From the IMG/VR virus record IMGVR_UViG_3300043411_000942, positions 124,001 to 188,000 of that record: a stretch of DNA of 64,000 bases. One strand, given 5' to 3'. The notes under the pieces are model-generated. The model saw nothing but the letters and a program-made list of their open reading frames with translations. It was not told the DNA's origin and did no database searches. The position numbers were made by a program, and so were the translations under genes. Position 1 is the stretch's first letter, and the number at the start of each line of letters is the position of its first letter. Below, in pieces: positions 1 through 64,000 of the stretch.

Positions 1-749
1 CTAGCTTTGAGTGCTGCAAGGAGGTCTGTCATAGGAGCCTGAGCCTTCACTGGGGTGTCGATAGCAAGACCTTCCTGCTTCTTGGCTACAGCCTCCTTCA
101 CCCGTTTGGCGTAGTTGTCCTCGTACTTCTGAGGCTCGAAGGTCTTGGTAGCCAGAGCTTCCACGAGCATGCAAGCAACCTTCTCTTCTGCTTCCATCAC
201 TTGAGCTTTGGCAGCAGGGACCTCCCCGAAGTCTCGCACTTCGTTGGCGTAGAACATTTGGTGCATCACCAGACCACCCTCGTAGGGGCGGACAAGCACC
301 AAGTGCTCTCGCCCTCGGTTGGACCACTGAGCCACAGCGATCTTGCCTTGCTTCTTCATGACCTGACTAAGCAGGTAGTAAGACTTGTCACCACCCTTGT
401 TGGGACCCAGGTAGTAGGACTTCTCGACCTGGAAGACGTTGAAGGCTTCTGCGGGGATAAACTCCTTTATCTCCATGCTGTTTGCGTTCTCGCTATCGAG
501 AACAGACAGCTCTTCCTTGCTGAAGCGAACAAGGGTTCCGCCCTTCTCGACTTCGTAACCTCGCCCACATTCGGAGTACTCCACAGGGGCTCCCGTGATG
601 GAGTCGGTATACTTCTGCTTCACCTTGTTGCCAGCAGGAGTGACCATGCACAGGCTTACGGTCTCTGCACTTGCAGAGAGGTAGATTTTGACCGGAACGG
701 AAACCAGCCCGAAGGACAGGGTTGCACTAGCGATGGATCGAATGCTCAT
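1..749 (-). CDS. ku: Ku DNA end-binding protein (3' end runs off window)
   Basis: Manual translation from ATG 749: MSIRSIASATLSFGLVSVPVKIY...GYEVEKG...EKSYYLGP...DKSYYLL...MFYANEVRD...YEDNY...TDLLAALKAS; classic prokaryotic Ku motifs; absent from ORF track because there is no stop in the window. Confidence 0.93.
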   Translation of the reverse strand, partial: MSIRSIASATLSFGLVSVPVKIYLSASAETVSLCMVTPAGNKVKQKYTDSITGAPVEYSECGRGYEVEKGGTLVRFSKEELSVLDSENANSMEIKEFIPAEAFNVFQVEKSYYLGPNKGGDKSYYLLSQVMKKQGKIAVAQWSNRGREHLVLVRPYEGGLVMHQMFYANEVRDFGEVPAAKAQVMEAEEKVACMLVEALATKTFEPQKYEDNYAKRVKEAVAKKQEGLAIDTPVKAQAPMTDLLAALKA

Positions 750-806
750 ATTATCTCTTACGGAAAGGTTTAGGTTCGACTTAACGTGAATCTGCGGAAC
801 CCAGGG

Positions 807-1082
807 TCACAGGTCTTCACGGATACTTTTGCGATCCCAGTTGTACTTGACAGCAAGTACAACCGCCTCTTGTAGAAGCTCGGAGTTCTTGAGAGTGTTG
901 TCCAACCCCAGAACCTGAGGTGGGCTAGAGACAAAGCAAAATGCCTCAATAGCCCTTTCGTAGGACTCCCATCGGTAACTCAGGCAGAGACAGTTGATGA
1001 TTTGAACAAGAAGCTTTCGACGCTCCTTGTTCCCACCCTCCGCGTTAACCCAGGCTACCCAAACGCCTTCCAAGTGACTCAT
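807..1082 (-). CDS. hypothetical protein
   Basis: 91 aa ORF; ATG lies 9 nt after a GTTAA-N18-CGTA motif. Confidence 0.6.
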   Translation of the reverse strand: MSHLEGVWVAWVNAEGGNKERRKLLVQIINCLCLSYRWESYERAIEAFCFVSSPPQVLGLDNTLKNSELLQEAVVLAVKYNWDRKSIREDL

Positions 1083-1233
1083 AGAGTACTATACGGAAAG
1101 ACCTAGGTTCGCCTTAACCCTTACCGACCGTACTCATACACAAAAACAGGGATGTCCCGAAGCTGCTCCTGAATGATTGGTTCAATTACACTCCAATCTA
1201 TCCTCCAATCGAGTTATAGGTAAGTGATTGGCA

Positions 1234-2589
1234 TCAATCAGGACTTTCTGAGTTGAAGTAGCCTCGGAGGACGTTGAAAGAGGATCGAAGGTTGCGGTAA
1301 ACCTGAGCCCAGATTTCTTGGACCTTGTTAATATGCTCAAACTCACCATCCTCCCCATTACGATGAGCTACCTCATGGATAAGGGTAAGCAGGACTTCGT
1401 CTTGTTCGAAGCATCTGTGAGAGATGAGGACCTTACCGTTATTGTACTGACCCAGAAGGTCCGACCTGAATTCGACGATACTGACGTCCGAGAGAGTTAC
1501 AGGCTCAACTTCATTGACGACTTTAATTACGTCCAGGAGCTTAGCTTGCTCATCTGTGCTCAAATCTCCCCAAGAGAACGTACGAGTGACTTCCTTCTCC
1601 AGGGACTTCAGGATCTCTTCCTTGGTTCCAAAAGTCTGAGCCAGAACCGCCCCCAGAGGCTTGGAGACAACGATTCCCCGCTTACCCAAGTGTTCTACGC
1701 TCTTGCTTTCTTCCAAGTTGGAGACTGGGATCGCATTTGAACCATAGCGCTCCTGGAAGTTTCCTTGTACATCGTTTGCAATGGACTTGGAAACACCGTA
1801 GTTTGCCGTAACTTCGTCCAGCCCCTCAGTCTCCAAGGTTGGCAGGTCCAACATCTGGATAAACTTAGGGAAAAGGAGGGATGGCTCCTTATTTACCGAA
1901 CTCAGGAAGATGTTACGGCAGTGGTACTTCAGGTTCCACGATTCGACCATCCTACGGTCACGGTCAAGCTCCACATCCTTCAGGTCATACCCAAAGTTGG
2001 TCTCAGGGGAGTGCATCACGAAGATCCCCTTCACGTAGATTCGACCCTTGAGCTTGGGATCGAGCAAAAGAGTTCCGTTACCCGTGACCACTTCAGACCG
2101 TTTGGCGGTACTCAGGAACAGGAAGCAGTCTCGAAACTTGTCCCATTCAGACTTGGAGATACCACCCACTTCCACTCGGACGCGGTTCTTATCTTCCCGG
2201 CCGGTTTCGATTCGGAACGTAAGAACGTCCTCCTGGAATCGATCATCATGTTCGATGGTAGGAACCCACACCTCGCTACCGTTTCGAATCTTGACGTCAT
2301 GTCCAGCCCGAACAAGAGCTAGCACGCCCAACTTGAGACCCTCCCCAAACTTTCCAATCATGTTGGAATTACCATACTTGGTAGTATGCCCCAACAAGAG
2401 GGCCTTGAGGGGTAGGGTGCACCCTTCGTTCTCGATACGAAGGTTGTTGTTGTACCAGTCAATCTTGACTGGCGCGTTATGTTCGACCTCTGCGTCTCTA
2501 GCGTTCTGTACCAGCTCTCGGATGCCCTCGTAGGCCCCCCAGGTAGGGAGGTAACTCGTTTTAATCGTGAGCGGAATTTTTGTAGCCAT
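1234..2589 (-). CDS. GHKL-type ATPase with C-terminal HExxH metallopeptidase-like motif
   Basis: IRELVQNARDA (N box), NEG, IGKFGEGLKLG (G2 box); C-terminal LIHEVAH; start at ATG 2589, 8 nt after the promoter motif. Confidence 0.8.
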   Translation of the reverse strand: MATKIPLTIKTSYLPTWGAYEGIRELVQNARDAEVEHNAPVKIDWYNNNLRIENEGCTLPLKALLLGHTTKYGNSNMIGKFGEGLKLGVLALVRAGHDVKIRNGSEVWVPTIEHDDRFQEDVLTFRIETGREDKNRVRVEVGGISKSEWDKFRDCFLFLSTAKRSEVVTGNGTLLLDPKLKGRIYVKGIFVMHSPETNFGYDLKDVELDRDRRMVESWNLKYHCRNIFLSSVNKEPSLLFPKFIQMLDLPTLETEGLDEVTANYGVSKSIANDVQGNFQERYGSNAIPVSNLEESKSVEHLGKRGIVVSKPLGAVLAQTFGTKEEILKSLEKEVTRTFSWGDLSTDEQAKLLDVIKVVNEVEPVTLSDVSIVEFRSDLLGQYNNGKVLISHRCFEQDEVLLTLIHEVAHRNGEDGEFEHINKVQEIWAQVYRNLRSSFNVLRGYFNSESPD

Positions 2590-2597
2590 GCCAAACA

Positions 2598-2671
2598 TAC
2601 GAGAGAGGTGGGGCCAGAGTTAACCGAAAAATTCTTTCGTTTGAGGTTAAACCTTCCTCGTTGGCCTCGTA
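2598..2671. promoter_or_regulatory. divergent pair of GTTAA-N17/18-CGTA promoter motifs
   Basis: Minus copy 2624-2598 and plus copy 2646-2671, each 8-9 nt upstream of an ATG; the motif recurs 14 times in intergenic DNA. Confidence 0.75.
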
Positions 2672-2680
2672 AGTAGTGGT

Positions 2681-2908
2681 ATGGATACCGCAGCCAACCT
2701 CGCAAGATTCCTTCAGGAAAACACCGGGTCCGTCTGTGGGACCTGGGAGGGCCACATGCCCGCTGCAAAGCAGCGTGAGCTTCTCGGTCGCTTCCTCGGC
2801 AAGGGGAAGATCTATATCGAGGGGGATCGTGAGGTGGTGAGCTACACAGTGCGCGTGTGCTTCGGTACGGACTACAACAAGACCACTTTTAGTTGGAGGT
2901 CCTTGTAA
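2681..2908 (+). CDS. hypothetical protein
   Basis: 75 aa ORF directly after the promoter motif. Confidence 0.65.
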   Translation: MDTAANLARFLQENTGSVCGTWEGHMPAAKQRELLGRFLGKGKIYIEGDREVVSYTVRVCFGTDYNKTTFSWRSL

Positions 2909-3117
2909 TGAGGTTCCAAGTTGGGGACGCTGTCAAGCACATCGAATGGCCTGACGAGGGGGTTGTAGTCGAAACCCTCTACGGGAAAAACGACCAATCT
3001 CACAAAGGAGTCGGAATGACCGTACGTTTCGCGTACGGAGAGGTGTGGGTTGCTGTAAGTAAAGCAGCCCTTGTGAAAAAAAAAACCCATGATGGGTTAG
3101 GTTTCGGGGTAGAGTGA
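2908..3117 (+). CDS. hypothetical protein (KOW/SH3-like MRFQVGDAVKH)
   Basis: TAATG coupling to upstream gene, GGAGG RBS. Confidence 0.6.
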   Translation: MRFQVGDAVKHIEWPDEGVVVETLYGKNDQSHKGVGMTVRFAYGEVWVAVSKAALVKKKTHDGLGFGVE

Positions 3118-3398
3118 GTGTGTGGATTGAGAGTTGAGAGCGGGACCTGAGTGTACCTGATGTCACAGGTACGGGCACACATCAGTCTGATGTTGACATG
3201 CATCAGACGGTGCACGGTTCGATCCCGTAACCAGGAAGTTCTTGGTAGTGGCTCGGGTCGCGCTTTCAGCTCTCAATCGGCACTGAGTATCCCCTCCGAG
3301 AAAAAAAGACGTCAAGGTGAAAAAACACCTTGACCCCTCCTCGGAGCAGTACTATAGGTAAGGGGAAGGTGCACTCTTGCACCTAAGTGGAAAGTCTA

Positions 3399-3566
3399 AT
3401 GTCTTCAATTGCCATGAACCTACAAGTCACGAAAGAAGCTCAGCAATCGCTGAAGCTCTCTCATGCTTGCATTCAGGGTAGCTTTGCAGCAGGAGATTTG
3501 GCCACCCCCTGGTATCCCACCTCTAAGCGGAACTCCAATCCAGAGGTGGGTAACAAAGGCGACTAG
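3399..3566 (+). CDS. putative leader peptide upstream of tRNA island
   Basis: 55 aa ORF MSSIAMNLQV...GNKGD; its last codons overlap alternative hairpins. Confidence 0.35.
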   Translation: MSSIAMNLQVTKEAQQSLKLSHACIQGSFAAGDLATPWYPTSKRNSNPEVGNKGD

Positions 3567-3690
3567 TAGAGACAGGAAACTCCTGACTCCTCTAAAGGTC
3601 GCCTGGGTAACCAGAGCGGCCTAAAAGCTTTCTGGGGTACGAGAAAACGGTTAAGGGTTCGAGCGGTGTCTACGTAGGGTACGATGATTC

Positions 3691-3769
3691 GGGGTTGTCC
3701 GGCTGGGACCGGAAGATGTCTGTAAAACAACTGGTTATACCTAACTAGGTTCAATTCCTAGCAGCCCCA
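3691..3769 (+). tRNA. tRNA-Tyr(GTA), atypical D arm
   Basis: GGGGTTG/CAGCCCC acceptor, CT-GTA-AA loop, CTAGG-TTCAATT-CCTAG. Confidence 0.75.
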
Positions 3770-3833
3770 CTGGAAAACAAGGAAAGTCATGAAACAGAAG
3801 TCCATGCCCGTGAAAGACGGGCCAAAACAATAC

Positions 3834-3905
3834 GGGGTGTTAGCATCAAGGTGATGCAGGAGGCTTTTAACCTTCGAGAGGCCGGTTCGATTCCGGTGCG
3901 CCCCA
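3834..3905 (+). tRNA. tRNA-Lys(TTT)
   Basis: cloverleaf, GGAGG-CTTTTAA-CCTTC. Confidence 0.9.
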
Positions 3906-3923
3906 CTCCAGCTTTGCTGGTAT

Positions 3924-3998
3924 AGGTGCGTAGTGGTTAATGGTTAACACACTCGACTCTTAATCGATGAAATGCGGGTTCGACTCCCGCCGCACCTA
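3924..3998 (+). tRNA. tRNA-Lys(CTT)
   Basis: AGGTGCG/CGCACCT, CT-CTT-AA loop. Confidence 0.9.
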
Positions 3999-4005
3999 CG
4001 ATTCT

Positions 4006-4076
4006 TCCGGGTTAGCCTAATGGTAAGGCAGTGGTTTCTGATGCCACCCACGAGAGTTCGATTCTCTCATCCGGGA
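4006..4076 (+). tRNA. tRNA-Gln(CTG)
   Basis: GTGGT-TTCTGAT-GCCAC, T arm GAGAG-TTCGATT-CTCTC. Confidence 0.9.
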
Positions 4077-4115
4077 CTAGGACCTACGAAGGTAGGTTTA
4101 GCCTAACAAGGCGAA

Positions 4116-4128
4116 GTTCTTTGACAAT
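4116..4128 (+). promoter_or_regulatory. boxA-like antitermination site
   Basis: GTTCTTTGACAAT, preceded by small hairpins as in rrn boxB-boxA leaders. Confidence 0.55.
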
Positions 4129-4134
4129 CTAACA

Positions 4135-4331
4135 GGACCTTGAGTGACTACACTGACGAGTTTAGGCTCGTGAAGCAGTTAGCCGTGATCGACTCCCGAT
4201 TATACTGGGGGGCTACAGCGACTAGTATGTGAGTGTGTTGCTCTCTCCTGCTACAAATGAAGTGAAACCTGACCTAGGCCTCACAAGGGCTCGGGTTGGG
4301 TTAGGTAGGGGGTTGCGAGCCCCCTAATTTT
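4135..4331 (+). ncRNA. unassigned structured RNA ending in hairpin plus T-run
   Basis: Multiple hairpins, e.g. CGAG/CTCG, AACCTGACCTAGGCC..GGCTCGGGTTGGGTT, AGGGGG-TTGCGAG-CCCCCT. Confidence 0.35.
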
Positions 4332-4403
4332 TCACGGGTAGCCAAGTGGTAAGGCAGAAAGCTGTTAACTTTCCTATCGCAGGTTCGACCCCTGCCCCGT
4401 GAG
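4332..4403 (+). tRNA. tRNA-Asn(GTT)
   Basis: TCACGGG/CCCGTGA, GAAAG-CTGTTAA-CTTTC, G73. Confidence 0.92.
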
Positions 4404-4435
4404 CCGCCTGGTTGGAAGTCTCTGACTGGGCCAAT

Positions 4436-4508
4436 GGGTTGTTAGTTCAGTGGTTAGAACGATAGGTTGTTAACCTATGTGTCGTAGGTTCAAATCCTAC
4501 ACAGCCCT
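4436..4508 (+). tRNA. tRNA with GTT anticodon (Asn?), discriminator T
   Basis: GGGTTGT/ACAGCCC, ATAGG-TTGTTAA-CCTAT. Confidence 0.8.
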
Positions 4509-4517
4509 CTCGTGCGT

Positions 4518-4589
4518 GCCCTCAAAGCGTAAATGGTGACGCGTCTGTTTCGTAGTCAGAAAAAGTCGGTTCGATTCCGACTGAGGGCT
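4518..4589 (+). tRNA. tRNA-Thr(CGT)
   Basis: GCCCTCA/TGAGGGC, TT-CGT-AG loop. Confidence 0.88.
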
Positions 4590-4655
4590 CTATTCTGCGT
4601 TGCTTCTTCTTTCCCCCCTCAGCCTAGTAGTGTAGTACGAGGGTAGACGGTAGAT

Positions 4656-4739
4656 AGAGCGTAGGAGTGCGGTTGTCCGTAAGGTTCGGCCTATCGTTGC
4701 CAACGACAGGTAGGTGGTTCGATTCCACCCGATCGCTCT
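4656..4739 (+). tRNA. degenerate tRNA-Gly(GCC)-like
   Basis: AGAGCG/CGCTCT ends, TT-GCC-AA loop, GGTGG-TTCGATT-CCACC; irregular D arm. Confidence 0.5.
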
Positions 4740-4741
4740 TG

Positions 4742-4810
4742 TGCAGGATGGGACGGTCCCAGTCAGGCCTCATAAGCCAGACTCTCTAAGTTCAATTCTT
4801 AGTCCTGCTC
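4742..4810 (+). tRNA. atypical tRNA(CAT), minimal D loop
   Basis: GCAGGA/TCCTGC, GGGA-CGG-TCCC, CT-CAT-AA loop. Confidence 0.7.
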
Positions 4811-4835
4811 CCAACGTTTCGGTGTAGGTGAGGTA

Positions 4836-5237
4836 GTGCAAACGTTTCTACCCTACACAGACTTCCTGAAGACAGCAGAGGTTCTTGATTACCGTCGTCT
4901 AGGTAAGCAACGAGTCGAAGCTCTTCAGCTCCTTCGAGGGCAATGGAAGAATCACCCGGCATCTAAGATGTGGCAAGGCTACGAGTTCCACCTCAGTGTT
5001 TACGCTGAGTTTATGTGTCGAGAGTGGATTTCCCGTGGGTACAAGGATACCTGTCTGGGGAAGATTCTAGCTGAGCGTCAGAAGTTCTCTGATACGGGTC
5101 AGCCTCACTGGTTCGGGGATGATTCGTTCCATCGCGCACACCGGAGCAATCTGCTTCGGAAGCAACCCCTCTACTACCAGAAGTTCTTTGATGAGCCTCT
5201 AGACCTACCTTATGTGTGGCCATCTGCAAGGCTCTGA
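4836..5237 (+). CDS. pyrimidine-dimer DNA glycosylase/endonuclease V-like (MSMEG_6728 family)
   Basis: MQTFLPY...LDYRRLGKQRVEA...NHPASKMW...HRSNLLRK...PYVWP. Confidence 0.85.
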   Translation: MQTFLPYTDFLKTAEVLDYRRLGKQRVEALQLLRGQWKNHPASKMWQGYEFHLSVYAEFMCREWISRGYKDTCLGKILAERQKFSDTGQPHWFGDDSFHRAHRSNLLRKQPLYYQKFFDEPLDLPYVWPSARL

Positions 5238-5294
5238 ACTTTTCGGTTAAAGTTTTTCCTGACGGTACGTAGGTTACGGTGTAAGACACGATAC

Positions 5295-5380
5295 GGAGAG
5301 TGCCTTAGGCAATGGAAGCCTTAGCTGACTGTAAATCAGTGGCCCTCAAGCAAGTGGTTCGATTCCACCACTCTCCACCA
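5295..5380 (+). tRNA. tRNA-Tyr(GTA)
   Basis: GGAGAGT/ACTCTCC-A-CCA, GCTGA-CTGTAAA-TCAGT. Confidence 0.9.
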
Positions 5381-5585
5381 GACTTGACCCAAACAGAAAG
5401 GTTAATTACCCCTGATTGCAAGTCAAGTCTCTAACTCCCATAGCTCCCCTACCCTATGATAACGAAAGTTCGAGGGGTCAAATAGTGGAGCGACGGAAGC
5501 TCACTGGTCCTTGAGTTGAAATGGTCGGACTACCCTCACGGAAGGGTTGTAATGTCTCTGGTACCGTGCTCTACTAGAGACAAAT

Positions 5586-5666
5586 GCTGGTGTGGCGAAA
5601 TGGCAGACGCAACAGGTTTAGGTCCTGTCGAGTAAAATCGTGGGGGTTCAAGTCCCTTCACCAGCA
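5586..5666 (+). tRNA. tRNA-Leu(TAG)
   Basis: ACAGG-TTTAGGT-CCTGT, long variable arm. Confidence 0.92.
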
Positions 5667-5761
5667 CTAAATACGTTGAATCAGCAGAAGGTCTGTTGAA
5701 TCACAGCGGAAGTCGAGAATTCAACCGGCTACTGGGGCCGTTTCCGTACCAGTGCTTTCTC

Positions 5762-5844
5762 GCTCAAGTGGTGGAATGGCAGACACAGCAGGCTCAGAAC
5801 CTGCCGCCTTCGATGGTGTAGGGGTTCAAGTCCCCTCTTGAGCA
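5762..5844 (+). tRNA. tRNA-Leu(CAG)
   Basis: GCAGG-CTCAGAA-CCTGC, long variable arm. Confidence 0.92.
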
Positions 5845-5883
5845 CAAAGAGCTACGGTGAAAACGTATCAACGTAGATCTTAG

Positions 5884-6020
5884 ATGTCAGAGTCCCGGCT
5901 AGGAGTCCGGCAAAAAGATACTCGGTAAGTGTGGATAACGAGGGGCTTGCTAAGCTCCTTCCCGTTCGACACGGGATAATACGAGTGGGCGTTTGAGGTG
6001 TGTCGCAACACGCTGATATC
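5884..6020 (+). ncRNA. structured RNA with embedded tRNA-like arms
   Basis: Closing GATGTCAG/CTGATATC; inside GGGGC-TTGCTAA-GCTCC and TCCCG-TTCGACA-CGGGA. Confidence 0.45.
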
Positions 6021-6078
6021 GAACCTTTGGTTCATCTAGGAGAGCGGTTCAAGATCTACTTATCGCTTACGCCTAAGT

Positions 6079-6537
6079 ATGGGTCATCCTCGAAAAACCA
6101 GAACTTTGTGTCCGATCTGCGGGAAACTTGTAGGTAACTTGAGATCTACGTTCTGCTCGAACATCTGTCAGAATGAATCTCAGTATCGCTCGTTCATTGA
6201 GCGTTGGAGATTAGGACAGGAGATTGGTAATAAAAGTTCCGGTCGAACCCTTCAAGTATCAAGTCATATTCGCCGTTACCTCCGAGAGAAGTTTGGAGAT
6301 CGCTGCACGAAATGCGGATGGGCTGAGCGGCACCCTACAACGAAGCGGATCCCTCTTAACGTTGAGCATATCAACGGAGATCCATTTGACTCATCAGAGG
6401 GTAATCTCACGCTACTTTGTCCAAATTGCCATTCTTTGACCGTTACATTTGGGATTCTGAATCGCGGACGTGGTAGAACAAGTCGACATGGGGCTGTCGT
6501 CCAACGGGAGGACATGAGACTGGCAGTCTCAGAATAA
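6079..6537 (+). CDS. HNH homing endonuclease
   Basis: CTKCGW...VEHINGD...NLTLLCPNCHSLT; stop lies inside tRNA-Ala(GGC). Confidence 0.88.
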   Translation: MGHPRKTRTLCPICGKLVGNLRSTFCSNICQNESQYRSFIERWRLGQEIGNKSSGRTLQVSSHIRRYLREKFGDRCTKCGWAERHPTTKRIPLNVEHINGDPFDSSEGNLTLLCPNCHSLTVTFGILNRGRGRTSRHGAVVQREDMRLAVSE

Positions 6538-6560
6538 GGGTTCGATTCCCTTCAGCTCCA
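6490..6560 (+). tRNA. tRNA-Ala(GGC)
   Basis: GGGGCTG/CAGCTCC with G3:U70, TGAGA-CTGGCAG-TCTCA. Confidence 0.9.
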
Positions 6561-6772
6561 CTCTTGAACGATAGGATCAAGGAGACCGCCCCCTTGCCAG
6601 GGAGTCGCCGAGTAGGCTGGAAGTGCATGGGTCATATCTATGCTCGTTCAAGAATCATCAAACTCCAACTGGAGCAATGGAATGCAAGGGGCAGATACCC
6701 TTTCATGAAGGTGTTAAATAGGTGTACGGAAGGCTTAACCGTACCCTGGGAGTCCAGTTTAAGCCTGTTTTC

Positions 6773-6847
6773 GGCCCCATAGACTACTGGCGCATAGGTC
6801 GGCAACCTCTCACGTTGCAGGACCGGGATCGATACCCGGTGGGGTCA
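6773..6847 (+). tRNA. tRNA-Glu(CTC)
   Basis: GCAAC-CTCTCAC-GTTGC. Confidence 0.88.
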
Positions 6848-6874
6848 CTAAAGATTGGATACGGTACCTGAGCT

Positions 6875-7132
6875 ATGCTAGTGCAGGTCCAAGTAGGTAG
6901 GTTCAAGATCTCCTTTTCAGGCTCCGAGTTGTACTACATGACCTTCGAGTGTGTGGACTACAATGGAGTCATTCTTGCAGACTCTACGCAGAGGTATGAG
7001 GTTCTGAACGGGGCTCTTGGGGAGAGATTACTCATTACACGGAAACATGAGTTTGGTTTCTGCCAAGACCTACCCTTTCACTTGGGTACTGCCCACTTCC
7101 TCCCAGAAGGAGTGACTGTCGATTTAAGTTAA
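6875..7132 (+). CDS. hypothetical protein
   Basis: 85 aa ORF filling the gap between a tRNA and a promoter motif. Confidence 0.55.
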   Translation: MLVQVQVGRFKISFSGSELYYMTFECVDYNGVILADSTQRYEVLNGALGERLLITRKHEFGFCQDLPFHLGTAHFLPEGVTVDLS

Positions 7133-7239
7133 GACCTGGGTCCTACTTGACGTAGGCACCTAAGACAGGTAAACCACCTACGTAACTAGGTAGGTGCTGA
7201 CCGAACCAGAAGAGTGGTTTCATTCTGGTGTATGTATGG

Positions 7240-7498
7240 AGGTCTTAGTGCCTCTCGGGACAACGGACATCTAGGGTTATGGCTGGTCTGAAATGGTGGG
7301 GAGTTCCCCAAGAAAGACTATCCTGTACCGCTACCTAAGGGTAGTAACTAGATGTTGTCAGTGTGAAACCAGAACTCCCTCTCTTCACGAGAGAGCCTTG
7401 AAGGATGCGGACGGGGAAAGTAACGCGGTCAAGACAACTTTCTTGTAATCAGGCGTAGGTACGGCCTGAGTCTCCTAAGGGAGTACGAATAACGACCT
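7240..7498 (+). ncRNA. unassigned ~260-nt multi-pseudoknot RNA
   Basis: AGGTC/GACCT ends; ACATCTAG/CTAGATGT; long-range GGGAGTTC/GAACTCCC and CAAGAAAG/CTTTCTTG. Confidence 0.55.
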
Positions 7499-7502
7499 GT
7501 TT

Positions 7503-7571
7503 TGCAGGGAGGGACGGTCCCGACTGGGCCTCATAAGCCTAGTTCTGTTGGTTCAATTCCAACCTCTGCAC
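7503..7571 (+). tRNA. atypical tRNA(CAT), minimal D loop, 6-bp anticodon stem
   Basis: TGCAGGG/CTCTGCA, GGGA-CGG-TCCC, CTGGGC-CTCATAA-GCCTAG. Confidence 0.72.
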
Positions 7572-7577
7572 CTTTCT

Positions 7578-7650
7578 GGTCCTGTCTGCTAGCGGTTAGG
7601 CAACCGGCTTTTCACGCCGTGTAACACGGGTTCGAGTCCCGTCAGGATCA
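7578..7650 (+). tRNA. tRNA-Glu(TTC)
   Basis: CGGC-TTTTCAC-GCCG, T arm ACGGG-TTCGAGT-CCCGT. Confidence 0.9.
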
Positions 7651-7663
7651 CTTAGTAAGTTAC

Positions 7664-7739
7664 GCTCAGGTAGCTCAAATGGTAGAGCATTGGACTGAAA
7701 ATCCAAGTGTAGTCGGTTCGATCCCGACCCTGAGCACCA
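7664..7739 (+). tRNA. tRNA-Phe(GAA)
   Basis: canonical cloverleaf with CCA. Confidence 0.95.
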
Positions 7740-7740
7740 A

Positions 7741-7815
7741 GGGTTCTGAGCTAGTTTGGTAATTCAGCGATCCCCTGAAGAGGGATAGAACTCGGTTCGA
7801 TTCCGAGAGGACCCA
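7741..7815 (+). tRNA. tRNA-Phe(GAA) second type
   Basis: ATCCC-CTGAAGA-GGGAT. Confidence 0.88.
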
Positions 7816-7879
7816 CCGTTTACAGGCTTGTGCGTCACTAGTGACGTTGCTGATAATCTTGTTGTCTAACCGTCTAGTC

Positions 7880-8050
7880 ATGACGGTGAAGTACACAAAG
7901 GCAATTCTTGAACAAGCAGTCTCCAGAGCTTACTCTCTTGCGGGGGTGTTAAGGGCCCTTGGGTTTGAAAGCTACTCTGGTGGGACAAGTAGTCACCTTC
8001 GCTCTCGAATTGAGTTGTATGGGATTGACACAAGTCATTTCCTAGGGTTG
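7880..8050 (+). pseudogene. truncated HNH endonuclease N-terminal remnant
   Basis: MTVKYTKAILEQAV...SLAGVLRALG...IDTSHFLG resembles the N-terminus of the 9682-10518 HNH (YTETDFIEAV...QVLRALG...LDTTHWTG); no nuclease domain follows. Confidence 0.7.
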
Positions 8051-8078
8051 CATGTTGGTTCATGCCACGCTCAGATTC

Positions 8079-8147
8079 GGGCTTGTGTAGAAGGCTACAG
8101 TTTTCCCTTGCACGGAGAATTTGCGGGAGCGTTACCCGACAGGTCCA
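8079..8147 (+). tRNA. atypical tRNA-Ala(TGC)
   Basis: GGGCTTG/CAGGTCC G3:U70; short D arm; T loop AGCGTTA. Confidence 0.72.
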
Positions 8148-8163
8148 CTGCGTGATGTAGTAT

Positions 8164-8237
8164 CGGAGTGTAGCGAAGCCTGGTATCGCACTGCGTTCGG
8201 GACGCAGGGATCGGAGGTTCAAATCCTCTCACTCCGA
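8164..8237 (+). tRNA. tRNA-Pro(CGG)
   Basis: CTGCG-TTCGGGA-CGCAG. Confidence 0.93.
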
Positions 8238-8275
8238 CTGGTTCTGGTTGGGTAGTTGACTTCCAGAATCTCTTT

Positions 8276-8344
8276 GGGCTTGTGTAGAAGGCTACAATCA
8301 CCCTTCGCACGGGTGGTGTACGGGAGCGTTACCCGTCAGGTCCA
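8276..8344 (+). tRNA. atypical tRNA-Ala(CGC)
   Basis: same body as 8079 copy; CACCC-TTCGCAC-GGGTG. Confidence 0.75.
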
Positions 8345-8402
8345 CTAGAAAACGGTTAAAGGTTGAGGGGCTGGGTACGTAAGGTAGGGCGGGCCAGGTC
8401 AT

Positions 8403-8473
8403 TCGGGTGTCGTTCAAAGGTAGGACCTGGGACTTTGACTCCCAAGATCGTGGTTCGATTCCACGCGCCCGAA
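8403..8473 (+). tRNA. tRNA-Gln(TTG)
   Basis: TGGGA-CTTTGAC-TCCCA. Confidence 0.92.
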
Positions 8474-8495
8474 CTAGTGAGTATTGAGTAATTTC

Positions 8496-8568
8496 GGGGC
8501 TGTAGCTCATTTGGTAGAGCGCCTGGTTTGCATCCAGGAAGTGGGGGGTTCGAATCCCTTCAGCTCCA
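8496..8568 (+). tRNA. tRNA-Ala(TGC)
   Basis: canonical, G3:U70. Confidence 0.94.
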
Positions 8569-8570
8569 CT

Positions 8571-8668
8571 TCAACACATGATTGGTCGTGGGAGATATCC
8601 CCTACGAGGTTCGATTCCTCAATTTGCCTGGCGGTTAAATGAATCCGTTCGACTCGGCAATGTGTTGA
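8571..8668 (+). ncRNA. RNA with two T-loop hairpins
   Basis: TCAACACAT/ATGTGTTGA ends; GAGG-TTCGATT-CCTC and CCG-TTCGACT-CGG. Confidence 0.55.
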
Positions 8669-8671
8669 TCT

Positions 8672-8744
8672 CGGCATGTATATCAACGGTTAGATAGCTG
8701 CTCTGATAAAGCAGAGGTTGGAGGTTCAATTCCTCTCATGCCGA
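8672..8744 (+). tRNA. tRNA-Ile(GAT)
   Basis: CTGCT-CTGATAA-AGCAG. Confidence 0.9.
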
Positions 8745-8752
8745 CTTGTAAT

Positions 8753-8827
8753 GGCCCTATGGTCCAGCCTGGAGTGGACGTCTGCCTGTCACGCAGAAGA
8801 TCGTGGGTTCAAATCCCACTAGGGTCG
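8753..8827 (+). tRNA. tRNA-Asp(GTC)
   Basis: TCTGC-CTGTCAC-GCAGA, G73. Confidence 0.93.
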
Positions 8828-8891
8828 CGAAATAGTAGTTAACTCCTACCCTCTGGGTGACGTAAGGTCTAACAGAGAGAGGCGGTACAAA

Positions 8892-9170
8892 ATGGGTTGT
8901 GGTTCAGGTCTGCCAACTGCGTTGGGTGTTGGGTTCACTCCTCTCAAGGGGGAGCCCGAGGTTACGATCAAATCCATTCTTGGGATCAACTACGTATGTG
9001 TACGTAGGACCGAGCACTGGAAAGAGGTTATTGCGGAGTTCTCTCAGCTTAGTCATGCTGAGTTCTACGTGATGGCTCTTCAAAAGGGGAGGTTGCAGAT
9101 CCCTATGGACGCTGAAGCAAAGTTGCAGGTACCTAGAGACGCTGAAACCCTTAGGGGTTTGGCTGAGTAA
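8892..9170 (+). CDS. hypothetical protein
   Basis: 92 aa ORF with GAGG RBS after the promoter motif at 8838-8864. Confidence 0.55.
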   Translation: MGCGSGLPTALGVGFTPLKGEPEVTIKSILGINYVCVRRTEHWKEVIAEFSQLSHAEFYVMALQKGRLQIPMDAEAKLQVPRDAETLRGLAE

Positions 9171-9303
9171 AGGTTGTCGGGTGTAAGTCGTTCAACAGAT
9201 CGGTGTTCATGGAAGGACTGGATGACATGAATGCTTCGGCTCAAATTGGTCAACATTGCTAGGTAAGCCGAGCGCCTAGAGTAAGATCAACCAGTCATAA
9301 CTT

Positions 9304-9374
9304 GGGTCAGAGGCAAAGGTTGCCGGGTGGTTTCCAAGTCCACCGTCGATAGGGTTCGATTCCTTACTGGCCCG
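9304..9374 (+). tRNA. atypical tRNA-Trp(CCA)
   Basis: GGGTCAG/CTGGCCC-G73, GGCAA-AGG-TTGCC, GGTGG-T-TTCCAAG-T-CCACC; anticodon register uncertain. Confidence 0.6.
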
Positions 9375-9403
9375 CTAGTGTTTTGGTGTAGTGTGTTGTG
9401 TCT

Positions 9404-9477
9404 CGGGGTGTAGCTCAGCCTGGTAGAGCGTCTGGTTTGGGATCAGAAAGTCGCAAGTTCAAATCCTGTCGCCCCGA
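9404..9477 (+). tRNA. tRNA-Pro(TGG)
   Basis: TCTGG-TTTGGGA-TCAGA. Confidence 0.92.
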
Positions 9478-9618
9478 CTGTGGGGGATCATCGTCCTCCG
9501 GTCTTGTAGAGGTAAGTGGCCAAAACAAGGGAAGGTTGAGTGTTCTCATCACTGAGAGAATCTTGACTAAGATAGCACCCATTAGGACCTCCTGATCAGA
9601 GGTGTGACCGGTGCGATT

Positions 9619-9691
9619 GTGAGGTATCTAGGCTGGTGCTTAGCCCTTCTTGACAAGAAGGTGTTGGAGGGTTCGATCCCCTCACCTCACA
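9619..9691 (+). tRNA. tRNA-Val(GAC)
   Basis: GTGAGGT/ACCTCAC, CCTTC-TTGACAA-GAAGG. Confidence 0.82.
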
Positions 9692-10518
9692 CCTAGCTTC
9701 TTATCTCTACCGTCAGGTAGATTCGTGACTCCTCGCCTTAGGAGATGTTTACGAACTGCATTATCTGAAACCCCAAGAGACTTTGCCACCGCCATGAAGG
9801 ATGATTTACGTAGCTGCGCCAGTAACTCTTCTATAGATGGCCACACAATTACAGTAGGGCCCATCATCATCCGATGACTGGAGTTGCAATCGTGACAGCA
9901 GGCGCTGTGTGGGGATTTAATTTTGTCGCAGTTTGGGCAAACTAGACCCTTCCACGTAGCTACCTTAGTCTTGACACTACAGGGACCACAATGTCGAGAT
10001 TTCTTACTAACAGCTACTTTCTGACATAACTCACAAAACCTAGGCGGTAGCTTAAGTTTTCTTCCTGCGAAGGTGGGTGTCTGAGAGTGACAGTTGGGAC
10101 ATAGTAACCGTAGGTTGTCAATACGGTTATCGTCGTGAGATCCGTTGATGTGATCAAGTTGCAACGAAAGTGGTGCCCCTAACCATTCGGTTAATCCGCA
10201 TACCTTACACTGGTAGGCTAGAAAGCCTTCCCTCACAAGCTGCACCTTCAAACTTTGAGTGTTAGAGTAGAGGCTATTTTCGACTAGGATGGCCGTGAGT
10301 GGGATTTTTTTACTCCGCTTATGTGTTCCCCCTTTCATGTGCCCCTGACCAGTCCAATGGGTAGTGTCTAGTTGTAACTTCTTAATCTTGACCTTCGCCG
10401 TAGTGTAGTTACCCCCTGTAGCTTTCAACCCAAGTGCTCTGAGTACTTGAGCCATAGTGAGACTGGATCTGACAGCTTCAATGAAGTCTGTTTCTGTATA
10501 TGGTGTGGGTTGGACCAT
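9682..10518 (-). CDS. HNH homing endonuclease with Cys-rich repeats and C-terminal HTH
   Basis: LQLDHINGSHDDNRIDNLRLLCPNCHSQT; likely start MVQPT at 10518. Confidence 0.88.
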   Translation of the reverse strand: MVQPTPYTETDFIEAVRSSLTMAQVLRALGLKATGGNYTTAKVKIKKLQLDTTHWTGQGHMKGGTHKRSKKIPLTAILVENSLYSNTQSLKVQLVREGFLAYQCKVCGLTEWLGAPLSLQLDHINGSHDDNRIDNLRLLCPNCHSQTPTFAGRKLKLPPRFCELCQKVAVSKKSRHCGPCSVKTKVATWKGLVCPNCDKIKSPHSACCHDCNSSHRMMMGPTVIVWPSIEELLAQLRKSSFMAVAKSLGVSDNAVRKHLLRRGVTNLPDGRDKKLGVR

Positions 10519-10573
10519 CTGAACCCTCTCTGTAGTAGACGTACAATGTAGGGGGTATAAGTAGAAAACTGAA

Positions 10574-10655
10574 GCGCGAGTGGTGGAATGGCATACACAG
10601 GACACTCAAAAAGTCCCCCGAAAGGATAAGGGTTCAAGTCCCTTCTCGCGCACCA
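10574..10655 (+). tRNA. tRNA-Leu(CAA)
   Basis: GCGCGAG/CTCGCGC-A-CCA, CT-CAA-AA. Confidence 0.9.
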
Positions 10656-10816
10656 TAGAGAGTACCAATCCTGTCAGGCAGGGGTAATCTCTAGTTCAAC
10701 CTTGAACCTGGATATAGGGGTTGGACCTTAGGTGGGAGGTAGGCAATATCTCCCACCTAAGGCGTTTCTCTCAACTCGACTCGCTTGAAGCGAGTCACTC
10801 ACGAGACATAAATCAG

Positions 10817-12703
10817 ATGAACAAAGAAAATCTAGGCCCAGCAGAGCGCATTCTGCAAACGTTGCTTCAGTACACGGATCATGCTGTCCACAACCGACCA
10901 GGGTACACCGTAAAGGACACCTCTGTTGTCGGAGTGAAGTGGCAACCTGTCACTCACAAGGTAGAGGGTGACGAGAAGGTAGTTTACACTCTCTCGAAGG
11001 TGGGCAAGAAGACTGTCCGTACGAGGTTGGGTGTCCTTCAGCCGGACAATCGAATCACGGGCCCTAGGGGGGCCTTGATTGGGGAGTACCGACCAGCCGG
11101 TCTGTTCCCTGAGGTCGTGACCTGGATGTACCGTCAGGTCACGGAGGTGTGGAAGCTGGATAACGAGTTCGCTGCCCGTTGGGCGAGCTACGCTTTCAAG
11201 CAAGAGCATCGAGACCTGAAGGTCATCCTGGCAGCCCTGATGCTTGTACAGTCCCGTAAGGGAGATCCTGTTCTGGATCAAGGCAAGGTAGCCTTCTACG
11301 ATGAAGACTTCCGAGACGTTGGAGAGGCCATGTTGCTGCTCCATGACAAGGACAACAAGGCTGGGTTGAACCCCAAGCTACTTCTTCGTGTCCAGGAGAT
11401 TCTGACCCTTCCTGGAGTGGTTGCAATCAACCGAGAGCTTGGTTTCTCTCGATCCCTACGTAACCCGGCTCTGGGTCGTTGGCCCAAGGCTGTAACTAAG
11501 TGGCTTCGGTTCCGAGAGGAAAACCCCAAGCTGCTTGCAGGACTCGTTAAGGCTGGATTCAAGTCCACCGTAATGGAGTTGGCACGTAAGGTAGGGTACA
11601 AGCCGGAGTCTTCAAAGTTCTTTGAGGCTCTTCGGTGGAAGCAGGGACAAGCCAAGGACGGTCACCGTTCAATTGCCATTGGGCAAGCGGTAACCGCTGC
11701 GGAATCCTGGAATGGTCTGACTGAAGAGCAAGTCTGTCAAAAGATTGCGTCTACTCGACCTAACTGGAAGCGGATCGTAGGTCTTCTTCCCAAGGAGGTT
11801 GGAGTTACCCGAGCAATCGTGGCTGTAGCGATTGAGTCTGGGTCGTTTAGCGACAAGGACTTGATCATTGCAACCCCGACGCTGGAGGAGCTTGGTCTCC
11901 TGGATGTTCAGGACATTCGAGCCCGCTGGGTTCGAGCCACGAAAGAGGCGGATGACATGCGTGCGGCGAACATTGCCACACGAGTCAAGAGCCAAGCGAC
12001 CAAGGAAGTTCTACAGGATGCTGCGGACACAGCAATCAAGAAGGTTGTAGAGCAGGTCATGAAGGGGATTCGAATCTACTTCATGGTTGACATCTCGGGA
12101 TCGATGGAAGGCGCTATTGAGTCCGCAAAGGGCTACATCGGTAAGTTCCTTCAGGCGTTCCCGAAAGACAAGGTCCATGTGAGCGTGTTCAATACTTCTG
12201 GGCGAGAAGTCCAAATCCCACACGCGTCAGCGGCTGGGGTGGAGAATGCGTTCAAGGGCATTAGGGCAGGAGGCGGTACGGACTATGGGGCTGGCGTTCG
12301 AGCCCTCATGAAGTTCAAGCCTCAGGCTGACGAGGATGTCATCTTCTTCTTCGTGGGAGATGAAGAGGCGAGTGAGTTTTCGACTGCGGTTAGAGATTCT
12401 GGCCTTTCTCCAGTTGCTTTCGGATTTGTAAAGGTTCGAGCAACTACTGGAGCTGGGGCTTGGAGAGCTACACAGTACGAAACTTCGGCAGTACGAGACA
12501 CTGCAACGAACTTGGGAGTTCCTTGCTTCATGGTGGACGCAAATACGTTTGACGACCCCTACGCAATTCCACGTACGATGCGGAATCTCATCTCAGCTAC
12601 CCCTGTTGGTGTAGCTCGTAAGCAGACCGAGACCACGCGAGTGGGTCTTGTGGACCTGATTCTAAAGACCGATATCATGCAGAAGCCGACTTGGGCTTCG
12701 TGA
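10817..12703 (+). CDS. helical (Ro60/TROVE-like) domain plus C-terminal vWA domain protein
   Basis: vWA MIDAS VDISGSM, AGGGTDYG, VGDE; ~410 aa basic helical N-terminus; TROVE assignment is inference; start ATG 10817. Confidence 0.75.
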   Translation: MNKENLGPAERILQTLLQYTDHAVHNRPGYTVKDTSVVGVKWQPVTHKVEGDEKVVYTLSKVGKKTVRTRLGVLQPDNRITGPRGALIGEYRPAGLFPEVVTWMYRQVTEVWKLDNEFAARWASYAFKQEHRDLKVILAALMLVQSRKGDPVLDQGKVAFYDEDFRDVGEAMLLLHDKDNKAGLNPKLLLRVQEILTLPGVVAINRELGFSRSLRNPALGRWPKAVTKWLRFREENPKLLAGLVKAGFKSTVMELARKVGYKPESSKFFEALRWKQGQAKDGHRSIAIGQAVTAAESWNGLTEEQVCQKIASTRPNWKRIVGLLPKEVGVTRAIVAVAIESGSFSDKDLIIATPTLEELGLLDVQDIRARWVRATKEADDMRAANIATRVKSQATKEVLQDAADTAIKKVVEQVMKGIRIYFMVDISGSMEGAIESAKGYIGKFLQAFPKDKVHVSVFNTSGREVQIPHASAAGVENAFKGIRAGGGTDYGAGVRALMKFKPQADEDVIFFFVGDEEASEFSTAVRDSGLSPVAFGFVKVRATTGAGAWRATQYETSAVRDTATNLGVPCFMVDANTFDDPYAIPRTMRNLISATPVGVARKQTETTRVGLVDLILKTDIMQKPTWAS

Positions 12704-12717
12704 AAGAGTAGAGCGCC

Positions 12718-13680
12718 ATGGGGTGGAGAGACTTGCTTCCAGAAAAAGAGGAGACTGTAATCTTCCCTTGGGTTGGAGGTAGGTCTCTTCGCTCCGGCTC
12801 TCGTACTTGGAAAATTCAAGGTGCGCTACCAGACGAGCATGGATGGTATGCGTTTCGGATAGTGGGGCGTAATGCCACTCTAGGTGGACCTAGTGGTCCC
12901 GTAGTTGGGATGCTCGATCCTTACAAGGATGTTGGTTACCTAGTAGGGGACCACTTTGTATCTGACTCAATCCAGGCTCAGAGTACTACTCAGGCGTTGC
13001 GCCAGATGAGCCCAGTGGGGCTAGTTGAGCCAGGACTAGATCGGTTCGCTAGGGTCTCCGTAGGGCGAGCGTTTGAGGGCGGCCCTCTTATCTACATGGG
13101 ACTAGAGTTCCCTTTGGGCCCGGAGGAGCAAGTCCTTCAAATGTTCCTAGACCAAGCTCCAACCGTTCGTGAAGTCAAAGGAGTTACTCCAGCGCTCGAA
13201 GCTGCCTTTCAAGTGGAAACTTGGCAACGTCTGGAAACAGAGAGGTTGCGAGTAGAAGCAAACGAGCGTCGCCGATTGGCGGAGGAGCAACGACGTAAGG
13301 AAGAGCAACGTCAACAGATTTTGAACCAGCTTGGGGACGCAGTTGGTCGCCGTCAAATGGCTCAACTCGACTTTGCAGAAGCTGCAAAAGCCTCCCTTGC
13401 GGTAGGGGGCGCTACTTACCTAGACCATCGTAGAGCCGTCACGAGAGGTGAGATGGTTGTAAGGTTCCGGTACATGGACCGTAGGTTCGAATGTGTGTGC
13501 GACGAGAAGACACTACAGATCATTGACTCTGGAGTGTGCCTTACTGCACACAATGATGATGATGGGTTTGACGAGGGAGTGAAAGGAGACCGTTTCTTTA
13601 CTCTTGAGTCCCTGCCATCCGTGTTGAAGGAAGCTCAGGATCTTGGCCGTCTTGTGGTGTATAGGCACGTAGATGGCTAA
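12718..13680 (+). CDS. conserved protein, possible E2-like C-terminal domain
   Basis: Coiled coil followed by IIDSGVCL...TLESLPSVL, reminiscent of the E2 GxxCL catalytic segment; lies in a Ubl operon. Confidence 0.5.
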   Translation: MGWRDLLPEKEETVIFPWVGGRSLRSGSRTWKIQGALPDEHGWYAFRIVGRNATLGGPSGPVVGMLDPYKDVGYLVGDHFVSDSIQAQSTTQALRQMSPVGLVEPGLDRFARVSVGRAFEGGPLIYMGLEFPLGPEEQVLQMFLDQAPTVREVKGVTPALEAAFQVETWQRLETERLRVEANERRRLAEEQRRKEEQRQQILNQLGDAVGRRQMAQLDFAEAAKASLAVGGATYLDHRRAVTRGEMVVRFRYMDRRFECVCDEKTLQIIDSGVCLTAHNDDDGFDEGVKGDRFFTLESLPSVLKEAQDLGRLVVYRHVDG

Positions 13681-14239
13681 CGAAAAAGACCGCTCAGTTT
13701 GGGTTTTCAGGCTGAGTAACGATCCAGTAGGTGTGCGCCCCATCGAGGATGAAGTGCGCCCCATCGAGGATGAAGTCGCGGACGCACTGCAACGACAGGA
13801 CAAAGCCCTCATGGCTAGCAGAGAAGAAGAGCACGTCTCAGCTGTCCCAATCTATGGGGCTCCACTCTACGTGATGCCCGCCAAGGTACCCGTAGGTACT
13901 GGATTTGCAGACCCAGCTTACGAAGAAGAAGTCAACATAAACGTCTCAGCCGTTTCAGCCTATGGCGGGGCTCCACCTTTAGATGATGATCATGACTACG
14001 AGTTTGACGTCTGCTTGGAAGACTACTCTCAAGCCACCCTTACAAAGGTGGTCCAAGTTGTACGTAGGGTGCTCCCCATGGACCTAGCGAAGGCTGTTAC
14101 TCTAGTAAAGAGCACTCCTGTGGTTTTAGCCTCTAAGGTTAGCATCTCAGATGCTTTGGAGCTTGAGTCAGAGTTCACTAAGGTTGGAGCGCAAGTACGA
14201 GTTGTAAACTCGTACACCAAAGAGGTGGTACGAGCATGA
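13673..14239 (+). CDS. ribosomal protein L7/L12 C-terminal domain protein
   Basis: EFDVCLED...KVVQVVRRVLPMDLAKAVTLVKSTPVVL...VSISDALELESEFTKVGAQV. Confidence 0.78.
   Translation: MANEKDRSVWVFRLSNDPVGVRPIEDEVRPIEDEVADALQRQDKALMASREEEHVSAVPIYGAPLYVMPAKVPVGTGFADPAYEEEVNINVSAVSAYGGAPPLDDDHDYEFDVCLEDYSQATLTKVVQVVRRVLPMDLAKAVTLVKSTPVVLASKVSISDALELESEFTKVGAQVRVVNSYTKEVVRA
13733..13774 (+). repeat. perfect 21-nt tandem duplication (VRPIEDE x2)
   Basis: GTGCGCCCCATCGAGGATGAA twice. Confidence 0.9.
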
Positions 14240-14703
14240 GCATAGAAACAGGAGTGGTGGTAAACCTTCAAGGGGAGCCGATTCACTGGCACCTCCCACC
14301 AGGACGGTCTGCTGGGTACCTACCGGATAGTAGAGACCTTTGGGATGTGTTCTGGGAGAATCGTGACAACCTACTCGGGTTTGCACACAGCCACCCAGGG
14401 GCAGGCTACCCTCACCCTTCTCACGAAGATCTTACAACCTTCTCAGCGGTAGAAGCTGGCTTGGGTCGAAGGTTGCTTTGGTGGGTTATGAGTAAGACCT
14501 CGGTAGTGGTGTATAGCTGGGTCGGTCCTGGTTTGTACGACTACCGAGTGAACTCTGACCGAGAGGCTAAGTATGAGAGTGGGGACAGCTCAAGCCAACA
14601 GGAACTAAGTTGGGTTGCGAGGTTGTACTCTCTATCTTACCTAAACAATGAGGGTAGTCCAGAGATGGACTACATGAACGTAGACCTTGGCGGAGATAGA
14701 TAA
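14236..14703 (+). CDS. JAB/JAMM metallopeptidase
   Basis: N-terminal E, then HSHPGAGYPHPSHED (HxH-x-S-xx-D motif). Confidence 0.9.
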   Translation: MSIETGVVVNLQGEPIHWHLPPGRSAGYLPDSRDLWDVFWENRDNLLGFAHSHPGAGYPHPSHEDLTTFSAVEAGLGRRLLWWVMSKTSVVVYSWVGPGLYDYRVNSDREAKYESGDSSSQQELSWVARLYSLSYLNNEGSPEMDYMNVDLGGDR

Positions 14704-14715
14704 GGGGAATTCAAA

Positions 14716-14973
14716 ATGGAAGCAAATGAAGCACGAGTGAATGTTACTTACGCAGGTGCAAACGGAGACCTGCCCGACCCTGTATCGTTTGATGCAGCGG
14801 ACGGAGACATCAAGCAGTGGGTCACTGAGTCTGTAAGGACCGGGGGAATCCCAGGGATTCCTGCCACGGCAACGGCCAACTTCGCAGACTTTGTGGTGGA
14901 CCGGTTCACGGCGAACGAAGCAAGGCCTTACAATGCAATTTTCTTGAGGCCGAAAACCCCATTTGGAGTCTAG
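14716..14973 (+). CDS. ubiquitin-like beta-grasp protein (Ubl)
   Basis: 85 aa ending IFLRPKTPFG-V; lies between JAB and E1 genes. Confidence 0.72.
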   Translation: MEANEARVNVTYAGANGDLPDPVSFDAADGDIKQWVTESVRTGGIPGIPATATANFADFVVDRFTANEARPYNAIFLRPKTPFGV

Positions 14974-14996
14974 TTCTAGTTGACACTCAAGCGGCT

Positions 14997-15218
14997 TTGG
15001 TGAGGCCATTCTTACCAGAGTGTTTTCTCTATAAGATTCAACATGTTAGCCACATTAAGCCCAACCCTTGGTGGCAGCGCTCCCGAAAGCTAACCCCTGA
15101 AGCTGTTCGGGTTATCCGGGCTAGCGGAGCGTCACTCTCGAAGTTGGCTAAAACCTACTCTGTCTCCCGTAGGGTGGTCCAACTGGTCCGTGCTGGGGAG
15201 ACTTACCAAGACGTGTAA
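14997..15218 (+). CDS. small HTH protein (homing-endonuclease C-terminal type)
   Basis: KLTPEAVRVIRASGASLSKLAKTYSVSRRVVQLVRAGETY, similar to the C-terminus of 59136-60236. Confidence 0.55.
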   Translation: MVRPFLPECFLYKIQHVSHIKPNPWWQRSRKLTPEAVRVIRASGASLSKLAKTYSVSRRVVQLVRAGETYQDV

Positions 15219-15272
15219 AAACTCGTTAAAGGTTCCCGTCCTTGGTACGTAAGGTTAGGTAAGGTAGCCAAC

Positions 15273-15506
15273 ATGAACTTCCAGACCCTTACGACTCGAT
15301 TGAAGACAATCGGGGAGATTGTGGAGCCAGCCAACGGACCTAAGGTAGGGGATTCTTACCTAGACCTTCACACTTCCTCAGAGGGAGTAATCTGGAAGGT
15401 CATGGAGGTTGACTGGGTTCACGACACCGTCAAGCTGAAAGGCTTGAAAGGCCATGTTGAGTGGGCTGGGTACTACTCAGTTCTCAACTTGATGAGAAAA
15501 CTCTGA
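15273..15506 (+). CDS. hypothetical protein
   Basis: 77 aa ORF after a promoter motif; TGATG-coupled to E1. Confidence 0.6.
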   Translation: MNFQTLTTRLKTIGEIVEPANGPKVGDSYLDLHTSSEGVIWKVMEVDWVHDTVKLKGLKGHVEWAGYYSVLNLMRKL

Positions 15507-16081
15507 TGAAAAACATAGTAGTAGTGGGAGTAGGGGCTCTTGGTTCACACCTTGTCCCTCTACTCCGTAACCTGGACGCAACTGTAAAGGTTGTGGACTT
15601 TGACCGAGTAGAGACAAAGAACACGATGTCTCAGTTCCACGCAAAGTCTTCTGTCGGTAAGTCGAAGGTTCAAGCCCTTCAAGCTACCATGCAGTTCTTG
15701 TGGGGCGTAAAGCTGCAAGTCATACCCCACAAGCTTACTACAGACAACCAAGAGCAGCTCCTTGGAGGAGCAGACCTTCTTGTCGACTGCCTAGACAACG
15801 GCCCTTCCAGGAGACTTGTACAGGACTATGCGAAGCGTAAAGGTGTCCCATGCCTACATGGGGCGTTAGCAGCGGATGGTTCGTTTGGTAGGGTAATCTG
15901 GACAGAGTCCTTTACCATCGATGAGGCTCCTGGAGTTGGTACTCCAACCTGTGAGAACGGAGAGCACCTAGCGTTCATCTCCATCGTGGCCTCCTATCTA
16001 GCTCAGGTTACCAGTGCTTTTCTTGCTACTGGTACCAAGTTGGGGTATAGTGTTCATGCAGGTGGTGCGGTTAGGACGTAG
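15506..16081 (+). CDS. ThiF/E1-like Ubl-activating adenylyltransferase
   Basis: GVGALG, VDFDRVETKN, GKSKV, VDCLDN, single Cys in PTCE. Confidence 0.9.
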   Translation: MKNIVVVGVGALGSHLVPLLRNLDATVKVVDFDRVETKNTMSQFHAKSSVGKSKVQALQATMQFLWGVKLQVIPHKLTTDNQEQLLGGADLLVDCLDNGPSRRLVQDYAKRKGVPCLHGALAADGSFGRVIWTESFTIDEAPGVGTPTCENGEHLAFISIVASYLAQVTSAFLATGTKLGYSVHAGGAVRT

Positions 16082-16149
16082 GAAAAATCGCACGCTTAGC
16101 AAAAGAAAATCTTGCCCGCCCTCTACTCCTGGTGTAGAGGTACTTAACA

Positions 16150-16207
16150 GGAAGAGGTGACCTAATCGGTAGGTACCTCAGGCTGGTTCGAATCCACCCT
16201 CTTCCCC
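16150..16207 (+). ncRNA. anticodon-armless tRNA-like RNA
   Basis: GGAAGAGG/CCTCTTCC, D arm ACCT-AATCGGT-AGGT, TTCGAAT loop, no anticodon arm. Confidence 0.6.
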
Positions 16208-16208
16208 T

Positions 16209-16341
16209 GCTTCTGTCTACTACCTGAATCTTACAAGCAATGTTGGTTCGAATCCAACTGCCCCTTCGGGGGTATGGCGGAATGGAAAACGCAATCACCC
16301 GATAAGTGATCAATACCCAGATTCAGGACTCAGTCAGAAGC
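16209..16341 (+). ncRNA. Y RNA (YrlA)-like permuted tRNA mimic #1
   Basis: GCTTCTG/CAGAAGC and CCTGAATCT/AGATTCAGG enclose T arm, UUCG-capped acceptor hairpin, then D arm. Confidence 0.78.
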
Positions 16342-16348
16342 TACTTTC

Positions 16349-16476
16349 GCCGCATATGACTCCAGGTGGGGTCACTCCCGTTTAAAGGAATAAACCGACA
16401 CTCCGCTCTCAATCCTCGCAAGAGGGTTAACTTGAAGTGTCTACAAGAATGGTTGGTTCGAGTCCAACATGCGGCA
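16349..16476 (+). ncRNA. tRNA-like RNA #2 with inserted motif stem
   Basis: GCCGCAT/ATGCGGC acceptor, T arm; GACACT...AGTGTC insert carries the shared internal loop. Confidence 0.7.
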
Positions 16477-16478
16477 CT

Positions 16479-16600
16479 AGAGACGGTTACTACGAGGTGT
16501 TTACAAGCATAGTCCAATGGTAGGACATCAGCCCTGATAGCTGACTGTATAGGTTCAATTCCTATTGCAATCAATCCAACACCTCAACTCAATCGTCTCT
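16479..16600 (+). ncRNA. tRNA-like RNA #3 nested in motif stem
   Basis: AGAGACG/CGTCTCT and GAGGTGTT/AACACCTC enclose D, anticodon-like and T arms. Confidence 0.75.
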
Positions 16601-16705
16601 TATATCTATGTTACCATTCAAGATTACCTCTATCTTGCTCTAGGTCGTGTGGTGCAAAGTTAGGAGCAGTGCAGAAAAACCGTATCGTTGCTACTTAGTT
16701 ACTTA

Positions 16706-16836
16706 GCCGGACATAGAGGGTGGGTCCCCTCATTCGTAATGAAGCACGAAAAGCACCAGCATCTCTTCTCGCCCTCTTTACCGAGGGTTCTCTGAGATGC
16801 TTACAAGAAATCTTGGTTCGAGTCCAAGGTCCGGCG
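16706..16836 (+). ncRNA. tRNA-like RNA #4 with inserted motif stem
   Basis: GCCGGAC/GTCCGGC, T arm CTTGG-TTCGAGT-CCAAG, AGCATCTC/GAGATGCT insert. Confidence 0.7.
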
Positions 16837-16838
16837 CT

Positions 16839-16967
16839 AGAGCGATCACTCTGGGATGTTTACACGCTAAAATTGCTCAACTGGTAGAGCAGCCGCCTCA
16901 TAAGCAGCATGTTGCTGGTTCAAGTCCAGCTTTCAGCATCAAAACAACATCCAATCTCGATCGCTCT
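16839..16967 (+). ncRNA. RNA #5: whole tRNA(CAT) cloverleaf (16866-16938) nested in motif stem
   Basis: AGAGCGATC/GATCGCTCT and GGATGTT/AACATCC flank the cloverleaf. Confidence 0.75.
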
Positions 16968-16975
16968 TACTACTT

Positions 16976-17060
16976 GGAATGGAAACCTATCGGGGATAGG
17001 CTTGGTTTTGAAAACCAAAGGAGCGAGAAATCGCCTGGGGGTCGGGACCTCTTCATTCCT
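16976..17060 (+). tRNA. tRNA-Ser(TGA), 8/4 fold
   Basis: GGAATGGA/TTCATTCC, T stem GGGG/CCTC, long variable arm. Confidence 0.82.
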
Positions 17061-17065
17061 CTCTT

Positions 17066-17148
17066 GCGTGGGTGGCGAAATGGCAGACGCAGTAGATTCA
17101 AAATCTACCACCCTTAGAAGTGTACGGGTTCAAGTCCCGTCCCACGCA
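17066..17148 (+). tRNA. tRNA-Leu(CAA)
   Basis: GTAGA-TTCAAAA-TCTAC. Confidence 0.92.
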
Positions 17149-17161
17149 CCGAGGTGACTTC

Positions 17162-17410
17162 ATGGAGCCTGTAAAGAAGGTACACGGTATCGGGTACGCC
17201 TCTCAACCTGATCATCAATTCCGATGCGACGGTAAATGGGGACAGCCTGCATGGGCTGGAGCTAATCAGAGCATGGGGTCGGATGGTCGTATCCGAGATG
17301 GCTCAGGGGAGCCTCTCACTCCAGAGCGTGTGTATCTATCAGATGAAGACGACCGACTCTTCTCGTTTGATGAGTCCCTCGTCACATGTGAAGCTTGTCT
17401 CGGTAAGTAG
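17162..17410 (+). CDS. hypothetical protein
   Basis: GAGGT RBS, ATG 17162, C-terminal VTCEAC. Confidence 0.6.
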   Translation: MEPVKKVHGIGYASQPDHQFRCDGKWGQPAWAGANQSMGSDGRIRDGSGEPLTPERVYLSDEDDRLFSFDESLVTCEACLGK

Positions 17411-17433
17411 GGTAGGGTTTGATTGTGTGTAAT

Positions 17434-17514
17434 GCGAACGTGGTGGAATGGCAGACACGCCAGACTAAGGATCTGGTGCCGTAAGGTGTGAGAGTTCAAG
17501 TCTCTCCGTTCGCA
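17434..17514 (+). tRNA. tRNA-Leu(AAG)
   Basis: GCGAACG/CGTTCGC-A, CCAGA-CTAAGGA-TCTGG, long variable arm. Confidence 0.92.
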
Positions 17515-17526
17515 CTAGGTGTTTCA

Positions 17527-17712
17527 ATGAAGCTGATAGCTGCTATGGTTTTGAGTGACGAAGGAAAACTGCTTCCGTATACGTGCCAGAGTTCCATGTC
17601 TGCTTGCGAAGAGGAAGCAGCTGTAACTCTTCCTTGGTACAGGATGAAAGCACTCGGGGCTAAGGTGGTTCAAGTCGAAATCCGCACCTTAGATTCGCCA
17701 GAAACCGAATAA
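17527..17712 (+). CDS. hypothetical protein
   Basis: AGGT RBS, ATG 17527. Confidence 0.55.
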   Translation: MKLIAAMVLSDEGKLLPYTCQSSMSACEEEAAVTLPWYRMKALGAKVVQVEIRTLDSPETE

Positions 17713-17714
17713 TT

Positions 17715-17801
17715 GGGTTGGTAATCCGTTAGGAACGGAGCCAGTTTCGAAAACTGTGCAGGTCCCGAAAGGGGTCAGGGGTTCGAGTCCTCACCTTCCC
17801 G
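17715..17801 (+). tRNA. tRNA-Ser(CGA), 8/4 fold
   Basis: CAGT-TTCGAAA-ACTG, long variable arm, G73. Confidence 0.8.
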
Positions 17802-17882
17802 CTGGTTGTCCGAGAACCTCATCTCGGAATTAGGTTCCGCCAGTAAGCCTAGAGGGATAAGATCCTTGAAACCTGGCCTCTT

Positions 17883-17967
17883 GGAAGGTGAATCGATCAG
17901 GGATCGGCGCGACTTGGAAAGTCGTTGGGGCTCGAAAGGGTCTGGAGGTCGGGACTTCCTCCTTCCG
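17883..17967 (+). tRNA. tRNA-Ser(GGA), 8/4 fold
   Basis: GCGAC-TTGGAAA-GTCGT, G73. Confidence 0.82.
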
Positions 17968-18595
17968 CTTTAGGTTTTACGCGCCTATCAGGCCTTCCTC
18001 GGCCTTTGTTCAGTGCCCCATAGGTCGGAGTCAGTGAGTGGCAATTAGGGCATAGGAGGCGTAAGTTCTGTTCCGAACTATTGCTCCAATCCCCGTCTAT
18101 GTGGTCAACATGTAGAGGCACCTTTTTGGTGGTTGGGTTTACCCGCGACCAGTTACACTCAGAGCACTTTGAGCTATACTTCTCGAAAAGGTAATGGCGT
18201 ACTCGATACGAGACTGAGGCCCCCTTTATACCCCCTGAGACACTACCGTTCCTCCAGAGCACAATAAATTCTCTGTACTTACCCTCCCAATGGGCGGGTA
18301 CACACTTTTTGGAGCAGTATTGCCGGTCCTCTTTGAAGTGGGTCCTACAAGTAGGGCACTCCTTCTCTTTAGCTCTACCTTTCCCTTGGTCCTTGACTCC
18401 GCCCTTAGGCTTTAGTTGTCGACATACCTCGCAGTATGTCCAGTAAGACCGAATGGGTGCGCTACATACCTTGCACTTGTTCTTGAGCTTTATTTTCGGG
18501 CTTATTGAGTTGTTGTGGCTGTTGGCACAGCTTCTAGAGCAGAACTTGAGGTTACTCGAAAGTGAACCACATACGGGACATACTATTTGACTCAT
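17897..18595 (-). CDS. HNH homing endonuclease
   Basis: Cys-rich N-terminus; LHVDHIDGDWSNSSEQNLRLLCPNCHSLT; 3' end antisense to tRNA-Ser(GGA). Confidence 0.88.
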   Translation of the reverse strand: MSQIVCPVCGSLSSNLKFCSRSCANSHNNSISPKIKLKNKCKVCSAPIRSYWTYCEVCRQLKPKGGVKDQGKGRAKEKECPTCRTHFKEDRQYCSKKCVPAHWEGKYREFIVLWRNGSVSGGIKGASVSYRVRHYLFEKYSSKCSECNWSRVNPTTKKVPLHVDHIDGDWSNSSEQNLRLLCPNCHSLTPTYGALNKGRGRPDRRVKPKAEGGSPDLQTLSSPNDFPSRADP

Positions 18596-18659
18596 TGCCT
18601 ATCGTGCGGTATAAGTTGAATCTCCAACTCCGCATCGCAGTAGGTGTAAATTCTTGCTT

Positions 18660-18742
18660 GGGGAGAAAATCGGGCAGGGCCCGGACTTGCATGCTAGGCA
18701 AAGTGGCGGTAACACGCTGGGGATCAAGACCTCTTCTCTCCG
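18660..18742 (+). tRNA. tRNA-Ser(GCT), 8/4 fold
   Basis: GGGGAGAA/TTCTCTCC, TTGC-ATGCTAG-GCAA. Confidence 0.78.
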
Positions 18743-18776
18743 CTAGTGGTTGTGTTAGTTACGCTAGAGGAAGTCC

Positions 18777-18944
18777 ATGAAGTCTTTTCTACGTAAGCGA
18801 GATCTGCTCGGTCAAGTTATGAGTGCTCACATCAGGCTCTCTAGGGCCATTGAGCTAGAGGTACGTCGTCGAACACCCGTCCAGCAGATCTCCGATGAGA
18901 TGCTTGCCCAGTTTGAGGTCAACCGACAAAACGAGATTAAGTAG
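18777..18944 (+). CDS. small hypothetical protein (55 aa)
   Basis: GAGGA RBS, MKSFLRKRDLL... Confidence 0.5.
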   Translation: MKSFLRKRDLLGQVMSAHIRLSRAIELEVRRRTPVQQISDEMLAQFEVNRQNEIK

Positions 18945-18969
18945 TGGGGAATAGTGGTTGGTGTTCTCT

Positions 18970-19052
18970 GGTAGATGAATCAGTCGGGGACTGAACCGGT
19001 TTACTAAACCGAGGGACGGTAATACGTTGGGGTTCGAGCCCTCCATCTACCT
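18970..19052 (+). tRNA. tRNA-Ser(ACT), 8/4 fold
   Basis: GGTAGATG/CATCTACC, CGGT-TTACTAA-ACCG, long variable arm. Confidence 0.8.
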
Positions 19053-19062
19053 CTTGTGTTAT

Positions 19063-19138
19063 GGTGAGTGTACTCGTTTGGTAACGAGGGTTGTCTGTGA
19101 AACAACGGAAGCGGGTCCGATTCCCGTCACTCACCCCA
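19063..19138 (+). tRNA. tRNA-His(GTG)
   Basis: G-1:C73, GTTGT-CTGTGAA-ACAAC, CCA. Confidence 0.9.
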
Positions 19139-19139
19139 T

Positions 19140-19212
19140 GCCCTTGTAGCCTAGTGGATCAGGCGACACTTTCCTAAAGTGTTTTACGTAGGTTCGAATC
19201 CTACCAAGGGTG
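19140..19212 (+). tRNA. tRNA-Arg(CCT)
   Basis: ACACT-TTCCTAA-AGTGT. Confidence 0.92.
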
Positions 19213-19238
19213 CTAAGTTAGCGGTGTAGTAACAGGCA

Positions 19239-19553
19239 ATGCTGTCTAATCCTGAAGAGCCTATCCCTGAAGAACCTAGTCGAGATGAGCCGGGGTCTCA
19301 GCTCCCCCTCACCAGAAGTGAGTGTCTACCCGATGGGTCCAACAGCAGTAGGCCCTGTGGGTACGTCAAATGTAGGCACCACTTGAACAACTCGAAGCAC
19401 TCCTGCTCCCTAGATCTAGCTGAGCTTGGAGGAATGACCTTAGACGAGGTAGGGCAGGTGATGGGGGTAACCCGAGAGCGTGTCCGTCAGATGGAGGTTG
19501 CTGCCCTTCGTAAGTTTAGGCTTCGGGTAAATTGGGACCCCTCCGATTTTTAG
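19239..19553 (+). CDS. sigma-70 region 4 HTH protein with Cys cluster
   Basis: RPCGYVKCRHHL...CSLDLAELGGMTLDEVGQVMGVTRERVRQME. Confidence 0.85.
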   Translation: MLSNPEEPIPEEPSRDEPGSQLPLTRSECLPDGSNSSRPCGYVKCRHHLNNSKHSCSLDLAELGGMTLDEVGQVMGVTRERVRQMEVAALRKFRLRVNWDPSDF

Positions 19554-19613
19554 TTAAGCCTCTCGGTTGGGTTTTCGTAGGTTCAAGTGTAGGGCGTAGA
19601 GTTCCTACATTAT

Positions 19614-19685
19614 TCGGGTATCGTCCAACGGTTAAGACGGTTGACTTTGAATCAATAGATCGTGGTTCGATTCCACGTACCCGGA
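19614..19685 (+). tRNA. tRNA-Gln(TTG)
   Basis: GTTGA-CTTTGAA-TCAAT. Confidence 0.9.
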
Positions 19686-19689
19686 CTAT

Positions 19690-19793
19690 GGGCACTTAGC
19701 TCAGATTCTCATATACGGTGGCGCCGCTTGTATGTGGGTGGTAGAGCGAGGGGCGAAACCCCTAGGTCACTGGTTCGACCCCAGTAGTGTCCA
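19690..19793 (+). ncRNA. tRNA-like RNA with hairpin inserted in D loop and 5-nt anticodon loop
   Basis: GGGCACT/AGTGTCC; GCTC-AG-[~34 nt hairpin]-TGGTA-GAGC; AGGGG-CGAAA-CCCCT. Confidence 0.72.
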
Positions 19794-19807
19794 CAACAGA
19801 TACGTAA

Positions 19808-19878
19808 GCCCCTAAAGCATTATGGCGATGCACCGCACTTGTAATGCGGAGATGAGAGTTCGATTCTCTCTTGGGGCT
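19808..19878 (+). tRNA. tRNA-Thr(TGT)
   Basis: CCGCA-CTTGTAA-TGCGG. Confidence 0.9.
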
Positions 19879-19897
19879 CTAGGTTACGGAGGTTCGC

Positions 19898-20062
19898 ATG
19901 ACTAAGAAGAAGATTCAACCCAAGGCAACCCCGGAACCGCTTGATGTGTCTATGGGGTGTCATTCAGCCACTCGGTGTGACCACTGCGGTCACGGAAAAC
20001 ACACGGTGGGTCGTTGTCCAGATGAGACCATGAACGGGTACTCGTGTCGGTGTAAGTTGTAA
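19898..20062 (+). CDS. small Cys/His-rich protein (54 aa)
   Basis: GGAGG RBS; CDHCGHGKH...C...CRC. Confidence 0.55.
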   Translation: MTKKKIQPKATPEPLDVSMGCHSATRCDHCGHGKHTVGRCPDETMNGYSCRCKL

Positions 20063-20067
20063 GACTT

Positions 20068-20138
20068 GCGGACGTAGCTCTAAGGCAGAGCAGAGGGTTT
20101 CCAACCCTAGGGAACGAGTTCGATTCTCGTCGTCCGCT
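20068..20138 (+). tRNA. tRNA-Gly(TCC)
   Basis: GCGGACG/CGTCCGC-T, TT-TCC-AA. Confidence 0.9.
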
Positions 20139-20162
20139 CTGGTGTATTCAACACATGGAGAG

Positions 20163-20918
20163 ATGAAAATGAAGCTGAATCAGATTATCGCGGTTGAGAA
20201 GGGTGTTCGTGGTCGAGGAGTGGAGCGACTCACTGGAGTGTACAAGACCCTCCAGCGACAGGACGTTTTTACTGGTCTTCAACGTCGGTATACTCCGATG
20301 AACGATGACGTGGCAACTCCTCAAGGGGAGATGCTCCCTCCGGAAACCAAGAACATCCAGGAGGATGTTCACCTGCTTCTTCAGCAAGTGGCTGAGGCGT
20401 CGAGTGAGATCATCGACGTTACCTGGCAGCGGGACTTGACGAATTGTGTCGCAAAGGCGGATGTGGTTGTGGATGGAAACGTCCTGATCAAGGGAGCCCC
20501 TGTTCCGTTTCTCCTGTCCCTTGAGAAGTACCTCAATGACATTCACAGCGAGGTGAAGAAGATTCCCACGCTGGATGCTAGTGAGAAGTGGACGTTTGAC
20601 TCGCAGCAAGGCTGCTGGGTGTCTGAGGTTACGGAGACGACCCGTACCAAGAAGGTTACGAACGTCCTGGTCCTTCATCCTGCCACGAAGGAGCATCCTG
20701 CTCAAGTGAAGGAAGTCTCGGATGATGTTCGGGTTGGCACTTGGCGTACAACGAAGCAGGCGAAGTCTGTTCCGGTTACCGTGAAGGCTGCCTACCTCTC
20801 CCGAGTGGAGACCCTCCAGAAGGCTGTAAAGTTTGCTCGTGAAGAAGCAAACCAGACGAACGTCGTGGAGGACAATGGGCCAGGAAAGGCGCTTTTCGAG
20901 TACCTCTTCCCCACCTGA
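20163..20918 (+). CDS. conserved uncharacterised helical protein (DUF7873-like from memory)
   Basis: MKLNQIIAVEKG...LPPE...KADVVVDG...VPFLLSLEK...ATKEHPAQV...AVKFAREEAN...YLF. Confidence 0.75.
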   Translation: MKMKLNQIIAVEKGVRGRGVERLTGVYKTLQRQDVFTGLQRRYTPMNDDVATPQGEMLPPETKNIQEDVHLLLQQVAEASSEIIDVTWQRDLTNCVAKADVVVDGNVLIKGAPVPFLLSLEKYLNDIHSEVKKIPTLDASEKWTFDSQQGCWVSEVTETTRTKKVTNVLVLHPATKEHPAQVKEVSDDVRVGTWRTTKQAKSVPVTVKAAYLSRVETLQKAVKFAREEANQTNVVEDNGPGKALFEYLFPT

Positions 20919-20919
20919 A

Positions 20920-21388
20920 AGTTTTGCTTGACCTAGGTTTCGGCCTGAGTTAAGCTGAAAAGTGAGCACTAAGCTCAAGTTGAAGCTGAAGATAACTGGT
21001 TGAGTTTTTCGCCGCAAGGTTTGTAGGTTCGAGTCCTACCCCTCCAACCAAGATTCCGAGTACCCACAGGGTGGTTCGGGGTTTTGGTTGGAGGGTGGTG
21101 AAACGGTAAACACAAACGACTCAATCAACACGAGAATTAAGCTATCGCTCAAATCTCGTAAGACATGCAGAGACTCCAATCGAACGGGACCTAAGTAATT
21201 CTCATCATGCGAGTTCAAATCTCGCCCGAGCCGCTACTCACGTAAAGTGAGTCTTTCAATCAAGGCTCGGTGGACTAACGGTAAGTCGTTGAGGCGTCAA
21301 GATAACTAGGGACCTTAAAAGTCTGTGGAGACTCAAAATAAGCATAACAACGTAGGGGAGCCAATCTAGGCTAGTGTTGGTTCCCCGC
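20920..21388 (+). ncRNA. large structured RNA with two circularly permuted tRNA modules
   Basis: Modules 20998-21126 and 21200-21294 run T arm, closed acceptor, D arm; AAGCTG-type hexamer runs; terminal hairpin GGGGAGCCAA/TTGGTTCCCC. Confidence 0.75.
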
Positions 21389-21392
21389 TTAT

Positions 21393-21464
<72 letters not shown>

Positions 21465-21466
21465 CA

Positions 21467-22084
21467 ATGAAGTCCAGGTACAGCTTAGCAGGAAAGTTAG
21501 GGGCAGTAGAGTCTGCCAAAACAGCTTCGCTTCGGAAGCAGCAGCGTACTCAAGCCTACGACTTAGAGCCTAAGTTCTGTAAGTACTGTAAACTTCCTAT
21601 TGCTTACGAGCAAAGACGAAATGACTTCTGCGGTCATTCCTGTGCAGCTAGTGTCACTAACAAGGGGGTGAAGAGGTCCAAGCTAAAGCCACCACCTTGT
21701 AGGTTATGCTGTGCCACCTTGAAAAGGAACGCAGCAAAGTTCTGCTCTCACACTTGTCAACAAAAATTTACATACGATGCGTTCGTTATTGCTTGGAAGG
21801 CTGGGGTTGAGGTTGGTGGATCTTGGTCGCATGTCTCTAGGTATGTTCGCAAGTGGTTGATTGAGGAGTTCGGGGAAAAGTGCTCTAAGTGTGGTTGGAG
21901 TGAGCGACATACCGTAACTCAAAGAGTTCCCGTTCAGGTGGACCACATCGACGGAGACCCTAACAATCACAGACCGGAGAATCTTCGGCTGCTTTGCCCT
22001 AACTGCCACAGTCTTACAGCGACCTATGGAGGGTTGAATCGAGGTAGAGGTCGAAAAGAGAGGTACCTCAGCGATTCAGGTTAA
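21467..22084 (+). CDS. HNH homing endonuclease
   Basis: VQVDHIDGDPNNHRPENLRLLCPNCHSLT; ATG immediately after tRNA-Thr. Confidence 0.88.
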   Translation: MKSRYSLAGKLGAVESAKTASLRKQQRTQAYDLEPKFCKYCKLPIAYEQRRNDFCGHSCAASVTNKGVKRSKLKPPPCRLCCATLKRNAAKFCSHTCQQKFTYDAFVIAWKAGVEVGGSWSHVSRYVRKWLIEEFGEKCSKCGWSERHTVTQRVPVQVDHIDGDPNNHRPENLRLLCPNCHSLTATYGGLNRGRGRKERYLSDSG

Positions 22085-22117
22085 GGTTCCCACCTCCCGC
22101 TTCGTAGGGTAGGTTAA

Positions 22118-22259
22118 GCAGGAAGGACCTGCAAAAGTTTAAGCGCCGAGTTAGGCGTAGGTCTTCTCGACTCACACTTCGGTGAGTTGTGAAGTGGTGG
22201 AGGGTGGCCGGGAACGGTCGCCCCTACGGGGCTCAGGTAGACCCTGAGCCCCAATTTTT
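22118..22259 (+). ncRNA. small structured RNA with own promoter motif and terminal hairpin
   Basis: Follows motif 22080-22106; four hairpins, last GGGGCTCAGG/CCTGAGCCCC-AATTTTT. Confidence 0.45.
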
Positions 22260-22274
22260 CTCCTTGAGGTAGTT

Positions 22275-22550
22275 GTGTGGATTCGATTCTGGTACAAGGT
22301 AAACTGCTCCTCAGGGTCTACCTCAGTAGAGGCAGATTACGCATGGTACGCCACTCGACCTTCGGAGGAGATCTTGGAGGATACCGCAGAGGAGAACGTC
22401 CCCTCCTGGTGTAGAGAGTCTGAGCGTGGTTACCAGTACGGGTACGATGACGTTGAGGTTCTACTTGACCTAGATAGAGCTAGGCTTGTTGCCAGGTATA
22501 CGAGGCAAAAGGCTTACGCGGAAGAGATGCTACGAGTCCTGGGACAATAG
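22275..22550 (+). CDS. hypothetical protein
   Basis: GAGGT RBS, 91 aa. Confidence 0.6.
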   Translation: MWIRFWYKVNCSSGSTSVEADYAWYATRPSEEILEDTAEENVPSWCRESERGYQYGYDDVEVLLDLDRARLVARYTRQKAYAEEMLRVLGQ

Positions 22551-22614
22551 ATCAATTGGTTAGATCCCCCGGCTCATAACCGGGCTCGTTTCGGTTCGAA
22601 TCCGAATTGTCCTA
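22541..22614 (+). tRNA. tRNA-Met/Ile2(CAT)
   Basis: CCCGG-CTCATAA-CCGGG. Confidence 0.9.
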
Positions 22615-22633
22615 CTAGATAGTGTGAAGACTT

Positions 22634-22705
22634 GCGGGTGTAACTCAGTGGTAGAGTTCTTGCTTGCCAAGCAAGTTGTCGAGGGTTCGAATCCCTTCGC
22701 CCGCT
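22634..22705 (+). tRNA. tRNA-Gly(GCC)
   Basis: canonical. Confidence 0.95.
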
Positions 22706-22794
22706 CTAGTGTATCGACCATGCACTATAACATGAGTATAGGTTGGCAGTGTAACCTACATGTGAACCGAATCTAGATCGGAAAACTGCCCAAT

Positions 22795-22866
22795 GCGGGT
22801 GTAACTCAGTGGTAGAGTGCTGCCTTCCCAAGGCAGTTGTCGAGGGTTCGACCCCCTTCGCCCGCT
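22795..22866 (+). tRNA. tRNA-Gly(CCC)
   Basis: canonical, near-copy of 22634. Confidence 0.95.
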
Positions 22867-22869
22867 CGA

Positions 22870-23079
22870 ATGAAACAGGAACACACGAAGGCACCGGACC
22901 CTCAACGGTACGAAAAGTTTAAGGCCAGACTCGATTGGTGGTTCATCCTTTCGAGGCATGCTTCAATCATCATCGTGGTGCTAGGTACTCTGTACCTAGC
23001 TCACGCTTTGGCCGATGGCCGTCTGGAAGTGTTTAGACTTACGAAGGAAAATCAACAATTACGTGAAAAGTGTCACTGA
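22870..23079 (+). CDS. small membrane protein
   Basis: hydrophobic IIIVVLGTLYLAHAL. Confidence 0.5.
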   Translation: MKQEHTKAPDPQRYEKFKARLDWWFILSRHASIIIVVLGTLYLAHALADGRLEVFRLTKENQQLREKCH

Positions 23080-23084
23080 TACCT

Positions 23085-23156
23085 GTCGAGATGGCTGAAT
23101 GGTAAAGCGTGGAGCTGCAACCTCCATTTTCATCGGTTCGATTCCGATTCTCGACT
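23085..23156 (+). tRNA. tRNA-Cys(GCA)
   Basis: TGGAG-CTGCAAC-CTCCA, U73. Confidence 0.92.
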
Positions 23157-23162
23157 CTCTTT

Positions 23163-23236
23163 GCCCTTGTGGTCTAACGGATTAAGGCACGACACTTCTA
23201 ATGTCGAAGATGGGAGTTCGATTCTCTCCAAGGGTG
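23163..23236 (+). tRNA. tRNA-Arg(TCT)
   Basis: CGACA-CTTCTAA-TGTCG. Confidence 0.92.
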
Positions 23237-23260
23237 CTATAGTGCAGTGCGGGTGTATTT

Positions 23261-23333
23261 ACCCTTGTAGCTCAACAGACAGAGCAGGTGGCTTCGAACC
23301 ACAAGGTTGTAGGTGCAATTCCTACCAAGGGTA
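23261..23333 (+). tRNA. tRNA-Arg(TCG)
   Basis: ACCCTTG/CAAGGGT, CT-TCG-AA. Confidence 0.87.
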
Positions 23334-23364
23334 CTAAGGTTCTACTTGTCAACGGACGGTTAGT

Positions 23365-23766
23365 ATGGCCTACTCCTATGACCGTCGTGTTGCTGCTGGT
23401 CGTGTGACCTTCAAACCGTTTAGTCGAATAGACCCCAACGGTGGTATGGGCTCATCTAAGGTCCTACTGGATGGCGTTGTTGTGGCTTACATCGAACGCG
23501 ATGTGGTTATGGAGTCTGTTGGAGTGATGCAGAAGAAGTACACGGTTAGAGCGTACGTTCCTACCTTGCAGGGGCCAATAGGTTACTTACCAGGGTCAGA
23601 TCTGTTCGAGGATAAAGAGTACCCAGACCTCTCGGAAGTGAAGCGACTCCTTACTGCGTTCCTCAGTAAGATTCCTGAGGTGGTCCCAGAGATCTACACC
23701 CTCTACTGGGCCAAGAAGATTAACTCCACTGAGTGGAAAGACCGTGTCCTGGATGCCTGTAAATGA
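23365..23766 (+). CDS. hypothetical protein (N-terminal AYSYDRR)
   Basis: 133 aa ORF after late-type motif. Confidence 0.7.
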   Translation: MAYSYDRRVAAGRVTFKPFSRIDPNGGMGSSKVLLDGVVVAYIERDVVMESVGVMQKKYTVRAYVPTLQGPIGYLPGSDLFEDKEYPDLSEVKRLLTAFLSKIPEVVPEIYTLYWAKKINSTEWKDRVLDACK

Positions 23767-24278
23767 CCACTAAGCCCTTTGACCCGAAGTTGGACCCGAA
23801 GGTTACTCTAGCCCAAGCTCAAGAGATTCTCCGAGAGCATGCCATGAAGGGGAAGGGTGCGGTCTGCCCTTGTTGTCGGCAAGTTGTGCAGATCGACAGG
23901 AAGTCCATTACATCCTCGATGGCGTACGCTCTCATGGTTCTCTTTCGAGAGAAGACCTTGGAGTGGGTAAGCGTAGCGAAGTACCTGGGTGACATGCAAA
24001 AGTTAGGCTCTCTGAGTAAGGGGGGCGACTGGGCTAGGCTTTGCTACTGGGGCCTCCTCAAGGAGCAAGAAGGTAAGTCTGCTAAAAAAGGCTACTACCA
24101 GCTGACTGAAAAGGGTAAGCTCTTTGCGAGTGGTCAGGTAAAGGTACCTAAAACAGCTCTCTTCTATGACGGGCGCTTGCTAGGCTTCGCCCCAGGAGAC
24201 ACCTCTATCCAAGAGTGCCTTGGGGATCTTGACCACGCGAGCTTACTGGAAGGTAAGTTCTTGCAATTTGCGGTGTGA
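23763..24278 (+). CDS. hypothetical protein, possible winged helix
   Basis: CPCC, then WGLL...GYYQLTEKG. Confidence 0.7.
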   Translation: MTTKPFDPKLDPKVTLAQAQEILREHAMKGKGAVCPCCRQVVQIDRKSITSSMAYALMVLFREKTLEWVSVAKYLGDMQKLGSLSKGGDWARLCYWGLLKEQEGKSAKKGYYQLTEKGKLFASGQVKVPKTALFYDGRLLGFAPGDTSIQECLGDLDHASLLEGKFLQFAV

Positions 24279-24354
24279 CTTTTTTCGAGGGTGTTTGTCG
24301 ATTGTGGTTGAAGAAGTTCCAGCTACTACGTACTAGTAGTAGAGGTGAATTTTT

Positions 24355-25167
24355 ATGACTCGAAAGACAATTGCATTCTTGTTTACGGTACTCGGGGTTG
24401 CGCTCGTGGTTGCGTGCTCTTCCAACCCTGTTGTTCAGGTAGGTGGAGGTCAGGACCCACCACTGACCCTAGACTCTGTGGAGGGTGGAGGGTCGCCTGA
24501 GGGGTCAGTGCCTCCTCCGGATGCGGGGACCTCAGACGCCAACCCAGAAGACTCAAGCGTAGATAGCTCTCCTGACGCTGCTACTGACGGCCCCATCTCG
24601 GATTCGGCTACCGATAGCTCTCCTGACGCTGCTGACAGCGCTTCTGCTTCAGATGGAGGTGCTGACAGTGGGGATGCGGCTCCTGTTTGTACGGTGGGTG
24701 ACACTCAGTGTGTGGGTAAAGTACCTCAGACTTGCGAAGGGGTGGATGGGGGAGTGGCTTGGAAAAGTCAGGCTGCTTGCTCATTTGACTGCTTGGATGG
24801 TCGATGTATTGAGTGCAATCGTGGAGCCGATTGCACCCTACCTTCTGCCCCCTTCTGTGTTGATGGTGCTTGTCGTGAGTGTAACCCTGGTAGTTTGAGG
24901 TTTAGTAGTGTGGGGCAGAATCGTCAGAAGTGTATGGGTGGAGCATGGGAGGTAATTGAGATTTGCCCCTTTGCTTGCCTACCCTCTTCTGTTCGGTGTG
25001 ACGGGAATTGTGTTCCAGGGACTCGTAGGTGTAACCCAGATAAGGTAGATAATGGAGGAGTCTTCTTAGACTCTACCCAAGAGTGTGACCAAGGTGTGTG
25101 GGTGGAGCAACTACGGTGCAACCGTGGCTCCTCTTGTGACATCGCTCGGGTGGTCTGCCTCCCGTAA
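24355..25167 (+). CDS. myxobacterial-style lipoprotein with DAG/DSS low-complexity linker and Cys-rich repeats
   Basis: Lipobox LVVAC, PDAG..DAATDG..DGGADSG linker, repeated CxxGxxxC units. Confidence 0.8.
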   Translation: MTRKTIAFLFTVLGVALVVACSSNPVVQVGGGQDPPLTLDSVEGGGSPEGSVPPPDAGTSDANPEDSSVDSSPDAATDGPISDSATDSSPDAADSASASDGGADSGDAAPVCTVGDTQCVGKVPQTCEGVDGGVAWKSQAACSFDCLDGRCIECNRGADCTLPSAPFCVDGACRECNPGSLRFSSVGQNRQKCMGGAWEVIEICPFACLPSSVRCDGNCVPGTRRCNPDKVDNGGVFLDSTQECDQGVWVEQLRCNRGSSCDIARVVCLP

Positions 25168-25217
25168 GTCTCTCATGAGGTCTTTAGCTAGTATTCCTTT
25201 TATCATTCAATGTAATC

Positions 25218-25463
25218 ATGAAGTTCGCTCCAGCTGAAGACCGTAAGGGCCGCTCTCTAAACCCAGGAGACAAGGTCAGGTTCAAGACTTACCCTCGTGG
25301 GGATGCGGAGGGTGTTGTCATTGTGAGCTTGCGAGCGATGGAGGTCATGCCTGATGGCTCTACTCTCCCCGCACTTGCCATCGAGGTTGAGGGTGGTCGT
25401 TCCTACGGAATGCCGTCCCCAAAGGGTGTACTAAAGCTAGCCTACGACTACGATCGTCGATGA
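25218..25463 (+). CDS. hypothetical SH3/KOW-like protein (C-terminal AYDYDRR)
   Basis: DRKGRSLNPGDKVRF. Confidence 0.65.
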   Translation: MKFAPAEDRKGRSLNPGDKVRFKTYPRGDAEGVVIVSLRAMEVMPDGSTLPALAIEVEGGRSYGMPSPKGVLKLAYDYDRR

Positions 25464-25501
25464 CTTACGGGTCCTTAGCTACTACCTGTAAAGTAGCTTA
25501 C

Positions 25502-25574
25502 GTGCTCATAGCCTAATGGATGAGGCAACAGTCTACGAAGCTGTATTATGTAGGTTCGAGTCCTACTGAGCACA
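25502..25574 (+). tRNA. tRNA-Arg(ACG)
   Basis: ACAGT-CTACGAA-GCTGT. Confidence 0.93.
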
Positions 25575-25619
25575 CAAATTGTTGTGGGATTAGATGTAGA
25601 CCCGGTGTAGAGAACTCCC

Positions 25620-26033
25620 ATGAGTGATCCGAAGCCTTTGCGTATCTCGTTCGACATAGGGGGCGTACTCTCAAAGTACCCCACGATCTTTCGGCCGATG
25701 GTTGCCGCCCTTCAAAAGGGTGGTGCAGAGGTCTTCGTCCTCACGGATATGCACGATCACGCCCAGAGTTGTCGGTTCGTGCAAGGCAACGGCTATGACA
25801 TCCCGGCCGAGCGCATCCTCAACGCCGACTACAAGGAGCATGGCGAGGAGTGCAAGGCTGTAGTCATCGAGAAACACTTGATCGACATCCATGTCGATGA
25901 CTTTCCTGGTTACTGCGCCCACACCAAGGCATTGTCCCTCTTCACATGGCCGAACCCAGAACTCCCTTACTATCACGATGATTTCAAGACGGACGGGTCT
26001 GAGGGAGACTTCGGGAGGCGGCGAAAGCGATGA
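25620..26033 (+). CDS. HAD-superfamily-like protein
   Basis: ISFDIGGVL, VLT, K, IHVDD. Confidence 0.7.
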   Translation: MSDPKPLRISFDIGGVLSKYPTIFRPMVAALQKGGAEVFVLTDMHDHAQSCRFVQGNGYDIPAERILNADYKEHGEECKAVVIEKHLIDIHVDDFPGYCAHTKALSLFTWPNPELPYYHDDFKTDGSEGDFGRRRKR

Positions 26034-26067
26034 GCGGCTGATATCAAGGGTGGCAGCGAGAACTTAC

Positions 26068-26295
26068 ATGCAATTCATCAAAATCACGAATGCAGATAAC
26101 CGGCACGGGCTCCCTTTGGGTGCTGTAGGGGTGCGTACCCCAGAGGGTGGGCCAGCATGGGCACGAGTTATGATGCTCCGCCCACGTCGTCGAGCTTACT
26201 ACCTGAGCGAACGTGACATTGTAGACGTTGAAAGGCCAACGGACCTAACGACGGAAGAAGTTTTTGTTGTGGACAACACCAACTGGGGTATCTGA
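26068..26295 (+). CDS. hypothetical protein
   Basis: ORF from ATG 26068. Confidence 0.5.
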   Translation: MQFIKITNADNRHGLPLGAVGVRTPEGGPAWARVMMLRPRRRAYYLSERDIVDVERPTDLTTEEVFVVDNTNWGI

Positions 26296-26305
26296 GTGTG
26301 TACTA

Positions 26306-26374
26306 CGCGGTAACCATAGGATGGACGGGCCTTTCATACGGGCTTCGGTTGAAGTTCGAATCTTCTTACCGCGA
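26306..26374 (+). tRNA. atypical tRNA(CAT), minimal D loop
   Basis: CGCGGTA/TACCGCG, CCAT-AGG-ATGG, TT-CAT-AC loop. Confidence 0.65.
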
Positions 26375-26387
26375 CAATTGCTAGGGG

Positions 26388-26603
26388 GTGTCTGTGAGCA
26401 TCAAAGTCGGAGATAAGGTCTGCCGTAAGTCCCACCCAGAGATGACCGTTACGAGAATCGTGGATTTCGGGGTTCTTATGGCGGAGTGTACGTGGTTTCG
26501 AAGTCTCGTACACCCACCACACCGTGCGTTGTTCGACATTACCACCCTACAAGTCGTTGTAGAGCCAGAGACCTCGTTTACCCGATGGTTGCCTCTGCGA
26601 TAA
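26388..26603 (+). CDS. YodC-like small protein
   Basis: IKVGDKV..KSHPEMTV...CTWF. Confidence 0.6.
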   Translation: MSVSIKVGDKVCRKSHPEMTVTRIVDFGVLMAECTWFRSLVHPPHRALFDITTLQVVVEPETSFTRWLPLR

Positions 26604-26644
26604 AATCTGGTTAAGCCTTCCTGACCGGTGTACGTAGGTAGGGC

Positions 26645-26872
26645 ATGGACATCACGAAGATCACTTGCAGCCAAGCAGCGAAACTCCTCTACTTCACGGA
26701 GAACGGCACGGATAAGCCTACGCGGGAGATTGCCTTCACCCTGGCTGCGTTTGGCGAGGTCCCGCTTCCTGAGGTCCTTGTGGAGCGGTACGATTGGGAG
26801 CGCATGAACTCAAACTTTGAGCGGCAAGTTCAAAGGGACTCGCAAATGCGAGCTGCGGAAGGTACTCCGTGA
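26645..26872 (+). CDS. hypothetical protein
   Basis: ATG 8 nt after promoter motif. Confidence 0.65.
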   Translation: MDITKITCSQAAKLLYFTENGTDKPTREIAFTLAAFGEVPLPEVLVERYDWERMNSNFERQVQRDSQMRAAEGTP

Positions 26873-27075
26873 AAATCATCCCCTACGTTCTCGTCGCTGT
26901 TACGTTACTTGCCATCCTCTTTTCTTTCCCCCTCTCGTGTACAAACGACCCAGATTCTCATCGAACTCTGGAGAGTTCTGGGTACACTGACATCGCACTT
27001 GAGGGTTACGATTGGTTCGCCTGCGGTAAGGACGACGCCTACCACACGAAGTTTACTGCCATGGTTAAAGAGTAG
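26869..27075 (+). CDS. small exported protein, possibly truncated
   Basis: signal-like N-terminus; GYTDI..GY.WFACGKDD. Confidence 0.6.
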   Translation: MKIIPYVLVAVTLLAILFSFPLSCTNDPDSHRTLESSGYTDIALEGYDWFACGKDDAYHTKFTAMVKE

Positions 27076-27163
27076 GAGGTCTGAGACGTAGTAGAGGTGA
27101 GAGAGGCTTAGGGTATCGAAGAGTGAGACTTACCTACTTGCGTAGACTTGTAAGTCGTGTTAT

Positions 27164-27235
27164 GCTCCTGTAGATCAATGGTAGATTGCCGCTTTTACAA
27201 GGCGGATGTCGGGGGTTCGATTCCCTCCGGGAGTA
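27164..27235 (+). tRNA. tRNA-Val(TAC)
   Basis: CCGCT-TTTACAA-GGCGG. Confidence 0.92.
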
Positions 27236-27241
27236 CTGAAG

Positions 27242-27679
27242 TTGGAAAAAATCTGCCCTAAGTGTAAGCTTTCCAAGGCGTTAGCTGAGTTCCACTGGAG
27301 GAATAAAGCTAAGGGTACTCGACAAGTGTGGTGTAAGCCTTGTGCAATTGGGGCTCGTGTTAACCACTACAAGAAAAATAAGCCTCGTTACCACACCTAC
27401 AACATCGAACGTCGTCGAGACCTTCTTACTAAGGTGTACTCCTACTTGGAGGGGAAAAGCTGTCAGGATTGCCCAGAATCTAACCCTATTGTGCTGGAAT
27501 TCGATCATGTTCGAGGGGTGAAGCTTGCTGGGGTAACTGTACTGGCTAACCGAAATTCCAGTTGGGAAAAGATCCAGAAGGAGATACAGAAGTGCGAGGT
27601 AGTTTGCGCTAACTGTCATCGTAAACGTACTGCGGAGCGTGCTGGGTGGACTAGGTCTGTCCCAAAGATTGAAGTGTAA
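27242..27679 (+). CDS. HNH endonuclease
   Basis: KICPKC...CQDC...VLEFDH...KCEVVCANCHRKRT; start uncertain. Confidence 0.85.
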   Translation: MEKICPKCKLSKALAEFHWRNKAKGTRQVWCKPCAIGARVNHYKKNKPRYHTYNIERRRDLLTKVYSYLEGKSCQDCPESNPIVLEFDHVRGVKLAGVTVLANRNSSWEKIQKEIQKCEVVCANCHRKRTAERAGWTRSVPKIEV

Positions 27680-27687
27680 GTGTGTTT

Positions 27688-27770
27688 GGCCTAGTGAGGG
27701 TAATGGCAAATGGAACAGTCTGCGGATTTAAAATCCGTCCCTTTTGAGGGTTCAATTCCCTCCTGGGCTA
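27688..27770 (+). tRNA. atypical tRNA-Leu(TAA) with enlarged D region and short variable arm
   Basis: GGCCTAG/CTGGGCT, GCGGA-TTTAAAA-TCCGT. Confidence 0.7.
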
Positions 27771-27783
27771 CTGAGGTGAAAAA

Positions 27784-27990
27784 ATGAGTACGCGTTGGTA
27801 TAGAATGTTTGCGGCTGAGTTCATGGTGTCTGAAAGCGCTTCTGAAAGCGCTAGCTCGTCACGTCAGTGTGATATGTGCGATGAAGCAGATAATGACTAC
27901 TGCTTTAAGTGTGGTACTCCACACGGCACAATGCGTGATCTAGTTGAAGGGGAATGGTCGGACCAACTCGACAGGATGTACATGGGGTGA
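27784..27990 (+). CDS. small zinc-finger protein
   Basis: CDMC...CFKCG; GAGGT RBS. Confidence 0.6.
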   Translation: MSTRWYRMFAAEFMVSESASESASSSRQCDMCDEADNDYCFKCGTPHGTMRDLVEGEWSDQLDRMYMG

Positions 27991-27993
27991 GCT

Positions 27994-28161
27994 ATGGAAG
28001 TCTGGAAGAAGCTTGCGAATAGGAAGCGTAACGAAGGTGCTCGCGAGTTACGTCTCTCCTCTAGGATTGGGTACAACGCGCTACGCGGGCGTAAGCGGAA
28101 GTTCAATCGGGCGGCTTTACGGAAAGACGCTAAGTTGGACCTCCAGTTGGGTTTGAACTAG
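27994..28161 (+). CDS. small basic protein (55 aa)
   Basis: MEVWKKLANRKRN... Confidence 0.45.
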   Translation: MEVWKKLANRKRNEGARELRLSSRIGYNALRGRKRKFNRAALRKDAKLDLQLGLN

Positions 28162-28167
28162 AGACTT

Positions 28168-28258
28168 GGGACTGTAGCCTAACGGTTAAGGCACCCGGTT
28201 TATAACCGGTTTAGCGTCTGATAAGCGCGAGATGGGGGTTCAAATCCCTCCAGTCCTA
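28168..28258 (+). tRNA. tRNA-Ile(TAT) with extra arm
   Basis: CCGG-TTTATAA-CCGG; extra hairpin GCGT-CTGATAA-GCGC. Confidence 0.85.
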
Positions 28259-28389
28259 CTAAGGTGCAGGAATCCCCAAAGGGTTCCTCAGAAAGGTAAG
28301 CTGTAAACTTACCAGGTTGGAAGTAACCAAGCACCTCGATCCTTGACATAGTGTGACCTTAGACTGTACTTAACTTGTGTTTGAGAGAC

Positions 28390-28744
28390 GGGGTTGAAAT
28401 AGTTTCGACGTTGGAGAGAAGTAGTGCTTGCATGTAGGCGGTCCTTGACCCGCCTTGACCAATCAAGGAACGTTAATTGCGAACGATAACGCATACGCGA
28501 CTCCCGCTCTCGCAGCGGCTTGAGTAGCTGTCCTCCAGGGAGATCGTCCTGGTACCTGAACGGGGGCATCAATCACTAGGGCTGGTCGAAGAGCTGGGCT
28601 AACCGAGCACGAGATGAGATAAACAGGGTAGATAGGTCCTAGCCGAATCGAGGAACTCAGTTGACGGGGATACGTCAACCAATCATGTGGAAGAAGGCAC
28701 TTACGTATTTCTGGCGGACCCGAGTGCGATCCTCGGCAACTCCA
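28390..28744 (+). ncRNA. ssrA: tmRNA
   Basis: 5' GGGGTTGAAATAGTTTCGAC, 3' GGACCCGAG-TGCGATC-CTCGG-CAACTCC-A, G3:U70; tag 28479-28523 ANDNAYATPALAAA*. Confidence 0.93.
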
Positions 28745-28888
28745 CAGTAATCCCACCCGAAACGGTGGGGTTGAATTTGTAGCAGGCGGTTAAATTGGTT
28801 CGATACTTTTACGTAGAAGAGAGGGACTAGAAGTTCTAGCCCTCGAAAGAGGGTACGGACATGAGGAAGAGGCAAAGGTAGGTGTAAC

Positions 28889-29449
28889 ATGAGCGGAACG
28901 TTACTTCTGAATACGTGGGGTCTCCCCCACGCCATCCTTAGTTGGGAGGAGGCGATTTGTCTCCTCTACCAAGAGAAGGCAATAGTCTTGGAGGATTACG
29001 AGGAGACGGTAAGTTCACCGTCAACAGCGTACTTCATCCCAGCTGTTATGCAGCTCAAGGTACCAGTAAAGGGGTACAAGAAGGGCGTTAAGTTCTCGCG
29101 CATCAACGTGTTCACACGAGACTCGTTCTCCTGTCAGTACTGCGGGGAGCGGAAGTCGATGAAGGACCTGAACTATGACCATGTGCTTCCTCGGAAGCAG
29201 GGTGGTCGTACGAACTGGGAGAACATCGTCACTTCTTGCTACAAGTGCAACGAGAAGAAGGGTGGTCGTACTCCTGAGGAGGCTAGGATGAAGCTCCTCA
29301 AGCGGCCAGCAAAGCCCCACTCTCTGCCACTCCATGCCGTGTTCATCCACTCCATGGACGTTCCTGCTCCTTGGGTGCCGTACCTAGACTTCTCCAAGGC
29401 CTACAAGCATGGGGATGGGTTCTACATGCTGGGTGGGGTAGCTGCGTAG
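28889..29449 (+). CDS. HNH endonuclease (McrA-like)
   Basis: FSRINVFTRDSFSCQYCG...DHVLPRKQGG..NWENIVTSCYKCNEKK. Confidence 0.9.
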   Translation: MSGTLLLNTWGLPHAILSWEEAICLLYQEKAIVLEDYEETVSSPSTAYFIPAVMQLKVPVKGYKKGVKFSRINVFTRDSFSCQYCGERKSMKDLNYDHVLPRKQGGRTNWENIVTSCYKCNEKKGGRTPEEARMKLLKRPAKPHSLPLHAVFIHSMDVPAPWVPYLDFSKAYKHGDGFYMLGGVAA

Positions 29450-29463
29450 CTAGTCTGAGACCG

Positions 29464-29499
29464 AAAAGGGCGAAGTGGGGAAACCTGCTTCGCCCTTTC
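29464..29499 (+). terminator. intrinsic terminator (possibly bidirectional)
   Basis: AAAGGGCGAAG...CTTCGCCCTTT. Confidence 0.7.
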
Positions 29500-29531
29500 T
29501 CGTTTTGTGGTGTATAAAGTTACGGTACTCG

Positions 29532-29969
29532 ATGCACCCTTTTGACCACTCCTCTAACCATACTCTTCGACCTTCTAGCGCCAGAGTAAGTATCACCCCT
29601 CCTGTAGGGGGGTGTGTATTGGCTCTTCAAGCTGAGATTAAGTCTGCTCTCGATCGCGCTTACGACCTAACTAAGGCTGGTAAGCCAATCCTAGCTACCG
29701 ACCTTACCCTAGGTGTTGTAGACCGATGGATTTGGAATCGTAAGTTCGATCAAGTGTCGCTCTTTCTTCAAGAGGCCGATCCGTTTCGACTTCCTCCTGC
29801 GAGTATCACTGGGCTCCTGTGTTTAACCTTACCTAAGAATCTTGGAGCCGATGCTGAGGTGCTGGGAAAAGCTAGGGTTGACTTCTTTGACCGCTCCATG
29901 TTAGCCTTGACGGAAGTCTCACACTGGTCTGAGGAGTCCATCCAGCTCGTTACGTTGAGGTTGAGGTAG
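29532..29969 (+). CDS. hypothetical protein
   Basis: ORF; start uncertain. Confidence 0.55.
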   Translation: MHPFDHSSNHTLRPSSARVSITPPVGGCVLALQAEIKSALDRAYDLTKAGKPILATDLTLGVVDRWIWNRKFDQVSLFLQEADPFRLPPASITGLLCLTLPKNLGADAEVLGKARVDFFDRSMLALTEVSHWSEESIQLVTLRLR

Positions 29970-29973
29970 GTAC

Positions 29974-30156
29974 ATGACAACTCGCTATGACGTCTCCAAC
30001 CGTGCTCTTGAGAAGCAGCGTTCTCGCGAAGAGGATGAGCGCGCTCTAGCGTCCGGAGAGATTGACCGCGATACGCTCAGGGCCCGGAACGGAGCGTTTG
30101 CGTTCCCTCGCCATCGAGCTAGGCCTAGGTTTGACTTGATCAAGCGCTTCGGTTGA
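29974..30156 (+). CDS. small hypothetical protein
   Basis: GAGGT RBS; [16 protein letters not shown]. Confidence 0.6.
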
Positions 30157-30163
30157 GGCGTGT

Positions 30164-30724
30164 ATGGAGATGACTGTGGAAGAAATCTACGTAAGTACGG
30201 ATATTGAGACGGACGGCCCAATTCCTGGACCGAACTCGATGTTGTCGTTTGGCTCTGCTGCTTTCACGTTGAGTGGTGGCTTGGAGGGTACGTTTGAGGC
30301 TAACCTTGAAACCCTACCTGGGGCGACAATGGACCCGATAACAAAGTCTGAGTTCTGGGACAAGAACCCAGAGGCTTGGGCTGCTTGTCGGAAGGACCTT
30401 AAGCCTATCGCTGAGACGATGAGGCAGTATGTCCTGTGGGTTAAGTCCCTACCTGGAAAGCCTGTGTTTGTAGGATACCCAGCAACTTTTGACCACGCCT
30501 TCATGCATTGGTACCTCGTGTACTTCACTGGAGGTGACCCCTTTAGCTGCTCAGCTCTAGATATGAAGTCCTACGCGATGGCGAAGTTGGGGACTTCATT
30601 CAAAGAGACTACGAAGCGAAATATGCCTAGGAGTTGGTTTAACTCGAAGACTAAGCATACTCACGTTGCGTTAGAGGACGCTATCGAGCAAGGGTATCTC
30701 TTCCTAGAGATGCTTAACTATTAA
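30164..30724 (+). CDS. DEDDh 3'-5' exonuclease
   Basis: [21 protein letters not shown]. Confidence 0.88.
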
Positions 30725-30745
30725 GCCATTTGTAGCAGGAGAGGC

Positions 30746-32765
<2,020 letters not shown>

Positions 32766-32766
<1 letters not shown>

Positions 32767-33653
32767 TGGAGGATCCTGAATTAGGTTCAACTAACTACGG
32801 GCGTGCAACACTGGTGAACGGGGATTGTCTTAGGTGGATGCGTGATCGTGCTCCTAATTCGATTCATGCGGTGGTTACTGATCCGCCATACGGCCTGCGC
32901 GAGTTCAGTGAGATCGAGAAGGTTAAGCTCCGCACGGGTCGCGGTGGAGTCTGGCGCATTCCACCTGAGTTCGATGGTTGCAAGCGCATGCCTTTACCAA
33001 GATTTACTACCCTCACGGCGAAGGAGCAGCTCGTGATGAGGGACTTTTTTGCAGAGTGGGCTAGGCATGTTCTGCGTATTTTGGTTCCTGGTGGGCATGT
33101 AATCATTGCTGGTAATCCGCTCGTATCCCATCTCGTCTACATTCCCATGTTGGAGGCTGGATTCGAGAAGCGTGGGGAGATTATTCGACTTGTTCAGACA
33201 TTGAGAGGTGGGGACCGTCCCAAGAACGCACATGAAGAGTTCTCAAATGTGACGGTCATGCCACGATCAGCTTGGGAGCCTTGGGGACTCTTCAGAAAGC
33301 CCTGCGAGGGACTTGTCCAAGATAATCTTAGGAAGTGGAAGACCGGGGGTCTCCGTCGTGAGTCGAAGGAGCGCCCCTTCACTGATGTGATTCAATGCTC
33401 TCCGACAAGACCAGCGGAGCGTAAGATCTCCAACCATCCGTCACTCAAGCCGCAGAGTTATATGAGACAGGTTGTGAGGGCATCCCTTCCACTTGGTGAG
33501 GGTGTAGTGCTCGATCCATTCATGGGAGGTGGTTCCACCATCGCTGCCGCAGAGTTCAATGGTTACCAGAGTGTTGGTATCGAACTTGATTCAATCTACT
33601 TTGACCTTGCGACAAGAGCGATACCTCGTCTTGCACAATACACTAGGCCGTAA
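32766..33653 (+). CDS. N4-C/N6-A DNA methyltransferase (beta class)
   Basis: VTDPPY before HPSLKP and DPFMGGGST. Confidence 0.92.
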
Positions 33654-33661
33654 GGATCAAA

Positions 33662-33970
33662 GTGCAACCTAAGATCAAAATTACCAAGGACTCTCAGGGC
33701 AAACGAGACATCATGTTTTGGTGCCCTGGGTGTAACGGGAGAGTTCACTGCGTTGACGATAAGTGGTCGTTCAATGAGGACTTGGTACTGCCTACAATTC
33801 GTGCAAGTATCCTAGTGACCTATGATGGGTCGGATGCGGGCGTGGACGGATCACCTCCGGCAAGGTGTCACTCTTTTGTGACGGACGGTAAGATAGCTTT
33901 CTGTAGTGACTCTACCCACGAACTTGCAGGCCAAACAGTGGACATCCCTCCTTGGGAGAAGATTCCCTGA
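33662..33970 (+). CDS. DUF6527-like protein
   Basis: FWCPGC..H..WSFN..PTIRASIL..CHSFVTDGKI.F.SDSTH.LAG. Confidence 0.75.
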   Translation: MQPKIKITKDSQGKRDIMFWCPGCNGRVHCVDDKWSFNEDLVLPTIRASILVTYDGSDAGVDGSPPARCHSFVTDGKIAFCSDSTHELAGQTVDIPPWEKIP

Positions 33971-34002
33971 AGCTCAGGATGTAGTTATGCTCCTACGTAA
34001 GA

Positions 34003-34389
34003 GTGGACCAAAGACTACTCGGGAATCCCAGGCCTCATGTGTTACGTAAGAACGATACTCCAGCTCTAGCTAGAGCTATCGTTGCAGTTCAACGAGGTAG
34101 GGCCATCGTTGGACGGTGTGCCATACAGGGAACGGATTGCATCCTCTTTGAGGATAAGCGTACCCACATAAAGCTGCTAGTGCTTGCACAGGATTGGTTG
34201 AAAGTGGTACCGTACTTGAGTGACGGCACCTTCGACCCACTAGTGATTCCGACTTACCATTGGGTCACGGTAAATCAAGACCGTTTTGATTCTGCGGTTA
34301 CGGACATTAGAGACCAAGAGCTATACTCAAGAGTCCTTACAGTGCTAGAGCGACTTTTCCCCGTTGAGTTTCCAACTACCAAGATCTAA
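34003..34389 (+). CDS. hypothetical protein
   Basis: 128 aa ORF in operon. Confidence 0.6.
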   Translation: MDQRLLGNPRPHVLRKNDTPALARAIVAVQRGRAIVGRCAIQGTDCILFEDKRTHIKLLVLAQDWLKVVPYLSDGTFDPLVIPTYHWVTVNQDRFDSAVTDIRDQELYSRVLTVLERLFPVEFPTTKI

Positions 34390-34403
34390 GGAGTGCAGGC
34401 AAG

Positions 34404-34625
34404 ATGAGTTTTGACCCAACAGGTACGAACCCAGGAGTAGAGTCCTCAACCCCTGAGCCGAAGACCCTGAGTTTGAAATGCATGAATAATGGGTGCAAAT
34501 CCATTCAGGCGATTGAGATTGTAGCCGCAGGTACAGACTCAGCGGCTACTCACAGCAGACTCTACCAGTGCGTGAAGTGTAAACACTCGTGGGCTGTTCC
34601 CGTGGGAGGCAGCTTCAACTTCTGA
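34404..34625 (+). CDS. zinc-ribbon protein
   Basis: CMNNGC...RLYQCVKCKHSW. Confidence 0.7.
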   Translation: MSFDPTGTNPGVESSTPEPKTLSLKCMNNGCKSIQAIEIVAAGTDSAATHSRLYQCVKCKHSWAVPVGGSFNF

Positions 34626-34655
34626 TCGCTAGTTCACTTCTGAGCTTCCCTTGGT

Positions 34656-35339
34656 ATGTACTTGCAAGATTTAAGGGCGTTCGAAGCAGACACGTCTAAC
34701 GCGATTCCAGGGTTCAAGGTATGTTGGAAGGACACCTCTAGGTTACAACGTGTACTGGGTTGGCTGGTCAAACCATTCAACCCAGACTACCTAACGAGGT
34801 ACACCACAACTTTGCATCCTAACGTGTGGTTCCCCTCAAGGGAATTTTACGATAGGGACCCGACCCAATCCTTTCTCGTGCTGGCGCATGAGCGGGTCCA
34901 CTTGTCGGATACGCTGAAGCGTTCCGTGTGGTTTAGGGTGTCCTACTTACTACCTCAAGTCTTGGCTATCCCTGCTCTGGTTCTGACTCTAGCTCTAATT
35001 CCGGTCGTTGGCTGGAAGGCATTGGGGTTGCTAGGGTTGGTTGCCCTGTGTTTGGCTCCCTGGGGATCTCCATGGCGAACACATTGGGAGCAACGAGGGT
35101 ATGCCATGACTCTCGCCTGTGCCTATTGGATTAAGGGTGAGTTCAGTCAGGCGACAAAGGATTCGGTCCGTAGGCAGTTTCTGGGTTGGAGTTACTACCG
35201 CATGGCCTGGAGATCTAGCTCTATCGATGCCTGGTTTGTGCAGGTTGAGAAGGATATCCGGAGTGGGGACATCCTAAAGGAAGACGTTTACAACCAAGTC
35301 CACGAGTTCCTTAAAAATAGGGGTATGGCCCGCAAGTGA
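34656..35339 (+). CDS. membrane protein with HExxH motif
   Basis: LAHERVH, two TM segments, WEQRGY. Confidence 0.7.
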   Translation: MYLQDLRAFEADTSNAIPGFKVCWKDTSRLQRVLGWLVKPFNPDYLTRYTTTLHPNVWFPSREFYDRDPTQSFLVLAHERVHLSDTLKRSVWFRVSYLLPQVLAIPALVLTLALIPVVGWKALGLLGLVALCLAPWGSPWRTHWEQRGYAMTLACAYWIKGEFSQATKDSVRRQFLGWSYYRMAWRSSSIDAWFVQVEKDIRSGDILKEDVYNQVHEFLKNRGMARK

Positions 35340-35503
35340 TGACCATGCGGTGTATACGAGAGGGTTGTTCTGGCTACCTTTGCACAAGCGGGCAGGAAGT
35401 GTATCGAATGATTTGCGATAAGTGCGGTCAAAACTACATCGTACGACTCACGTTAGACCCCGTAGAGCCTAAACTACAACCCTTGGTGCTCCTTGCTAAG
35501 TGA
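35339..35503 (+). CDS. small zinc-ribbon protein
   Basis: MTMRCIREGC...ICDKCGQ; TGATG coupling. Confidence 0.5.
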   Translation: MTMRCIREGCSGYLCTSGQEVYRMICDKCGQNYIVRLTLDPVEPKLQPLVLLAK

Positions 35504-36437
35504 CGTCCTGCATCAAGAATATGGCGTACAGAGTCTACAACGTGTAATCACCGGCCAATCCAAGTCCCCTCTACTATGCGTAGGGGCTGAGGGGGTAGGG
35601 AAGAGGTTTGCAGTGATCGAGGCCTTCAAGGAGGCGCTTCAACTCTCGGGGGGCACTGACTCGGACATCTTTCAGGTGGAGCATGGGGTCCATCCGGACC
35701 TGTTGATCGTTGCACCTGAGAGTAAGGGTAAGAGTCTTGGGGTAGATGAGGTACGAAGAGTCGTCACCCAAGCTCTGATGTACCCTACAAGGGCCCCCTA
35801 TCGTTTTTTTGTGCTCGATGATGTCGACCAAATGACCGAAGCAGCCTCGAACGCGCTGCTGAAAACCTTGGAGGAGTTGACGGCCAAGTCTCGGTTCTTC
35901 CTGTTAACTAAGGACTACAATCGAATCCTCCCAACAGTTCGGTCAAGATGCCATCGTATCGACTTTCAACGACTACCTGAAGCCTTTGTCGTGGATTACC
36001 TAGTTAAGGCTGGCACCCTCAACGCAAGTGATGCTCTAGTGTATGCTCGTATGAGCGATGGGTCTATTGGGAAGGCGATTCGATACCATGCCTCCAACCA
36101 CCTTACCCATAGGGATAGGGCTATTGAGGTTTGCCAATGGGTGGGTAAGGACCTCGTCAAGGCCTTCTCAATTGTAGACGAAGAGGAAGACCTTTCGACC
36201 TTTCTAGAGCTACTTTGCATTGTCGTACACGATTGCCTAGTGTATAAGGTAGCCTCGAAACGAGTCGTCAATCAGGATCGGTTGGCATCCATCTCAGAGT
36301 TACATGGGCAAGTAGGTTTTGAGGTGTGGGTTGCCCTTTGGTTAGGTCTCAAGAAGCTGACTGCCCAGTTGGTTCAAACCCCATTGAACGTGTCGTTTCA
36401 GCTCAAGACAGTGCTAGCTTCATCTAGGCTTCAATGA
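35493..36437 (+). CDS. holB: DNA polymerase III delta-prime (clamp loader)
   Basis: GAEGVGK, HPD, MTEAASNALLKTLEE, ILPTVRSRC. Confidence 0.88.
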   Translation: MLSDVLHQEYGVQSLQRVITGQSKSPLLCVGAEGVGKRFAVIEAFKEALQLSGGTDSDIFQVEHGVHPDLLIVAPESKGKSLGVDEVRRVVTQALMYPTRAPYRFFVLDDVDQMTEAASNALLKTLEELTAKSRFFLLTKDYNRILPTVRSRCHRIDFQRLPEAFVVDYLVKAGTLNASDALVYARMSDGSIGKAIRYHASNHLTHRDRAIEVCQWVGKDLVKAFSIVDEEEDLSTFLELLCIVVHDCLVYKVASKRVVNQDRLASISELHGQVGFEVWVALWLGLKKLTAQLVQTPLNVSFQLKTVLASSRLQ

Positions 36438-36608
36438 AGGCCTACGGTTTTTGCCATAGCTTGTACCGTCAAATCGAAGATCGTAAGCGAGGTAAGACTC
36501 TTCGTAGGCCTAACGCTCCTGGCAATCTTGCTATCTATCGCACCCTTCGTAAGAGGGAGCGGCGTGCTTCAAACTTAGAGACAAAGACCCTCACCGAAGA
36601 CGCAAAGT

Positions 36609-37592
36609 GTGCCTAAGCCTCAACTCAAAACTCCAATCACCGTATCATTCGGAGCCGAGAGCTTCTTTGTAACTCAGGACCTACTCCAGTTCCGCAGTCA
36701 ACCAGGTAGGACGGCTATTCTCTTGGAGGGCTCGGACCTTACGGACCAGAGCTTAGTGAACCTATGCTCAAGCCCTCCTATGGACTTTCTGGACCCTGCT
36801 ACAACGAAGCCTTGTGTAGTTGTGGTAGACAATGCTCATAAGTTCAAGCCTGGGAAGGCGCTGAAGGCTTACTTGGAGGAGAAGGAAGACCTAAGCTGCA
36901 TCTTAGCTTTGGCAGTGTACGGTAAACTCCCAACGTTTTGGGCTAAGTTGCCAGAGAAAAAGGTAACTCTGATTGAGCATCCAAAACTCAAGACCTGGGG
37001 TGCCAATGAGGTTGTGAGCTGGATTGAGGTCACAGCGAGAGAGTTGGGGCTAACCCTAGACTCCACAGTCGCAAAGGCGATCTTTCACCTTACGAGTGGA
37101 GATCTATACCGCATAAATAGTGAACTACGCAAGTTGCTCCTACTCGTAGGGGGGTCCACTCCAGTAACCGTCGAACACCTGCAATTGGTCCTATCTCCAG
37201 GCACTACAACTACGCCTTGGGATGTTTCGGATGCAACCTTCAGTAAGAAGCCAAAATCGGCTCTCAACCTAGCGTCTTCGCTCTACCAACATGCCCCTGA
37301 GGATCCTTCTATGGTCATCCTAGGAGCACTCATGAGTCAGGCGGAAAGGCTTTTGATTGTAAGGTCTATGTTGGACTCGGGGGTTGAGTCAGAGGCCATA
37401 GCCTCACGACTGGGTATGCACCCCTATCGATTCAAGATGTCTCAGCTTCCGGCACAGGCAACCTTGTTTACACGGCATAGCTTGATAGCTGGGATGCAGT
37501 TGTTGTGCAATTTAGACGCCAACCTAAAAGGCGGTAGCGGTTGCCAACGGCAAACGAATGTGGAATTAGCGATTCTTACTCTCTCAAGTTGA
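36609..37592 (+). CDS. holA: DNA polymerase III delta (clamp loader)
   Basis: GDLYRINSELRKL, LGMHPYR, LDANLKG. Confidence 0.82.
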   Translation: MPKPQLKTPITVSFGAESFFVTQDLLQFRSQPGRTAILLEGSDLTDQSLVNLCSSPPMDFLDPATTKPCVVVVDNAHKFKPGKALKAYLEEKEDLSCILALAVYGKLPTFWAKLPEKKVTLIEHPKLKTWGANEVVSWIEVTARELGLTLDSTVAKAIFHLTSGDLYRINSELRKLLLLVGGSTPVTVEHLQLVLSPGTTTTPWDVSDATFSKKPKSALNLASSLYQHAPEDPSMVILGALMSQAERLLIVRSMLDSGVESEAIASRLGMHPYRFKMSQLPAQATLFTRHSLIAGMQLLCNLDANLKGGSGCQRQTNVELAILTLSS

Positions 37593-37603
37593 AATAGGAA
37601 GCC

Positions 37604-40486
37604 ATGCCAAGCACTGAATCTACTGCACCTCAGACAAAATCCGAACGGCTAATCACCCGACGCTTCACTCAAGATGGAGTTCCTTGGGATTGTGTTTGGG
37701 AGAAGAGAGAGGCAAAGATCACGGACCCAGACGGTACCGTGGTTTTCCAGTCTGATGCTGAGGTGCCATCCACCTTCTCTCAGCTAGCTACAGATATCGC
37801 AGCTAGTAAGTACTTCCGCAAGGCTGGTGTTGCTGGGGGCGGAGAGGTGTCGTTCAAGCAGGTCGTGTACCGTATAGCTAATACGATACGCAAAGCTGGA
37901 GAGAGTAGGGGTTACTTTTCTGACCTTGAGGAGGCAAACGCTTTCGAGGCAGAGTTGTCCTACATGCTAACGACTCAAATGGGTGCGTTCAACTCGCCAG
38001 TATGGTTCAACTGTGGCCTATGGCAGCGGTATGGGATTAAGGGTGGGGCAGGTTTGTGGGCTTACAACGAAAGCTACAACCCAAGCCTTAACGGTCAAAA
38101 CGAGCACCCAGAGATCATGGGGATGGAGAATGCTTACGAGCGTCCCCAATCCTCAGCGTGCTTTATCCAGAGTGTGGATGACGACCTACGGAGCATCTAC
38201 GACCTAGCCAAGAATGAGGCAATGCTCTTCAAGTACGGGTCTGGTACAGGCTCAAACATGAGCTACCTTCGTAGTAAGTACGAGAAGTTGTCCGGAGGCG
38301 GACTATCTAGCGGTTTGATTAGCTTCCTAGAGATGCTTGACCGGGTAGCGGGCTCCACCAAGTCTGGTGGTACGACTAGGCGAGCTGCCGTTATGCGCTG
38401 CCTAGACATGGACCACCCTGAGATCGTGGACTTCATCGAGTGGAAGTCTAGGGAGGAAAAGAAGGCTAAGGCTCTTATTGCTGCTGGTTGGCCTAGTGAC
38501 TTCAACGGGGAGGCCTATCGAACCGTATCAGGTCAAAACTCAAACAACTCTGTTCGGGTTACTGACGAGTTCATGCGTAACGTTCAATCGGACGGTGACT
38601 GGTCTACTGTGAGTCGTACTACTGGAGAGGTTTTACACACCTACAAGGCTAGAGACTTGTGGAGTAAGATTGCTGAGGCGGCTTGGCAGTGTGCAGACCC
38701 AGGATTGCAGTTCGACACCACCATCAACGAGTGGCATACTTGCTCAAATACAGCGAAGATTAGGGCAAGTAACCCCTGCTCTGAGTTCATGTTCCTTGAC
38801 GAGTCAGCTTGCAACCTGGCCAGCCTAAATCTGACCAAGTTCTTGCAGGATGATGGGACATTTGATGTCGAGGCTTACCGCCACGCTATCCGAGTGTTTC
38901 TACTGGCTCAAGAGATCCTGGTAGACTTCTCGTCTTACCCAACAGAGCGTCTTTGTAAGACGAGTCATGACTATAGGCCTCTAGGTCTGGGGTACGCTAA
39001 CCTAGGCACGTTATTGATGGTATCTGGTATCCCTTACGACTCAGATAAGGGTCGAGCTATCGCAGGGTCTTTGACGGCCATACTCACGGGTCATGCCTAC
39101 AAGGTAAGCGCTCAGATTGCTGCTAAGCGAGGCCCCTTCGCTGGCTACCTTAAGAACAAGGAGCCCATGCTCCAGGTTATTGGTAAGCATCGCTCAGCAG
39201 TGGCAGCCATCAACGATGGACTCACTGGAGTTCTTTTCTCTGAACGGGCGCCAAACTACTTGATCCAAGCAGCCCAGCAAGACTGGGATGATGCCCTACG
39301 GCTAGGGGAGCAGTTCGGTTATCGGAACTCTCAGACCACTGTTCTTGCCCCTACAGGGACAATCGGGCTGTTGATGGATTGCGATACCACGGGCATCGAA
39401 CCCGACTTCTCGCTGGTGAAGTACAAGAAGCTGGCGGGTGGGGGTACGATCAAGATCGTAAACCAGTCCGTCACTAAAGCCCTCAAGAACTTGAAGTTCA
39501 GTGAGGACGATATTCGGTCGGTACTCGCCTACGTAGAGCAGTACGATACGGTTGAAGGTTGCCCGCTTATTACTCCGAGCATGCTTCCAATCTTCGACTG
39601 TGCGAATAGGTGTGGAAAGAATGGTACAAGGTACCTAGCTCCGATGTCGCATGTGCTCATGATGGCTGCGGCTCAACCGTTCCTATCGGGAGCAATTAGC
39701 AAGACAGTCAACCTGCCCAACGAGTCTACGGTCGAGGAAATTAAGGACATTTACGAGCGTAGTTGGAGTCTAGGTCTGAAGGCCGTTGCGTTGTATCGCG
39801 ATGGTTGCAAGTCCAGTCAACCTCTGAACTCCCAGGCAGACAAGACTAAGGAAGTCGAGGTAGCTCCTAGCAAGCCTTCAGAGGTGGCCGTCAAGACTCC
39901 AGAGGTGAAAGCCAAGGAGCCTGCTCAGAGGCCTACAGGGTCAAGGGTGCGGCTACCTACACGCAGGTCTGGGATAACCCAGGAGGCCAGGGTTGGTGGT
40001 CACAAGGTGTTCCTACGCACTGGAGAGTACGAGGATGGTTCGATAGGTGAGATCTTCATCGACATGCACAAGGAAGGAGCCACCTTCCGTAGCATCATGA
40101 ATTGCCTAGCCATGTCTGTAAGTCTGGGGCTACAGCATGGGGTGCCTCTAGCGTCCTATGTGAGGCAGTTCACCTTCACTAAGTTTGAGCCGTCTGGCCC
40201 AGTCCTTGGACACGCTAAGGTGAAGCTGGCAACAAGTGTTGTTGACTATGTCTTTCGAAGCTTGGCTGTTGAGTACCTAGGTCGTGAGGACTTAGCTCAC
40301 GTCAAGTCCGAGGCTTATGCTGACGAAACCCCCAAGGGACCTTTGACCGAGTCAATCTCAGCTGACCAGCACCATGCGGAGATGATGGGGGACGCTCCTG
40401 CTTGTGACGGTTGTGGGCACATTACAGTCCGCAATGGTACCTGCTATAGGTGCTTGAATTGCGGGAATAGTATGGGATGCTCCTAA
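37604..40486 (+). CDS. nrdJ: class II (B12-dependent) ribonucleotide reductase
   Basis: FNSPVWFN, SACFI, SNPCSE, APTGT, YRDG, C-terminal CxxC..CLNCGNSMGCS. Confidence 0.95.
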   Translation: MPSTESTAPQTKSERLITRRFTQDGVPWDCVWEKREAKITDPDGTVVFQSDAEVPSTFSQLATDIAASKYFRKAGVAGGGEVSFKQVVYRIANTIRKAGESRGYFSDLEEANAFEAELSYMLTTQMGAFNSPVWFNCGLWQRYGIKGGAGLWAYNESYNPSLNGQNEHPEIMGMENAYERPQSSACFIQSVDDDLRSIYDLAKNEAMLFKYGSGTGSNMSYLRSKYEKLSGGGLSSGLISFLEMLDRVAGSTKSGGTTRRAAVMRCLDMDHPEIVDFIEWKSREEKKAKALIAAGWPSDFNGEAYRTVSGQNSNNSVRVTDEFMRNVQSDGDWSTVSRTTGEVLHTYKARDLWSKIAEAAWQCADPGLQFDTTINEWHTCSNTAKIRASNPCSEFMFLDESACNLASLNLTKFLQDDGTFDVEAYRHAIRVFLLAQEILVDFSSYPTERLCKTSHDYRPLGLGYANLGTLLMVSGIPYDSDKGRAIAGSLTAILTGHAYKVSAQIAAKRGPFAGYLKNKEPMLQVIGKHRSAVAAINDGLTGVLFSERAPNYLIQAAQQDWDDALRLGEQFGYRNSQTTVLAPTGTIGLLMDCDTTGIEPDFSLVKYKKLAGGGTIKIVNQSVTKALKNLKFSEDDIRSVLAYVEQYDTVEGCPLITPSMLPIFDCANRCGKNGTRYLAPMSHVLMMAAAQPFLSGAISKTVNLPNESTVEEIKDIYERSWSLGLKAVALYRDGCKSSQPLNSQADKTKEVEVAPSKPSEVAVKTPEVKAKEPAQRPTGSRVRLPTRRSGITQEARVGGHKVFLRTGEYEDGSIGEIFIDMHKEGATFRSIMNCLAMSVSLGLQHGVPLASYVRQFTFTKFEPSGPVLGHAKVKLATSVVDYVFRSLAVEYLGREDLAHVKSEAYADETPKGPLTESISADQHHAEMMGDAPACDGCGHITVRNGTCYRCLNCGNSMGCS

Positions 40487-40504
40487 CCTAGTCTCGTAGG
40501 TCGA

Positions 40505-40550
40505 AAAAGAGGAGAGGTGCCCTGAATTTTGAGGGGCACCTCTCCTCTTT
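40505..40550 (+). terminator. intrinsic terminator (possibly bidirectional)
   Basis: AAAGAGGAGAGGTGCCC...GGGCACCTCTCCTCTTT. Confidence 0.75.
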
Positions 40551-40564
40551 GGTGTATAGGAGGT

Positions 40565-40828
40565 ATGTCAGATTCCTACCTAACTAAGGACACTTTCATT
40601 GTAGAAGGCATCGTGGAGCTAGACCCTATGTCGGGGCGTTACGTTATCCGACAAGTAGAGGAGGAGTTCGAGTCTCAATCCAAGATGGTAGGTGTATTCG
40701 ATCCTCAAGCTGCCCTGGCCACCCTACATGGGCAGGAGGTACGAGTTATTGTCGTACCTTTGGCAACCGTTCAGGCTGTGGAGAAAACCCTTCAAGCCCT
40801 TGAGGCTTCTTCCAAAGAAGGGTCCTAG
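40565..40828 (+). CDS. hypothetical protein
   Basis: AGGAGG RBS, ATG 40565. Confidence 0.65.
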   Translation: MSDSYLTKDTFIVEGIVELDPMSGRYVIRQVEEEFESQSKMVGVFDPQAALATLHGQEVRVIVVPLATVQAVEKTLQALEASSKEGS

Positions 40829-40829
40829 T

Positions 40830-43001
40830 GTGGATACGATTACCGGTATAGTTAGCGCTGTAACCTACGTTAGCGGAGATTTTTTCATCTTCTCAGTGGA
40901 GCTTGACAGTGGGAAGGTGTGTACCTGTAAGGGTAATCTACTAGGGGTTAAGGGGTTATCTGCTGGAGTCCCATTAGAGCTTACCGGTAAGTGGGTAAAT
41001 CACCCGAAGTATGGGAGACAGTTGGAGCTACACAGCTGGGATGTTTACCCACTGTCTGAGTCTGGGGCAGACAAATTCCTAACTTGCTGCTTAGGTCTGG
41101 ACTACACCTTAGTTGGTGTGTTGTTATCCACGTTTGGTGTAGGCGTCATTCAAGTAATTCGGGAGACCCCAGAAAAGCTTAACAGTATTGACGGACTAGA
41201 GGAGGGTCAAGTCGAGAGTGTGGTAGAGGCTTGGGCCCTTGTACAAGCAGCAAAAGACCTAGCAGGGTTCTTCTCAGATCACACGGTGACTTCTAGTCAG
41301 GTTCGAGCTATCTTTTCTTTGTTCGGAGCCGACTCGAAGGCAGTTATCACGGAGAATCCATATCGCCTCCTGGAAGCGGACGGGTTTTCCTTCAATCAGG
41401 TAGACTCCATTGCCTCGAACTTGAAAGTCTCTCGTCAGGACTCTCGTAGGTTGGAGGGTGCTGTACTGTGGCTACTACGAGAGTCTGCCCTTTCGGGGCA
41501 CCTTTGCTTGAAGTTGGACTCATTAGCTACACACCTAAAAGAACTACTGAGGCAGTACCCCGAAGTTGACTCGTTTAGAGAGCTTGGTTTGGGGGCGGAT
41601 TTACTCGTAGCTGTCCAACGCTTAGAGTCTCGTGATGTCGTGAAGGTGGATGAGGTTGGGGTTTACCTAGGCGTCCATTACAAACACGAGAGGGACTCCG
41701 CTTCCCACCTAGCTAAGTTCCTGACTCCGCTCAAACTAGAAGTGGATGCTGAGGACTTCCTTAACAACTACGAGATGACGCACCAGATAAAGCTTTCAGA
41801 TGCTCAGCGAGTTGCAGTAGAGCAGCTGACAAAGCATCGAGTGTTGGTCCTTACAGGATTGCCTGGTACGGGTAAAACTACGGTGATTAAGGCCATCGTA
41901 AGTCTATTCGAGAGAGCTGCGATTCAGTTTACTCTGATGGCCCCTACCGGTATTGCGGCAAAACGACTGGCGTCTGTGACGGGGCATCCAGCGGCTACGA
42001 TTCACAGGACACTACGGTACGATGGGGACACCTGGGGTTACGACCACCTCAACAAGTACCCTATTGGAGCTGTAATTGTAGATGAGCTGTCCATGGTCAG
42101 CATGGAGTTGTTCTACCGAGTCCTTACGTCCCTAGATGAGAGTACCATCCTTGTGCTTGTTGGAGATGACGCTCAGCTCCCCTCGGTAGGTCCAGGTAAT
42201 GTGCTGCGAGAGCTGGCAAATTGCCCAGCGTTACCTACAGTGAGGTTGACTCAGATCTTTAGGCAAGCTGAGCAAAGCTCTATCGTCGTCAACTCCCACA
42301 GGGTAAATAGGGGGGAGTCGATCCTTGCTGGCGGTGTAGATTCTGACCTCAGGTTCGTACCCATTGCGGAGGAACCTCAAATTGCAGAGTTGATTGTCCA
42401 GATGGCTGTAAAGTTGAAGCATCGGGACGCCAACTTCCAGGTTCTTACCCCAAAGTATGATGGGGTGGTGGGGGTAAATTCCTTGAATGACCTCCTACGA
42501 GAGGCCTTAAACCCAGAGTCCTCTTACAAGAAAGAATGGTCAAGCGGCTCCCTGAGGTTTCGCGAGGGGGACCGTTTGATGATCATCAAAAACGACTACA
42601 AACTTGGGGTGTACAACGGGGACATGGGTAAGTTGATGGCGGTAAAGACCGACCACTTTATTGTCCGTATTCACGGGATTGGGGAGGGCGGCTTGGATGT
42701 GTACGTAGAGTTCCCCAAAAAGGATGTGCTGCAAAAGCTACGTTTGGCCTATGCAATTACGGTACATAAGAGTCAAGGGTCTGAATTTGACACGGTCATC
42801 CTACCCGTTGTTAGCAGTCAAGGTAGGATGTTGCAACGCAACCTGTTCTACACGGCCATAACGAGAGCCAAGCGTAAAGTTTGGCTCTTGGGTGGAAGTG
42901 ATGCCGTACGCAGAGCAATAGCCAATGACCAGGTAGTTCAACGAAATACTGGGTTGTCTTTGGCAGTCGAGAACTCCTTTAAGCAGTTGACAGGAAACTA
43001 A
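40830..43001 (+). CDS. recD2: RecD2-like helicase
   Basis: HPKYGRQ, ENPYRL, GLPGTGKT, VDELSM, GDDAQLPSVG, AITVHKSQGSE. Confidence 0.93.
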   Translation: MDTITGIVSAVTYVSGDFFIFSVELDSGKVCTCKGNLLGVKGLSAGVPLELTGKWVNHPKYGRQLELHSWDVYPLSESGADKFLTCCLGLDYTLVGVLLSTFGVGVIQVIRETPEKLNSIDGLEEGQVESVVEAWALVQAAKDLAGFFSDHTVTSSQVRAIFSLFGADSKAVITENPYRLLEADGFSFNQVDSIASNLKVSRQDSRRLEGAVLWLLRESALSGHLCLKLDSLATHLKELLRQYPEVDSFRELGLGADLLVAVQRLESRDVVKVDEVGVYLGVHYKHERDSASHLAKFLTPLKLEVDAEDFLNNYEMTHQIKLSDAQRVAVEQLTKHRVLVLTGLPGTGKTTVIKAIVSLFERAAIQFTLMAPTGIAAKRLASVTGHPAATIHRTLRYDGDTWGYDHLNKYPIGAVIVDELSMVSMELFYRVLTSLDESTILVLVGDDAQLPSVGPGNVLRELANCPALPTVRLTQIFRQAEQSSIVVNSHRVNRGESILAGGVDSDLRFVPIAEEPQIAELIVQMAVKLKHRDANFQVLTPKYDGVVGVNSLNDLLREALNPESSYKKEWSSGSLRFREGDRLMIIKNDYKLGVYNGDMGKLMAVKTDHFIVRIHGIGEGGLDVYVEFPKKDVLQKLRLAYAITVHKSQGSEFDTVILPVVSSQGRMLQRNLFYTAITRAKRKVWLLGGSDAVRRAIANDQVVQRNTGLSLAVENSFKQLTGN

Positions 43002-43004
43002 CCC

Positions 43005-44165
43005 ATGGACTCTGATCGTATTGAGCAGGTATACACTGAGCTATTTAGTATGGGTATTGAGCTAGACTCAGACCCTACAATCTCTGGCCCTCGGTACCTG
43101 AATGAGGTTGTGGCTAGGTGCCGCAACTACATGAATAGGGTAACGATGATGTTGCTGGAGTTGCAACGAGAGAATCGTGCGCTTTCTAAGGCGGTTGCTG
43201 GTCTGAAGCTGGAGTTCAAGATCGAGTTTGACCAGCTGATAGCAGAGAATGACTCCATTAAGCGGCTACCCAACATCAAAGATAGGGAGTCTACTGCGAA
43301 TGTGATGCTGGCTGCGAAAAGGAGGGAGATTGCAGATCTGGAGCTACAGATCTCAGACCTAGATACAATCGAGAAGACGGTTCGCCTTAGGCACCAAGAG
43401 TTAGTGCGAACCAGCGATAACATCAAAACTCAACGCTCCTTGTTGCAGACCGATCGTAATACCGGTGCAGGGTACGGAGATGAGAGTAGGGGCGACTCTA
43501 GGGATACTACCGCTAGCTCTATCGACGAGAGTGAGCTAGATAGGCTACTCCAGGAGTTGAGTCCTGGGGCTGCCCCTGCTCCTGCTCCTGTTGAACCAGA
43601 GGCACTCCCAGAGGCCTCTGTGAGGTTCTACGAGACCACCAGAAACGACCTTCTAGACTACGAGCGGACCAGTGCCAATGCTCTAGCCGACGAAGAGGGT
43701 AAGGTCATCGCGGCTACACTGAAGGAGGATCCAACTCCTGAGGTCTCTCCTACCCTTGAGAAGGTTGTCACTGAGGCCTCCTCGCGCCTGATTCAGAGGA
43801 GGTCATTGACCTCGACAAGCTCTTCTACCCCTGAGGCTTCTATCCCTGAGGTCTCTCCTATTCCTGAGGTCTCTCCTACCCCTGAGGTCTCTCCTATCCC
43901 TGAGGCTTCTACCCCTGAGGCTCCTACCCCTGAGGCCCCTACCCCTCCTGCCTCTGAGGCGACCGAAGACTTTGAACTCTCCAGGTTCCTAGATGATGTG
44001 GGGCGCGACACTCCTAACCTTATCGCAACCCCCAAGGACTCCCCCAAGGAGGCGACTACAAGCAGCAAGGCCAAGGCCTCTAAGCCTACTAGTAAGGAGG
44101 TAACGAAGCCAAATATCGACGACTTCTCAGACTTCGACTTTGCGGAAATCTTAAGTAAGATGTAG
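43005..44165 (+). CDS. coiled-coil protein with Pro/Glu/Thr-rich tail
   Basis: helical N-terminus; PEVSP repeats; acidic C-terminus. Confidence 0.75.
   Translation: MDSDRIEQVYTELFSMGIELDSDPTISGPRYLNEVVARCRNYMNRVTMMLLELQRENRALSKAVAGLKLEFKIEFDQLIAENDSIKRLPNIKDRESTANVMLAAKRREIADLELQISDLDTIEKTVRLRHQELVRTSDNIKTQRSLLQTDRNTGAGYGDESRGDSRDTTASSIDESELDRLLQELSPGAAPAPAPVEPEALPEASVRFYETTRNDLLDYERTSANALADEEGKVIAATLKEDPTPEVSPTLEKVVTEASSRLIQRRSLTSTSSSTPEASIPEVSPIPEVSPTPEVSPIPEASTPEAPTPEAPTPPASEATEDFELSRFLDDVGRDTPNLIATPKDSPKEATTSSKAKASKPTSKEVTKPNIDDFSDFDFAEILSKM
43830..43950 (+). repeat. 15-18 nt coding minisatellite (CCTGAGGTCTCTCCTA..)
   Basis: repeated PEVSP[IT]/PEA[SP]T units. Confidence 0.85.
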
Positions 44166-44319
44166 TGGACAAAATGGGACTCGTGTGGTAACCTTCGTGT
44201 AGAGAGTTAACTGGATAGGAAGCTCGTTCTTCTGCCTTAGTAAGCTCTCAACTAACCAGCCTGTTCCTGGCAATATCCTTTGGAATATCCAGGCGGCACG
44301 TTTAATCAGCAAAAGGAAA

Positions 44320-45189
44320 ATGATCATGGGCGATTACGATCTTGAGGATGATGACATTGGTCTTGGCGATGAGGACCGTCATCGTGTCAATAGTACCAAG
44401 ACTGACTGGTACAAGGGTGAAAAGGGTAGAACGGATCGTGTAGCGATCGTCTACTTCAACTCAGTGGAGATGACCTCTCTACGTCGGGCCCTTCGCGCAG
44501 ACCCCAAACTAGCGGATGCTCAAAAACGAGAAGTAGTTGAGCAGGCAAAGCTTTCGGTCGCCAAGAAGTTGAACAAGTCCGCTGACCTCTTGGATGAGGT
44601 GGACTTGTTGGACCTTACCGAGGCACGCTTTAAGCCGGTATCTGGGTACTACTCTAAGACCCCTGGGTTGGGTTACATTGCAGCGCCAAAGGGTACCCTA
44701 AGCGCAGAGGACGCGAAAGTGTTCGAGAAGTTGGGGGAGCGTAAGGATTACCTATGCACTCTCCTTGTGGTTTACCCCACTGACCGAGAGGGTGAGCTTA
44801 CGAGCAAGGAAGACTTGATCCGTAAGTTCAAGATCATGCCTTGGCGATTCCCAGCCGAGAAGTATGAGGTAATCCGCAAGATCAACAAGGGTCTCGTGGA
44901 GAGCAATAGTACGGTATCCTCAGTAGACCTCAGTATCTCTTGTACGGATACCGGGTTCCAGAAGATGACCATTACTCAGTGCGGTCCTGCACTGTACCAG
45001 AGAAACGATAACTTCCGTAGGCTGGTCCTAACGAAGGCGATTGCTTCCTACAAGAAGCTATCCCCCTTCCGTGAGATGAGCGTGGACGACCTACGAGAGA
45101 AGCTTGGGATGTCTTCCGGAGGAGGGGTTGTGTCCCCTGGTTCGGACCTCTCTACAGAAGACTTCACCAACATTCTGAACAACGTCTGA
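44320..45189 (+). CDS. putative single-stranded DNA-binding protein
   Basis: Position before RuvC/RecA, DWYKGEKG..R, acidic termini; inference. Confidence 0.5.
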   Translation: MIMGDYDLEDDDIGLGDEDRHRVNSTKTDWYKGEKGRTDRVAIVYFNSVEMTSLRRALRADPKLADAQKREVVEQAKLSVAKKLNKSADLLDEVDLLDLTEARFKPVSGYYSKTPGLGYIAAPKGTLSAEDAKVFEKLGERKDYLCTLLVVYPTDREGELTSKEDLIRKFKIMPWRFPAEKYEVIRKINKGLVESNSTVSSVDLSISCTDTGFQKMTITQCGPALYQRNDNFRRLVLTKAIASYKKLSPFREMSVDDLREKLGMSSGGGVVSPGSDLSTEDFTNILNNV

Positions 45190-45255
45190 CGTTACCCCCT
45201 AAGGGGAAGGGGCTTTAATGTAGCTCCTTCCCCTTTCGCCTTTGTTTGAGGGGTA

Positions 45256-45897
45256 ATGCTGTCTATTGGTTTAGACCCATCGATGTCTGGGTTTGGTTGG
45301 TGCGTCCACGACTCAAACGCCCTAGGTAAGTCTAGGGTTCTGGATAAGGGTAGGTTCGCAAGTCCATCCTCTGCGGCATTCATTAGTCGCTATATTGGAC
45401 TTAGGGCTTGCGTTTGTGACTTGCTGGATGGTTGGCCAGAGGTGACTCATGTTGGTGTAGAGTCTCCTCCGTTTGGGGAGCTGTGGTCAGAGGGTCTGTA
45501 CGGGCTGTTCTTGTACGTGAATGAGGCTATCTACACGCGTAAGCGGGATGTAGTCTACTTTGATCCTCTCACACTGAAGTACCTAACTAAGGAGGATCCT
45601 ACCCTACGACAAGGTAAGATGTTCAAGGCAGACATGATCGCCTTGGCAAAGGCCGACACTGGCATCGTAAAGTGGAGTGCCGATGAGGCGGATGCTTACC
45701 ACCTAGCTAGATTTGCAGCTAGGTTTTGGAGTTTGATGGACGGGACAATCACCCAAGACGTCCTGTTACCCACTGAGCAACGAGTGTTTCTACGTGAGCA
45801 AACCTTCACCAAAGGCAAGCATAAGGGGGAGACTCACCAGGACGGGACAATATTTCGTGAGAACGACAGATTCTTTAGATTCTCGGAGCGCAAATGA
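45256..45897 (+). CDS. RuvC-like Holliday junction resolvase
   Basis: IGLDPSMSGFG, VGVE, DEADAY. Confidence 0.8.
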   Translation: MLSIGLDPSMSGFGWCVHDSNALGKSRVLDKGRFASPSSAAFISRYIGLRACVCDLLDGWPEVTHVGVESPPFGELWSEGLYGLFLYVNEAIYTRKRDVVYFDPLTLKYLTKEDPTLRQGKMFKADMIALAKADTGIVKWSADEADAYHLARFAARFWSLMDGTITQDVLLPTEQRVFLREQTFTKGKHKGETHQDGTIFRENDRFFRFSERK

Positions 45898-47144
45898 GTA
45901 AGATCGCTGCTACTACGGTAAAGTCTCAACCCAAAGACAAGTCTTCAGTGACTAGGGCGAATGTTCTAGGGGCTTTAGCCGCTATCAAGAAGATAACTGG
46001 GGCAACTCCAGTTGGGTCTACTACGGTTACGTTCCCCCATATCCCATCCAACATCATCCAGATAGACAACCTTTTGGGGGGCAGTCCACTACCAGACGGT
46101 AGTGGACTGACATGTCCAGGCTACGCAAGAGGTCGCATTATCGAGGTGTACGGTGCTGAGTCTAGCGGCAAGACTACCCTAGCTTTGGGGGCAATAGGGA
46201 ATGTGCGTAAGATGGGAGGCACGTCCATGTTCCTGGACTTCGAGAACTCCCTGCACCATGGGTACGCTCAGAAAGTCATTGGAGGTCCCTTCAACGATAC
46301 GGACACAATCTGCTATGCGCCTGACACGCTTGAAGATGGCTTCAAGATGCTGTACATCGCAATCAAGGCTGGATTCGACCTGATTGTTGTTGACTCTGTT
46401 GCGGCTATGATTCCGAAGAAGGAGCTGGACAAGAAGCTAGGGGATGTTGCGGCTATTGGCGCCCTCGCACGAGCTATGTCGGAGAATATCTCTAAGCTCG
46501 TTCAGTGGCAGAAGAAGGCCCCAAACACAGTGGTTATGCTGCTGAATCAGATTCGGTCTACGATTACATCCGGACCTGGGGACAACGAGACTACAGCTGG
46601 TGGAAAGGCAGTGAAGTTCTACGCAACTCACCGTCTCAAGCTCACTCGGATTCGTTCGGACATTATCGAGAGAGTCGATCTAAACACTGGCAAGAAGAAG
46701 AAGGTCCCATTCGGAAACGTCACCCTCGTGAAGGTGGTGAAAAACAAGCTGGACGGTAAGCAGGGACATACGGCTGAAGTCTTCATTCGGTACGGGTACG
46801 GGCTAGACGAGTTCATGTCCCTCATTGAGTGCGGCATCCCAAGGAAAATTATCCACAAGGATGGTGCTACTTACACCTACAATGGTGAGAAGTTCAAGGG
46901 TAAGGATCGACTGCGCAAGTACCTCATTGAGAACCCTAAAGCTGCTGCGGAGCTTCGCGCAAAGATCCACAAGGCCCTACTCCAGGAGAAACCTGAGGCG
47001 GCATCTCAGGAGGAAGACGTAGAGGATGACGACATCCAGTCTGACTCGACGGCTGGAATCTCTGATGATGACCAAGCGGATAGTGGCATTGACGAGGAAG
47101 CGCTAGATGTAGCTATGTCCGCAGAAGAGCTTCCTGAGGGCTAA
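45894..47144 (+). CDS. recA: RecA recombinase
   Basis: GRIIEVYGAESSGKTT, IVVDSVAAM, NQIR, TAGGKAVKFYA, KVVKNK. Confidence 0.94.
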   Translation: MSKIAATTVKSQPKDKSSVTRANVLGALAAIKKITGATPVGSTTVTFPHIPSNIIQIDNLLGGSPLPDGSGLTCPGYARGRIIEVYGAESSGKTTLALGAIGNVRKMGGTSMFLDFENSLHHGYAQKVIGGPFNDTDTICYAPDTLEDGFKMLYIAIKAGFDLIVVDSVAAMIPKKELDKKLGDVAAIGALARAMSENISKLVQWQKKAPNTVVMLLNQIRSTITSGPGDNETTAGGKAVKFYATHRLKLTRIRSDIIERVDLNTGKKKKVPFGNVTLVKVVKNKLDGKQGHTAEVFIRYGYGLDEFMSLIECGIPRKIIHKDGATYTYNGEKFKGKDRLRKYLIENPKAAAELRAKIHKALLQEKPEAASQEEDVEDDDIQSDSTAGISDDDQADSGIDEEALDVAMSAEELPEG

Positions 47145-48365
47145 ATGCTTGAAGTTGAGGTCAGAGGGTTTCAATCGATAGAGCATGTAAAGCTCCAGAT
47201 TGATGGATTTACCGCACTAACGGGTAGGTCTAACATAGGTAAGAGTGCGTTCGTGAGGGCTATGAAAGTGGCCCTCACGAACTCAGGTGGAGTTGCCTTT
47301 GTTCGACACGCTATCGATTGCGCAAGAGCGCTAAGAGGAGCCAAAACCTGTAAGTGTCAATCCTCTGTTCATATCGTAGGTGAAGGCTTCGACTTACTGT
47401 GGGAAAAGGGGGATGCCGTCAACCGGTATGTGTTCAATGGTAACACGTACGATAAACCGGGAGCTGGTACCCCAGATTTCCTTATGTCTAGTGGGTTTGC
47501 GCCTGTGAAGATAGGGGGTAACTCCGTACTGATTCAGGTGTCGGACCAATTTTACCCCATCTTCATGCTAGATCAGTCTGGCCCAGCAGCAGCAGAAGCT
47601 ATCTCTGATGTGGCTAGCCTAGGTAGGGTAAATAGTGCTCTACGACTTGTGGAAAAAGATCGTAGAGAGGCTCTCGCTACTCAAAAGGTGCGGGATAAGG
47701 ACCTAAAGGAGACCCAGGAGCACCTTACGCAATATGTCGACTTAGACCTAGGTTTGAGTTGTGTAGATGCTGTAGTTCAACAGCTCGCTACCGTAAGGGG
47801 GAAGCTCCGAGACCTAGATGAGGTGGATGGGTTCATCCTTGCCCTACAGGGCATCTCAGATAGGTTAAGGACCATATGGCGAATCAGCTCAGTGGTAACC
47901 CCAGAGTCCGAGTCCATCTCAGGTCCCCACCGTAGGCTGCTACAGATTCAGGAGTTTAACTCGGAGGTTGAGAAGCGAGAGGGTAGCCTAGCCAAACTCC
48001 TTCCCCTTCAGGGGCTACTGAACTCGACTAAGCTGGATGTTGACTTGACCCTTGGGCATAAGCAATTACGTCAACTTAGTAACTGGGTACTTCGACTTAA
48101 GGACCTCAAGTTGAAGTTTGCTAGTCTTGAGCGAGCTGGAACGACTTGGCAGGGGGTAGGTGCAGCCGACCTTAACCTCTCTGCCCTTAAGCAGCTCCAG
48201 CAATTTCAAGTGAAGTTGGCCAGCCTACAGAAGACTATTGCAGACATCGAAGCTCAAGTGTCTAACCTCGATCAAGTGGAGGTCGGGTTGCAGGCTGAGT
48301 TGGATGAAATAGGGGCGTGCCCAACCTGCCTACAAGCTATTCACGGAGAGCACCACCATGCCTAG
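47145..48365 (+). CDS. SbcC/Rad50-like ATPase, N-terminal half
   Basis: RGFQS, Walker A GRSNIGKS, Q loop, coiled coil, ends at CPTC hook. Confidence 0.82.
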   Translation: MLEVEVRGFQSIEHVKLQIDGFTALTGRSNIGKSAFVRAMKVALTNSGGVAFVRHAIDCARALRGAKTCKCQSSVHIVGEGFDLLWEKGDAVNRYVFNGNTYDKPGAGTPDFLMSSGFAPVKIGGNSVLIQVSDQFYPIFMLDQSGPAAAEAISDVASLGRVNSALRLVEKDRREALATQKVRDKDLKETQEHLTQYVDLDLGLSCVDAVVQQLATVRGKLRDLDEVDGFILALQGISDRLRTIWRISSVVTPESESISGPHRRLLQIQEFNSEVEKREGSLAKLLPLQGLLNSTKLDVDLTLGHKQLRQLSNWVLRLKDLKLKFASLERAGTTWQGVGAADLNLSALKQLQQFQVKLASLQKTIADIEAQVSNLDQVEVGLQAELDEIGACPTCLQAIHGEHHHA

Positions 48366-49335
48366 GGTTGCATTTGTATGTAGGACTGACACTCACTTGT
48401 CAGATCGAAGCCCCATTTCCTGGAAGGCCGACTACCCAATGGAGGTGTGGTCTAGCCTAGAGCAGGTAGGAGCCCTGGCTAAGAAGTGGGAAGCTAACGC
48501 TGTCCTGGATGCAGGGGATTACTTCCACGTAAAGGCTGCTACAAAGAATCCGCATCGACTAGTGGAGCGCTCTGCCAGGCTGCATCAAGGGTACTCATGT
48601 CCTACGTTCTGTGTGGAGGGTAATCACGACATAGCCTACAACAACCTTGATACGCTCGCGGATCAGCCGCTTGGGGTACTGTACGCCACGAAGGTGTTCC
48701 AGCACCTGCGGGAGGAAGTCTTCCGAGATGGGAACTTACAGGTCCGTGTGGTCGGGGTTCCCTACAGTCCGGTTCGTAAGCTGAGTGAGTTGTTGCAGAT
48801 CCAAAAAAAGCCTGGAGATACTCACCTTATTGCCGTAGTTCACACGCTAGCATCGAAGACCCCTCCACCTCAAGTCGAGGACTTCTGGAACGAGCCAGTC
48901 TTCTCCTACGAGTCTCTAGTGAGTAGGAATGGGCCAGATTGCTGGGTATTTGGGCATTGGCACAAGGATCAGGGTGTCGAAGAGATCTCAGGGGTAAAGT
49001 TCGTGAACAATGGTGCCCTATCGAGAGGTGCGCTCGTTCGAGAGAACCTAACTAGGATCCCTAAAGCCTCCATCATCGAGATCGATAACGGCAAGCTATC
49101 TGTCACGTCCTCTCTAATTTCCGTGGCGTCCGCTGAAGACGTGTTCGACTTGGAGCGAAAAGCTACTCAAGAGCGAGAACGTAAAGATATCGAGCAGTTT
49201 GTTCTACAGTTGATGATGAAGGGTGCTATTGACCCTACGTCTAGCATCGAGGAGAACATTCGAACGCTTGGTTTTGCAGATGAGGTTCGGGATGCTGCTC
49301 TACGCTACTTTGAACTTGTTGACACAGTGGGGTAA
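48358..49335 (+). CDS. SbcD/Mre11 metallophosphoesterase nuclease
   Basis: TDTH, AGDYF, GNHD, FGHWH. Confidence 0.88.
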   Translation: MPRVAFVCRTDTHLSDRSPISWKADYPMEVWSSLEQVGALAKKWEANAVLDAGDYFHVKAATKNPHRLVERSARLHQGYSCPTFCVEGNHDIAYNNLDTLADQPLGVLYATKVFQHLREEVFRDGNLQVRVVGVPYSPVRKLSELLQIQKKPGDTHLIAVVHTLASKTPPPQVEDFWNEPVFSYESLVSRNGPDCWVFGHWHKDQGVEEISGVKFVNNGALSRGALVRENLTRIPKASIIEIDNGKLSVTSSLISVASAEDVFDLERKATQERERKDIEQFVLQLMMKGAIDPTSSIEENIRTLGFADEVRDAALRYFELVDTVG

Positions 49336-49337
49336 TC

Positions 49338-50303
49338 GTGTACATTTCATACTCTGGTTACAAGTCTAACGAGCAGTGCCCGTTGTCCTACTGGCATCGG
49401 TATGTAAACAAGACGGTGCTAACTGCCCCAGATAACGGTGTGAATGCCCTCTACGGGATAATCATTGGCACGGTTTTCGAGATCTTCTATCGAGATCGAA
49501 TTTGGAAGCACGTCAACTACGTAGATAAGTTGCAGGATCTCGTTGAGCCCGTCTACCTTGAGTCCACAAAACCTCAAAAGGGTAGGATTATTGACTGGGG
49601 GGACGAGAGGTCGAACTATGCAAGTAAAGAGGCCTTACTAGTCGATGTTCGAGACTCTATCCCACGGGGCATAGACACTATCCGACGAAATAGGCTCGTT
49701 GGTAGGTATGCGGAGGCTGAGGTAAAGCTTGACACGAAGTTTGGGGAGCATCTTATTGGAGGTAGAGCTGACTTCCTAATCCAGAGGGTGGCTCCTGACG
49801 GTGACCTCGTGTTGCTTGACGGTAAGGGGTCAAAGCACAGAGATAAGTATGTCGATGGGCACGCTAAGAAAGCTGGAAAGCAAGTAGAGGGTGTGCAGCT
49901 CAAGTGGTACGCCTTCCTGCATAGAGCTAAGCTAAATAAGGTCCCTGACCAGCTAGGCTATGTCTTCTGGAGATTTGAGGGGGACGCTGCTATGGAGTGG
50001 ATCCCGTTCACCAAGTTCGATCTAGACCAGCTTCAACACGAGGTGTTGTCAACGGTCGACAGGGTGTCCGGGTCAATCCAGAAGCTTGCTAAGGTGAGCG
50101 GTAAGGCTCAAGAGCACTCGGAGTTGCTACAGGAGTTGTTCCCAGCTCAGCCAGGTTGGCACTGTTCGTTGTGTTCGTACCTTCCGGTGTGTGAGGAGGG
50201 TAAGAAAAAAGTAGCTTCCATTCAAAATCAACAACGAAAACCTAGGCCTACCATACCCCAGAGTGGTGTACTAGAGGATGGCCTGTCTTTAGATGAGGAG
50301 TGA
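49338..50303 (+). CDS. PD-(D/E)XK nuclease (RecB/Cas4-like)
   Basis: ISYS..QCP, GRADF, LLDGK, QLKWY, CSLCSYLPVC. Confidence 0.82.
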   Translation: MYISYSGYKSNEQCPLSYWHRYVNKTVLTAPDNGVNALYGIIIGTVFEIFYRDRIWKHVNYVDKLQDLVEPVYLESTKPQKGRIIDWGDERSNYASKEALLVDVRDSIPRGIDTIRRNRLVGRYAEAEVKLDTKFGEHLIGGRADFLIQRVAPDGDLVLLDGKGSKHRDKYVDGHAKKAGKQVEGVQLKWYAFLHRAKLNKVPDQLGYVFWRFEGDAAMEWIPFTKFDLDQLQHEVLSTVDRVSGSIQKLAKVSGKAQEHSELLQELFPAQPGWHCSLCSYLPVCEEGKKKVASIQNQQRKPRPTIPQSGVLEDGLSLDEE

Positions 50304-50306
50304 GTC

Positions 50307-50585
50307 ATGTTAGCACCCGATGAACTTGAGCGTAAAATTGCAGACCTTATCTCCAGGAACCAGCGGGTTCTTAAGCGTAAGACTGAGCTAGGGGGAGAGT
50401 TGAAGTCTAAGAAGGAGGAGCTGGCGAATCTCGTTGCAGAGATCAAAGCAGCTGGGTACAACCCCAAGACTTTGGTGGAGGACCGAGACAAAACGCAGCA
50501 GGAGCTAGAGACCCTAATGCTCTCCTTTGAGAAGGGGCTGGTTGAAGCTGAGACCACAATCGAGGATTACGACAAGAAGAAGTAG
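50307..50585 (+). CDS. small coiled-coil protein
   Basis: heptad-rich 92 aa. Confidence 0.7.
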   Translation: MLAPDELERKIADLISRNQRVLKRKTELGGELKSKKEELANLVAEIKAAGYNPKTLVEDRDKTQQELETLMLSFEKGLVEAETTIEDYDKKK

Positions 50586-50589
50586 TCCG

Positions 50590-51786
50590 ATGAAATTTGC
50601 AGCAAACATTGCAGACTTATTGGAAGCCGTTAGTCTCGTTGGCATTGTCACCCCAGCGAAGGACTCTGGCTATCTATTCAAGGTAGTGGGCGAGCGTTGC
50701 TACGTCTACTCCAGTGATAGTCTGTGTGTGGCAAGAGCTGAGTTCGCTGTAAGCTCTGACGCGGATGGGGAGTTTATCTACCCCGTTGCGAACATCGACG
50801 CCTTGCGTTTCCTCGGTAAGCATACCGTTAGGTTTGAGACCGTGGAGGAGGAGGGGAAGTTCATTGTACGCTACCAAGCGTCGAATGGGGCCAAGTCTGA
50901 GCGCACCACAAGGAACCCTAAATCCCTATCTACTTGCGACCAGGAGTTGCAAAAAGCAGAGGAAGCTTACACTGTCTCAGCTAAGGTGCTCCAAAAAGCC
51001 CTTGTGCTCAGCAAGCCATTCATGGGTAAGGACGCCCCACAGGAGAAGTTCAGGTCCATACGGTTGCATACAGACCTGGGTGACGGGTACCTTTGCGCCT
51101 CAGATGGGCAGAAGGCATCCTTCTTTTGGTCTGAGGCCTTTCAGGGTAAGGCCTTCTCCGTTCACCAGCTCCACCTAGACAATCTGATAGGGTTTCTGGC
51201 AAAGAGTCCTGGGGAGATTCAGGTCCTCTTTGGGGCCCAGTTTACCTTTGCTCGAAACACGAAAGGTCAAGTGTTTGGCTGGCCAAAGTACGCAAATGCG
51301 GATGGTATTTTCAGCACTTACGCTCTAGATATCGACTACTTTGTTCTTGGGGTTGATCGGCAGCAACTGTACGGGACTCTCCAGTATCTGAAGAAAGAGC
51401 TGGACTCCAATTACGAGAAGGTGCGGATAGTCTACTCTCACGAGCAATGTAACCTTGAGTTTGTGATTGCAGATGGGTCCTCTAAGATCAAGAGCCCCCC
51501 TACAGCCGTGAGGTTAAAGTCAAAACCGGACGGTGAGGTTTGGGCTCTACCTGAAAGTTGGTCTTTCGATATCAGCTTAGACCACCTCATGTCCTTGGTT
51601 AAAGATAACCTCAGCCCTGAAGTGGAGCTGCGAGTGTGGTGGTGTCAAGTAGCCGAAGCTCGAAAACCAACTGGGGTGTTTCGCACTATAGATGAGTTTC
51701 GATTGGACTCCAATGGAGAGTCAGTCCCTGACTCGGAAGGTTCCGTGCTATGTCGAGTCATACGATTCATGTCCTCCCGAATGTAG
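50590..51786 (+). CDS. putative divergent DNA sliding clamp (beta-like)
   Basis: ~398 aa, MKF...DLLEAV, LCASDG, in replisome context. Confidence 0.55.
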   Translation: MKFAANIADLLEAVSLVGIVTPAKDSGYLFKVVGERCYVYSSDSLCVARAEFAVSSDADGEFIYPVANIDALRFLGKHTVRFETVEEEGKFIVRYQASNGAKSERTTRNPKSLSTCDQELQKAEEAYTVSAKVLQKALVLSKPFMGKDAPQEKFRSIRLHTDLGDGYLCASDGQKASFFWSEAFQGKAFSVHQLHLDNLIGFLAKSPGEIQVLFGAQFTFARNTKGQVFGWPKYANADGIFSTYALDIDYFVLGVDRQQLYGTLQYLKKELDSNYEKVRIVYSHEQCNLEFVIADGSSKIKSPPTAVRLKSKPDGEVWALPESWSFDISLDHLMSLVKDNLSPEVELRVWWCQVAEARKPTGVFRTIDEFRLDSNGESVPDSEGSVLCRVIRFMSSRM

Positions 51787-52448
51787 ACGATCTAACCTTG
51801 CGTGTTCGTGCCCTACAGGACAAGGCGTTACGAGCTAAGACCATTCGAGACCAGCTGGTCACTACCGCGACTGCCAGAGAACTTGAGATCCTAGAGCTGA
51901 AAAAGAAGCAGGACATCCTAGTGAAGGTGTCCGAGCTGTACCGAACCCTTATGGATCGACTCGTCCTGCATCAGGTGAAGATGACAGAGGACATCGTTAC
52001 AGAGGGGTTGAAGGCTATCTTTTTCGATCAAGACCTCAAGTTTAAGGCCGAAGTAACGTCCAAGTACAACAAGATAAGCGTTGAGTTCCTTATCTGTATC
52101 GGGGATCCGGACAATGGTGGGTTTGTAGGTGCCCCATTGGAGTCCTTTGGGGGTGGTCCTGCTACGGTTGCCAGTCTCATTCTCCGTATCTTGACGCTTT
52201 TACGTCTCAAACGACAGAAGTTACTGTTACTAGATGAGACGCTTGCTGCGATATCGGATGAGTACATAGAGCCGACTGCTCAGTTCCTATCTAAGCTTGC
52301 AGGTGCAAGTGGATTGAATCTACTCTTAATTGCACACAAAGCTGCTTGGTCGGACTATGCCAATAGCAGCTACCACGGGGATCTTAAGGCTGAGGTTGGC
52401 TCTAAGCCGAAACTCCACCTCAAAAAAGTACGAGGCCCTACGTGTTAA
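51750..52448 (+). CDS. SbcC/Rad50-like ATPase, C-terminal half
   Basis: coiled coil, signature-like SFGGG, Walker B LLLLDE, H loop LIAH. Confidence 0.8.
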   Translation: MSSHTIHVLPNVDDLTLRVRALQDKALRAKTIRDQLVTTATARELEILELKKKQDILVKVSELYRTLMDRLVLHQVKMTEDIVTEGLKAIFFDQDLKFKAEVTSKYNKISVEFLICIGDPDNGGFVGAPLESFGGGPATVASLILRILTLLRLKRQKLLLLDETLAAISDEYIEPTAQFLSKLAGASGLNLLLIAHKAAWSDYANSSYHGDLKAEVGSKPKLHLKKVRGPTC

Positions 52449-53116
52449 AGGTGCAGGTCGAACATAGGTTGAGTGAGTTACTAGCTAGTGCTCGTAATAG
52501 CTACATTGCAGAGTTTACCGAGTGCTTACCTCACCACTGTGTGCACAACTACAGGCACTCCTTAGATCAACGAAAGCTGATTGGGTCAGAGGCTAACCCT
52601 GATTACAATCGGGTTACGTCATCGAAGCGCAGCTTGCCCGTCCTCCAAACAATTGGGCTGTGCATGTTAGGGTCCGACGATCCTGAGAGTTGGAGTGGGA
52701 CTATCTGTGAGGAGCCTCTTGACGCCAAGCGTTGTGGTGACTTCACTTTAGCTCGCTCAGAGAGTGAACTTTTAGGTGAATTCGAGGCGTTGCTTCAGGA
52801 CGATTCTTGGGTGGAGTTGAATCTCCCTCAGGTTCATACCCTACGTTGGGTCCTCTCACTGGAGGGTGGTGCCGACCCTAGCCCGATCCTCGTAGAGGCG
52901 CCACAGGCCACAGTAGAAGCGTCACAGGCCTCAGTTCTGTTCCCTTGTTGCCACTGTGGGGTACCCCTTGAAAACGAGTGGTCCCCTACCTCCTGCTGTC
53001 CCTCCTGCGACAAGACCCCAGAAGCGCTGCCGACTCTTGTAGAGACGTTGCCCCTCGTACCAGTAAGGGTCACCCTATGGGGTCGAATACTTCAATGGTT
53101 TCGGAGCTTTCGCTAG
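52442..53116 (+). CDS. Cys-rich hypothetical protein
   Basis: operon-coupled ORF. Confidence 0.65.
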   Translation: MLKVQVEHRLSELLASARNSYIAEFTECLPHHCVHNYRHSLDQRKLIGSEANPDYNRVTSSKRSLPVLQTIGLCMLGSDDPESWSGTICEEPLDAKRCGDFTLARSESELLGEFEALLQDDSWVELNLPQVHTLRWVLSLEGGADPSPILVEAPQATVEASQASVLFPCCHCGVPLENEWSPTSCCPSCDKTPEALPTLVETLPLVPVRVTLWGRILQWFRSFR

Positions 53117-53701
53117 ATGCTATCTATCCTATCGCAGTTACTCGTTCCTGATCGACATCGACCTAAGTCTGCAAAGGTGGGCTTAGCAGTGCCGATGATG
53201 ATTGAGTTGCCAGGGGTAAGTACAGCCAAACAGGCGCTTGCTACGAATACGAGGGGGGACTTCGTTCAAACTCGTAGGACGGCAGATGGTACTTTACGTC
53301 TAGGGTTGTTCGATTGCCCCTTGGAGGACGAACCCAAGGTACTAGCTAAGCTTTTCCGAACCCTTCAGAGGGAGGCTAAGTTAGAGGGATGGAAGACGTG
53401 CCACCCTGACTTGGTTTCAGCTCTGAGTAAGATGCGGGAGGTTGGTACGACCCCTAAGTCCGTGGTACTGGCTAGTGATCTAGCGAAAGCTGTCACAAAC
53501 CATGAGCTAAAGGAGGGGGAGACTTTGACCTTGAGTGGGTTGAATGTAATCACCACGAACGGATTAGTGGACGGTCAGGCTATGGTGGCAGCTAACCCTA
53601 CAGCTCTTGGGGTTTATGTGCGCATTGGAGACCAGCTTGGTATCCAATTGTACGATGTTCAACATAACCTCTACCTTGTTGACCCTAGCTATGTGGGTTG
53701 A
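53117..53701 (+). CDS. hypothetical protein
   Basis: operon-coupled ORF. Confidence 0.65.
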   Translation: MLSILSQLLVPDRHRPKSAKVGLAVPMMIELPGVSTAKQALATNTRGDFVQTRRTADGTLRLGLFDCPLEDEPKVLAKLFRTLQREAKLEGWKTCHPDLVSALSKMREVGTTPKSVVLASDLAKAVTNHELKEGETLTLSGLNVITTNGLVDGQAMVAANPTALGVYVRIGDQLGIQLYDVQHNLYLVDPSYVG

Positions 53702-54386
53702 TACGTTTACAGCTCACACTCACGAGCTACTCCTTACCTCAGAGCCTGTTCTGGAGTTTCTTTGGGGTAGAGGAGTCTCTAACGATCAGATTGAATCGTT
53801 CAATCTCGGGTACTTTGATGGAGAGTTACCTCCAGCTCAGTACTCCAGCGAGTTCCTAGATTGGGCTAAGGGTGGCCTAAAGCTCAGGCAGACCCTCGTT
53901 TTCCCTTTGACGAATGCGCTAGGCAGTGTAAGAGGAGTTCAAGTACGAGCCTTGGACCGTAGCAAGTACTCTGACTTCTTCTTGACTAGCTCTGAGCCGG
54001 TACTATTCGGACTGGGGCAGGCAATGCCCCATATTTGGAAGGACGAGTCTACGATAGTCGTAGAGGGGGTGTTCGATTTATTCCCTGTCCAAAGAGTCAA
54101 CCCCACGGTTGTATCCACCTTAACTGCAAAAGTCAGTGAGTCTTTTGCTCGCACGCTAAAACGAGTCGCTCACACCATTTACCCGTTCTACGATTCGGAC
54201 GCGAAGGGTAGACATGGTGTAGAGGCTATACGCACCAAGTACGGTAGAGACCTTACTGTACGCCCTATCGAATACCCACTAGGCCTAAAGCTAATTGATG
54301 GTACCCCCATCAAAGATCCTGGTAACCTGTGGGAAGCCTTGGGTGATGAACGTTTCGCTCAATTTTTGACCCAACAACTGGAGTAA
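53691..54386 (+). CDS. DnaG-like primase core (Toprim), no Zn-binding domain
   Basis: FLWGRG..FNLGY, LVFP, VVEGVFD, YDSDAKG, KDP. Confidence 0.82.
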   Translation: MWVDTFTAHTHELLLTSEPVLEFLWGRGVSNDQIESFNLGYFDGELPPAQYSSEFLDWAKGGLKLRQTLVFPLTNALGSVRGVQVRALDRSKYSDFFLTSSEPVLFGLGQAMPHIWKDESTIVVEGVFDLFPVQRVNPTVVSTLTAKVSESFARTLKRVAHTIYPFYDSDAKGRHGVEAIRTKYGRDLTVRPIEYPLGLKLIDGTPIKDPGNLWEALGDERFAQFLTQQLE

Positions 54387-54389
54387 GTT

Positions 54390-54875
54390 ATGCAAGTGTA
54401 CGCTGAGGCTGAGGCTGTTCAGGCCATCGCAAACGACCTAATCGCCACCTACCATCCAACCCTGGCTACGGCCAAGTTCAGGTTCCTCTTCAAGGAGAAG
54501 GCCTCGAAGAAGGGTGGTAAGGTTCAACCTGGGTCAGTGAAAAAACTCTCTGACCAGATGCTCTTCCTGATTGACGCCAACTTCCTAATGGAGATCCCTC
54601 TTGAGACATGGAATGAGATGGATGCCACGAAGCGAGTAGCTCTCATCGACCACCTACTGGAGCGCTGCGTAGGTGAGGAGGATGAAGATGGCGGTGGGGA
54701 TATGAAGTGGTCTGTTCGAGAGCCAGACGTAAATGAGTTTGCTACAATCCTTCGTAGGTATGGGGCTTGGCACGATGACCTTGCCGCCTTTGTGTCTGTT
54801 GGGCAATCCATTGACTTGGGGTACCTAACTGAAGTAGAGTCAAGTACTGAGACCGTGCAAACCACCACAAACTAA
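54390..54875 (+). CDS. phage metallopeptidase-like protein (degenerate motif)
   Basis: ALIDHLLERC, PDVNEF.TILRRYG. Confidence 0.65.
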   Translation: MQVYAEAEAVQAIANDLIATYHPTLATAKFRFLFKEKASKKGGKVQPGSVKKLSDQMLFLIDANFLMEIPLETWNEMDATKRVALIDHLLERCVGEEDEDGGGDMKWSVREPDVNEFATILRRYGAWHDDLAAFVSVGQSIDLGYLTEVESSTETVQTTTN

Positions 54876-54966
54876 AGTTTGCTGGGTAAGCTCGCTAAGA
54901 CAGGAGAGGGAAAGACTACTTCCCCTCTCCTGTCGTCTATGGTAGTAAAGACTTGAGGGGTGAATT

Positions 54967-56418
54967 GTGTGGGATACTCGATATCGTCCACTAGTATTCT
55001 CTGATGTGCTGGGCCAGCAAGGCACAGTGCAGGTGCTTAGAGCTAGGTTAGCCAATGATACAGCTTTGGATACGAGTTACCTCTTCTCCGGGGCTTCTGG
55101 TCAGGGGAAAACCACTCTTGGTCGTATCTTAGCTCGGGCGTTACTTTGCACCCACCTGGACAAGTCTCTCCCAGACCCCTGCAATGCTTGCCCTAATTGC
55201 GTAGCTTGCCTCGAAGACACCTCGTCTGCGTTTGTCGAGAAAGACGCTGCGAACCAGGGCACCACTGAGCACATTCGAAAAATTGTCGAGGACCTACCCT
55301 TCGCTGTGTTCGGCGCCAGAAAGAGGGTTTACCTCTTTGATGAGTGTCATCGCATGAGTCTAGCTGCCCAAGACGGCCTATTGAAGCCTATTGAGGAGAA
55401 GCAGCTTGTAAGTATTCTTTGCACTACCGAGCCTGAAAAGGTTCGACACGCCATTCGTGCTAGGTGTGAAGAGTATGCGATTCGGAGAATCACCAGAGAA
55501 GACATCCTAGGTAGGATGGTGTCTATCCTTCAATCGGAGAAGGTGGACTACGAGGAAGATGCAGTTCTTACCGTGATCGACTTCGCTGGGGGACACGTTC
55601 GAGATGTGTTGAATCGTCTAGAGATGCTAGCGCAAGTTGGGGCAATCACTGTAAGCAGTGCTCGGGCCCATTTGAACTTGTCAGCAGTCACTACCTACTA
55701 CAAGATCCTACTTAGCTTGGTCTCCAATACGCAAGAAGCTCTGGATCTACTAGACTCGCTAGGTGATACAAGTACTCCGGACGAGGTTGCTTCAGGTTTG
55801 ACCGAAGCCGCAATGAACTCCTATCGTTTGGCTATGGGGATGTGTGCTAACTTTAGGTACGCTGACAAGAATCTTGGCTCACGGGTATTCGAAAGTTATG
55901 GTGGTAGTGGGTTAATTGAGTTGGTTAGGGTGCTCACCTCCACGAAGTACTCGACACAAAATGGGCTTGTTTGCGACCTAGTGATCCTCGCTGATAAGTT
56001 GAGTTCGACCGCTCAAGCGCCTGTCCAGGTTCAGATTCAGAGTCCAATCCCGGCCCCTCCTCAGGTCCAGGCGGCCCCTCAGGTCACTGTTCCTGTTGCT
56101 GCCCCTCAGACCCCTACCCCTGCTCCTCAGGTCACTGCTCCTACTCCTGCTCCCGCCCCTCAGGTCCAGGCTCCTGTCACCCAGGATAAAGCCCCTACTC
56201 TGAGCTTCGTACCTCAACCCCCCTTAGGGGATTTAGGGTCTAACGACGTTTGCGCATTGACAGAAGTAGATTCTAAGGCAATGCCTACCGAGAAACCTGG
56301 AGTGGGTCGGATACGAAAACCACTCATCTTTGAAAAGCGAGGTGACAACAATGCCCCTATCCCTCCTAGTACATGGAGAAAGCACTTTGAGGCTCTTTGG
56401 GGCAGGAGACCTAAGTGA
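54967..56418 (+). CDS. dnaX: DNA polymerase III gamma/tau
   Basis: RYRP..FSDVLGQ, GQGKTT, PCNACPNC, FDECH, IRARC. Confidence 0.9.
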   Translation: MWDTRYRPLVFSDVLGQQGTVQVLRARLANDTALDTSYLFSGASGQGKTTLGRILARALLCTHLDKSLPDPCNACPNCVACLEDTSSAFVEKDAANQGTTEHIRKIVEDLPFAVFGARKRVYLFDECHRMSLAAQDGLLKPIEEKQLVSILCTTEPEKVRHAIRARCEEYAIRRITREDILGRMVSILQSEKVDYEEDAVLTVIDFAGGHVRDVLNRLEMLAQVGAITVSSARAHLNLSAVTTYYKILLSLVSNTQEALDLLDSLGDTSTPDEVASGLTEAAMNSYRLAMGMCANFRYADKNLGSRVFESYGGSGLIELVRVLTSTKYSTQNGLVCDLVILADKLSSTAQAPVQVQIQSPIPAPPQVQAAPQVTVPVAAPQTPTPAPQVTAPTPAPAPQVQAPVTQDKAPTLSFVPQPPLGDLGSNDVCALTEVDSKAMPTEKPGVGRIRKPLIFEKRGDNNAPIPPSTWRKHFEALWGRRPK

Positions 56419-58286
56419 CTGCTAGTCCCCTAGATGAGTGGGTTGTCATCGAGCTAAGTGCTCAAGGGGAAGAGGAGGACCCGGATACTATCCTACAGGC
56501 CATACGACGGCTCCTAAAGAGGGAGGTAGAGATTTTCCTTCCGGTGTCTATACGTACTTCCGGAGACAGTAGGGTCGTTCACAAGCTAATTGACAATTAT
56601 GTCTTCGTTCGACGAACTCTACCCGATACAGCGTACCTGAGGTTGGAGGGGACACGGTATATCGACTCAGTCCTCACTAGCAACAAGTCGACTGGCACAT
56701 CAAGAAAAATTACTGGAGTGCGCAACTCTGACATAGAGAAGATGCGACGTCAGATCCATGTGGAGTGCGAACAGGGGATCAATGTTGGGGATGAGGTCCA
56801 GATTACTGGGGGCGCTTACCGCAATATTGTAGGTAAGGTGATAGAGGACATCCCAGAAACAGAGTCCGTTCAAGTTCACATTCAGCTAAGGTCAAAGGAG
56901 GCGATTGTCACACTCCCTCGATCGTTCCTAAGATTTGTCGCTAAGGGTCAGCAGCAAGCAAGCTCAGACTTTGCCCCTTTCGCCAACAAATTGACCCGCA
57001 TTAGGGACTGGATTGAAGGGCTAAGGCCACTTGCTATCGTGCCCGGTAAAGTCTCACCTTTACTTGAGTGCTACGTAAGATGGCGGAGGCTAACTCAATG
57101 GTGGACCTCCCACCAGAGCCTGAAGTTCGATCCAAACCAGCTCCTACGTGGTACCAATCTCTTAGAGACTCAAATCCTATCTAAGTTGGAGGTACTTAGG
57201 CAGCAAGTAGCACTTACGCGCAGTCGTCCTTTCTTTGAGCTTGTGGCTATTAGCAAGGGCTTAGAGCGCGCAGACAACGTGAGGAGTAAGTTGTCCGCTA
57301 CCTTAGGTAAGGTGCGGCAACTCCAGCGACTGCACCAAAGATTGGCTGCGATTAACAGTGAAGTTCGATGGCTAGAGGCTAGCCTGTTGGGTAAAGGTAG
57401 ACATATGGTACAGAATGTAGTCGTAGATGGACTTAACTTGGCGTATCGAGTTTACTATGCGTACGCAGCTTCCCGAGGATATATGGCCCCTGCAACTGAG
57501 GGTACAGTCCTGGCTCAAACCTTCCTCAAGAGTCTAGCTAGCCTTAGAAAGAAGTTCGATCGCGCCAATATCTATGTCGTGTGGGATGGCTCTTCTCAGT
57601 ACCGAAGAGGGTTGTTCTCGGACTACAAGAAGGGTAGATCCTCCCCACCATGGAAAGAATCCGAGATGCAAAGTCTCAGAGAGGTTCTGTCCGGACTAAA
57701 GGTGCAACAAGTCTGTAACCCTACAGAGGAGGCGGATGACGTGATTGCTTGCCTGGTAAGAGGTCCTCTCAAAGGTCAAGCAAACGTCATTGTGTCCACA
57801 GACCGAGACTTCCTACAGCTTGTCACCCACTCCGACTTGTTGCTGGTCCCAAAGCAAGGAGCACGAGCAGAGCTTTTGTACGACCGGGATAAGGTAGTGT
57901 CGGAATTTGGCCTGGCCCCAGAGAGACTCAACCAGTACAAGGCGTTCTGTGGGGACAAGTCCGACAACCTTCCTGGAGTTCCACGCGTACCGAAGAAGGT
58001 ATTCGTCGACCTAATCAATACTTTCCACGACGTCGAAAGTATCTTCGCATCTAGCCTGTCCAACTTGACTGTCAAACAGTGTGCGCAAATGCGAGGTTCC
58101 GAGGCTCAGGTGAAGTTGAACCTACACCTGGTCACGCTACGCTCTGACCTAACCTTTGAATACTTCCCTGAGTTGACGCCAGATGAGACTGAGGGAGTAC
58201 TGACACGACATGGCGTCTCTACTACCCTAGCAAGCAGTGTGCGGCGTAAGTCAGGGTTCGAAAAGTTCGGTACCTCTAACCCATAG
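56415..58286 (+). CDS. NusG-like (NGN+KOW) domain fused to 5'-3' exonuclease
   Basis: EIFLP..IDNYVFV, VGDEVQITGGAY; then VDGLNL, VWDG, EADDVI, STDRD, GDKSDNLPGVP. Confidence 0.85.
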   Translation: MTASPLDEWVVIELSAQGEEEDPDTILQAIRRLLKREVEIFLPVSIRTSGDSRVVHKLIDNYVFVRRTLPDTAYLRLEGTRYIDSVLTSNKSTGTSRKITGVRNSDIEKMRRQIHVECEQGINVGDEVQITGGAYRNIVGKVIEDIPETESVQVHIQLRSKEAIVTLPRSFLRFVAKGQQQASSDFAPFANKLTRIRDWIEGLRPLAIVPGKVSPLLECYVRWRRLTQWWTSHQSLKFDPNQLLRGTNLLETQILSKLEVLRQQVALTRSRPFFELVAISKGLERADNVRSKLSATLGKVRQLQRLHQRLAAINSEVRWLEASLLGKGRHMVQNVVVDGLNLAYRVYYAYAASRGYMAPATEGTVLAQTFLKSLASLRKKFDRANIYVVWDGSSQYRRGLFSDYKKGRSSPPWKESEMQSLREVLSGLKVQQVCNPTEEADDVIACLVRGPLKGQANVIVSTDRDFLQLVTHSDLLLVPKQGARAELLYDRDKVVSEFGLAPERLNQYKAFCGDKSDNLPGVPRVPKKVFVDLINTFHDVESIFASSLSNLTVKQCAQMRGSEAQVKLNLHLVTLRSDLTFEYFPELTPDETEGVLTRHGVSTTLASSVRRKSGFEKFGTSNP

Positions 58287-58432
58287 CATTCCACGTAGAT
58301 TGGTGGAGTATCTGGAGATTATAGACGATTAGCTAATTTTGGTTGGATCTTTTGGGTGTGTTGTGGCAGAGTTACCTCTAGTAGCTTTGAGTGGGTACCT
58401 TTGTGCCTTGCTCGTTACAAGAGGTCTAAACC

Positions 58433-59050
58433 ATGGCAGACGGATATCTTATCCTTGTAGACCCGACCGAGTTAGCTAATCGATTCTCCACTCAGCCAAA
58501 GGAATTTGAGGAGGAAGAAGAGCCCGAAGTAGGCACTAGTATGACTCTGAGCTATGAGAGTCAGATTCAGCCTCTACTAGACCGGATCCCTAAAAGGGAG
58601 GCGGATCTCATGGAGTTGTACTACATGCAAAAGAAACGGCAGGCGGACCTTGCCGAGATCTTTGGGGTGACTCAAGCTGCAATCAGCTATAGGTTGAACC
58701 GAGGATTGCAGAGAATTAGGTTCCTGTTGTCGATCCCAACCCTTAGCGAAGATGGGTTACGTCAGGACCTCCCAGAGGTGCCCTTCAAGCCGACTGACGT
58801 CAACATCCTTGTGGGTATGTGGCAAACAACCTGCCAGTCTGAAGTAGCTTCCAAGTTAGGCCTAACTCAAGGTAGAGTTAGGCATCGTTTTTTTGGGGCT
58901 GTAGTAGTCCTAGAGAAGAGGGCTGCGGAGGACCCTAAGTTCGTCCCCTATTCCAAAGTCTTCAGTTCCATTGCGAATAAAAATTTCAACGTGCTCAGGG
59001 AGGTGCGTCTACCCCAATGGCAGGGGCGTGGTGGAGATGGCTGTTTTTAA
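58433..59050 (+). CDS. sigma-factor-like protein with two region-4 HTH motifs
   Basis: QADLAEIFGVTQAAISYRL and QSEVASKLGLTQGRVRHR. Confidence 0.72.
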   Translation: MADGYLILVDPTELANRFSTQPKEFEEEEEPEVGTSMTLSYESQIQPLLDRIPKREADLMELYYMQKKRQADLAEIFGVTQAAISYRLNRGLQRIRFLLSIPTLSEDGLRQDLPEVPFKPTDVNILVGMWQTTCQSEVASKLGLTQGRVRHRFFGAVVVLEKRAAEDPKFVPYSKVFSSIANKNFNVLREVRLPQWQGRGGDGCF

Positions 59051-59135
59051 GGTGGTTTCCAGGTACACTAGGCACTACTGGTAAATGTTTTGAATTTGAG
59101 TTGCCAAGGCTAAGGAAGTCTGGTATGCTCCACCC

Positions 59136-60236
59136 ATGAATGTGAAACATGGGTATAGTAAACGACCTGAATATGCCTGTTGGTTGCAACTTAAAGCTAG
59201 GTGCTTAGACCAAAACCATCGAATGTACCCAAATTACGGGGGGCGTGGTATTACGGTTTACGAGCCTTGGGTTCATGACTTTCAAGCGTTCTTTGATTAC
59301 GTTGGAGTACGGCCCTCCGCGAAACACTCTTTGGATAGACTTGATAACAACTCAGGGTACTTACCTGGTAACCTAGCCTGGCGGACTCAACAGGAGCAGT
59401 TACGTAATCGTCGTTCCTTTGGGAGTGGGTTGAAGACCTCTCCTCGCAACCCAAACAGAACTACTAACTTTAAGCATGGGATGATTCACACCTCAGAGTA
59501 CGCCTCTTGGTCAACGATGAAAGACCGATGTCTTAACCGTAACTCAAGTAATTACCCTCGTTGGGGAGCCCGTGGGATTAAGGTTTACGAGCCTTGGGTT
59601 CACGACTTTCAAGCCTTCTACACCTACCTTGGGCCAAAACCATCCCCGCAACACTCCCTCGATCGGTTCCCCAATCCAGATGGTAACTACGAGCCTGGTA
59701 ACGTTCGTTGGGCATCCAAGACTGAGCAGAGTCAAAACCGACGACCAACGATTACCGGACCTACTCACGGTAATTTTGACCACGGTTACACGGGCACCCC
59801 AGAATACAAGACCTGGACGAGCATCAAGACCAGGTGCTTCAACGAAAAGCACGACCGGTATGTCTCCTACGGTGGAGCTGGCATCACGATGTGTCAGCGA
59901 TGGAAGAGCAGTTTCCCTGCCTTCTTTGAGGACCTTGGGTCGAAGCCAACCTCAGAGCATAACATCCTCCGAGAGAGCCAAGAGGGGCATTACTCTTGTG
60001 GTGGATGTGTGGAGTGCCTTGAAAATGGCTGGAAGCTCAATGCGCGTTGGGCTACACGAACCGAAGTTAACCAAAACCGCCGTCCTTCTACGAGGTCCGG
60101 TAAGCTCACTTTAGAGAAGGTGCAAGACATCCGTGCTCGTATCCTTAAAGGTGAGACGCACAAGCAACTCGCTGAAGTGTTTATGGTGGGCGTTACCTTG
60201 ATTGGAAAGATAGCTAGACATGAAATCTGGCTTTAG
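59136..60236 (+). CDS. HNH-type endonuclease with three tandem domains
   Basis: three HG..EY..W...K.RC...YGG.GI...W..F units; C-terminal HTH. Confidence 0.82.
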   Translation: MNVKHGYSKRPEYACWLQLKARCLDQNHRMYPNYGGRGITVYEPWVHDFQAFFDYVGVRPSAKHSLDRLDNNSGYLPGNLAWRTQQEQLRNRRSFGSGLKTSPRNPNRTTNFKHGMIHTSEYASWSTMKDRCLNRNSSNYPRWGARGIKVYEPWVHDFQAFYTYLGPKPSPQHSLDRFPNPDGNYEPGNVRWASKTEQSQNRRPTITGPTHGNFDHGYTGTPEYKTWTSIKTRCFNEKHDRYVSYGGAGITMCQRWKSSFPAFFEDLGSKPTSEHNILRESQEGHYSCGGCVECLENGWKLNARWATRTEVNQNRRPSTRSGKLTLEKVQDIRARILKGETHKQLAEVFMVGVTLIGKIARHEIWL

Positions 60237-60247
60237 AGGTAGCATCC

Positions 60248-60373
60248 ATGCCTACAATCTGGCGTATTGTCCACAACGTAGTTGCTCACCCCCTCTTGGA
60301 ACTTCTACCCACTAGCTGGGGGAGTTCGTTTCATGATTGGACCGCCCACAAAGCGTGGGGCAGGGAGGAGTAG
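60248..60373 (+). CDS. small His-rich protein (41 aa)
   Basis: GAGGT RBS; VHNVVAHPL...FHDWTA. Confidence 0.5.
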   Translation: MPTIWRIVHNVVAHPLLELLPTSWGSSFHDWTAHKAWGREE

Positions 60374-60374
60374 G

Positions 60375-60770
60375 TTAAAGGTACTTCAGCGCCAAGCCGT
60401 TGATCAGGATGTGCATCAGGTTGTCCGTGATAATCATTAACCACACTGCCATCCAAACAGGCTTTTCTGGGCCGTAACCAGTGGCTTTACACGTCTCCCA
60501 GGAAGAGGGCCACCCCGTCCTTGGTGCGATAAAGTTCTTGATCCAGCAGATATACCTTGCAAGCCGCCAACGGTCGATAACAAAGTGGGTAGTTAGGATG
60601 ACGGCCAGTGCAGGTATGCTGCGAGTTACGGCTAAGAACGGGATAGTGTACGTTACTACATGAGCAAAGGCGGCTAAAGAGCGTTTCGTTTTTTCTGTAG
60701 CCATCCAATCGCTTTGAAAAACGTAGTCCCCAATGGCGTGAGCAATGAGTTGGTCGGTAGAGATGAGCAT
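60375..60770 (-). CDS. DUF3307 membrane protein
   Basis: AHAIGDYVFQSDWMA..K, H..TY, THFVIDR, DNLMH. Confidence 0.85.
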   Translation of the reverse strand: MLISTDQLIAHAIGDYVFQSDWMATEKTKRSLAAFAHVVTYTIPFLAVTRSIPALAVILTTHFVIDRWRLARYICWIKNFIAPRTGWPSSWETCKATGYGPEKPVWMAVWLMIITDNLMHILINGLALKYL

Positions 60771-60866
60771 GTTTGTAGGTACCCTAGCTTCATAGTTGAG
60801 TCAAGCTCGTATTGAGGTAGGGGTTGTTGAGGTTCCTTTTATGCTATTCTTGTTAAGAGGGACCCT

Positions 60867-61772
60867 GTGCCACTTATCTCAAACTTAAGGTACCACGACT
60901 ACCAGTTTGAATTGCCTGTTTCCAGTGGGAAATGGAAGTGGGTAACTCGACTTGACGTGTCGCAGTCCAGTCCAGCCTTCTACATTAGGGATGTGATCTC
61001 TCCCTACGGGTTGCTGCGAGACTCGATTCCTATCCCTGGGGAAGTTGTCCAGTCGATGGCTCAGTCCATCCAAGACCTTAAGGACAACTTCAAGCCACAC
61101 ATCCTTGTAGGACCTCCAACCTCCTTGACCTTTTTGGTCGATGAGGGTCGGGGGACCTCCTTGCCTCAGACTCTCATTCTCACGAATGATGGAGTTTACG
61201 GTTCGCTACTTGGGATGAGCTTGACTCCGTCAGCTGCTTACGTGAGAGTGACTCCAGGTAGTGTGGGTAACCTAGCGTTCAACGCGTCAGGTCAGATCTC
61301 TGTGGACGTAAACTCCACCAACCTACTATCAGCGAACTCTCCTTATGCTGAGAGCATCACAATTCAGGACTCGACGGCAACAAATAGTCCTCGTAATCTT
61401 CCGATTACCATTGTGGTTAGACCCAAAGCTACAATCCAGGTAACGCCAAGCCTACTCTTCACCTTTACGGTAGCTAAGCCGCTTACTGGGGACTTCCCAG
61501 CTATCCCAGCGCAAACCTTTAACGTGGCCAATATCGGCCTTACCGGGTCGGTACTAGAGTACACGGTCAAGAAACTCTTAGGTCTCTCGGATTGGCTACC
61601 GAGCTTCCTACCCTCTTCTGGTACCCTAACTACCGTAACCTCTGATACGGTTACGGTAACGGTAGCTCCAGCGAGTACGTTATTGGTTGGTACCTATACC
61701 GAGAAGTTGCGTGTTGCTGGGTATAGCTCAAATTCGTACGTCGACGTTGAGATCCGTCTTGTGATTGTGTGA
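60867..61772 (+). CDS. putative virion protein with Ig/BACON-like repeats
   Basis: beta-rich repeats PTSLTF...N.G, after late-type motif. Confidence 0.65.
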   Translation: MPLISNLRYHDYQFELPVSSGKWKWVTRLDVSQSSPAFYIRDVISPYGLLRDSIPIPGEVVQSMAQSIQDLKDNFKPHILVGPPTSLTFLVDEGRGTSLPQTLILTNDGVYGSLLGMSLTPSAAYVRVTPGSVGNLAFNASGQISVDVNSTNLLSANSPYAESITIQDSTATNSPRNLPITIVVRPKATIQVTPSLLFTFTVAKPLTGDFPAIPAQTFNVANIGLTGSVLEYTVKKLLGLSDWLPSFLPSSGTLTTVTSDTVTVTVAPASTLLVGTYTEKLRVAGYSSNSYVDVEIRLVIV

Positions 61773-61778
61773 GGGACT

Positions 61779-62048
61779 ATGACTAAGAACTTCGACCTAG
61801 GTCAATTTCAGGTGCAAGGTGCTACAGGATTCGATGCCTTCTTCTCTCGCGAGGGGGCTCAGATCGTCACCCCTACTCACCGTCGAAAAGTAGCCTCTAT
61901 CCAAGATCTCAAAGAGTTCATACGAGTGGGGGCAGACCAGCTGATCCACAAGTCTGAGCGAGACTTGTGGTCAATCAAAAAAGAGGGGGATGGAAGTCTC
62001 TCGATTGAGCGCCAGTTTGACGACAACGGACAACCTCTAAAGTTTTAA
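61779..62048 (+). CDS. hypothetical protein
   Basis: LIHKSERDLWSI; GAGG RBS. Confidence 0.7.
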   Translation: MTKNFDLGQFQVQGATGFDAFFSREGAQIVTPTHRRKVASIQDLKEFIRVGADQLIHKSERDLWSIKKEGDGSLSIERQFDDNGQPLKF

Positions 62049-62061
62049 GGTACCCACCAAG

Positions 62062-63390
62062 ATGGATGTCCGCAAGAAAGTTCGAGTAATCCTAGCACGG
62101 GAGGAAGCTGAAAACCCGCTTCCTCCAGAGGAGACGTCGTTTGTGGGTAGTGGGAAAAGAGACATTCCCCCTAAGCACAAGTTCGACCCCAAGGCTCTTA
62201 AGCCCCTCTCTAGGACCCTACTTTCTGCTAGCGTTGCGCTTGGGCACTCTGTCACAGCCTTCAAAGAGTTCACTCGAATCAAGTCATCTAGTATCTCTCC
62301 AGATGGTAAGCTTGGGGGTCGGGGTTACGTACTAGAGGTGAAGGACGTACGAGCGAAGTTGCAACAAGCTTGTGAGCTACTGTCTTCCGTGACAGATACG
62401 ATGTTCGATGAGATCAACGCCCCACATTGGACTCCGAGCCTTGGGGAGTTGGATGTGAATGAGGCTGAGGATATCACGGAGCTAGTGGAGGAGGCTGGGG
62501 AGGTTCTGGAGGACCCCGAGAAAGCTGGAGAGAAGGACCTAGACGCCATAGAGAGTAAGAATGATGGGCCTGGAGGGTCATCCAAGAGCACTCTGTGGAA
62601 AGATACAGAGAAGGGTAAGGCCTCAGAGGTACCCAATGGGGGAGCCAAGGAGCAGGGAACTCAAGCAAGACCGTTCGGTCAAGTGAAGCAAGCCAATAGC
62701 TCTCTTCCCGTAGACACTCTTCCTGGCCCTAGGGTAAACCACTTGGACCGTGGAGACCAGTTGGGACCAGAAGGGTCCTATAATCGAGATGAGCCCCTCG
62801 TTGAGGACGCTTGGGGGATGTCGAGCACCCTAGAGCCTATCTACGGGGAGAAGTGGGCTACCGGAGATGCCTGGGGAGAGGCTGCCATCCCTGACGGTAA
62901 CGATGGCGTAGCTACAGACGCAAATGACTTTGGGCTAGGGTTTGGGGCTAAGGGTCAAGGTTCTGGGGGTTACGGAGTTACAGCTCCAGACGGGCGAGGA
63001 GTTTGGGGGCCTTCTAGTGACCTCCCTCAAGACTTGGGAGCCCCTACAACAGCCCCACAAAACGCTCCTTATCTAAATGAGAGTGGGCGGAACGTTTGGG
63101 CGTCAAGTGATGCTTGGGGTGTTGCGAAGCTTCCTACGGACAGTCCTGTTGCACGGTCTGATTACTACGATGGGGACAAGGGTGGGAATCAGTTCAACGT
63201 TCTAACAGGAGACTCTCAGCTACCTGGACAGGATGTCTCTTTCAAAGTAGATGTCAATCTACCTAACGTGGGCTACTCTTATGAGCACCAAGACGTCCCA
63301 TACGCTAAGTACGACTCTAGTACGCACTCTCATCGCCACGATCAACAAGACTTGTGGAATGACGAAAACTTTGATAGGGTAGGTAAGTAA
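62062..63390 (+). CDS. hypothetical (putative virion) protein
   Basis: 442 aa, Gly/Asp-rich C-terminal half. Confidence 0.7.
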   Translation: MDVRKKVRVILAREEAENPLPPEETSFVGSGKRDIPPKHKFDPKALKPLSRTLLSASVALGHSVTAFKEFTRIKSSSISPDGKLGGRGYVLEVKDVRAKLQQACELLSSVTDTMFDEINAPHWTPSLGELDVNEAEDITELVEEAGEVLEDPEKAGEKDLDAIESKNDGPGGSSKSTLWKDTEKGKASEVPNGGAKEQGTQARPFGQVKQANSSLPVDTLPGPRVNHLDRGDQLGPEGSYNRDEPLVEDAWGMSSTLEPIYGEKWATGDAWGEAAIPDGNDGVATDANDFGLGFGAKGQGSGGYGVTAPDGRGVWGPSSDLPQDLGAPTTAPQNAPYLNESGRNVWASSDAWGVAKLPTDSPVARSDYYDGDKGGNQFNVLTGDSQLPGQDVSFKVDVNLPNVGYSYEHQDVPYAKYDSSTHSHRHDQQDLWNDENFDRVGK

Positions 63391-63391
63391 C

Positions 63392-64000
63392 ATGACTGAT
63401 CTAGGTGACATTTCTGACCTCCTAAAGGAGGGTTCGGTATCGGACCTTGATTGGCTCGACGTTAACGAAAAAGACTACCGAGCTTTGGACACCCTACCTA
63501 AGCAGAATCTCGATATAGCTCCTGACTTAGAGGCTATGTGGGCACATGAGGATAAGCCTGCAACAAACTACCTCGTCCCAAATACTGGAGCACCTCGGAC
63601 CCTAAGTGACTTGAGCGAAGCTCATATCAAGAGTGCGTCGGTACCTCAAGTTGCCAAGGTGGCTCGATTTGCAATCATGCAGTCGACAAACGCCAATAAG
63701 ATTGCACATGCCATCACCTCCAGGTTCGATGCAGGTACAATTCTAGTAGCCAAAAGCGCCTTAGGTCAAGTCCTACAGGAAAAAGGCTTGCTAGGTGGGT
63801 ACTACATTGCGGCATCTGACTTTGATGGGTGTAACCAAGCCGCTCAGAAGGTAGTCGCCTTTACTCGTAAGTTTGCAGGTGGGGCTAGATTCGTACTAGC
63901 CAAGGACAAGTGCCAAGGCTGCGTACACAATGCTGGCGGAGCTTGTGGTGTTTTCCAGAAGCAGTTGGTCACTGAGGTTCCCTACACGGAAGAGCTTGCA
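63392..64000 (+). CDS. hypothetical protein (runs off window)
   Basis: open frame MTDLGDISDLLKEGSVSDLDWLDV... to the end of the window. Confidence 0.7.
   Translation, partial: MTDLGDISDLLKEGSVSDLDWLDVNEKDYRALDTLPKQNLDIAPDLEAMWAHEDKPATNYLVPNTGAPRTLSDLSEAHIKSASVPQVAKVARFAIMQSTNANKIAHAITSRFDAGTILVAKSALGQVLQEKGLLGGYYIAASDFDGCNQAAQKVVAFTRKFAGGARFVLAKDKCQGCVHNAGGACGVFQKQLVTEVPYTEELA

Follow-up and report, generated by a model that had tools for sequence, protein, structure and literature searches.

The window analyzed here is a 64,000-nucleotide stretch covering bases 124001–188000 of a 232,937-base IMG/VR virus record (IMGVR_UViG_3300043411_000942), which CheckV estimates to be 49% complete and which is therefore part of a very large phage. 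A near-identical 380-kb contig exists, and it was the only locus returned by a search for related loci with the class II ribonucleotide reductase (RNR). The phage is seen in freshwater, groundwater, and wastewater metagenomes. The window carries 46 ARAGORN tRNA genes and a tmRNA, all on the + strand. The last tRNA of this array lies 130 bases before the tmRNA. It has a UAU anticodon, which reads the rare isoleucine codon AUA, and a second hairpin that displays GAU (Table 1).

Table 1. Coordinates of the tRNA(UAU) gene, its parts, and other features. Positions are those of the window unless a locus is named; L numbers denote individual loci.
Position	Strand	Feature	Observations
28168–28258	+	tRNA(UAU) gene, 91 nt from G1 to A73	CCA is not encoded
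28168–28174	+	Acceptor stem, 5' strand GGGACUG	Pairs with 28251–28257 (G1-U72 wobble); helix 97.5% paired, with covariation in all 7 pairs across 58 relatives
28177–28192	+	D arm, 4-bp stem GCCU/AGGC with loop AACGGUUA	Class-I type
28194–28210	+	First (decoding) anticodon arm, stem CCCGG/CCGGU	Loop UUUAUAA at 28199–28205; anticodon UAU at 28201–28203; U33 and A37
28211–28213	+	5' linker UUA between the two arms	2 nt in most relatives
28214–28228	+	Second, anticodon-arm-like hairpin, 4-bp stem GCGU/GCGC	7-nt loop CUGAUAA; GAU at 28220–28222
28229–28233	+	3' linker GAGAU	Length of a class-I variable loop; last base fits the 15-48 Levitt pair (A15-U48)
28234–28250	+	T arm, GGGGG, loop UUCAAAU, CCCUC
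28251–28258	+	Acceptor 3' strand CAGUCCU plus discriminator A73
8672–8745	+	Ordinary tRNA-Ile(GAU) of the phage	Anticodon loop CUGAUAA, identical to the extra loop
22541–22615	+	tRNA(CAU), probably the lysidine-type tRNA-Ile2 and the nearest paralogue, inferred from sequence comparison only	Shares the acceptor ends (GGGAC.../...GUCCUAC, G1-U72, A73) and anticodon stem CCCGG with tRNA(UAU)
28390–28747	+	tmRNA with tag ANDNAYATPALAAA, closing the 46-gene tRNA array	Most strongly represented part of the stretch in RNA libraries (runs X15, X16, and X17)
19064–19135		tRNA, reads as tRNA-His(GUG)	Rfam 49.7 bits; anticodon loop CUGUGAA; missed by ARAGORN
27688–27770		Weak tRNA match (32.4 bits), anticodon UAA (Leu)	Anticodon loop UUUAAAA; 24-nt D region; no long variable arm
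27777–27992		Segment replaced by 8 bases in the strain variant of run X15	Just downstream of the weak match at 27688–27770
13068–13147, 17434–17515, 18970–19053		tRNA genes Ser(AGA), Leu(AAG), and Ser(ACU)	A at the wobble position outside Arg, unusual for bacterial-type tRNA sets
31129–32766		545-aa ORF	Counterparts in relatives L417 and L423 carry a Cpn60/GroEL-type chaperonin domain (PF00118)
37604–40483		Class II (B12-dependent) RNR	Nearest named cellular homologues (63–67% identity) from Polyangiaceae and other Myxococcota, which may hint at the host
G000:C1:190390–193749 (just past the window end; locus L414)		1119-aa ORF with intein splicing and LAGLIDADG endonuclease domains	12 AUA codons, the most of any ORF in the record
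L324 7871–7962		Long tRNA(UAU) without GAU	Extra loop reads GGACG(A), that is GAC, one transition from GAU; may be a decaying copy or a variant
L321 1357–1438, L383 1608–1687		tRNA(UAU) genes of 80–82 nt	Variable arm with a GAAA tetraloop and no GAU; a third form beside the short and GAU-arm types

The gene is a tRNA by several criteria. ARAGORN calls tRNA-Ile(tat) at 28168–28259, and the Rfam tRNA model (RF00005) scores 61.1 bits, against a gathering score of 29, with a 20-nt insertion in the variable region. The minimum free energy fold gives the cloverleaf plus the extra hairpin at −34.5 kcal/mol (z = −2.9). A sequence-only reading of this DNA had described the UAU loop, the extra arm, and the identity of its loop with the tRNA-Ile(GAU) anticodon loop, and this description proved exact. 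An exact 7-nt loop match has a chance of about 6e-5, but the decisive evidence against chance is comparative.

Three scans, each blind to a different part of the molecule, were used to collect relatives from viral contigs. The first demanded TTTATAA, then 22–38 bases, then a T-loop consensus, with no demand on the extra loop; it returned at least 118 loci, which yielded 20 distinct tRNA(UAU) genes of 88–95 nt, all 20 with a hairpin bearing GAU in its loop. The second demanded CAGATTA, then 11–15 bases, then the T loop, with no demand on the first arm. It gave 117 distinct hits, and all but four chance hits are tRNAs of about 90 nt whose first loop is YU-UAU-RN. The third demanded CTTATAA, then 8–38 bases, then the T loop, with any arm length allowed. 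In new loci it gave 57 short and 15 long tRNA(UAU) genes (14 distinct long sequences), and about 16 further loci were re-listed long ones, so that roughly a third of the sampled phage tRNA(UAU) genes carry the arm. Of the 15 new long genes, 14 have GAU and one, at locus L324, has GAC. The first and third scans together returned 31 distinct long tRNA(UAU) genes, 30 with GAU at the center of the extra loop and one with GAC. A Levilactobacillus phage homologue found by BLAST alone, and so free of any pattern bias, has loops UUUAUAC and CAGAUGG.

Pooled over all loci, there are 173 distinct long sequences, falling into 40 clusters at 70% identity. Of these, 172 carry GAU, 168 with a GAU-centered 7-nt loop closed by at least 3 bp and four more with a weaker stem, and one has GAC. 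The discriminator A73, as in bacterial tRNA-Ile, is present in 171 of the 173. In a MAFFT alignment of 58 representatives under 88% identical, the only invariant columns are U33-U34-A35-U36, the GAU of the extra loop, and the T loop. On this alignment the four pairs of the extra stem show 24, 3, 27, and 12 double (compensatory) changes, and the whole structure is 92% paired, against 58% in shuffles and at most 47% when partners are slid. A fifth pair flanking the stem is mostly a mismatch.

The extra arm is unlike a Leu/Ser/Tyr variable arm. In 197 Leu, Ser, and Tyr tRNAs of the same loci, the variable arm has a loop of 3–5 nt (mostly 4), a 5' linker of about 1 nt (0–2 nt), a 3' linker of 1–3 nt, and a whole variable region of 13–20 nt. 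The extra arm of the UAU family has a 7-nt loop, a stem of 4–5 bp, a 5' linker of 2–3 nt (2 nt in most members), a 3' linker of 5–6 nt in 149 of 173 relatives (5 nt in 94 and 6 nt in 55), and a variable region of 23–25 nt. The last linker base pairs in the Levitt manner with position 15, as A-U in 89 sequences and G-C in 13. The hairpin is therefore built and placed like an anticodon arm followed by a class-I variable loop, and the molecule is best described as a tRNA with two anticodon-type arms in tandem. The first arm is fit for decoding, with U33 and a purine at 37, whereas the second usually is not. Its commonest loop is CAGAUUA, and others are UAGAUGA, CCGAUUA, and UAGAUCG; CUGAUAA occurs only in this phage and a few others, so that only GAU, not the whole anticodon loop, is the conserved signal. 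The gene does not fit an intron-containing tRNA gene, as the insertion lies after the closed anticodon arm and is only about 20 nt. Contigs from RNA libraries keep the arm intact, although they are assembled contigs spanning several genes that could be precursor RNA or carried-over DNA, and they show neither a mature tRNA nor excision. A recent duplication as the origin of the arm was rejected because the stems of the two arms and of the phage's tRNA-Ile(GAU) share no similarity.

The meaning of AUA was examined by aligning the phage's ORFs to syntenic relatives reached through the RNR gene. In pairs below 85% amino acid identity, 45 AUA codons align with ATC 13 times, ATT 7 times, and ATA once, which is Ile in 47% of cases; Leu accounts for 20%, Val for 13%, and Met for 11%. 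In the controls, AUU/AUC codons align with Ile in 55% of cases, and Leu codons align with Ile in 5% and with Leu in 65%. AUA therefore means isoleucine in this phage, where it makes up 5.0 per 1000 codons and 12% of Ile codons. A relative at 71% identity on a 363-kb contig (L417/L418) has the tRNA array but no tRNA(UAU) after Val(UAC), so no mid-distance orthologue of this particular gene was found. The only variant is the strain in L423 and run X15, which has four changes in the anticodon arm and none in the extra arm. The phage may carry three Ile isoacceptors (GAU, CAU, and UAU). Neither a class-Ia synthetase domain (PF00133) nor a TilS-type domain (PF01171) was found in the 233-kb record, which is an estimated 49% complete, although a phage-encoded IleRS or TilS cannot be excluded.

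Members of the family occur in cultured Synechococcus phages S-SRM01 and S-SKS1 and in Lactobacillus phages LpeD and Lpa804, where they are unannotated, and in ENFP1 and 3-521, where they are annotated as tRNA-Ile. Among cellular genomes sampled at one per species, a pattern scan found 78 places. Most are in Pyrinomonadaceae and other Blastocatellia, inside arrays of 20–27 tRNA genes, or in many Ruegeria species as a single gene, with scattered others. All five cellular carriers tested (two Ruegeria and three Pyrinomonadaceae chromosomes) have TilS above the curated cut-off, indicating that the tRNA is an accessory decoder in TilS-type cells rather than a replacement in TilS-less ones. Their IleRS is accordingly expected to be of the type that recognizes UAU poorly.

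The best-supported explanation, held with moderate confidence, is that the GAU hairpin is a surrogate anticodon for IleRS. Bacterial IleRS identity rests on the anticodon (G34 or lysidine-34, A35, U36), t6A37, A73, and a few stem pairs (PMC9976931). E. coli IleRS has a 360-fold lower kcat/Km for tRNA-Ile2 with UAU than with LAU, a single W905R change relieves this, and the Trp is conserved in species that have tilS (PMC3575796). A phage that brings a UAU tRNA, whose anticodon TilS cannot modify, into such a host therefore has a charging problem. In this view, the hairpin would give the tRNA isoleucine identity for the host IleRS, and the phage would supply an AUA decoder needing neither TilS nor an adapted IleRS. 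The exclusive two-way association of GAU with UAU is what a surrogate identity element predicts. The sequence-only reading had proposed that the arm could be a charging handle or a nuclease decoy allowing TilS-independent AUA decoding, and had named lack of conservation of the extra loop as the outcome that would count against it; the loop proved strongly conserved. That interpretation is only partly supported: the conservation fits a charging handle, the decoy has no support, and TilS-independent decoding is plausible for the tRNA itself but does not imply TilS-less hosts. The analysis itself establishes the structure, the conservation of GAU, its exclusive two-way link with UAU, the covariation of the stem, the non-class-II geometry, and the meaning of AUA. 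That the tRNA is charged with isoleucine, that IleRS binds and reads GAU, that charging depends on it, and how the enzyme reaches that loop are inferred from sequence comparison and published kinetics.

Several features do not sit easily with this explanation. A variable-arm position is far from where IleRS holds the anticodon, so either the enzyme binds differently or the tRNA must re-stack. In most members the loop is CAGAUUA, with A33 and U37; it therefore lacks A37, and so cannot carry t6A, and sometimes lacks A38, which are determinants for E. coli IleRS. About two thirds of the phage tRNA(UAU) genes sampled have no such arm, so the arm is not indispensable for every UAU tRNA. Lactobacillus phages carry the arm, although a study of recognition of a UAU anticodon by IleRS in lactic acid bacteria is reported by its title (Uesugi 2022).

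A more speculative possibility, unlikely on present evidence, is a two-state tRNA. In one coaxial-stacking state, the GAU arm, followed by its 5-nt variable-loop-like linker, would sit under the D stem and present GAU to IleRS for charging; in the other, the UAU arm would take that place and the GAU arm would swing out like a class II variable arm, so that the ribosome reads AUA. Identity and decoding would then be physically split between two arms of one tRNA. The class-I-like linker makes this geometrically conceivable, but the bases flanking the two arms (26/44-like positions) gave no clear signal as to which arm stacks on the D stem.

Among the alternatives, the least unlikely is that the extra hairpin is a structural or processing element, such as a fold stabilizer or a handle for a modification or maturation enzyme, with GAU conserved for a reason unrelated to IleRS. 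Other phage tRNAs with class-I anticodons also carry extra variable-arm hairpins, so extra arms as such are common in phage tRNAs, and positions 33 and 37 of the extra loop are not anticodon-like in most members. However, those other arms have tetraloops rather than 7-nt loops, the GAU arm occurs only on UAU tRNAs, and a triplet conserved for an unrelated reason would match the Ile anticodon with a chance of about 1/64. A decoy or shield against a host or competitor nuclease that cuts the anticodon loop of tRNA-Ile(GAU) is very unlikely. Phage tRNAs are known to counter anticodon nucleases, and the loop in the window is an exact copy of a tRNA-Ile(GAU) anticodon loop, but a decoy has no reason to be tied to the UAU anticodon, yet the link is exclusive, and most members carry a poor copy of a real anticodon loop. 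The family also spans phages of cyanobacteria and Firmicutes as well as Proteobacteria and Acidobacteria genomes, which argues for a universal partner.

Charging by LeuRS, SerRS, or TyrRS, with AUA recoded or mistranslated, is also very unlikely. Nematode nev-tRNA-Ile(UAU) is a class II tRNA charged with Leu (PMC3333845, PMC4300185), UAU is a predominant anticodon among allo-tRNAs (PMC5389517), and A73 also suits LeuRS. Against this, AUA positions behave as Ile rather than Leu or Ser, and a Leu- or Ser-charged UAU tRNA would be harmful; the acceptor/T branch is 7/5, with both stems covarying, not 8/4 or 9/3; the D arm is class-I type with a 4-bp stem; the arm geometry differs from Leu/Ser/Tyr arms; and G73, typical of Ser, is absent. 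That GAU is instead the real anticodon, reading AUC/AUU, with the UAU hairpin as the insert, is suggested by the 5-nt class-I-like linker and by the fully canonical loop in the window, but is very unlikely because about 90% of members have A33 or C33 and U37, G37, or C37 in the GAU loop, which is incompatible with decoding, while the UAU loop always has U33 and a purine at 37 and the phage already has a normal tRNA-Ile(GAU).

TilS-independent AUA decoding by tRNA-Ile(UAU) is known from Mycoplasma mobile, Bifidobacterium, and Neorickettsia (PMC3575796, PMC8450103). Those are ordinary tRNAs with a 5-nt variable loop, and the charging problem is solved on the enzyme side, by Arg865 in M. mobile IleRS or by a eukaryote-type IleRS; here the hosts keep TilS and the proposed adaptation is in the tRNA. 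Proof of principle comes from an engineered pseudo-anticodon arm in the variable arm of allo-tRNA (Mukai 2020, PMC7590224), where a copy of the anticodon stem-loop recruits an anticodon-binding domain and enhances histidylation. That system is synthetic, uses HisRS with an extra fused binding domain, and has a modest effect, whereas the present family is natural, widespread, and presumably uses unmodified host IleRS; like the engineered arm, its hairpin copies the cognate anticodon. Class II tRNAs share an extra hairpin between the anticodon and T arms, which the ribosome tolerates, but differ in the loop, linker, and D arm as described above. Nev-tRNAs and allo-tRNA(UAU) also combine a UAU anticodon with a long variable arm, but nev-tRNAs are eukaryotic and charged with Leu, while allo-tRNAs (Mukai 2017) have 8/4 or 9/3 branches and mostly G73 or U73, and the allo-tRNA(UAU) variants tested were inactive; neither has a reported GAU loop. 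Synthetases also read hairpins that copy their tRNA's anticodon arm in the E. coli thrS operator and in plant-virus tRNA-like structures (PMC9976931), but those mimics sit in mRNAs or viral genomes and act in regulation or 3'-end charging, not as a second arm inside a decoding tRNA. Full-text literature searches found no description of a GAU-bearing extra arm in tRNA(UAU) and no published "two-anticodon" tRNAs, although coverage of subscription journals was thin and an earlier description cannot be excluded.

tRNA identity for most synthetases is tied to the anticodon, which is why anticodons cannot change freely. A natural tRNA that keeps the old anticodon on a spare hairpin for the synthetase while decoding with a new one would be a simple and widespread way to uncouple charging from decoding. 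It would explain how phages can bring an AUA decoder into any TilS-type host without needing lysidine, and it would offer a ready-made natural design for sense-codon reassignment and orthogonal tRNAs. It would also correct the annotation of several cultured phages; the Synechococcus and Lactobacillus phages named above and Ruegeria isolates are cultured systems in which the idea is directly testable.

Two further observations concern related tRNAs. An almost identical arm-bearing tRNA(UAU), with an unusual D arm (AGCAUUGGUAUGC), is conserved as a single gene across many Ruegeria species (L233, L238, L239, and about 15 further Ruegeria loci), and Ruegeria profundi has two copies on one contig. 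The phage tRNAs with class-I anticodons that carry a tetraloop-capped variable-arm hairpin include those for Trp, Gly, Glu, Pro, Thr, and Cys (viral contigs L142, L160, L173, L195, L206, L332, and others) and represent a separate, unexplained habit of phage tRNAs.
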